Below are positions 1 to 32,000 of a stretch of DNA of 32,000 nt, in pieces (positions within the stretch are counted from its first letter, which is position 1; every line of letters begins with the position of its first letter). The stretch is taken from contig NZ_JAGIOS010000001.1 in the NCBI RefSeq assembly GCF_017876815.1, positions 1,020,001 to 1,052,000 of the forward strand, read 5' to 3'. The position numbers and the translations under genes are program-made. The stretch is from Sinorhizobium meliloti (lineage in GTDB: Bacteria; Pseudomonadota; Alphaproteobacteria; Rhizobiales; Rhizobiaceae). The notes under the pieces were generated by a model that saw only the letters and a program-made list of their open reading frames with translations, did not search any database and was not told where the DNA came from.

Positions 1-599
1 AAGCCTTCGTAAAGATGCGCATGGCTGCCTTCGTGGTTGGCCATGCCGGGCTTGGTCAGCAGCCCGCGCGGCTCGGCATAGCTGCTGATTCTGCGCCGCG
101 GCCTCTCGTGCCACTGGATGTTGAAGGCCCAGAGCTTGGGAAAGAAGCAGAGCGAGGCGTAGGGAAGGTGGTCGTGAATCCACCACGCCAGGCTTTGCCA
201 GCCGCCTTCGTGACGCTCCCGGTCCCAGACCCAGGGAATGGCGATGCAGGCGGTGGCCCCCATGCAGCCCTCCGCATCGCGCATGTCCCAGATATGGTCG
301 GCTGCCGTTGCCGCATTGGTCGAGCAGTTGAGCCTGTTGGCGTTGCCGAAGGCGTTCACCGCGCGGTTTCGGTAGGCAGAGCGGATGTGCAGCCGACCGA
401 AGGTCGCCTCGAGCGGCTCCAGAAGTTCCTCGCAAAGTTTCCGTCCGGCCTCGATCGCCAGTTCCGGATCGTCGGGGATATTCGGGATCCGGTAGAACTC
501 CGCGATTTCGGAGTGAAGAAAATCGCGCAGGAAAAAGTTCTTCGAGAGGCGTACGCGCCCGAGGTCTTCGAGCGATTTCATCGACCCGGGTTTCTTCAT
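1..599 (-). CDS. Conserved hypothetical protein, N-terminal ~199 codons (gene runs off the left edge); weak peptidase-M15-like zinc-fold signature
   Basis: Absent from the ORF track because there is no stop in the window. Minus-strand ATG at 599-597 opens an uninterrupted frame to position 1: MKKPGSMKSLEDLGRVRLSKNFFLRDFLHSEIAEFYRIPNIPDDPELAIEAGRKLCEELLEPLEATFGRLHIRSAYRNRAVNAFG...DHIWDMRD... Its composition is ordinary, unlike the Arg/Ala/Gly-rich opposite-strand ORF 15..665. Function is a guess from the LS.NF...F / SAYR / DH pattern. Confidence 0.7.
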   Translation of the reverse strand, partial: MKKPGSMKSLEDLGRVRLSKNFFLRDFLHSEIAEFYRIPNIPDDPELAIEAGRKLCEELLEPLEATFGRLHIRSAYRNRAVNAFGNANRLNCSTNAATAADHIWDMRDAEGCMGATACIAIPWVWDRERHEGGWQSLAWWIHDHLPYASLCFFPKLWAFNIQWHERPRRRISSYAEPRGLLTKPGMANHEGSHAHLYEG

Positions 600-611
600 G
601 CTTCCCCCGCT

Positions 612-720
612 TCGGAGCACTTCCAGGAAAAGTATGTAACGGTTTTCCGTCCGGAAGTGCGTTAGATCAAACGGTTAGAGCATTTCAGTGTTTCCCTGAA
701 ACAGTGAAATGCTCTAGCTC
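612..720. repeat. Interspersed repeat module F (core CAGGAAAAGTNTGTARCGGTTTTCCGT), ending in a long hairpin
   Basis: About 80% identical by eye over ~75 nt to 14995-15090. Degenerate or partial copies occur at 25495-25560, 4837-4862 and inverted at 18120-18163. Hairpin 676-716: TAGAGCATTTCAGTGTTTC-CCT-GAAACAGTGAAATGCTCTA (19-bp stem, 1 mismatch). Confidence 0.75.
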
Positions 721-739
721 CTGTGCTCACGCTCTGCGC

Positions 740-1510
740 TCACGCCTTCGTCACCGAAGCGCCGCCGTCGGCCAGCAGCGCAGCGCCGGTCACGAAGCTA
801 GCACCGTCCGAGGCGAGATAAAGCGCCGCTTCGGCGATTTCCTCGGGTCGCGCGATGCGTTTCAATGCATGCAGCCCTTCCACGAAACCGCGCGTCTCGG
901 GCGCCGCTCCCGGCAGGTTCGCGAAATTGGCAGGCGTGTCGGTGCCGCCGGGCAGCAGCGCGTTCACGCGAATGCCGCGCGCGCCGAGTTCGACCGCCAG
1001 CGCCTGCACCAGTCCGATCAGCCCCGCCTTGCTCGCCGCATAGGGGGCGACCCCGGCAAAGCCGGCCGTGTGGCCGACGAAGCTCGAAGTGAAGGTGAGC
1101 GAACCGCCGCCCAGTGCCGCAATTGCCGGAACCTGATATTTCGCCGCCAGGAAGGCGCTCGTCAGATTGGTATCGAGCGTCTCGCGCCAGCCTTCTACGC
1201 TAAGCGACGAGATCTCTCCCATCGCACCGAGCGCCCCGGCATTGTTGAAGGCGGTATCGAGGCCGCCGAAGCGGCGCACCGCCAGTTCGACCAGCGCCTC
1301 ATGCAGGGCTTCGTCGCCCACGTCGCCGGCAAGCGCTGCCGCCTCACCGCCCCCTCCGGCGATCTCGTCGGTAAGCTCCGCAAGTGCATTCCCGTTGCGG
1401 GCGGTAACGACGACCTTTGCCCCCTCGCGTGCAAAGAGCAGCGCCGCGGCGCGGCCGATACCTGAGCTTGCGCCGGTGACGATCGCGATTTTACCTTCCA
1501 GTCTCGACAT
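740..1510 (-). CDS. SDR family oxidoreductase (short-chain dehydrogenase/reductase)
   Basis: ORF 740..1783 trimmed to the internal ATG at 1510: MSRLEGKIAIVTGASSGIGRAAALLFAREGAKVVVTARN... (TGxxxGxG Rossmann motif), with YAASK catalytic motif. The longer N-terminal extension overlaps the divergent neighbour and reads as junk. Confidence 0.9.
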   Translation of the reverse strand: MSRLEGKIAIVTGASSGIGRAAALLFAREGAKVVVTARNGNALAELTDEIAGGGGEAAALAGDVGDEALHEALVELAVRRFGGLDTAFNNAGALGAMGEISSLSVEGWRETLDTNLTSAFLAAKYQVPAIAALGGGSLTFTSSFVGHTAGFAGVAPYAASKAGLIGLVQALAVELGARGIRVNALLPGGTDTPANFANLPGAAPETRGFVEGLHALKRIARPEEIAEAALYLASDGASFVTGAALLADGGASVTKA

Positions 1511-1730
1511 GGTTCTTCTCCGTCCGATTGCGTTTACGGCGGGACCATTGCCGATGCGCCACGCTGCAACCACCCGATTTCCGCCTGAGGTGAAACGGAC
1601 ACCTATCGCGCAAGCGGCGGAATTGACCCGCGCCTCACGCGCTTTTTGCAGTCGCGAGGAACAAATCTTCGCCCTTTGCTGTTGATTGCGGGTCGAAGGC
1701 AACACGAAGCAGACGAGGAAGGAAACGGAA

Positions 1731-2222
1731 ATGGCCAAAGAAAAGACGCTGGACGACCTCTTCCACGATACGCTCAAGGACATCTATTATGCCGAGCGGA
1801 AAATCCTGAAGGCTTTGCCGAAGATGGCACGCGCCGCCCAGGCCCCTGAGCTCAAGGCCGCGTTCGAGAAGCACAAGGAGCAGACCGAGACCCATGTGGA
1901 GCGGCTGCAGCAGGTATTCGAAATGATCGGCAAGCGCGCGCAGGGCAAGACCTGCGAGGCGATCGAGGGCATCGTCGCCGAGGGCGAGGAGATCATGGAC
2001 GAATTCAAGGGCACCGCCGCGCTCGATGCGGGCCTCATCTCCGCCGCGCAAGCGGTCGAGCATTATGAAATCTCCCGCTACGGCACCCTGAAGACCTGGG
2101 CAAAGACCATCGGTCTCAAGGATGCAGTATCGCTGCTCGACGCGACTTTGAAGGAAGAAGTCGTCACCGACGAGGACCTGACGAAACTCGCGATGGCCCA
2201 AGTGAACAAGAAGGCCGCGTAA
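1731..2222 (+). CDS. Ferritin-like YciE/YciF (DUF892) family protein
   Basis: MAKEKTLDDLFHDTLKDIYYAERKILKALPKMARA...AAQAVEHYEISRYGTLKTWA...LAMAQVNKKAA aligns along its whole length with E. coli YciF as I recall it. ATG at 1731 is preceded by GAGGAAGGAAACGGAA. Confidence 0.9.
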   Translation: MAKEKTLDDLFHDTLKDIYYAERKILKALPKMARAAQAPELKAAFEKHKEQTETHVERLQQVFEMIGKRAQGKTCEAIEGIVAEGEEIMDEFKGTAALDAGLISAAQAVEHYEISRYGTLKTWAKTIGLKDAVSLLDATLKEEVVTDEDLTKLAMAQVNKKAA

Positions 2223-2230
2223 GCTGCCAC

Positions 2231-2257
2231 GACGGCCGGCGCTCCCCGCCGGCCGTC
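2231..2257. terminator. GC-rich hairpin between convergent genes (possible bidirectional terminator)
   Basis: GACGGCCGGCG-CTCCC-CGCCGGCCGTC, perfect 11-bp stem, overlapping the LysR stop codon. No clear T-run, so intrinsic-terminator function is uncertain. Confidence 0.35.
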
Positions 2258-3146
2258 AGCCGCTGTGCCGGAAGAAATCGATGAAGGCCCGGAGCGCCGG
2301 ACGCATCAGCCGGCGGGTCGGATAATAGAGGAAAGGCCCCGCATAGGGCGCGCACCAGTCCTCGAGCACCCGGACCAACTTGCCCTCAGCCACATATCCG
2401 CTGACGCGCGGCTCGAAGAGATAGGCGAGCCCCGCACCGCCGGTGGCGGCCTCGATGATCGGCCGGTCCTCGCCCAGAATGAGCGGGCCGTTCACCGAAA
2501 CGGTCAGTTCCTCCCCCTCTTTCTCGAACTCCCAGCGATATATGGTGCCGTTGGAGAAGCGGCGGCGGATGCAGCGATGGCCCGCCAGATCGCGCGGGTG
2601 CCGCGGCCGCTGGAAGCGCTCGAAATAGGAAGGTGCGGCGACGACCGCGCTTTTCAGTTCCGGCCCGACCTTCACCGCCACCATGTCGGCCTCCAGGCTT
2701 TCGCCGAGCCTTATGCCTGCGTCGTATCCCTCCTCTACGATATTGGTGAAGCCGTCTTCATTGGCGATTTCGAGGACGGTGTCCGGATAGCGCCCGAGAA
2801 AGTCGCCAAGGCGCGGCGCCAGAATGAGGTCGGCGGCAAAACGAGGGGCGGTAATGCGCAGTTTCCCGGCGGGGCGATCGCGCGCCTCCGCCGCCCGCTG
2901 CAGCGCCTCGGCAATGTCGTCGAGCGCCGGACGCAGCCGCTCCAGCAGGCGCTTTCCCTCCTCCGTGGCGGCGACGCTGCGCGTCGTGCGCGCGAGGAGA
3001 CGAACGCCGAGGCTCGCTTCCAGACTGCCCACGGCGTGGCTGACGGCCGATGGCGCGATGCCGAGTTCCTTCGCCGCGCCGCGGAAGCTGCCATGGGCGG
3101 CGACGGCGGAAAGGACGGCCAGTTGGGAGAGCTGTGTGCGGTTCAT
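2256..3146 (-). CDS. LysR family transcriptional regulator
   Basis: N-terminal wHTH MNRTQLSQLAVLSAVAAHGSFRGAAKELGIAPSAVSHAVGSLEASLGVRLLARTTRSV plus a ~200-aa substrate-binding domain. Divergent from the aldo/keto reductase gene, the classic LysR arrangement. Confidence 0.92.
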   Translation of the reverse strand: MNRTQLSQLAVLSAVAAHGSFRGAAKELGIAPSAVSHAVGSLEASLGVRLLARTTRSVAATEEGKRLLERLRPALDDIAEALQRAAEARDRPAGKLRITAPRFAADLILAPRLGDFLGRYPDTVLEIANEDGFTNIVEEGYDAGIRLGESLEADMVAVKVGPELKSAVVAAPSYFERFQRPRHPRDLAGHRCIRRRFSNGTIYRWEFEKEGEELTVSVNGPLILGEDRPIIEAATGGAGLAYLFEPRVSGYVAEGKLVRVLEDWCAPYAGPFLYYPTRRLMRPALRAFIDFFRHSG

Positions 3147-3326
3147 TGATCGAAATAATAGAACAGCCCGTGAGAATTGACAGAGATTTTCAACCGGCCG
3201 TGAGGCACCTATCTTCGCCTTGTCGTTGGGCCCGTGGCGAAAGCTTCGGCCCGACAGGCTACTCCATCTTCTTCGCTAACGCCGCAGGCGACCCTAAGCC
3301 GCGCGTTCAGCCCGAAAGGAAATCCA

Positions 3327-4307
<981 letters not shown>

Positions 4308-4472
4308 CGAACAGGTGAACCGATGAACCGGTGGCTCTAACGGTTGGATGGGGCATCGCAATTTCGTTGCGATGTCCTACCTATGAGGGTGTCCGCCTTC
4401 ATCGGGATTGGAACGGCCTGGGGGCGGATAGTCACCACAGGCGTCTACCGTTCCGGAAAGGAGGGATCATCC

Positions 4473-4832
4473 ATGTCCGAAGAGCAGGCCATCAGCGCGG
4501 TTGTCCATCTTTATGTCGACGGCATGGCCTTCGCCAATGAGGGAGCGTTGCGCAAGGCTTTCCATCCGAGCGCATCGATCGTCGGCAATTCAGGCGATGC
4601 CGTCGAGTGGCTGACACGCGACGCCTTCATCGCCTCCATCGTCAGGGAAGGCGCGGCGCCGCCGGATGCGCAGCCGCTCATGGAAGTGGAGATGGTCCAC
4701 ATCACCGGCGACGTCGCCAGCGTGAAGGTGATCGATGAATTCGCCGGCGCGCGCTATTCGGACTATCTGTCGCTCTTGAAGGTCGACGGGCGGTGGCTGA
4801 TCGTCAACAAGGTCTGGCACCGGCACGGCTAG
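4473..4832 (+). CDS. NTF2-like (SnoaL / lumazine-binding-like) small protein
   Basis: MSEEQAISAVVHLYVDGMAFANEGALRKAFHPSASIVG...LSLLKVDGRWLIVNKVWH. ATG at 4473 is preceded by AAAGGAGGG. Confidence 0.8.
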   Translation: MSEEQAISAVVHLYVDGMAFANEGALRKAFHPSASIVGNSGDAVEWLTRDAFIASIVREGAAPPDAQPLMEVEMVHITGDVASVKVIDEFAGARYSDYLSLLKVDGRWLIVNKVWHRHG

Positions 4833-4836
4833 AGCT

Positions 4837-5114
4837 GGATGAGGAAAAGTGTGCGCGGTGAACTCCGCCCCTCATCCGCCTGCCGGCACCTTCTCCCCGC
4901 AAGCGGGGCGAAGGGACTCGCGGGACCCTCCTGCTCCTCCATCGGCTACCGGATAGCTGCTGGCGCGCCGCTTGCCCCTTCTCCCCGTCAGAACGGGGAG
5001 AAGGTCGCGGCAGCGGGATGAGGGGCCGCACACGACGTAAACCGCACGCCGCGTCTGTCGAAGGGAACTCCGTCACCCTGCCGGCACCTTCTTCCCGCAA
5101 GCGGGGCGAAGGGA
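4837..5114. repeat. Mosaic intergenic repeat cluster (RIME-like): truncated F-module plus three copies of the CCTTCTCCCCG...CGGGGAGAAGG hairpin module
   Basis: Modules at 4868-4914 (CCCCTCATCC box + hairpin), 4977-5025 (the same module inverted) and 5078-5112. The same module recurs at 18013-18059 and 18205-18253. 4837-4858 is an exact inverted copy of 18142-18163. Confidence 0.85.
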
Positions 5115-5153
5115 AATCGTGGCAGCCTTGGCACCATCACCATTGCCCATCCA

Positions 5154-7580
5154 TCAGGCGCGCAGCACGCCGCCTGTGCTCTTCGCCACATTGGCGACGA
5201 TCCGGGCGGTCAGGGCCTCGAAGTCCTCGTCCGTCAGCGTGCGCTCGACCGGCTGGATCGTTACCTCGATCGCTACCGACTTCCTGCCCTCGCCGAGAGA
5301 TGCGCCTTCGAAGACGTCGAAGACGTTGACTGCCGTTATCAGTTTCCGGTCGGCGCCGGAGGCGGCCCTGACGATCGCGGCGGCCTCGACCCCCTTGTCT
5401 ACGACGAAGGCGAAGTCGCGTTTGACTGCCTGGAACGGCGAAAGCTCCAGCGCCGGCTTGGTGCGGGTCGCCTTCTTCTTCGGCTCCGGCATGGCATCGA
5501 TATAGATCTCGAAGCCTGCAAGCGGTCCGGAGACATCGAGCGCGTCGAGGGTCTTCGGGTGGAACTCCCCGAAAGCGCCGAGGACGATCTTCGGACCGAG
5601 CTTGATCGTCCCCGAGCGGCCGGGATGATACCAGGCCGGGCCGCCGGCTTCGAACTGGACATTGGCCATCGGTACGCCACAGGCCTCGAGCACGGCGATG
5701 GCATCGGCCTTCGCGTCGAAGACATCGACCGGCTTGCCGCCGCCCTTTACGGCGTTCGACCAAAGGCGGCCGGTGCCGTTGAGCGACGCTGTGCCGCGGC
5801 GCACGCCGCCGGCGACACGCCGCTGCGCCTCGGGCGTATCACCCTCATAGGTGCCGGAAACCTCGAAAATGGCGACATCGCCATAGCCCTTGTCGGCATT
5901 GCGCTGCGCCGCGGCCAGAAGACCCGGCAGAAGCGACGGACGCATGTCGGACATGTCGGCGGCGATCGGATTGGCGAGCTTGAGTTCCGGCTGGCCGCCA
6001 CCGAAGAGCTTCGCATGCCCTTCCGGGATGAAGGACCAGGTGACGGCTTCGAGCATGCCGCGGGTTGCAAGCGCGCGCCTGGCCTGGCGCGTGCGGATCT
6101 GCAGGGTCGTCAGGATCTTGCCGTTGACGGCATTGTGGCTTGCAAGCGGCGCGGCGACGATGTTGTCGACGCCATGGATGCGCATGACCTCCTCTACGAG
6201 GTCCGCCTTGCCGTCGATGTCCGGCCGCCAGGAGGGAACGGTTACCGTCAGGCGTTCGCCGGAGCCCTCGACGCCGAAGCCGAGCTTCCTGAGGATGGAA
6301 ACGCTCTCCTCGGAGGAGACCTCGAGGCCGGTCAGGCGCCTGACCTCCGAGACCGGGAAATCGACGGACCTGGGCTCGTGGCCGTCATAGCCGACGACGT
6401 CCATCTTGGCCGCGGTGCCGCCGCAGAGCTCCAGCACCAGCTCGGTCGCCCGTTCGAGGCCGGGCGCCATGTATTCCGGATCGACGCCGCGCTCGAAGCG
6501 GTAGCGCGCATCGGTGATGATGCCAAGCGTGCGGCCGGTCTTGGCGATATTCATCGGATCCCAGAGCGCCGATTCGATCAGCACGTCGGTGGTGTTCTCG
6601 TCACAGCCGGAATGCTCGCCGCCCATGATGCCGCCGATCGACTCGACGCCTTCTTCGTCGGCGATCACCACATTGGCCGGCGACAGCGTATATTCGCGCG
6701 TGTCGAGCGCCAGTACCTTTTCGCCTTCCCTCGCACGGCGGACCGTCAGGTTGCCCGCGACCTTCGCTGCGTCGAAGACGTGCAGCGGCCGGCCCTGGTC
6801 GAAGGTCAGATAGTTGGTGATATCGACCAGCGCGTTGATCGGGCGGAGGCCGATGGCCGTCAGCCGTTGGCGCATCCAGGCGGGGCTCGGGCCATTCTTC
6901 ACGCCGCGCACGAGGCGAAGCGCGAAGCCGGGGCAGAGATGCCTGTCCTCGCCCAGATCGAGACGGACCTTGACGGGCGTCTCGCCTTCCACGGCGAAGG
7001 ACGGCGCCGGGCGCGTCTTCAAGGTGCCGAGGCCGGATGCCGCGAGATCGCGGGCGATGCCGTGGACGCTGGTGCAATCCGGCCGGTTCGGCGTCAGGTT
7101 GATCTCGATGACCGGATCGTCGAGGCCGGCATAGTCCGCATAGCTGGTGCCCAGAGGCGCATCCTCGGGCAGGTCGATGATGCCGGTGTGATCGTCGGAG
7201 ATCTCCAGTTCCTTTTCCGAGCACATCATGCCGCGGCTCTCGACACCGCGGATGTTGCCGACGGAGAGCGTCACGCCGATGCCGGGCACGTAGGTGCCGG
7301 GCGCGGCGAAGGCGCCGACGAGGCCCTTGCGCGCGTTCGGCGCGCCGCAGACGACCTGCACCGGCTCGCCGGAGCCGGTATCGACCATCAGCACTCTGAG
7401 CTTGTCGGCATTCGGGTGCTGCTCGGCGGAGATCACCCTGGCGATGACGAAGGGCTTGAAGGCCGCCTTGTCGTCGACATCCTCGACTTCCAGCCCGATC
7501 ATCGTCAGGCGGGCGCAGATTTCCTCGAGCGAGGCGTCGGTTTCCAGATGGTCTTTCAGCCAGGAGAGCGTGAACTTCAT
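5154..7580 (-). CDS. pheT: Phenylalanine--tRNA ligase beta subunit
   Basis: 808 aa, [35 protein letters not shown]... (canonical PheT N-terminus), immediately downstream of pheS. Confidence 0.97.
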
Positions 7581-7613
7581 GATGTCACCTGTGTCCTTGA
7601 TTTTCTGCGCGGG

Positions 7614-8696
7614 TCACGCCGAGAGGCCGCCGAAGAGCGTCGGCATGTCGAGCGGGCGGAAGCCGTAATGGGTCATCCAGCGGACATCGGCATTGAAGAA
7701 ATCGCGCAGGTCGGGCATGCCGTATTTCAGCATGGCGATGCGGTCGAGGCCCATGCCCCAGGCGAAGCCCTGATATTCGTCCGGATCGAGGCCGCCGGCC
7801 CTGAGCACGTTCGGATGCACCATGCCGCAGCCGAGGATCTCCATCCAGTCCTTGCCCTCGCCGAACTTGACGATCGGGCCGGAGCGGTCGCACTGGATGT
7901 CGACCTCGAAGGAGGGTTCCGTGAACGGGAAGAAGGACGGGCGGAAGCGCATCGTCACCTGATCGACCTCGAAGAAGGCCTTGCAGAATTCCTCAAGCAC
8001 CCAGCGCATGTTGGCGACATTCGCCGTCCTGTCGATGACAAGGCCTTCCACCTGGTGGAACATCGGCGAGTGGGTCGCGTCGGAATCCTGGCGATAGGTC
8101 TTGCCGGGAATGATGATTCGGATTGGCGGCTGCCCGGCCTCCATCGTGCGTATCTGCACCGGCGAGGTGTGCGTGCGCAGCACCTTGCGCTCACCCTTCT
8201 CGTCGGGCGCGAAGAAGAAGGTGTCGTGCATCTCGCGGGCCGGATGCCCTTCGGGGAAGTTCAGCGCGGTGAAGTTGTAGTAGTCGGTCTCGATATCCGG
8301 TCCCTCGGCAATCGAGAAACCCATGTCGCCGAAGATCGCGGTGATCTCGTCGACGATCTGGCTGATCGGATGGATGCGGCCGCGCTCGGCCGGCGAGGAC
8401 CGGACGGGCAGGCTGATGTCCACCGTCTCGCGCGCCAGCCGTTCGGCGATCGCCGCATCCTTGAGCGCCGTCTTGCGGGCGGAGATCGCCTCCGTCACCG
8501 TGTTCTTCAGCGCATTGATGCGCGCGCCGCGGGTCTGGCGTTCCTCCGGGCTCATCGAACCGAGCGTCTTCAGCAATTCCGAGATCGATCCCTTCTTGCC
8601 GAGCGCGCCGACGCGCACCGCCTCGATCGCGCCCTCGTCGGCGGCAGCGTCGATTTCCGCCAGCAAGGTCCGTTCCAATGTTTCCAGTTCGCTCAT
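7614..8696 (-). CDS. pheS: Phenylalanine--tRNA ligase alpha subunit
   Basis: 360 aa with class II aaRS motifs (...[12 protein letters not shown]..., ...[16 protein letters not shown]..., ...[17 protein letters not shown]...). 33 nt upstream of pheT. Confidence 0.97.
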
Positions 8697-8766
8697 TCTG
8701 TCCTGCCTCGATGCGGTTCGTGTATCGGTTCGACCCTTCGGCGATAGGATCGCGCCGCGAGCCGAA

Positions 8767-8803
8767 CAAGAAAAACCCGCGCCAGCCCTGCCAGCGCGGG
8801 TTT
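8767..8803 (-). terminator. Rho-independent terminator downstream of rplT
   Basis: Minus strand reads ACCCGCGC-TGGCAGGGCTG-GCGCGGGT followed by TTTTTCTTGTT. Confidence 0.7.
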
Positions 8804-8841
8804 CCCAACAATTTCAGAAACGGTCTTGGGAAAACGCTGGC

Positions 8842-9246
8842 TTAACGGACAGCGCTTTCAAACTCGTTTGCCGTGCCGGCTTCCTTGAGATAGGCGAGCG
8901 CCTTCTTGGAAGCTTCGACCAGGGCGCCGAATGCTGCCGGCTCATGGATCGCCATGTCGGACAGAACCTTGCGGTCGACTTCGATGCCGGCCTTGTTCAG
9001 ACCGTCGATGAAGCGGCCGTAGGTCAGGCCGAACTCGCGGACGGCAGCGTTGATGCGCTGGATCCAGAGTGCGCGGAAATTGCGCTTGTTGACCTTGCGG
9101 TCGCGGTAAGCAAACTGCTTGGAACGATCCACCGCTGCCTTGGCGGCGCGGATGGTGTTCTTGCGGCGGCCGTAGAAGCCCTTGGCGGCCTTGAGCGTCT
9201 TCTTGTGCTTGGCGTGGGAGGTTACGCCGCGTTTTACACGTGCCAT
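8842..9246 (-). CDS. rplT: 50S ribosomal protein L20
   Basis: [68 protein letters not shown]... Confidence 0.98.
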
Positions 9247-9282
9247 GTCATGATCTCCTTAAAATCCAAATCGCCAGACGTC

Positions 9283-9486
9283 TTAAAGACCGTTAGGCAG
9301 GTAGTTCTTGACGACCTTCTTGCCATCAGGCTCAGCGAGAACCATGGTTCCGCGCGCGTCGCGAATGAACTTGTTGGACCGCTTGATCATGCCGTGGCGC
9401 TTGCCAGCAGCAGCAGCTCTAACCTTGCCGGTTGCGGTGATTTTGAACCGCTTTTTGGCAGACGATTTCGTCTTCATCTTGGGCAT
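9283..9486 (-). CDS. rpmI: 50S ribosomal protein L35
   Basis: [46 protein letters not shown]..., 67 aa, GGAG 8 nt upstream of the ATG. Confidence 0.97.
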
Positions 9487-9589
9487 TTTGCTACTCCATT
9501 GTTCTTGATATGCGAAACAGGCAGACGAAGCCCATTTCCAGCGTTAAGAACGGCCACGGCATGCCCTGCCGGACCGTTCGGACGGGGGC

Positions 9590-9618
9590 TTATAACCGCA
9601 CATCCCGGAAAAGGCAAG
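9590..9618 (-). promoter_or_regulatory. Putative sigma-70-type promoter for rpmI-rplT
   Basis: Minus strand reads CTTGCC (9618-9613) - 17 nt - TTATAA (9595-9590), close to the rhizobial CTTGAC-N17-CTATAT consensus. It lies just downstream of the infC terminator and would give a ~95-nt leader. Confidence 0.45.
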
Positions 9619-9649
9619 CGGTCCGGAGGCCGCTCGCGCGTAAGCCTTG

Positions 9650-9692
9650 CCAAAAAGGAAAGCCGCCCCACGAACTCCTCCCGGGGCGGCTT
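9650..9692 (-). terminator. Rho-independent terminator downstream of infC
   Basis: Minus strand reads AAGCCGCCCC-GGGAGGAGTTCGT-GGGGCGGCTT followed by TCCTTTTTGG. Confidence 0.7.
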
Positions 9693-9726
9693 CACCAAGC
9701 GTGTCTGGTCTATCAGGCTCCGCCGA

Positions 9727-10263
9727 TCACTTCGGCGCAAGCACCATCATCATCTGGCGGCCTTCGAGCTTGGGTTCGGCTTCCACCTTGGCGATTTCCT
9801 GGGTGTCGTCCTTGACCTGCATCAGAAGTTTCATGCCGAGTTCCTGGTGGGCCATTTCGCGGCCGCGGAACTTCAGCGTCACCTTGACCTTGTCGCCTTC
9901 CTCGAAGAAGCGGTTCATGGCCTTCATCTTCACCTCATAATCATGGGTGTCGATGTTGGGGCGCATCTTGATTTCCTTGATCTCGACGATCTTCTGCTTC
10001 TTGCGCGCCTCGGCGGCTTTCTTCTGGTTCGCGTATTTCAGCTTGCCGAGGTCGAGGATCTTGCACACCGGCGGATCGGAGTTCGGTGCGATCTCTACGA
10101 GGTCGAGACCGGCCTCGTCCGCCATGCGGAGCGCCTGGTCGATCGGAATGCTGCCCAAGTTCTGGCCTTCGGCATCGATAAGCTGAACCCGGGGGACCCG
10201 GATTTCCTTGTTTGCGCGCGGTCCTTCCTTGACTGGAGCGTCCGCTTTGAAGGGTCTGCGAAT
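9727..10263 (-). CDS. infC: Translation initiation factor IF-3 (ATT start codon)
   Basis: The track ORF starts at TTG 10158, but IF-3 homology continues upstream: (ATT)[59 protein letters not shown]... ATT at 10263-10261 follows GAGGAGAG-N7. An in-frame TAG lies 6 codons upstream and there is no ATG/GTG/TTG in between. Length is 178 aa. Confidence 0.88.
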
Positions 10264-10479
10264 GGTCGTACTCTCCTCGAGCTATTGATAGTAAATATTC
10301 GGTCAAACGGTAAGCGCGATCTCAAACAGAAGCGCTTGAAACAGTCACTGACGGCAATGTGTGAATTGCGGCTCCAGAGTCAATAGCATGGCCCGCAATG
10401 AAAATCATCCTCTGTCGATACCCGAAAGAATCTGTTTTAGAAGGAAATCCGTCATTACCAGGCCTTCAGGAGTTACTCG

Positions 10480-11322
10480 ATGTCGACGACGCCGGCTGAA
10501 ACCGAGATCACGCGGATCGAAGTAGGAACGGGCGCTGCGGCGAGAAGCATCGCCATGCGTATCTTCCGCACGGGAAATCCGCCGGATATGAAAGACGGGG
10601 ATCCGCGGCGTCCGGCGCTGGTCTGGCTCGGCGGCTACCGATCGGACATGACCGGGACGAAGGCGGTGGAGGTCGAGCGGCACGCGCGCGAGGCCGGCAC
10701 CGACTGCATTCGCTTCGACTATTCCGGCCACGGCGCGTCGGACGGCGACTACAGGGACGGCACGATCTCGCGCTGGGTCGAGGAGAGTCTCGCCGTGATC
10801 GATCACGCCGCGACGGGGCGCATGATCCTGATCGGTTCCTCCATGGGCGCCTGGGTCGCGCTGCGCCTTGCCGAGAAGCTCAAAGGCGGCGCCCATCATG
10901 GAGAAGGTGGGGTCGGCCGCCTCTGCGGCCTCGTGCTGATCGCCCCGGCCCCGGACTTCACCGCCGAGCTCATCGAGCCCAATCTTACCGAGGCCGAAAG
11001 GACCTCGCTCGCCGAACGGGGTTATTTCGAAGAGCCATCGGAATACAGCCCCGAGCCCAATGTCTTCACCCGCGCGCTGATCGAGGATGGCCGCAACAAC
11101 CTCGTCATGAAAGGGCCGATCGAAACCGGCTGCCCGGTGCATATCCTCCAGGGCATGCGCGATCCGGACGTCCCCTACACGCATGCCCTCAAGCTGATGG
11201 AGCACATGCCGGCCGACGACGTCGTCATGACCCTGATCCGCGACGGCGACCACCGGTTGTCCCGCGAGGAGGACATTGCCAAATTGAAACAGGCGATCGA
11301 CGCCATGCTGACCAAAGCCTGA
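10480..11322 (+). CDS. Alpha/beta hydrolase
   Basis: 280 aa, nucleophile elbow GSSMG, HG box (FDYSGHGASDG), C-terminal DH (RDGDHRL). AGGAG lies upstream of the ATG. Confidence 0.85.
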   Translation: MSTTPAETEITRIEVGTGAAARSIAMRIFRTGNPPDMKDGDPRRPALVWLGGYRSDMTGTKAVEVERHAREAGTDCIRFDYSGHGASDGDYRDGTISRWVEESLAVIDHAATGRMILIGSSMGAWVALRLAEKLKGGAHHGEGGVGRLCGLVLIAPAPDFTAELIEPNLTEAERTSLAERGYFEEPSEYSPEPNVFTRALIEDGRNNLVMKGPIETGCPVHILQGMRDPDVPYTHALKLMEHMPADDVVMTLIRDGDHRLSREEDIAKLKQAIDAMLTKA

Positions 11323-11485
11323 GCGCTCGGTTAATCCATCCGGCCTAATCAAAGTTCCCTGAGATCGCTTCGCAAGGCACAGCCAAGCCCTTGCGCTGGC
11401 GGGCTTCTGCGTCCGCCTGCCGCGAACCTTAACCATAAAACGGACTAGTCCGAATCAGGCGATTGACTCCGACAAGCGGAGTATA

Positions 11486-11501
11486 TTAACTCTTTATTAA
11501 C
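11486..11501. promoter_or_regulatory. Candidate CtrA box TTAA-N7-TTAAC
   Basis: TTAACTCTTTATTAAC is a perfect match to the CtrA full-site consensus, in an AT-rich patch ~105 nt upstream of the BTLCP start codon. Confidence 0.45.
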
Positions 11502-11605
11502 GATTAGAGCAGCGCAGGGGAAATTCCTAATAAAGCTGTCGACAACTTTTGATTGCGCGGATCGATCCGGAAGGTACGGATGCGGGCGCGTTGCAGGGGA
11601 TCTGT

Positions 11606-12226
11606 ATGGCGTCTTGGACCGGGGTTAAGGCAAGTTTCGCAGCGCTGTGTGCGCTTTTCATTTCAACGAACACGGCAATTCCCGCACAGGCGGGAGCTAC
11701 TCCCTGGATGCAGACCGGCGCGGTGACCTCGCAGCCGATCGGGCATTACGAGTTCTGTCAGAAGTACAGGGGCGAGTGCAACGTCCGTTCGAAGGCTAAG
11801 GTGCCGCCGCGTGTCACCGCCGGCGGCTGGGCCGCCATTCGGCAGGTCAACGCCTCCGTCAACCGGCAGATCGCGCCGGTAACCGACATCGAGCTTACCG
11901 GCCGGGACGAGGTGTGGTCCTATCCGGGGAGACAGGGCGATTGCGAGGACTTCGCGCTCGAAAAGCGCAGACGCCTCATGCAGAAGGGCTTCTCCGCCGG
12001 CAACCTGCTGATGACTGTCGTGCGCAAGCCCGATGGCGAGGGCCATGCGGTGCTGACGGTCCGCACAGCTCAGGGCGACTTCATTCTCGACAATCTCGAC
12101 GATGGGGTGAGGCTGTGGACGCACACGCCCTACCGCTTCCTCAAGCGCCAGGCGACGAACCACAGCGGCCGTTGGGTCACCATCGACAATAGCGGGGAAG
12201 TGCTCGTCGGTTCCGTCGGAAACTGA
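11606..12226 (+). CDS. Secreted transglutaminase-like cysteine peptidase (BTLCP / LapG-type family)
   Basis: Signal peptide MASWTGVKASFAALCALFISTNTAIPAQA. Family motifs GDCEDFALEKRRRL (Cys), GHAVLTV (His), ILDNL (Asp). Confidence 0.88.
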   Translation: MASWTGVKASFAALCALFISTNTAIPAQAGATPWMQTGAVTSQPIGHYEFCQKYRGECNVRSKAKVPPRVTAGGWAAIRQVNASVNRQIAPVTDIELTGRDEVWSYPGRQGDCEDFALEKRRRLMQKGFSAGNLLMTVVRKPDGEGHAVLTVRTAQGDFILDNLDDGVRLWTHTPYRFLKRQATNHSGRWVTIDNSGEVLVGSVGN

Positions 12227-12248
12227 TCCTGCCGAAACAGCTCCTTTC

Positions 12249-12276
12249 AAAAAGGCCGCATCCTGCGGCCTTTTTT
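12249..12276. terminator. Bidirectional rho-independent terminator
   Basis: AAAAA-GGCCGCA-TCC-TGCGGCC-TTTTTT: an A-run and a T-run flank a 7-bp GC stem, 23 nt after the BTLCP stop. Confidence 0.8.
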
Positions 12277-12347
12277 GTTGCGTGTCGGTGAAATCGCTCG
12301 GATACCCACAAGCGGACGCTGGCGTAACGCGCACGCCTCCACAAAGC

Positions 12348-12443
12348 TCCTCATTCCTGTGCTCCTTGGGCTGACAGAACGCTTGCCGCGTCACGGACGT
12401 GGCGCTGCCGGATCTCTGTGACAAGCACAGAGAATGAGGGAGG
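12348..12443. repeat. Solo degenerate copy of the A/B hairpin repeat family of the 26.5-29.1 kb array
   Basis: CTCCTCATTCCTGTGCTC|CTTGGGCTG...GGCGCTGCCGGATCTCTGTGACAAGCACAGAGAATGAGGGAGG. Hairpin B variant TCTCTGTG-ACAAG-CACAGAGA at 12413-12433. The distal half of hairpin A is deleted. Confidence 0.8.
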
Positions 12444-12457
12444 AGCGGTTGCGGTCT

Positions 12458-13441
12458 CTAAGCATTCCCTATGACGATGCCGGCGGCAAGAACCAGCCCG
12501 CCACCGAGCACCACCTGGAAGGCGGCCCTCAGGAAGGGCGTTTCCATGTAGCGGTTCTGAATGAAGGCGATTGCCCACAGTTCGAAGAAGACGATTGCCG
12601 CCGCCGTCATTGTCGCGGTCCAGAAATGCGGAATGAGATAGGGCAGAGCGTGGCCGAGACCGCCGAGTGCCGTCATGATGCCCGAGGCAAGCCCGCGCTT
12701 GACCGGCGAGCCGCGGCCGGAAAGCTTGCCGTCATCATGCGCCGCCTCGGTGAAACCCATCGAGATGCCCGCGCCGACGGAGGCCGACAGGCCGACGAGA
12801 AAGGTCTGCCATGTATCCTGCGTGGCGAAGGCTGCGGCGAAGATCGGCGCGAGCGTCGAAACGGAGCCATCCATCAGGCCCGCGAGGCCCGGCTGCACAT
12901 AGGTGAGTATGAACTGGCGGCGTGAGGTCTCATCTTCCTCGTGGCGCACGTCGACCGGCGTATGCTTTTCGCCGAGCCGGCGGGCGAGCGATTCATGCGA
13001 CTTCTCGGCAATCGCCAGATCGCCCAAGAGCTTGCGCGTCGCCGCGTCCCGCGTGCGCGCCGCGGCCTCGACGTAAAACCGGTGCGCCGCCTCCTCCATC
13101 GCCTCGGCTTCCGCGCGCGCCTTCTCGATCGGCATCTCGGCGATCAGCCAATCGGGCTTGCGCTCCGGGAAATCACGCACGTGCTCGCGCCTAACGAGCG
13201 GGATGCGGTTGCCGAAACGGGCGACATGCAGGTCGATCAAGGCCTGACGGTGATGGCTCTCCTCCTCCGCCATTTCCTCGAAGACCCTTGCGGAATGGGG
13301 ATATTTTGCGCGCAGAGCGTCGGCATAGGCGAGATAGATGCGTCCATCGTCCTCTTCCGAGGATATGGCGAGTGCAAGGATTTCCTGTTCGCTCAAGGAC
13401 AGGAACGGGCGTTTGTAACGGGAGAAAAGTCGGGAGAGCAT
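12458..13441 (-). CDS. mbfA: Membrane-bound ferritin-like iron exporter (N-terminal erythrin/rubrerythrin-like domain + C-terminal VIT1/CCC1 domain)
   Basis: N-terminal domain with EExxH-type motifs (EEMAEEESHHRQ, AIAEKSHE). C-terminal TM domain ...GLMDGSVSTLAPIFAAAF...GISMGFTEA... ATG at 13441 is preceded by GAAGG (the track start is the adjacent GTG at 13444). An ICE box lies immediately upstream. Confidence 0.88.
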   Translation of the reverse strand: MLSRLFSRYKRPFLSLSEQEILALAISSEEDDGRIYLAYADALRAKYPHSARVFEEMAEEESHHRQALIDLHVARFGNRIPLVRREHVRDFPERKPDWLIAEMPIEKARAEAEAMEEAAHRFYVEAAARTRDAATRKLLGDLAIAEKSHESLARRLGEKHTPVDVRHEEDETSRRQFILTYVQPGLAGLMDGSVSTLAPIFAAAFATQDTWQTFLVGLSASVGAGISMGFTEAAHDDGKLSGRGSPVKRGLASGIMTALGGLGHALPYLIPHFWTATMTAAAIVFFELWAIAFIQNRYMETPFLRAAFQVVLGGGLVLAAGIVIGNA

Positions 13442-13453
13442 CACGAAGCCTTC

Positions 13454-13470
13454 TTTAGAATAATTCTAAT
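13454..13470. promoter_or_regulatory. Irr-binding iron control element (ICE box)
   Basis: TTTAGAA-TAA-TTCTAAT versus the ICE consensus TTTAGAA-N3-TTCTAAA (13 of 14 half-site positions), 13 nt upstream of the mbfA start codon. mbfA is a known Irr target in Bradyrhizobium and Agrobacterium. Confidence 0.8.
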
Positions 13471-13558
13471 TAGGCGCCGATTCATGACGCGTCAAGGCGG
13501 CGGATCGGCGGCACCGCGTCTTCTTCGACGGTGCCCGAACTATATGATCTGCGTCCGC

Positions 13559-13700
13559 AACCCCTCCCCAACCCCTCCCCACAAGGGCCACAAGGGGGAG
13601 GGGCTTCCCCGCGGCACTCTCCGCGCCAAAACGATGGCGACGCGGTGACGGTAAGGCAAGTTAAGCCCCTCCCCCTTGTGGGGAGGGGTTGGGGAGGGGT
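13559..13700. repeat. Nested palindromic C4/G4-tract repeat element
   Basis: Left CCCCTCCCCAACCCCTCCCCACAAGGG (13561-13587) is the inverted complement of right CCCTTGTGGGGAGGGGTTGGGGAGGGG (13673-13699). Inner hairpins at 13572-13603 and 13667-13688 (CCCCTCCCC / GGGGAGGGG). Confidence 0.85.
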
Positions 13701-13715
13701 AAGCCTGGGGTTGAG

Positions 13716-14957
13716 TTAAACCGCCAGATCGAGCGCCTTTTCCTTTTCGATATAGGTGCGCTGCAGATCGGTGACGTAGTCGCGAACGATCGGCGCCGCG
13801 TCTCGTGAACGCGACAGCTGCATATGGAAGACGAGCTGGCTGCCGGTGCGGAACATCATTTCCGCGCTGATCAGGTAGAACTCCCACATGCGGGCGAAGC
13901 GCTCGTCGTACATCGCCACCACCTTGTCGCGATTCTCATCGAAGCGCGCGCCCCAATGGGCGAGCGTCGTCGCATAGTGCACGCGCAGGAATTCGAGATC
14001 GGTCACCCACAGGCTGTTGCGTTCGACCACCTCGAAGACCTCCGACAGTGCCGGGGAATAGGCGCCGGGGAAGATATATTTCCGCAGCCAGGCGCTTGCC
14101 ATGCCGGGCGGGCTCATATGGCCGATCGAATGGAGCACGGCCAGCCCGTCATCCGGCATCAGCGCATTCAGTTTCTTGAAGAACTCGTCGTAGTGATGGA
14201 CGCCGACATGCTCGAACATGCCGACCGAAACGATCCGGTCGAACGGCCCCTCGACATCGCGATAGTCCTTGAGCTCAAAGCGCACGCGGTCGGCCATTCC
14301 GGCCGCACGTGCCCGCTCGGAGGCGAGCGCCTGCTGTTCCCTGGAAAGCGTGACACCCAGAACCTCGACGTCTTCGAGCGCGGCCAGATAGAGGGCGAGA
14401 TCGCCCCAGCCGCAGCCGATGTCGAGCACCCTCATGCCCGGCTTCAGACAGAGCTTTGCCGCAAGCAGCCGCAGCTTGTTGCGCTGCGCAGCCTCCAGCG
14501 TCTCGTCCGGCTCGCGGAAATAGGCGCAGGAATAGAGCATGTTCTCGTCGAGGAACAGCTTGTAGAAATCATTGCCCAGATCGTAATGATGCGCGACGTT
14601 CTGCTGCGCCTTGCCCTTGGGATTGGCCTGCTGGCGCTTGCGGAAACGCATTTTCACCGCCCGCAACAGCTTCTGGATCGGATAGGAGCCGAGCGACAGG
14701 CGGTTGATCGAAAAGAGCGTCAGGAAGTCCCGCAGCGTCGAGCCTTCCTCGAACTGCATGGTCCCGTCCATATAGGCTTCACCGGCGGCCAGCTCGGCAT
14801 TGAAGACGAGGCTGCGATAGAGTCGCTTGTCGGTCAGCCGCATCGTCACGCTCGGCCCCGGCTCGCCGGCAAAGACGTGCCTCTTGCCGTCGGCATCGAT
14901 TACCGTAAGCGTCCCCTTGCGAATGAACGACTTCATCATATGCGATAGTGGAAACAT
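13716..14957 (-). CDS. cfa: Cyclopropane-fatty-acyl-phospholipid synthase family SAM-dependent methyltransferase
   Basis: ...AHHYDLGNDFYKLFLDENMLYSCAYF...LDIGCGWGDLALYLA...FDRIVSVGMFEHVG... Start is ambiguous: ATG at 14957 chosen; alternatives are GTG 14969 (track) and ATG 14939/14936 (MMKSFIRKG...). Confidence 0.9.
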   Translation of the reverse strand: MFPLSHMMKSFIRKGTLTVIDADGKRHVFAGEPGPSVTMRLTDKRLYRSLVFNAELAAGEAYMDGTMQFEEGSTLRDFLTLFSINRLSLGSYPIQKLLRAVKMRFRKRQQANPKGKAQQNVAHHYDLGNDFYKLFLDENMLYSCAYFREPDETLEAAQRNKLRLLAAKLCLKPGMRVLDIGCGWGDLALYLAALEDVEVLGVTLSREQQALASERARAAGMADRVRFELKDYRDVEGPFDRIVSVGMFEHVGVHHYDEFFKKLNALMPDDGLAVLHSIGHMSPPGMASAWLRKYIFPGAYSPALSEVFEVVERNSLWVTDLEFLRVHYATTLAHWGARFDENRDKVVAMYDERFARMWEFYLISAEMMFRTGSQLVFHMQLSRSRDAAPIVRDYVTDLQRTYIEKEKALDLAV

Positions 14958-14994
14958 GCAGTGCCGCACCTCTCATCCCGATCCAGAGGGCGGC

Positions 14995-15090
14995 ATCCTA
15001 AAGCACATCCAGGAAAAATGTGTAGCGGTTTTCCGTGCGGACGTGCGTCGTTTCAACGTGCTGGAGCGTTTATGAAATGCGGGCCGGATT
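14995..15090. repeat. Interspersed repeat module F, second full copy
   Basis: AAGCACATCCAGGAAAAATGTGTAGCGGTTTTCCGTGCGGACGTGCGTCGTTTCAACG... aligns with 612-690, in the same orientation and the same position (immediately 5' of a minus-strand start codon). Confidence 0.75.
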
Positions 15091-15103
15091 TGCGGCTACG
15101 CAC

Positions 15104-15149
15104 GGGAAACGAAAACGGGGACGGCAGTCAAAGACTGCCGTCCCCGTTT
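15104..15149 (-). terminator. Rho-independent terminator of efp
   Basis: Perfect 17-bp stem AAACGGGGACGGCAGTC-AAA-GACTGCCGTCCCCGTTT (15113-15149). On the minus strand it is followed by TTTTCGTTTCC. 20 nt after the efp stop. Confidence 0.9.
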
Positions 15150-15169
15150 CGACTTCTGCCCGGACCAGA

Positions 15170-15739
15170 TCAGTCCTTGGCGCGCTCGACATAGGAGCCG
15201 TCTTCCGTCGCAATGACGACGCGGGTGCCAGCCTGGATGTGCGGCGGCACCAGGGTACGAACCCCGTTCGAAAGCACGGCCGGCTTGTAGGAGGAGGAGG
15301 CCGTCTGGCCCTTGACGACCGGCTCGGTCTCGGTGATTTCGAGAGTGACGTGGCGCGGCAGGTCGATGGCGATGGCAATGCCTTCGTGGATCGACAGCAT
15401 CACGGCCATGCCTTCCTGAAGATAGGCCTTCAGGTCGCCGATGTCTTCGGAGCTCATGACGAGCTGGTCGTAGGTTTCCGGGTTCATGAAGTGGAAGCCT
15501 TCGCCATCTTCATAAAGGAAGGTGTGCTCGCGGTCTTCGACGAAGGCGCGCTCGACCTGCTCGGTCGTGCGGTAGCGCTCGGAGACCTTCACGCCGTCGG
15601 AGATGCGGCGCATGTCGACCTGCGTGACCGGCGTGCCCTTGCCCGGATGGAAGTTCTGCGCGGTGAGCACGACATAGAGTTTGCCGTCGACGTCGAGAAC
15701 GTTGCCCTTGCGGACCGAAGAAGCGATGACCTTGACCAT
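15170..15739 (-). CDS. efp: Elongation factor P
   Basis: Track ORF trimmed to the ATG at 15739: [45 protein letters not shown]..., 189 aa, with the modifiable Lys at position 34 in the PGKG loop. Confidence 0.96.
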
Positions 15740-15900
15740 TAGTCTTCCTTGTAACAGAGGTATCAGCGACACGAGCGGGCCGGAGATCGGCCCGGAAGGG
15801 ACGCGAAAATTCAGTTTTCGCGCCGCCACTATCCTAATTTCGCGCAAATAGCCAGCCTGAGCGGGCATTCGCGCGGAAGAAAGCCTGGACCGAACCGACC

Positions 15901-16953
15901 ATGCCGCATGCTTCTCCCTGGTGGACTCCCGACGTCCATGCCGACCGGCGCCCCTTCCTGATCGGGCGCAACCGCATCCAGTCGGCGCTCCGCCGGTTCT
16001 TCGACGAACGCGACTTCATCGAGGTCGACACGGCAGCGCTGCAGGTGTCGCCGGGCAACGAGGCGCATCTGCATGCCTTTGCGACCGAGGCGCTTGGGCT
16101 CGACGGCTCCGTCCAGCCGCTCTATCTCCACACCTCGCCCGAATTCGCCTGCAAGAAGCTCATCGCCGCCGGCGAGCGGCGCATCGCCTGTTTCGCCCAT
16201 GTCTACCGCAACCGCGAGCGGGGCCCGCTGCATCATCCGGAATTCACCATGCTCGAATGGTACCGCGCCGAGGAGGGCTACGAGACGCTGATGCACGACT
16301 GCGGCGAGATTCTCGCGCTCGCCGCCGAGACAGTCGCCGCTCGGTCCCTCGTCTATCAGGGGCATGAATGCGATCCTTTCGCCGAGCCGGAGCGGCTCTC
16401 CGTCGCCGAGGCCTTCGCGCGCTTCGCGGGGCTCGACCTCCTCGCCTCGGTCCAGGAAGACGGCTCCACCGACCGCGAGAGCCTGGCGGCGGCCATGCGG
16501 GAGGCGGGCTTGCGTGTCGCCGGAGACGATAGCTGGGCCGATCTCTTCAGCCGTGTGCTCGTCGAAAGGATCGAGCCCAATCTCGGCTTCGGGCGCGCCA
16601 CGATCCTCGACGAATATCCGGTTGCCGAGGCAGCGCTTGCCCGGCCTGCAGCCGCAGACCCTCGCGTGGCAGAGCGTTTCGAGCTCTATGCCTGCGGCGT
16701 CGAACTCGCAAATGCCTTCGGTGAATTGACCGATGCCGCCGAGCAGCGCCGCCGGTTCGAACTGGAAATGGCGGAGAAGGCGCGGGTCTACGGCGAGACC
16801 TACCCGATAGACGAGGATTTCCTCGCGGCGCTCGCCGGCATGCCCGAGGCGAGCGGCATCGCACTCGGCTTCGACCGGCTGGTCATGCTGGCAACGGGCG
16901 CATCCCGCATCGATCAGGTCCTTTGGGCCCCGGTCGCGGAGGCCACGCCATGA
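15901..16953 (+). CDS. epmA: EF-P--(R)-beta-lysine ligase (PoxA/GenX, LysRS-like class II core without anticodon domain)
   Basis: 350 aa with class II motifs (...[20 protein letters not shown]..., ...[15 protein letters not shown]...). Divergent from efp and overlaps epmB. Confidence 0.9.
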
Positions 16954-18002
16954 CCGCGGAACGCGCCATCAGAACAGCGCGTGAGCTCGCCGACGCCGGT
17001 CTGGTCGGTCGAGAGCAGGAAGAGGCGATCTCCCGGGTCGCGTCCCGCTACGCCGTCGCCATCAGCCCGACGATCGCGCGCCTGGTCGACCGGGACGATC
17101 CGAACGACCCGATTGCGCGGCAGTTCGTGCCCGACATGGCCGAACTCACGCTCATGCCTGAAGAGCGTGCCGATCCGATCGGCGACGGAGCGCACAGCCC
17201 GGTTGCCGGTATCGTCCACCGCTATCCGGACCGGGTGCTCCTGAAGGCGGTTCATGTCTGCCCGGTTTACTGCCGCTTCTGTTTCCGCCGCGAAATGGTC
17301 GGCCCCGAGGGTCTCGGCACGCTCACGCCCGCGGAACTCGATGCGGCGCTCGCCTATATCGCCGGGCGCCCGGAAATCTGGGAAGTGATCCTGACCGGCG
17401 GCGATCCGCTGGTGCTCTCGCCCCGGCGGCTCGGCGATATCATGGTGCGGCTCGCAGAAATCGACCATGTCAAGGTCGTGCGCTTCCACACGCGCGTGCC
17501 GGTGGTCGAGCCGGACCGGGTGGATGCGGGGCTGATCGCCGCTTTGAAGAGCAGCGGCAAGGCGACCTATGTGGCGCTTCATGCCAACCATCCGCGGGAA
17601 CTCACCGCCGAGGCCCGCGCCGCCGCCGCGCGGCTGATCGATGCGGGCATCGTCATGGTGAGCCAGTCGGTGCTGCTGAAAGGCGTCAATGACGATCCGG
17701 ACGTGCTCGCCGCACTGATGCGCGCCTTCGTCGAGACACGGATCAAGCCCTATTACCTGCACCATCCGGATCTTGCGCCCGGCACCGGCCATTTCCGGCT
17801 GTCCATCGAGGAGGGCCAGGCGCTCGTCGCCTCGCTGCGCGGACGTGTGTCCGGCCTCTGCCAGCCCGCCTACATCCTCGACATTCCCGGGGGCCACGGC
17901 AAGGCCGTCGTCAGCGCCGGCGCGATCGAGGCGGAGGGCGGCGGCTGCTACACGGTCACCGACTTCCGCGGAAACAGGCACGACTATCCGCCGAAGGGGT
18001 GA
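16950..18002 (+). CDS. epmB: EF-P beta-lysylation protein EpmB (lysine 2,3-aminomutase, radical SAM)
   Basis: Radical-SAM CPVYCRFCFRR motif with KamA/YjeK-like sequence throughout. ATG at 16950 overlaps the epmA stop (ATGA, 16950-16953), so I trimmed the track start at 16923. Confidence 0.9.
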   Translation: MTAERAIRTARELADAGLVGREQEEAISRVASRYAVAISPTIARLVDRDDPNDPIARQFVPDMAELTLMPEERADPIGDGAHSPVAGIVHRYPDRVLLKAVHVCPVYCRFCFRREMVGPEGLGTLTPAELDAALAYIAGRPEIWEVILTGGDPLVLSPRRLGDIMVRLAEIDHVKVVRFHTRVPVVEPDRVDAGLIAALKSSGKATYVALHANHPRELTAEARAAAARLIDAGIVMVSQSVLLKGVNDDPDVLAALMRAFVETRIKPYYLHHPDLAPGTGHFRLSIEEGQALVASLRGRVSGLCQPAYILDIPGGHGKAVVSAGAIEAEGGGCYTVTDFRGNRHDYPPKG

Positions 18003-18012
18003 CGCAGCATCG

Positions 18013-18253
18013 CCCCTCATCCGGCTGCCGCCACCTTCTCCCCGCAAGCGGGGAGAAGGGACAAGGGGCACCACCTTCGCCTCCTAGACTGAGACCAGAT
18101 CACGAGGCTTTTAGGTCGGGCCGCCCTATGCGGGCGGAAAACCGCGCACACTTTTCCTCATCCCCTCTAGGTCGATCGAGGGACGGAGACGGCGCCGCGA
18201 GTCACCTTCTCCCCGTCAGCGGGGAGAAGGTGGCCGGCAGGCCGGATGAGGGG
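18013..18253. repeat. MITE-like mosaic element bounded by inverted ~47-bp hairpin modules
   Basis: 18013-18059 CCCCTCATCCGGCTGCCGCCACCTTCTCCCCGCAAGCGGGGAGAAGG, and 18205-18253 the inverted counterpart ...CCTTCTCCCCGTCAGCGGGGAGAAGGTGGCCGGCAGGCCGGATGAGGGG. The interior carries an inverted partial F-module (18120-18163). Confidence 0.85.
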
Positions 18254-18261
18254 CATTTCGG

Positions 18262-18298
18262 AAATTGAAAAGGCCGCCCGGAAAATCCGCGCGGCCTT
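18262..18298 (-). terminator. Rho-independent terminator of the OmpA-like gene
   Basis: Stem AGGCCGC/GCGGCCT (18271-18297). On the minus strand it is followed by TTTTCAATTTCC. Confidence 0.6.
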
Positions 18299-18319
18299 TC
18301 GCCATCACGTTGAAGCCGT

Positions 18320-18985
18320 TCAGCCCTGTTTGATCGGCGCGATCGAGATTTCGACGCGGCGGTTCTGGGCACGGCCGACCTCGGTGGCGTTCGACGCAAT
18401 CGGCCGCTCCAGGCCGTAGCCTACTGCCGACATGCGCCGCTGGTCGACGCCGCGGCTGGCGAGATAGTTGGCGACCGAGGCCGCGCGCCGCTCCGAAAGT
18501 CCCTGGTTGTAGGAGGCGCTGCCGGTCGAGTCGGTGTGACCGTCGACGTCGATCAGCGTCTTGTTGAACTTGCGCAGCACGATCGCAACCGAGTCGAGCG
18601 TCGAGTAGAAGGCCGGAATCACCTGGTCGCGGTCGGTCGCGAAGGTGATGTTCGACGGCATGTTCAGGATGATGCGATCGCCGGCGCGGGTGACCGAAAC
18701 GCCGGTGCCCTGCAACTGCGCCCGCAGTTCGGATTCCTGCTGATCCATGTAGTTTCCGACCAGGCCGCCGCCGAGAGCGCCGATGCCTGCGCCGACAAGA
18801 GCGGCATCACGCCGGCCCGCCGCACTGCCGCCCACCAGAAGACCGGTCGCAGCGCCGAGACCCGCGCCGATCAAAGCGCCTCCGGCCGTGTTCGACATCT
18901 TCTGTTCTCCCGTATAGGGATCGGTGGTGGTGCATCCGGAAAGATAGACGGCCACGACAGCCAGGATGGCGCATTTCTTGATCAT
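18320..18985 (-). CDS. OmpA-family lipoprotein with glycine-zipper segment
   Basis: MIKKCAILAVVAVYLSGC (lipobox LSGC), Gly-zipper GGALIGAGLGAATGLLVGG, and a C-terminal OmpA_C domain (...NITFATDRDQV...VDGHTDSTGSASYNQGLSERRAASVANYL...NRRVEI). ATG at 18985 preferred over 19003 (GGGGA upstream). Confidence 0.9.
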   Translation of the reverse strand: MIKKCAILAVVAVYLSGCTTTDPYTGEQKMSNTAGGALIGAGLGAATGLLVGGSAAGRRDAALVGAGIGALGGGLVGNYMDQQESELRAQLQGTGVSVTRAGDRIILNMPSNITFATDRDQVIPAFYSTLDSVAIVLRKFNKTLIDVDGHTDSTGSASYNQGLSERRAASVANYLASRGVDQRRMSAVGYGLERPIASNATEVGRAQNRRVEISIAPIKQG

Positions 18986-19245
18986 CGAATCAATTGTCCC
19001 CATTGGTGCTCAGGATCGGTTCATACTATCGATTGCGGCAGGAAGATGAAGGGGCCTTCTACTTTCCTCTATCGGGAGTATTGCGGTGCACCATTTCTGC
19101 CGGACCTCGCCACATTGCTGACCAGAGGGCCCGCTAACCGGAGGTTCATGCGCCTGGCGCTATGGTCTGCCAGGCCCGGTTCGGCGTAAAGAATGCGAGC
19201 CGCGGGCACCGCATGGAGCGCCCGCAAACCGTGAAGGGAAAAATT

Positions 19246-19884
19246 ATGGCGGTCGAGTTCGGCGATTCGCAACGCAGCCTCAGCGACACGCTCACCGGCA
19301 TGATCGCGTCGATCAGAGGCAACACGATCACGCTGCGCGAGCTGATGATCGAGATCGGCGAGCAGGGCTTCCTCCTTCTCTGCGCGCTGCTGACCCTGCC
19401 GTTCCTGATCCCGGTTTCCATTCCGGGCGTCAGCACCGTCTTCGGGGCGGCCATCATTCTCATTTCGCTCGCGATCACCCTCAATCGCATGCCCTGGCTG
19501 CCGAAGCGCATCCTCGACCGGGAGATCGCCACGGAAAAGCTCGTGCCTACGCTCCGAAAAGGTGCGGCACTGGTCTCGAAGCTCGACCGCTATGTGCGCC
19601 CGCGGCTCAATTTCCTGACCGAAGGCGCCCTGATGAACCGTTTCAACGGCCTGATGATCATGGCCGGCGGCGTGCTTCTCATGTTTCCGCTCGGGCTGAT
19701 TCCGCTGTCGAACACGCTGCCCGGCATCGCCATCCTGCTCCTGTCGCTCGGCATCATCCAGCGCGACGGGCTGATGGTGGCCGGCGGCTATTTCTTCCTG
19801 GTCGCGACCACCGTCTATTTCGCAGTTCTCGGCTATGCCGCTTTCGCCGCCGGCCAGGGCCTCTCGCACTTCTTCGTTTCGTGA
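19246..19884 (+). CDS. exoD: Exopolysaccharide synthesis protein ExoD family (inner membrane)
   Basis: ...ITLRELMIEIGEQGFLLLCALLTLPFLIPVSIPGVSTVFGAAIILISLAITLNRMPWLPKRIL... is typical ExoD. ATG at 19246 has AAGGGA 8 nt upstream. Alternatives are 19213 and 19162. Confidence 0.85.
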   Translation: MAVEFGDSQRSLSDTLTGMIASIRGNTITLRELMIEIGEQGFLLLCALLTLPFLIPVSIPGVSTVFGAAIILISLAITLNRMPWLPKRILDREIATEKLVPTLRKGAALVSKLDRYVRPRLNFLTEGALMNRFNGLMIMAGGVLLMFPLGLIPLSNTLPGIAILLLSLGIIQRDGLMVAGGYFFLVATTVYFAVLGYAAFAAGQGLSHFFVS

Positions 19885-19919
19885 TCGCGGCGGCACCGGA
19901 TGAGGCCATCCGAGCCGCC

Positions 19920-20447
19920 CTATGTGGCAAGGTGCTTGTAGAAGAACGTCGTTGCGCAATAGCGGCCGTCCGGCATCAACGCATAGTCGGGAACGATACC
20001 GGCGCGCGTCCAGCCAAATCGCTCGTAGATCGCTTCCGCCGGCTCTCCGGTGGCCGTGTCGAGGACCAGCACTCTTCTGCCGCGCCTGACGGCTTCCGCC
20101 TCGGCTGCATCCATCAGGCGACGCGACAGGCCGAGACCGCGGGCGTCGCGGTGGACGAGCAGCTTCCTGACGTCGGCGCGATGCGGCTGGTTCGGCATGG
20201 TGCTGACGCCGAGCTGCACGGTGCCGACCATCCGGCCGTCGACTTCGGCCGCGAGGAGCACCGTTTCGCTGCGCCCGACGGCCGCGGCGACGCCCTCCCA
20301 GAAGTGAACGGCGTCATTCGGCGAAAACGGTTGCATGAAGCCGACCGAAGCGCCGCCTTCGACGCAATCGGAGAGAATTTCGGCCAGAGCCGGCAGGGCG
20401 GCCAGGGTGTCTCCTGCGGTGAGCACGCGGATATCGACGTCGGGCAT
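19920..20447 (-). CDS. GNAT family N-acetyltransferase
   Basis: MPDVDIRVLTAGD...VGTVQL...LLVHRDARGLGLSRRLMDAAEAEAVRRGRRVLVLDT... (acetyl-CoA motif R-x-x-G-x-G/A). ATG at 20447 is 1 nt after the upstream regulator's stop codon. Confidence 0.88.
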   Translation of the reverse strand: MPDVDIRVLTAGDTLAALPALAEILSDCVEGGASVGFMQPFSPNDAVHFWEGVAAAVGRSETVLLAAEVDGRMVGTVQLGVSTMPNQPHRADVRKLLVHRDARGLGLSRRLMDAAEAEAVRRGRRVLVLDTATGEPAEAIYERFGWTRAGIVPDYALMPDGRYCATTFFYKHLAT

Positions 20448-20448
20448 G

Positions 20449-21042
20449 TCAGACCTTGTTGCGGCAGAGGATGACGGCGTAATGCGCCGGCTCTTCGTGG
20501 GGATTGTGAAAGATGTGGGCCTCTTCAAGCCCCATGAACAGGCAGTCGCCCGGCTCCAGGAGCTGCCGTCCGCTTTCCATCGTCAATTCGAGGCGGCCGG
20601 AGAAAAGCCAGAGGTGCTGGGTGATGCCGCGGTCCATGGGCTGTCGCTCGAAGACGACACGAGCACCGGGCGGAAACTCGACCTCGACGATGTCGACCGG
20701 CGAACCGACGCCTTCGGGTGAAACCGAACGGCGCAGATAGCCGCTTTCGGGATCGCGCCACAGCCGCTGCTCCGCGTGCCGGGCCAAGGGCGAGGCCTCG
20801 CTCCTTTCGGAAGCAAAAAGCGCCGAAAGCGTCGTGCCCAACGCGCTGCAGAGCTTCGCCAGAAGCTGCGCCGTCGGGCTCGCCTCGCCGCGCTCGATGC
20901 GCGAAATCATGGCGCGGCTGACGCCGGAGCGGCCGGCCAGGTCGTCAAGCGTCAGGTCCCTCGCCATGCGCAGCTCGCGCAGGCGCATGGCCATGGTCTC
21001 TTCGAGAGGGGCAATCGCGTTTTCCATTATCAGAGATTGCAT
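20449..21042 (-). CDS. XRE-family HTH transcriptional regulator with C-terminal cupin domain
   Basis: HTH: LRELRMARDLTLDDLAGRSGVSRAMISRIERGEASPTAQLLAKLCSAL. Cupin: ...VEVEFPPGARVVF...HLWLFSGRLELT...GDCLFM... Alternative start ATG at 21027. Confidence 0.88.
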   Translation of the reverse strand: MQSLIMENAIAPLEETMAMRLRELRMARDLTLDDLAGRSGVSRAMISRIERGEASPTAQLLAKLCSALGTTLSALFASERSEASPLARHAEQRLWRDPESGYLRRSVSPEGVGSPVDIVEVEFPPGARVVFERQPMDRGITQHLWLFSGRLELTMESGRQLLEPGDCLFMGLEEAHIFHNPHEEPAHYAVILCRNKV

Positions 21043-21217
21043 TTCTCGTATAGTGGAGTCAAGACGATCGGAGCGAGAAATAAGTTTTGCGCATGCCGCT
21101 TTGACGACAGCCCCGGGCCGCGTCCTGCTTTATCGTCCGGATTCTGCGCCGGTTCTGAAAAACATTCAACTTCAATAATTTAGATCAGCTTCATACGATC
21201 GGCAGGAGGACAGGCAG

Positions 21218-22483
21218 ATGCATCGATCTCCTTCGTCGCTGCTGTCGATCGCGAGCATAGTCGCCTCGATGACATCTGTCGCGGTCGGCAACGGCATGAT
21301 GCTCGCCTATGTGCCCTTCGTGCTGACGCGCTCGGCGGCGCCGGATTGGGTCCCGGGAGCCGCCGTGACGGCGATTGCCTTCGGCGGGCTGATCGGCTGC
21401 CTCATGGGCGGCTCGCTCATTCGCCGCGTAGGCCACGCCCGCGCCTTTTCCTGCTCGATGGCGCTGGTCATTCTCGCGGCGCTGATGATCAGCCTCGGCG
21501 TCCACCCGCTGCTTTGGGTCGTCGCACGCGGCCTCTACGGCATTGCGGCCAACATGAATTTCATCATCACGCAGAGCTGGCTCAATCATGCCAGCGAGAA
21601 CCACTGGCGCGGCCGGGCGATGGCGCTCTTCTACATGGCCTATGTCATCGGGCTTGGCGCCGGCGCCTGGCTCTTCGGGCAAATCCCGGTCGAGGGCAAT
21701 CTCGCCCCGATCGTCACGATCTTCTTCACCGCGGTCGCCATCCTGCCGATCGGCCTCACGCGGCTGCCGACGCCGCCCGCCCCTGCCAGGGTCAGCATCG
21801 ACATTCCCATGGTCTGGCGGATTTCTCCGGTCGCCTTCATCGGCGTGCTTGCCTCCGGCGGCCTTTCCATGCTGGTGCAAGGCTTTACGCCGATCTATGC
21901 CGCCGCCAATTCCGTCAGTCAGAAGGAAGTAGCGGCATTGATGTTCGTCATGCAGTTCGGCCTGCTCTTCATCCAATATCCGATGGGCGCCCTTTCAGAC
22001 CGCACCGACCGCCGGATCGTCCTCATCGCCACCTGTACGCTCGTCATCGCGGCGGGCATCGCTGCGCTCGCCGTCTCCTTCGACAACCTTCTCCTGCTCA
22101 TGCTGGTTTTCGCGATGTTCGCGGGGGCGGTCGAGACGGTCTATTCGATCGCCAATGCGCATGCCAACGATCGCACCGATCCGGCAGATTTCGTGCCGCT
22201 CGCCAGCACCATGCTGGTCGCCTGGTCGGCGTCGGCGACCCTCGTGCCGATGCTCGTGACCTTGCTGACGCCGGCCTTCGGCCAACGGACCTTCATCTAT
22301 GCGACGATGACGGTGGCGCTCCTCTACGCCCTTTTCGTGCTCGTTCGCCTCCGCTCGCGCGAACGCGTCCCGCCCGAGCTCTGCGACAGCTTCGAATTCA
22401 AAAGCGCCCAGGTGCCGAATGCCGTGGCACTCGCCGAGACGGAAGCGCGAGCGGAACGGCCGGTCAGGCGCCCGGATTTATAG
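21218..22483 (+). CDS. MFS transporter
   Basis: 421 aa and ~12 predicted hydrophobic helices. AGGAGGA lies upstream of the ATG. Divergent from the XRE-cupin/GNAT operon. Confidence 0.88.
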   Translation: MHRSPSSLLSIASIVASMTSVAVGNGMMLAYVPFVLTRSAAPDWVPGAAVTAIAFGGLIGCLMGGSLIRRVGHARAFSCSMALVILAALMISLGVHPLLWVVARGLYGIAANMNFIITQSWLNHASENHWRGRAMALFYMAYVIGLGAGAWLFGQIPVEGNLAPIVTIFFTAVAILPIGLTRLPTPPAPARVSIDIPMVWRISPVAFIGVLASGGLSMLVQGFTPIYAAANSVSQKEVAALMFVMQFGLLFIQYPMGALSDRTDRRIVLIATCTLVIAAGIAALAVSFDNLLLLMLVFAMFAGAVETVYSIANAHANDRTDPADFVPLASTMLVAWSASATLVPMLVTLLTPAFGQRTFIYATMTVALLYALFVLVRLRSRERVPPELCDSFEFKSAQVPNAVALAETEARAERPVRRPDL

Positions 22484-22541
22484 TGCACGAAGCCTTCATT
22501 TCCCGCTTTGCGCCGCCTGATCGCGCTGCTATATGCGGCCC

Positions 22542-24368
22542 ATGAACACACCATCTTCCAAGACGCCCCTGTCGCATATCCGCAACTTCTCGATCGTGGC
22601 GCATATCGATCACGGCAAATCGACGCTCGCCGACCGGCTGATCCAGTCGACCGGCGGCCTTGCCGAGCGCGAAATGTCCGAGCAGGTCCTGGACAGCATG
22701 GATATCGAGCGCGAGCGCGGCATCACCATCAAGGCCCAGACCGTTCGCCTGCACTACAAGGCGAACGACGGCGAAACCTATGTGCTGAACCTCATCGACA
22801 CGCCCGGCCACGTCGACTTCGCCTACGAGGTCTCGCGCTCGCTTTCGGCCTGCGAAGGCTCGCTGCTCGTCGTCGACGCCAGCCAGGGCGTCGAAGCCCA
22901 GACGCTCGCCAATGTCTACCAGGCGATCGACAACAATCACGAGCTCGTCACCGTTCTGAACAAGATCGACCTGCCTGCGGCCGAGCCGGAGCGGATCAAG
23001 GAGCAGATCGAGGAAGTGATCGGCATCGACGCCTCCGACGCCGTGCTGATCTCTGCCAAGACCGGTCTCGGCATTCCGGACGTGCTGGAGGCGATCGTCC
23101 ATAAGCTGCCCGCCCCGAAGAGCGAGGGCGGCGACACCGCGCCCCTGAAGGCGCTGCTCGTCGACAGCTGGTACGACGCTTATCTCGGCGTCATGGTTCT
23201 GGTGCGCGTCATCGACGGAACGCTGAAGAAGGGCATGACCATCCGCATGATGGGGACGGATGCGAAGTACCAGGTGGAGCGCGTCGGCGTGCTGACGCCG
23301 AAGATGGTTGCCATGGAGGCGCTCGGCCCCGGCGAGATCGGTTTCATCACAGCTTCCATCAAGGAAGTGGCCGACACCCGCGTCGGCGATACGATCACCG
23401 AGGACAAGCGGCCGACGGCCAAGGCGCTGCCCGGCTTCAAGCCCGCCCAGCCGGTCGTGTTCTGCGGCCTCTTCCCGGTCGACGCCGCCGACTTCGAGGA
23501 CTTGCGCTCGGCCATGGGCAAGCTGCGCCTCAACGACGCCTCCTTCTCCTTTGAAATGGAGTCCTCCGCCGCACTCGGCTTCGGCTTCCGCTGCGGCTTC
23601 CTCGGCCTTCTGCATCTCGAAATCATCCAGGAACGTCTGGAGCGCGAATTCGATCTCGATCTGATCGCGACGGCACCCTCGGTCGTCTACAAGCTGTTCA
23701 TGACCGATGGCTCGGAGCGCGAGCTTCACAACCCCGCCGACATGCCGGACGTGGTCAAGATCGCCGAAATCCACGAACCGTGGATCCGCGCGACGATCCT
23801 TACGCCCGACGAATATCTCGGCGGCATCCTGAAGCTCTGTCAGGATCGTCGCGGCATCCAGATCGAGCTGACCTATGTCGGCACCCGCGCGATGCTCACC
23901 TATGACCTGCCGCTCAACGAAGTCGTGTTCGATTTCTACGACCGGCTGAAGTCGATCTCCAAGGGATACGCCTCCTTCGACTACCAGATCACCGAGCACA
24001 AGGAAGGCAACCTCGTGAAGATGTCGATCCTCGTCAACGGCGAGCCGGTGGACGCGCTGTCGATGATGGTGCACCGGATGGCGGCGGAAAAGCGCGGCCG
24101 TGAAATGTGCGAGAAGCTGAAGGAACTGATCCCGAAGCACATGTTCAAGATCCCGATCCAGGCCGCCATCGGCGGCAACGTGATCGCCCGCGAAACCATC
24201 TCGGCGCTGCGCAAGGACGTGACCGCCAAGTGCTACGGCGGCGACGCCACCCGAAAGCGCAAGCTTCTGGAGAAGCAGAAGGCCGGCAAGAAGCGGATGC
24301 GCCAGTTCGGCAAGGTGGAAATCCCGCAGGAAGCCTTCATCGCCGCGCTGAAGATGAGCGACGAGTGA
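22542..24368 (+). CDS. lepA: Translation elongation factor 4
   Basis: ...[23 protein letters not shown]...[10 protein letters not shown]...NKIDLP... with the LepA-specific C-terminus. ATG at 22542 gives 608 aa; the track start at 22533 is 3 codons longer. Confidence 0.96.
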
Positions 24369-24421
24369 TTGCTGGTCCGGTGTCGATGCGCGTACAATAT
24401 GCGCATCGACCTGGAGCAAAC

Positions 24422-24655
24422 ATGTCGCGATCGACTGCAAGACGCCCGGCAAATCTCACCCTCGATGGCGATCTGCTTGCGCAGGCGCGCGATCTCAAGA
24501 TCAATGTTTCACGCGCCGCCGAAGAGGGAATCGCCCGGGCCAACAGAGCTGAACAGGAAAGACTCTGGCAGATCGAGAACGCCGAGGCGATCGCCGATGC
24601 AAATGCCTTTGTCGATAAACGCGGACTGACGCTGGCGAAACGCCGGCAGTTCTAA
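24422..24655 (+). CDS. ccdA: CcdA-family type II antitoxin
   Basis: 77 aa, MSRSTARRPANLTLDGDLLAQARDLKINVSRAAEEGIARANRAEQERLWQIENAEAIADANAFVDKRGLTLAKRRQF. It aligns end to end with F-plasmid CcdA as I recall it (...VNISGLV...RAERWQAENQEGMAEVARFIEMNGSFADENRDW). GGAG lies 7 nt upstream. It is hidden inside track ORF 24107..24655. Confidence 0.85.
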   Translation: MSRSTARRPANLTLDGDLLAQARDLKINVSRAAEEGIARANRAEQERLWQIENAEAIADANAFVDKRGLTLAKRRQF

Positions 24656-24656
24656 A

Positions 24657-24740
24657 GAGCTCGGCACCTTGGTCACCGACTTGTCAGATCAGCGTGACGA
24701 AATCGTCGCCGCCACGGACTTTGCGTTTCAAGGCTTCTGA
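24657..24740 (+). pseudogene. ccdB: ccdB toxin remnant (C-terminal ~27 codons only)
   Basis: Frame +3 reads ELGTLVTDLSDQRDEIVAATDFAFQGF*, which aligns with the F CcdB C-terminus [27 protein letters not shown]. An in-frame TGA at 24627-24629 and the absence of a usable start mean about 70 N-terminal codons are missing. Confidence 0.7.
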
Positions 24741-25053
24741 TCTTCTTGAGCGATCCGCAATGAATGACCACGGGCGACACGGCGTTTCAAGTGGCGGCGG
24801 GCTTGACTTCGCGGGTGAAGTTTCCGACCTTCAGCTCATGCCTGTGCTCGCTATCCATTTCCGCTGTTCTTTCCGGGTCTGCCCCATCGCAGGAACCTGA
24901 CCCCGGCCCGGATGCGTGCGCTCTCCGGGTAAGGGGGCCTACGTATCGGCGAGCGGATGGCCAAGCCTCCACCCCCGAGCGGCGAGCGTAAATCATCCTC
25001 GACATTTCACTTTCGGCGCAAGCACAGCGGTGCGCCCAAGCACAGGTATCATC

Positions 25054-25461
25054 ATGGCGGACAAGACAACCCGCAAGAAGCTTCCCTCGATCGTCATCAA
25101 TGCCGAAGACCATGCACGTCTGACGGCGATCGCCTCCTCGGCGCTCGACCGTGTCCCGGACGTCGCGGAGGCGCTGCTTTCCGAACTCGACCGCGCGCGA
25201 ATCGCCGCTCCCGGCAAGCTGCCCAAGGACAGCGTACAGATGGGCTCGACCGTCGCCTTCGACGCCGACAACGGTTTTGCTAAGGAAGTGAGGCTCGTCT
25301 ATCCGGGGGAGGCTGACATCGAAGCCGGCAAGATTTCCGTGCTGACGCCGATCGGAGCGGCGCTGATCGGCCTTTCCGTCGGACAGTCGATCGACTGGGT
25401 CGACAGGGCCGGCAAGGTACACCGTATGACGATCCGCAGCGTGATGCCGCAGGCGGACTGA
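25054..25461 (+). CDS. rnk: Nucleoside diphosphate kinase regulator (GreA/GreB C-terminal-domain family)
   Basis: 135 aa, MADKTTRKKLPSIVINAEDHARLTAIA...VRLVYPGEADIEAGKISVLTPIGAALIGLSVGQSIDW... Trimmed from track ORF 24916. Confidence 0.85.
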   Translation: MADKTTRKKLPSIVINAEDHARLTAIASSALDRVPDVAEALLSELDRARIAAPGKLPKDSVQMGSTVAFDADNGFAKEVRLVYPGEADIEAGKISVLTPIGAALIGLSVGQSIDWVDRAGKVHRMTIRSVMPQAD

Positions 25462-25467
25462 GCATCG

Positions 25468-25494
25468 AAGCGGCCGGATCGAACCGGCCGCTTT
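25468..25494 (+). terminator. Hairpin terminator after rnk
   Basis: AAGCGGCCGG-ATCGAA-CCGGCCGCTT followed by T, 10-bp stem, 7 nt after the stop. The T-run is short. Confidence 0.5.
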
Positions 25495-25554
25495 CAGAGC
25501 GCTTTCGGGAAAAGTGTGTCGCCGCCCGGAAGAGCTTTAATTCAAAGCGTGAGA

Positions 25555-26007
25555 TCAGAATTGACGGCCGAGCTTGGCGTCGACGGACTGGCTGTTGGCG
25601 CCGCGAATGGCAAAGAAGAGCGTGATCGCCGCCCAGAGGATGGATTTCTCCGCCCCGCCAAGACCCTGCCCCTGGACGATGCCGTGGAAATAGACGGTGA
25701 CGAGCAGCACGATCGTCGCCGCGAAGGCAGCAGGCCGCGTCAGGAAGCCGATGGCAATGAATATGCCGCCGAAGAACTCGGTCGCCGAAAGCAGGGGCGA
25801 CCAGAAAACGCCCGGATAGAACCCAAGCCCCTCCACCATGCCGGCCGCGCCGAAGGGGTTGAGAATCTTGCCGTAGCCGTGAGTGACCAGCAGCAGGCCT
25901 GCGACGACGCGCAGCAACGTCTCGGCGAAAGTATCGAGCGGCAGATAAATCTTTTCGAGCGCCGGCAGGATCGCGCGCGGTCGATTGTTGGCAGCGGTAT
26001 CGGTCAT
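25555..26007 (-). CDS. DoxX family membrane protein
   Basis: 150 aa, MTDTAANNRPRAILPALEKIYLPLDTFAETLLRVVAGLLLVTHGYGKI..., four hydrophobic helices. AAAGGGA lies upstream of the ATG at 26007. Confidence 0.85.
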   Translation of the reverse strand: MTDTAANNRPRAILPALEKIYLPLDTFAETLLRVVAGLLLVTHGYGKILNPFGAAGMVEGLGFYPGVFWSPLLSATEFFGGIFIAIGFLTRPAAFAATIVLLVTVYFHGIVQGQGLGGAEKSILWAAITLFFAIRGANSQSVDAKLGRQF

Positions 26008-26209
26008 GAAATCCCTTTCGCATCCATTGCAAATCAGGGGTTTCTCTTGCCTCTGGCCCTTTGGAAAACAAGGGCCCGGCGTCAAAAACTTGACGGCTGA
26101 AGCTGACATTTATGTGAGACACCCGTGAAGGCATCGATCGCGGCGCTTGCGCGACGACGCAGCTCGATGTTTCCTGTGGCGCGAAAGCCAAGTGAACAGG
26201 ACATGCGAG

Positions 26210-26491
26210 ATGAGCGAAAAGCCACGCGTCACCATCCTCTACTGCACCCAGTGCAACTGGCTGCTGCGCGCCGGATGGATGGCGCAGGAATTGCTGTCGA
26301 CCTTCGCCGATACGCTCGGGGAAGTGGCGCTCATCCCCGGGACCGGCGGCAATTTCGAGATTCGCGTCGATGGCGCGTTGATCTGGGAACGCAAGCGCGA
26401 CGGCGGCTTTCCCGGACCTAAGGAGCTGAAACAACGCATTCGCGACGTGATCGAGCCCGAGCGCGATCTCGGCCACACGGACAGGAGCTAG
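26210..26491 (+). CDS. SelT/SelW/SelH (Rdx) family thioredoxin-fold protein, Cys form
   Basis: MSEKPRVTILYCTQCNWLLRAGWMAQELLSTF...FEIRVDGALIWERKRDGGFPGPKELKQRIRD. CxxC (CTQC) sits where selenoprotein members have CxxU. Confidence 0.85.
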   Translation: MSEKPRVTILYCTQCNWLLRAGWMAQELLSTFADTLGEVALIPGTGGNFEIRVDGALIWERKRDGGFPGPKELKQRIRDVIEPERDLGHTDRS

Positions 26492-26544
26492 AGTCCCGCC
26501 CAAGGCGCAGCTGACGCGCAGCGCGCAAGACTCACCTTCGATCC

Positions 26545-26670
26545 TCAGGAATCCAGCCAGACCAAGTCCTTGGGCTGGAAAGACTCTTCCGCGCCGCAGA
26601 CGCGGCGCTGCTGGATCCCTGTGACGAGCACAGGGATGAGGGTAGAGAGGGTGCGGTCCCTCGGCGCGTT
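26545..26670. repeat. A/B hairpin repeat, 5'-truncated unit abutting the 3' end of the GIY-YIG gene
   Basis: Distal half of hairpin A (TCAGGAATCCAGCC), hairpin C GCGCCGC-AGAC-GCGGCGC (26591-26608), hairpin B ATCCCTGTG-ACGAG-CACAGGGAT (26615-26637), then the linker start GAGGGTAGAGAGGGTGCGGTCCCTCGG. Confidence 0.9.
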
Positions 26671-26961
26671 TCATAAGCCGTGAAGATGGTGAGAGATGTC
26701 TTCCCATTCGGGGTTCAATTCCTCTATCAAATTAAGTTTCCACTTCCTCGGCCATTTCTTCATCGTCTTCTCCCGCGTGATGGCGGAAGTCAGTAGGTCG
26801 AACTCCTCGAACCACACCAAGGTCTTCACGCCGTATCTTGACGTGAATCCAGGCGTCAGATCGTTCTGATGCTCGAGGAGGCGGCGAGGCAGGTCACGGG
26901 TCACGCCCGTATACAGTGTTCCGTTTCGCTTCGATGCGAGAATGTAGACGTAACCTTTCAT
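26671..26961 (-). CDS. Small stand-alone GIY-YIG nuclease family protein (UPF0213/COG2827-like)
   Basis: 96 aa, MKGYVYILASKRNGTLYTGVTRDLPRRLLEHQNDLTPGFTSRYGVKTLVWFEEFDLLTSAITREKTMKKWPRKWKLNLIEELNPEWEDISHHLHGL. The GIY...YxG motifs, conserved Arg and Glu (REK) are all intact. G+C is about 51% by my hand count of 180 nt, clearly below its neighbours. No obvious SD. Confidence 0.85.
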   Translation of the reverse strand: MKGYVYILASKRNGTLYTGVTRDLPRRLLEHQNDLTPGFTSRYGVKTLVWFEEFDLLTSAITREKTMKKWPRKWKLNLIEELNPEWEDISHHLHGL

Positions 26962-27002
26962 TGCGTAACAGGTTGAACATTCCCTCGCGTATTCGCAAGC
27001 GA

Positions 27003-27578
27003 AAGTTGCAGAGGCCGTGCATCCCCGCCTCCCTCATTCCTGTGCCTGTCACAGGAATCCAGCCAGACCAAGTCATTGGGCTGGAAGAACTCTTTCCCGC
27101 GCCGCAGACGCGGCGCTGCTGGATCCCTGTGACGAGCACAGGGATGAGGGTGGAGCGGGTGCGGTCCCTCGGAATACTTCTCGTAGGCCGTGCGGAAGGA
27201 GATGGCGCGCAGTCCCCAAACGAGGTTGCGGCAGCGCCCGTGCATCCCCGCCTCCCTCATTCCTGTGCTCGTCACAGGAATCCAGCCAGGCCAAGTCATT
27301 GGGCTGAAAAGACTCTCCCGCGCCGCAGACGCAGCGCTGCTGGATCCCTGTGACGAGCACAGGGATGAGGGTGGAGAGGGTGCGGTCCCTCGGAATACTT
27401 CTCGTAGGCCGTGCGGAAGGAGATGGCGCGCAGTCCCCAAACGAGGTTGCGGCAGCGCCCGTGCATCCCCGCCTCCCTCATTCCTGTGCTCGTCACAGGA
27501 ATCCAGCCAGGCCAAGTCATTGGGCTGAAAAGACTCTCCCGCGCCGCAGACGCAGCGCTGCTGGATCCCTGTGACGAG
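27003..27578. repeat. Tandem array (~2.6 units, period 221-223 bp) of the A/B/C three-hairpin repeat
   Basis: Hairpin A ATTCCTGTG-CTCGT-CACAGGAAT at 27036, 27259, 27480. Hairpin B ATCCCTGTG-ACGAG-CACAGGGAT at 27123, 27344, 27565 (the last split by the IS). Units 2 and 3 look identical over their shared length. Confidence 0.95.
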
Positions 27579-28843
27579 TGTTTAGCCCGGGGACATGGCG
27601 GACACCTGTTCGGATACATCACTGACGGATTGCTTGTTGGTCAAGTTGATTGTTGCGATGTGATGGGCACCGAAGAAAGCGCCATAGTGGCCGTCGCGGT
27701 CGAGCGGGCGGATGGCGAGGCGTTCTCCGCAGAAAGCTTTGGGAACTTTCCATAGCCGGCCTTTGAAGCTGACATAGGCTTTGGTGGCGGAAACCTTGCG
27801 CACGATCTCGCCCTCGTCATAGACGGGCTCGGGCAGGCGATCCGGCATGGCGCGCGGACTGGGGTGGTAGCGGCTGGCCGGCACGTCATGATCGAGTGCC
27901 CCATGCGGGCGCTCGAAATTGTAAAGCTCGCGCCAGGCATCGAAGGCGCGCTGAACGGCAGCAAGATCCCTGAAACGGTCAAAGGCGAACACCTCGGCCT
28001 TGAGTGTGCGATGGAAGCGTTCATTCTTGCCACGGCTCTGCGGATGGTAGGGGCGACTGTGCAGTAGGGCGACGCCGAGCTTCAGAAGCCATACGCCGAG
28101 GCCGGTCCAGCCCTCGCCTGACGGATCGCCCCATGGCGCGCCATTATCCACGAACATGGCGTCCGGCAGCCCGTAGCGCCGGAATGTCCGCTCCAGATGG
28201 CCGCGTACGGTCGCGCCTCGCTGATCGGCGCAGGCCATGAGACAAGGCACGAAGCGGGAATGGTCATCGATCACCGTCAACGGGTGGCAGAGCGTGGCGT
28301 CGGCCAATTGCACCCAGCCCTTGAAATCCATTTGCCAGAGCTGGTTCGGCGCCTCCTTCTCGAAGCGCTGCAACGCCGGCGCGCCGCCCGGCGGTGCTAC
28401 GATCCGATCATGGCGCTTGAGGATGGCATGAACGGTCGAAACCGCCGGCGGGTGGGTTCCCTGCCGTTCCAGATAGCCCACAATTTTGCGCGCCCCCCAT
28501 GCCGGATGCGCATCGCGCACCCCAAGCACCTCGGTCTCTACCGCTTCGTTGCAACGCATCGGACTTATATGCGGGCGCCGTGAGCGATCCGCCAACTCGC
28601 GGTCGCCGGCTTCCCACCGCGCCAGCCATTTATAACCGATATCCGGGCTGATCCCGAACCGCCGGCACAATTCCCGCCGGTTCACACCCTCCTCAAGCGC
28701 AAGTCGCACAAACTCCCGCCGCTCTCCCATCGTCGATACCTCTCGCCACGGCATGGAATACCCCCTTCGAAGCCAAATCCATGCCAGTATGACGTGTCAG
28801 CCATCTCCCCGAACACCCGTCAGTTATGTCCCCGGGCTAAACA
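27579..28843 (-). mobile_element. IS481-family insertion sequence, apparently intact (1265 bp)
   Basis: Perfect 18-bp terminal inverted repeats TGTTTAGCCCGGGGACAT (27579-27596) / ATGTCCCCGGGCTAAACA (28826-28843). 5-bp direct duplication ACGAG at 27574-27578 and 28844-28848. A single DDE transposase ORF fills the element. Confidence 0.92.
27582..28754 (-). CDS. IS481-family DDE transposase (HTH + rve integrase core)
   Basis: 390 aa, MPWREVSTMGERREFVRLALEEGVNRRELCRRFGISPDIGYKWLARW...WQMDFKG...VIDDHSR...VDNGAPW...SRPYHPQSRGKNERFHRTLK... The stop codon lies inside the left IR. Confidence 0.93.
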   Translation of the reverse strand: MPWREVSTMGERREFVRLALEEGVNRRELCRRFGISPDIGYKWLARWEAGDRELADRSRRPHISPMRCNEAVETEVLGVRDAHPAWGARKIVGYLERQGTHPPAVSTVHAILKRHDRIVAPPGGAPALQRFEKEAPNQLWQMDFKGWVQLADATLCHPLTVIDDHSRFVPCLMACADQRGATVRGHLERTFRRYGLPDAMFVDNGAPWGDPSGEGWTGLGVWLLKLGVALLHSRPYHPQSRGKNERFHRTLKAEVFAFDRFRDLAAVQRAFDAWRELYNFERPHGALDHDVPASRYHPSPRAMPDRLPEPVYDEGEIVRKVSATKAYVSFKGRLWKVPKAFCGERLAIRPLDRDGHYGAFFGAHHIATINLTNKQSVSDVSEQVSAMSPG

Positions 28844-29072
28844 ACGAGCACAGGGATGAGGGTGGAGAGGGTGCGGTCCCTCAGAATACTTCTCATGGGT
28901 GCGCGGATGTCGAGGACCCAGTCCCCAAGCGAAGGTGCCGTAACGCCCGTGCCCTGCCTCCCTCATTCCTGTGCTCGTCACAGGAATCCAGCCAGGCCAA
29001 GTCATTGGGCTGAAAAGACTCTTCCGCGCCGCAGATGCGGCGCTGCCGGATCCCTGTGACGAGCACATGAGG
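28844..29072. repeat. A/B hairpin repeat, final more diverged unit after the IS
   Basis: Right half of the split hairpin B (CACAGGGAT, 28849-28857), a diverged linker, hairpin A at 28965-28987, hairpin C, and a decayed terminal hairpin B (ATCCCTGTGACGAGCACATGA from 29050). Confidence 0.9.
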
Positions 29073-29088
29073 AAGAGGGCAACATGCC

Positions 29089-29715
29089 TCAGCTATGCGC
29101 GAAGATGTCCGCCTCTTCCCAGCCGAGCAGATCGAGCTTGGCACGCGTGGGGAGAAACGAGAAGCAGGCCTCGGCGAGTTCCATCCGGCCATCGCGCAGG
29201 AGCCGCGCCGTCAGCTTGTCGCGCAGCGCATGCAGGTGGAGCACGTCGGAGGCGGCATATTCGAGCTGCGCCGGCGAAAGAATGTCGGCGGCCCAATCGG
29301 AAGACTGCTGCTGCTTGGAAATGTCGATGTCGAGCAGTTCCTTGAGATTGTCCTTGAGACCGTGCCGGTCCGTATAGGTGCGGGCGAGGCGCGAGGCGAT
29401 CTTGGTGCAGAAGACCGGCGACGCGGTGACGCCGAAGGTATGGAACAGCACGGCGATGTCGAAGCGGCCGAAATGGAAGATCTTCTGGCGCGTCGGATCG
29501 GCGAGCATCGAGACGAGGTTCGGCGCCTGCTTCTGGCCGGCGGAGATGCGGATCACATCGGCAGTCCCGTCGCCGGACGAGAGCTGCACGACGCAAAGGC
29601 GGTCGCGACGCGGGACCAGGCCGAGCGTTTCCGTATCGATCGCGATCGCGCCCGTATAGCGGGCGGCGTCGGTCTCGGAAATGTCGCCCTCGTGGAACCT
29701 TATTGTATTCGCCAT
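29089..29715 (-). CDS. RNase D-like 3'-5' exonuclease (DEDDy family, short form)
   Basis: 208 aa, MANTIRFHEGDISETDAARYTGAIAIDTETLGL (DxE)...HFGRFDIAVL...EYAASDVLHL (Yx3D). Trimmed to the ATG at 29715. Confidence 0.88.
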   Translation of the reverse strand: MANTIRFHEGDISETDAARYTGAIAIDTETLGLVPRRDRLCVVQLSSGDGTADVIRISAGQKQAPNLVSMLADPTRQKIFHFGRFDIAVLFHTFGVTASPVFCTKIASRLARTYTDRHGLKDNLKELLDIDISKQQQSSDWAADILSPAQLEYAASDVLHLHALRDKLTARLLRDGRMELAEACFSFLPTRAKLDLLGWEEADIFAHS

Positions 29716-29922
29716 CGAAAATCCCCAGATCGTTACTTGCATGTTTCCCTGAGAACGGCTCAGGAAGCCTGCTGAGATTCAAGTGCTGCAGCGATCCCGG
29801 CCTGTCTGATCAGGCTCGCGGGCGCTGTGGAGCGTAGCTGGCCTATAGCGCATGTTGGCCGGCCGCGATACCTTGTCCTTCGGCGGACGTTCCGTTTGCC
29901 GGCACCCCGAGAAAGTTCGTAT

Positions 29923-30252
29923 ATGACCTGGTTCCGTTTCGCCTTGGCGCCTTCCGTCATCGCCCTGATATTGACCCTCTCGCCCGGTGCCGGCCTCGCC
30001 GGCGAGGCGACATTCGAGCTGGCGCAGGCCTTCCACGACCTGCCGGGCGTGCGGCCGGTGGACCCGCTGCGCGACGATAAGAACATCGTTTGCCAGCAGG
30101 TTTTCATCGACCGCTACGGTCCTTTCGAGTCGTCTCACGGCCGCCCGCGTTACGATACGACCTATCGCTGCCGCGAGGGCAGCGGACCGATCTTCCAAAG
30201 CGGCGAACTGCCGCCGTCGCTGGAACGGCAGAAGCGCGGCCTCAACTATTGA
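29923..30252 (+). CDS. Hypothetical small secreted protein
   Basis: 109 aa. Signal peptide MTWFRFALAPSVIALILTLSPGAGLAGE, two Cys, ordinary composition. No family recognised. Confidence 0.6.
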   Translation: MTWFRFALAPSVIALILTLSPGAGLAGEATFELAQAFHDLPGVRPVDPLRDDKNIVCQQVFIDRYGPFESSHGRPRYDTTYRCREGSGPIFQSGELPPSLERQKRGLNY

Positions 30253-30337
30253 GGTCGAGCCAAGAAAAAAGCACGCTTGCATTGCACGCTCGGGAAAGAC
30301 GAAACTACGCCCGGGACGGCACTGACTGGAGGAAACC

Positions 30338-31384
30338 ATGCCCGAAACCGACAGGCCGCGAACCGACAGGCCACTTGTCATCAGCGCGCCCGCGCCGCGT
30401 ACGCTCGATCTGATCTTCACGCCCGACGCGCTCGAGCGTCTTCACCGGCGCTACCGCGTGATCGAAGCCGATCCGGAGAACATCGCCGGGCTCGGCTCCG
30501 CCGTCCTCTCCGAGGCCCGCTATATCGTCGGACAGCCGCCGCTTTCCGCGGACACGCTCGAGCGCATGCCGCGGCTGCGGGCCGTTCTCAACGTCGAAAG
30601 CAATCTCATCGACAACATGCCCTACGACGTGGTTTTCCGGCGCGGCATCCACGTGCTCACCACCGGCCAGGTCTTCGCCGAACCGGTGGCGGAGATGGGG
30701 CTCGCCATGGCGCTCAACCTCGCCCGCGGCATCGTCGATGCGGATGTGGATTTCCGAGAGGGGCGCGAGCGTTGGGGCGGTGAGGGCAACAAGTCCGCCC
30801 GGCTCCTCTCGGGCTCGGAGATCGGCATCATCGGCTTCGGCGATCTCGGCAAGGCGCTCAACCGCGTCCTTTCGGGATTTCGTGCGAAGATCCGCGTCCA
30901 TGATCCCTGGCTGCCGGCCTCCGTTCTTCTCGACGCCGGCGTCGAACCGGCGTCGCTCGAGACGGTCCTCGCCGAGAGCGACTTCCTGTTTGTCGTCGCA
31001 GCGGTAACCAGCGACAATGAGGGCTTCCTCGGCGCCAAGGCCTTCGCGGCCATGCGTCCGGGCGCCGCCTTCATTCTCCTGAGCCGCGCCGGAGTCGTGG
31101 ATTTCGATGCATTGATCGCAGCCGTCGAAAGCGGCCATATCCGCGCGGCAAGCGACGTCTTCCCGGAGGAGCCCCTGCCCCTCGGACATCCTGTCCGCCG
31201 GCTACCCGGCTTCCTGCGCTCGGCGCACCGGGCCGGTGCGCTCGACATCGCCTTCAAGAGGATGGGCGAGATGGTGCTCGAGGATATGGAACTGATGGAC
31301 CGCAGCCTGCCGCCGATGCGCTGCAAGCGGGCGGAGCGGGAGACGGTGGCCCGAATGCGCTCAAAGCCCGTCACCGTCAACTGA
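30338..31384 (+). CDS. D-isomer-specific 2-hydroxyacid dehydrogenase family protein (NAD-binding)
   Basis: 348 aa. GxGxxG (IGIIGFGDLGKAL), ...RVHDPW..., catalytic-region motifs (LLSRAG, DVFPEEP). GGAGGA lies upstream of the ATG. Confidence 0.88.
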   Translation: MPETDRPRTDRPLVISAPAPRTLDLIFTPDALERLHRRYRVIEADPENIAGLGSAVLSEARYIVGQPPLSADTLERMPRLRAVLNVESNLIDNMPYDVVFRRGIHVLTTGQVFAEPVAEMGLAMALNLARGIVDADVDFREGRERWGGEGNKSARLLSGSEIGIIGFGDLGKALNRVLSGFRAKIRVHDPWLPASVLLDAGVEPASLETVLAESDFLFVVAAVTSDNEGFLGAKAFAAMRPGAAFILLSRAGVVDFDALIAAVESGHIRAASDVFPEEPLPLGHPVRRLPGFLRSAHRAGALDIAFKRMGEMVLEDMELMDRSLPPMRCKRAERETVARMRSKPVTVN

Positions 31385-31519
31385 AGAGTGATGGGCAGCA
31401 CAACTGCCTTTATCCTGGCCGCGCGGCGCTGTAGCGCAGCTCGTACACGGCCGGTGGTGCTATGAAAATCCGGTGCAATGCTGCAAAGATCGGAATCCGG
31501 ATTCAAGGACATCGAAAGC

Positions 31520-32000
31520 ATGCAAGATTCCAACGCGGACAAGCCTTCCCGGACCTGGACCAGCTCACTGCGGTCGCTGCTCGGTCTCGTGATGGTTGCT
31601 ATGCTCATCGTCGTGTCCGCGACGCTGGTGGGGCTTGACTACCGCCGCGCACGCAGCGCTGCGATCGCCGGTGCCGAAGACAATATGGATGCCTTCGTCG
31701 GCCGCCTGGTCGATCGGCTCGGCGCCCTCTCCGGGGACACCTCCGCGCTCGTCAGCCTCGTCGCATCCGTCGCCAATTCCTTTCTCGTGCCTCCGCCGGA
31801 GCGCATGAACGACAAGGTGGCAGTGCTGCGCGAGGGCATCGCCCGCTCGCCGCACATCGACGGCGTCTATGTCGGTTATCCGAGCGGCGCATTCTTTCAT
31901 GTGGTCGATCTGGATTCGGCCGCCTGGCGCATGGCCCTGGACGCACCGCGGGGGGCGGCGATCGCCGTGCGCTCGATGGAGAGGAACGACCAGGGCAAGC
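31520..32000 (+). CDS. Membrane-anchored sensor protein with Cache-like periplasmic domain, N-terminal part (runs off the right edge)
   Basis: Not in the track (no stop in the window). ATG at 31520: MQDSNADKPSRTWTSSLRSLLGLVMVAMLIVVSATLVGLDYRRARSAAIAGAEDNMDAFVGRLVDRL...SPHIDGVYVGYPSGAFFHVVDL... A TM helix followed by a Cache-type pattern. The output domain is unseen. Confidence 0.6.
   Translation, partial: MQDSNADKPSRTWTSSLRSLLGLVMVAMLIVVSATLVGLDYRRARSAAIAGAEDNMDAFVGRLVDRLGALSGDTSALVSLVASVANSFLVPPPERMNDKVAVLREGIARSPHIDGVYVGYPSGAFFHVVDLDSAAWRMALDAPRGAAIAVRSMERNDQGK

Follow-up and report, generated by a model that had tools for sequence, protein, structure and literature searches.

Positions 26546–29072 of the window (the whole 32,000-nucleotide stretch of the Sinorhizobium meliloti chromosome analysed here) hold an intact gene for a 96-aa GIY-YIG protein within an array of 23-nt hairpins that is interrupted by an insertion sequence (IS). 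The reading we favour, with a probability of about 0.8, is that this ORF is an ssnA homolog in an Ssn/SRM locus, and that the array is a mosaic whose compartments hold either the gene cassette or short linkers. Ssn is a GIY-YIG family of site-specific ssDNA nucleases with flanking repeats (Chenal et al. 2025, PMC11893778); its flanking SRM hairpins, its IS-like NTS-ssnA-NTS layout and the analogy with RAYT/REP/BIME systems have all been described (PMC11893778). The S. meliloti locus is an example of this published nuclease/hairpin-repeat system and not a new kind of system, so the preliminary description's claim of an undescribed GIY-YIG/REP-like association has to be withdrawn. Modestly new are a Rhizobiaceae hairpin that evades the published motif, the two gene polarities, and the occurrence in relatives of gene-less linkers that are ORF-deleted cassettes.

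The protein consists of a GIY-YIG domain alone: PF01541 covers residues 2–77 (E = 1.4e-15), and Pfam found no other domain in it, including no Y1 HUH transposase of the IS200/IS605 kind. Over 89 aa it is 58% identical (E = 4e-36) to a 94-aa SsnA homolog of Neisseria gonorrhoeae (locus L092), whose length and residue numbering agree with the published Nm SsnA mutants. Y6, Y17 and E64, the residues mutated in the SsnA study (PMC11893778), are aligned and identical between the two proteins. The ORF at 26671–26961 (minus strand) had been read as intact and as poor in G+C (about 51%, against more than 60% around it), and both points are borne out: the catalytic residues are conserved, and the computed G+C is 51.9% versus 63.4% for the window, with the gene 8–11 points below its surroundings. 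The protein has 6907 homologs and is 80–90% identical across genera. An NCBIfam search with it gave nothing above cutoff (the sole match was TIGR01453, at 20.5 versus 56 bits), and matches in PDB were confined to UPF0213 and weak (E about 4e-4).

The array lies in the spacer between Rdx (ending at 26491) and a DNA_pol_A_exo1/RNase D-like gene (29089–29742, minus strand; both by Pfam). The 221-bp repeat unit reported earlier was recovered by TRF (period 221, 2.6 copies, 96% matches, 27008–27578), and the units at 27092–27312 and 27313–27533 are 99% identical. The pattern ATYCCTGTG-N5-CACAGGRAT has seven matches, all inside the Rdx–RNase D spacer, and 0 in 100 shuffles. They are hairpin A at 27036, 27259, 27480 and 28965 and hairpin B at 26615, 27123 and 27344; two further B copies had been placed at 27565 and 29050, of which the former is split by the IS and the latter is degenerate. 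As proposed, B is the inverted counterpart of A: with their flanks the two form 45-nt inverted repeats that are 87% complementary. Hairpin C (GCGCCGCAGAYGCRGCGC) was likewise located, in five copies (26591, 27099, 27320, 27541 and 29026), with a mismatch in the copies of units 2 and 3. The remnant of one more hairpin, A0 at 26546–26555, had been overlooked. The features are as follows, with the strand given where a feature has one.

26546–26555, plus: what is left of the collapsed first hairpin, A0 (CCTCA/GGAAT); in strain Ak57 the hairpin here, CCTCATTCCTGTGCCTGTCACAGGAAT, is intact
26591–26608: hairpin C0 (GCGCCGCAGACGCGGCGC), in a ccagc...gctgg spacer; pattern match
26610–26642, minus: SRM-like hairpin B0, reading CCCTC-ATCCCTGTG-CTCGT-CACAGGGAT-CCAGC on the minus strand; pattern match, ssDNA fold −9.2 kcal/mol, z = −4.2
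26643–26670, minus: 3′ flank of the ssnA cassette, whose hairpin-side stretch is common to the short linkers (26638–26664 = 27146–27172)
26671–26961, minus: ssnA homolog, 96-aa single-domain GIY-YIG nuclease
26962–27030, minus: 5′ flank/UTR of the ssnA cassette, outer ~31 nt common to the short linkers; relatives also have ORF-less copies of the UTR
27031–27063, plus: SRM-like hairpin A1 (CCCTC-ATTCCTGTG-CCTGT-CACAGGAAT-CCAGC); pattern match
27099–27116: hairpin C1; pattern match
27118–27150, minus: SRM-like hairpin B1; pattern match
27151–27253: gene-less short linker L2, from B1 to A2 (core to core 27146–27258, 113 nt); both edges match the cassette
27254–27286, plus: SRM-like hairpin A2; pattern match, fold −8.1 kcal/mol, z = −4.95
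27320–27337: hairpin C2, one mismatch; pattern match, fold no better than shuffles
27339–27371, minus: SRM-like hairpin B2; pattern match
27372–27474: short linker L3, which repeats L2 in tandem (units 99% identical)
27475–27507, plus: SRM-like hairpin A3; pattern match
27541–27558: hairpin C3; pattern match
27560–27578, minus: left half of B3, the hairpin that the IS interrupts; its left arm and loop run up to 27578
27579–28843, minus: ISRm20 (IS481-like, 1265 bp, 390-aa transposase with rve/HTH Pfam matches) in the B3 loop
28844–28862, minus: right half of hairpin B3; the right arm resumes at 28844
28863–28959: diverged short linker L4 (core to core 28858–28964, 107 nt); matches Ak57 linker Lb
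28960–28992, plus: SRM-like hairpin A4; pattern match
29026–29043: hairpin C4; pattern match
29045–29072, minus: degenerate terminal hairpin B4 (GCCGGATCCCTGTGACGAGCACATGAGG)

The A2-C2-B2 module (27254–27371) can fold as a single 118-nt hairpin (−46.6 kcal/mol, z = −9.7). ISRm20, the name under which the same IS is annotated in CP090106.1, has 16-bp terminal repeats and a 5-bp duplication, ACGAG. Along the arrays plus and minus hairpins alternate, delimiting two classes of spacer: those of the ccagc...gctgg kind keep to a narrow range of 56–94 nt, and the gaggg...ccctc compartments run from 55 to 401 nt, with ssnA lying inside the latter in 42 cases versus 11. Two kinds of gene polarity relative to the hairpins exist among homologous loci, the second being found in some Rhizobium and Neorhizobium lineages. 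GC hairpins resembling C sit in the corresponding position in other genera.

A single oriented motif, C(C/G)TC-ATYCCTGTG-N5-CACAGGRAT-CCAG, underlies hairpins A and B, which carry it on opposite strands; on our reading it is the Rhizobiaceae version of the SRM (NTS in Neisseria). Its tag is CCTC and not the Neisseria CGTC, and its stem is TGTG/CACA and not CGCG, so the published search string HGTCWYN(0-2)YYVSBRHN(0-5)WNVSBRGN(0-2)RNCYNB misses it: the string has 0 matches in the window, even allowing HSTC, and none among the Rhizobiaceae hairpins, whereas the Neisseria NTS, our positive control, does match. Since that string was made by hand by its authors as a search aid, we take the mismatch to mark a variant motif, not exclusion from the family. 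The motif occurs in at least 17–37 places per S. meliloti replicon among the matches listed; the palindrome sub-variants ATTCC and ATCCC alternate, and the hairpins far outnumber the genes and are present on pSymB, which is without ssnA.

The nuclease gene and hairpins A/B, already linked in the preliminary description, are a genuine conserved pair. Across 80 homologous loci from other Rhizobiaceae, 138 hairpins fall within ±350 bp of the gene (2.53 per kb) versus 51 in the remaining 1.3 Mb (0.039 per kb), a 65-fold enrichment. The pattern alone marks 56 of the 80 loci as positive, and a general hairpin search of the other 24 revealed co-varying hairpins with the same flanks in every case except L049, so that 79/80 loci are hairpin-flanked. 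Stem and tag types also track the protein clades, even where two paralogs share a genome (L020/L066 and L046/L055). It is true that spacers between convergent genes accumulate palindromic repeats and that in S. meliloti these draw IS elements (PMC1525189), and a small gene could by accident have come to lie where they amass; given the enrichment and the clade-matched hairpin types, such a chance neighbourhood is effectively refuted, and we assign it practically no weight.

Among known systems, the Ssn/NTS locus of Neisseria is the closest. There the order is ctgg-hairpin-gacg, gene, cgtc-hairpin-ccgg, within an array of alternating repeats that far exceed the genes, which is the layout of the window; the Neisseria meningitidis SsnA system (PMC11893778) shares with it a ~94-aa single-domain GIY-YIG protein (58% identical, catalytic residues conserved) and, on both sides of the gene, hairpins of matching polarity flanked by C-TC-ATTCC...GGAAT-CCAG. 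The differences are the stem and tag given above and the second polarity in some Rhizobium and Neorhizobium lineages. Natural transformability is not known in S. meliloti, so the transformation role of the Neisseria system may not carry over. The comparison with RAYT/REP/REPIN systems, proposed earlier and also drawn by Chenal et al. (PMC11893778), is apt in that a single- or low-copy nuclease gene lies between inverted copies of a genome-wide hairpin repeat, inverted doublets can fold as one long hairpin, and hairpins are recognised in ssDNA, as may by analogy hold for the S. meliloti protein; the enzyme here, however, is a GIY-YIG nuclease and not a Y1 HUH transposase, the GTAG tag is missing, and no joining activity is known. 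With the BIMEs of E. coli, the NIMEs of Neisseria and the RIMEs, Sm-repeats and AB/C palindromes of S. meliloti 1021, the array shares mosaic intergenic organisation, opposed palindromes, two spacer classes, two alternating palindrome sub-variants and service as an IS target, and hairpins A, B and C are likely the annotated AB/C palindromes of strain 1021. MITE/IS pairs resemble it in the 45-nt inverted ends, in short units that share both ends of the gene unit and in the existence of internally deleted copies; unlike them, the window units lack a transposase and target-site duplications, are chained in tandem rather than singly inserted, and have deletions that appear independent. GIY-YIG homing endonucleases of the I-TevI type have the same catalytic fold, and homing-like copying of the cassette into ssnA-free arrays is conceivable, but the 96-aa protein is without a DNA-binding domain and lies in a chromosomal intergenic spacer with no intron or phage context.

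In its architecture the spacer is a BIME/NIME/RIME-like mosaic: REPIN-like doublets (an SRM, 62 nt with hairpin C, and an inverted SRM) alternate with tag-side compartments containing the ssnA cassette or short linkers. Ssn cleavage is ssDNA-specific and upstream of the motif, and in Neisseria is controlled by three bases upstream of the palindrome (PMC11893778); that S. meliloti has CCTC for CGTC in this tag counts against the analogy. By analogy with Neisseria SsnA, the S. meliloti protein would bind the folded hairpin only in ssDNA and nick a few nucleotides 5′ of the CCTC tag, which, given the polarity in the window, would put the nicks inside the gene or linker compartment, one per strand. 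Homologous recombination of the ~108-bp doublets with one another, perhaps promoted by Ssn nicks, would underlie growth and shrinkage of the array and exchange of gene units, and ISRm20 would be a later insertion aimed at a hairpin loop.

The short units had been interpreted as internally deleted cassettes, and this stands for close relatives, in which clear internally deleted ssnA cassettes do occur as gene-less linkers. A 6-nt direct repeat, ATGAAA, occurs at both ends of the ORF, one copy at the start codon and the other over the stop codon, and L094 lacks exactly the ORF between the two copies, with boundaries no more than 2 nt from either codon. L093 and L095 retain 7 + 12 nt of the ORF, L011 and L014 the first 11 codons, and L098, L099 and L100 partial ORFs, with ~85–100 nt of 5′ ORF left in some relics. 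Overall, 6/46 gene-less tag-side compartments match ssnA cassettes versus 0/46 reversed controls, and in the other 40/46 linkers cassette homology is undetectable. The evidence is weaker for the window's own linker. Both of its edges are shared with the cassette as reported (27 nt with 2 mismatches on one side, about 31 nt before hairpin A on the other), but the proposed extension into the ORF end is weak: local alignment of the linker gave p = 0.28 against the entire cassette interior and p = 0.03 against the collinear 80 nt, and global collinear alignment of the 52-nt filler with 48 nt of the ORF end gave p about 0.004, versus about 0.24 for other linker variants (L4, Ak57 Lb). Similarity of the filler to the ORF end is marginal and does not establish a simple ~290-bp deletion as the origin of the linker, although the short linkers of the window are probably decayed cassettes. 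Since junctions of the clear relics differ between loci, the single shared one being at an orthologous locus, the relic pattern suggests that cassettes decayed independently where they stood and were duplicated locally in tandem, rather than that one MITE was amplified. A short linker type does recur in two separate arrays of Ak57, yet the clear relic junctions are distinct.

The locus is polymorphic. In strain Ak57 the Rdx–RNase D spacer lacks both ssnA and the IS, and ssnA (97.9% identical) is found instead in the mazG–hflX spacer, with the same short units after it. The spacer of Sinorhizobium sp. K101 is 155 bp long and unrelated, and strains differ by one 221-bp unit. Such differences could reflect an autonomous mobile element, the ssnA cassette, whose nuclease mobilises gene-less units and doublets in trans as MITE/REPIN-like derivatives, much as the autonomous/non-autonomous pair first suggested. 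The ORF-deleted relics and the polymorphism fit that suggestion, as do unrelated ssnA contexts in 79/80 species loci and a different spacer in each of two S. meliloti strains, multi-copy cases (four places in K101, a tandem pair in L021), the position of ssnA at a contig end in many draft assemblies, the low gene G+C, the excess of hairpins over genes and their presence on ssnA-free pSymB, the ssnA 5′ UTR at 13 places in the K101 chromosome versus 4 genes, the short linker type common to two Ak57 arrays, and the IS-like layout noted by Chenal et al. (PMC11893778). However, no target-site duplications are visible around individual repeat copies, and we found neither discrete element ends nor a transposase for the gene or repeat units. 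Because units abut through modules shared head to tail, homologous recombination accounts for every observed gain and loss, and the strain differences can be explained by recombination between repeats. Further, the locus-specific relic junctions point to decay in place, Ssn is known only for cutting ssDNA (PMC11893778), the two nicks are predicted on different strands, in contrast to IS200/IS605, and 80–90% protein identity across genera suggests long-term selection at the level of the host. We regard an autonomous element as unlikely, and a role of the nuclease in mobilisation, like transposition by it, is putative at most.

Still less probable is the reverse direction, in which the repeats predate the gene and the ssnA ORF entered one of their linkers by homing, with L094-type units as empty sites. 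What L094 lacks relative to the window cassette is indeed exactly the ORF, the low gene G+C suggests a foreign origin, and the gene is present in either of two compartment types, but slippage deletion between the ATGAAA repeats predicts the L094 junction, the internal ORF pieces kept by relics can arise only by deletion, and the hairpin-gene-hairpin layout, being common to Neisseria, is ancient. The Ssn/SRM mosaic remains our preferred reading. A doubtful extension of it would have the variable linkers in general be decayed ssnA cassettes and Ssn/SRM be self-propagating now or recently, with nicks on the tag side of the hairpins stimulating homing-like gene-conversion copying of the hairpin-bounded cassette to further arrays and ORF loss leaving non-autonomous units that duplicate.

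For intergenic palindromes that have long been annotated in S. meliloti and elsewhere in the Rhizobiaceae with no explanation, a defined family of enzymes is now the probable partner. Counts made with the published SRM motif come out too low for this family: all Rhizobiaceae hairpins here evade it, although nearly all of the genes are hairpin-flanked. The ORF-deleted series, the two polarities and the paralogs with their own hairpin types provide material for the question of whether these nucleases are domesticated tools or selfish elements (PMC11893778), and each cognate nuclease/hairpin pair is a candidate new specificity for ssDNA-cutting tools. If Ssn/SRM did prove to be self-propagating, a GIY-YIG ssDNA nuclease would be the engine of REP-like repeats, where until now only HUH tyrosine transposases have been known to act in that way.

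The window belongs to the Sinorhizobium meliloti chromosome. The open reading frame at 26671-26961 on its minus strand, here called ssnA, lies in the spacer between the Rdx and RNase D genes and encodes a 96-aa GIY-YIG domain protein, Ssn (PF01541, E=1.4e-15, Pfam profile match). Strain 1021 (AL591688.1) and many other strains encode the identical protein, likewise with Rdx and RNase D as neighbours; the window gene has a G+C content of 51.9%, vs. 63.4% for the window. An NCBIfam scan gave no match over the cutoff, the PADLOC defence models gave no match, and a PDB sequence search returned weak UPF0213 matches and nothing else. All that the preliminary description had reported of a GIY-YIG gene within a 221-bp hairpin array is present. 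TRF places the 221-bp period at 27008-27578, with repeat units 2 and 3 at 99% identity, and the pattern ATYCCTGTG-N5-CACAGGRAT matches seven times in the window, always within this spacer (0 in 100 shuffles). Hairpins A and B, which with their flanks form 45-nt inverted repeats, represent a single oriented motif that lies now on one strand, now on the other, and its ATTCC and ATCCC sub-variants alternate; the S. meliloti hairpin reads CCCTC-ATTCCTGTG-CTCGT-CACAGGAAT-CCAGC. Folded separately, the hairpins of a module made of A, the GC hairpin C and B reach -8.1 and -9.2 kcal/mol (z about -4 to -5); alternatively, the module forms a single 118-nt hairpin (-46.6 kcal/mol, z=-9.7), one long hairpin as in a REPIN. 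Of the first hairpin in the array, only CCTCA joined to GGAAT is left at 26546-26555, a neat loss of the 17-nt palindrome core; this hairpin is intact in strain Ak57 (comparison locus L096, 2867-2898). No Rfam family was found in the entire window at the gathering threshold. A sigma-70 scan of the array found no promoter, and the same scan gave weak terminator-like scores at hairpin C on the minus strand. There, C followed by AGAGTCTTTT looks terminator-like at 27317-27329 and 27538-27550, as well as at the first and last copies (C0 and C4), and hairpin C, with ssnA and the RNase D gene both upstream of it, could end their transcripts.

A system of this kind has been described. Chenal et al. 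2025 (PMC11893778) define Ssn as a family of ~94-aa single-domain GIY-YIG proteins (cd10448), in which SsnA of N. meningitidis binds its NTS hairpin CGTCATTCCCGCGMAVGCGGGAATCYRG in ssDNA form only, with a cut a few nucleotides upstream, and report that related motifs (SRMs) flank 71% of Ssn homolog genes. They note that NTS-ssnA-NTS resembles an insertion sequence and draw the RAYT/REP/BIME analogy; rhizobia are absent from their main text. The window protein is 58% identical to a 94-aa N. gonorrhoeae homolog (E=4e-36), with Y6, Y17 and E64 conserved. Given this homology and the 2025 description, the earlier statement that no GIY-YIG/REP-like association had been described is out of date. The Neisseria NTS shares the architecture of the S. 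meliloti hairpin, and the Neisseria gene has the polarity seen in the window (ctgg-hairpin-gacg > gene > cgtc-hairpin-ccgg) and is part of an alternating repeat array. The published degenerate SRM string, strict or relaxed, matches no Rhizobiaceae hairpin while matching the Neisseria NTS control, owing to the TGTG stem and, in Sinorhizobium, the CCTC tag. To judge from sequence homology, the window locus is a further member, with a variant motif, of the Ssn/SRM system published in 2025. Apart from that paper, searches for GIY-YIG with rhizobia or intergenic repeats, or with RAYT or MITE, found nothing relevant, and Sinorhizobium is not among the genera treated by Di Nocera 2013 in work on CGTC-tagged REPs.

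The association between gene and hairpins proposed from the window alone holds, as seen in 80 loci encoding close Ssn homologs in other Rhizobiaceae species. Within 350 bp of the gene there are 138 CCTGTG...CACAGG hairpins (2.53 per kb) vs. 51 in the remaining 1.3 Mb (0.039 per kb), a 65-fold enrichment, and they usually lie about 90 nt upstream and 40-55 nt downstream of the gene. This stem is present in 56 of the 80 loci; 23 of the other 24 (the exception is L049) keep the flanks around a hairpin whose stem has changed in a compensating way, of one of two types:

ccgtc-ATGCCGGA...TCCGGCAT-ccagc
ccctc-ATTACCGGG...CCCGGTAAT-ccagc

Clades of the protein tree coincide with stem and tag type, and where one genome holds two paralogs (L020/L066; L046/L055), each keeps its own hairpin type. 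Chance adjacency is excluded by the enrichment, by the hairpins at all loci but L049 and by the match of clade and type; ssnA homologs and their flanking hairpins are cognate protein/hairpin pairs. The paralogs of Rhizobium sp. Leaf453 (L020/L066) and of isolate AFS094519 (L046/L055) fall in different protein clades and have a TGTG stem with a CGTC tag vs. a TACCG stem with a CCTC tag, so that two cognate systems appear to coexist in each genome. The gene is found in two polarities. In the window, in Neisseria and at most loci both hairpins turn their tag (gaggg/ccctc) side to it; some lineages of Rhizobium and Neorhizobium have it on the ccagc side. Over all loci, gene-free ccagc...gctgg spacers are tightly 56-94 nt, often with a GC-rich C-like hairpin, and tag-side compartments vary from 55 to 401 nt; ssnA lies inside 42 of the latter, vs. 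11 of the other class. One locus, L021 (Pararhizobium sp. DWP3-4), has two full-length ssnA genes in tandem, at 9330-9617 and 10001-10288, about 380 bp apart.

Among strains, the Rdx/RNase D spacer differs in gene presence, unit number and IS. In Ak57 (CP090106.1) it has neither ssnA nor IS and consists of just two short-linker units; the window exceeds it by a gene-bearing unit of ~501 bp, one 221-bp unit and ISRm20. Ak57 has its ssnA (97.9% identical) in the interval between mazG and hflX, with the same short units after it. In Sinorhizobium sp. K101, Rdx and RNase D are about 99% identical, and the spacer between them, of 155 bp, is unrelated and free of the hairpins. A different palindrome, GAGCATTTCAGTGTTTC-TAT-GAAACATTGAAATGCTC, which may come from another repeat family, stands where the array would be (L101, about 500-585). 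Other S. meliloti strains are separated by one 221-bp unit, and synteny with the window is seen at only 1 of the 80 foreign loci, L012 (Ensifer sp. USDA 6670), in which the cassette 3' flank directly adjoins the Rdx end (10289-10345) and the first hairpins B0, C0 and A0 are missing. This strain comparison was made possible by chromosomes filed as plasmids in PLSDB: CP090106.1, NZ_CP104131.1, NZ_CP104127.1 and NZ_CP104135.1 are 3.5-3.7 Mb records labelled as plasmids (pSymB, pK101a, others), and CP090106.1 (labelled pSymB) and NZ_CP104131.1 are evidently chromosomes, since both hold the housekeeping genes Rdx and RNase D and the former also lepA, hfq and hflX. Between the records of M103 and C101, size and matches hardly differ. 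Beside lepA, a small CcdA antitoxin gene (L001-L010, about 12307-12582) is annotated with 77 aa in some S. meliloti strains and with 91 aa in others, and is left unannotated in still others.

The later insertion in the array that had been noticed is ISRm20 (27579-28843, IS481-like), which splits a B hairpin in its loop with a 5-bp ACGAG duplication. All four copies examined (the window, two on pSymB and one elsewhere in the Ak57 chromosome; L102, L103 and L104 plus the window) lie between gctggATCCCTGTG-ACRAG and ACRAG-CACAGGGATga with a 5-bp duplication, and ISRm20 appears specific in site and orientation for the loop of the SRM-like hairpin. Passages of Tobes and Pareja 2006 (PMC1525189) on S. 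meliloti give ISRm22 and ISRm19 as REP-targeting, and ISRm20 is not among the elements named in those passages. In one S. meliloti strain (L004, GCA_054089845.1, 5781-8696) the ISRm20 at this locus is itself interrupted: its rve gene is truncated to 217 aa, and next to it are a 65-aa ORF and a gene for a serine recombinase of 687 aa.

The short units had been read as cassettes that lost the gene and behave like MITEs. In the window, the 113-nt linker resembles the cassette at both edges, for 27 nt and about 31 nt, but the 52-nt middle is marginal: it is not significantly similar to the whole cassette interior (p=0.28), and against the collinear ORF end it gives p=0.03 in local and about 0.004 in global alignment. 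Other linker variants show no similarity to the ORF end (p about 0.24), blastn of the 52-60-nt window filler against every fetched locus found it in S. meliloti and L012 only, and the linker peptide reading (…WGLRAISFRTAY) gave nothing convincing against Ssn C-termini. Relatives are clearer. L094 (S. meliloti LMB1 megaplasmid) is the cassette without exactly the ORF, joined between two ATGAAA repeats overlapping the start and stop codons; L093 and L095 retain 7 nt of the start and the last 12 nt; L098, L099 and L100 retain partial ORFs; and L011 and L014 retain the upstream region and first 11 codons, joined to sequence just past the downstream hairpin. In these two loci (L011 3769-3801 and 4298-4330; L014 10993-11025) codon 11-12 runs directly into GAGGTGCGGATGG, which follows the downstream hairpin in the full unit; the junction, a single event type, is suggestively at or near the predicted Ssn nick site. 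In addition, the K101 chromosome has 13 sites with the ssnA 5' UTR vs. 4 genes, and the UTR is also found on megaplasmids without ssnA. ORF-deleted relics are real, but a minority of gene-less compartments: 6 of 46 on the tag side match ssnA cassettes, vs. 0 of 46 reversed controls.

The MITE-like and mobilisation readings find no more than partial support. No target-site duplications were seen at the polymorphic units, and relic junctions differ between loci, the sole shared one (L099/L100) being at an orthologous locus. Repeated decay in place plus local duplication therefore fits better than the spread of one MITE, and the simple MITE reading was set aside. Since all strain differences start and stop in repeated modules, homologous recombination is sufficient to explain them. 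What the locus holds is an Ssn homolog together with the hairpins cognate to it, in a mosaic array that recombines. By analogy with the Neisseria biochemistry, Ssn would bind the folded hairpin in ssDNA and nick just 5' of the tag; with the polarity of the window, the gene/linker compartment would then be nicked at both ends, once on either strand, a possible reason for the variation being in this compartment. More speculatively, such nicks might promote gene conversion between arrays and spread the cassette in a homing-like manner. For S. meliloti, candidate roles of the system are the control of incoming ssDNA in conjugation or transduction, hairpin processing, and selfish persistence.
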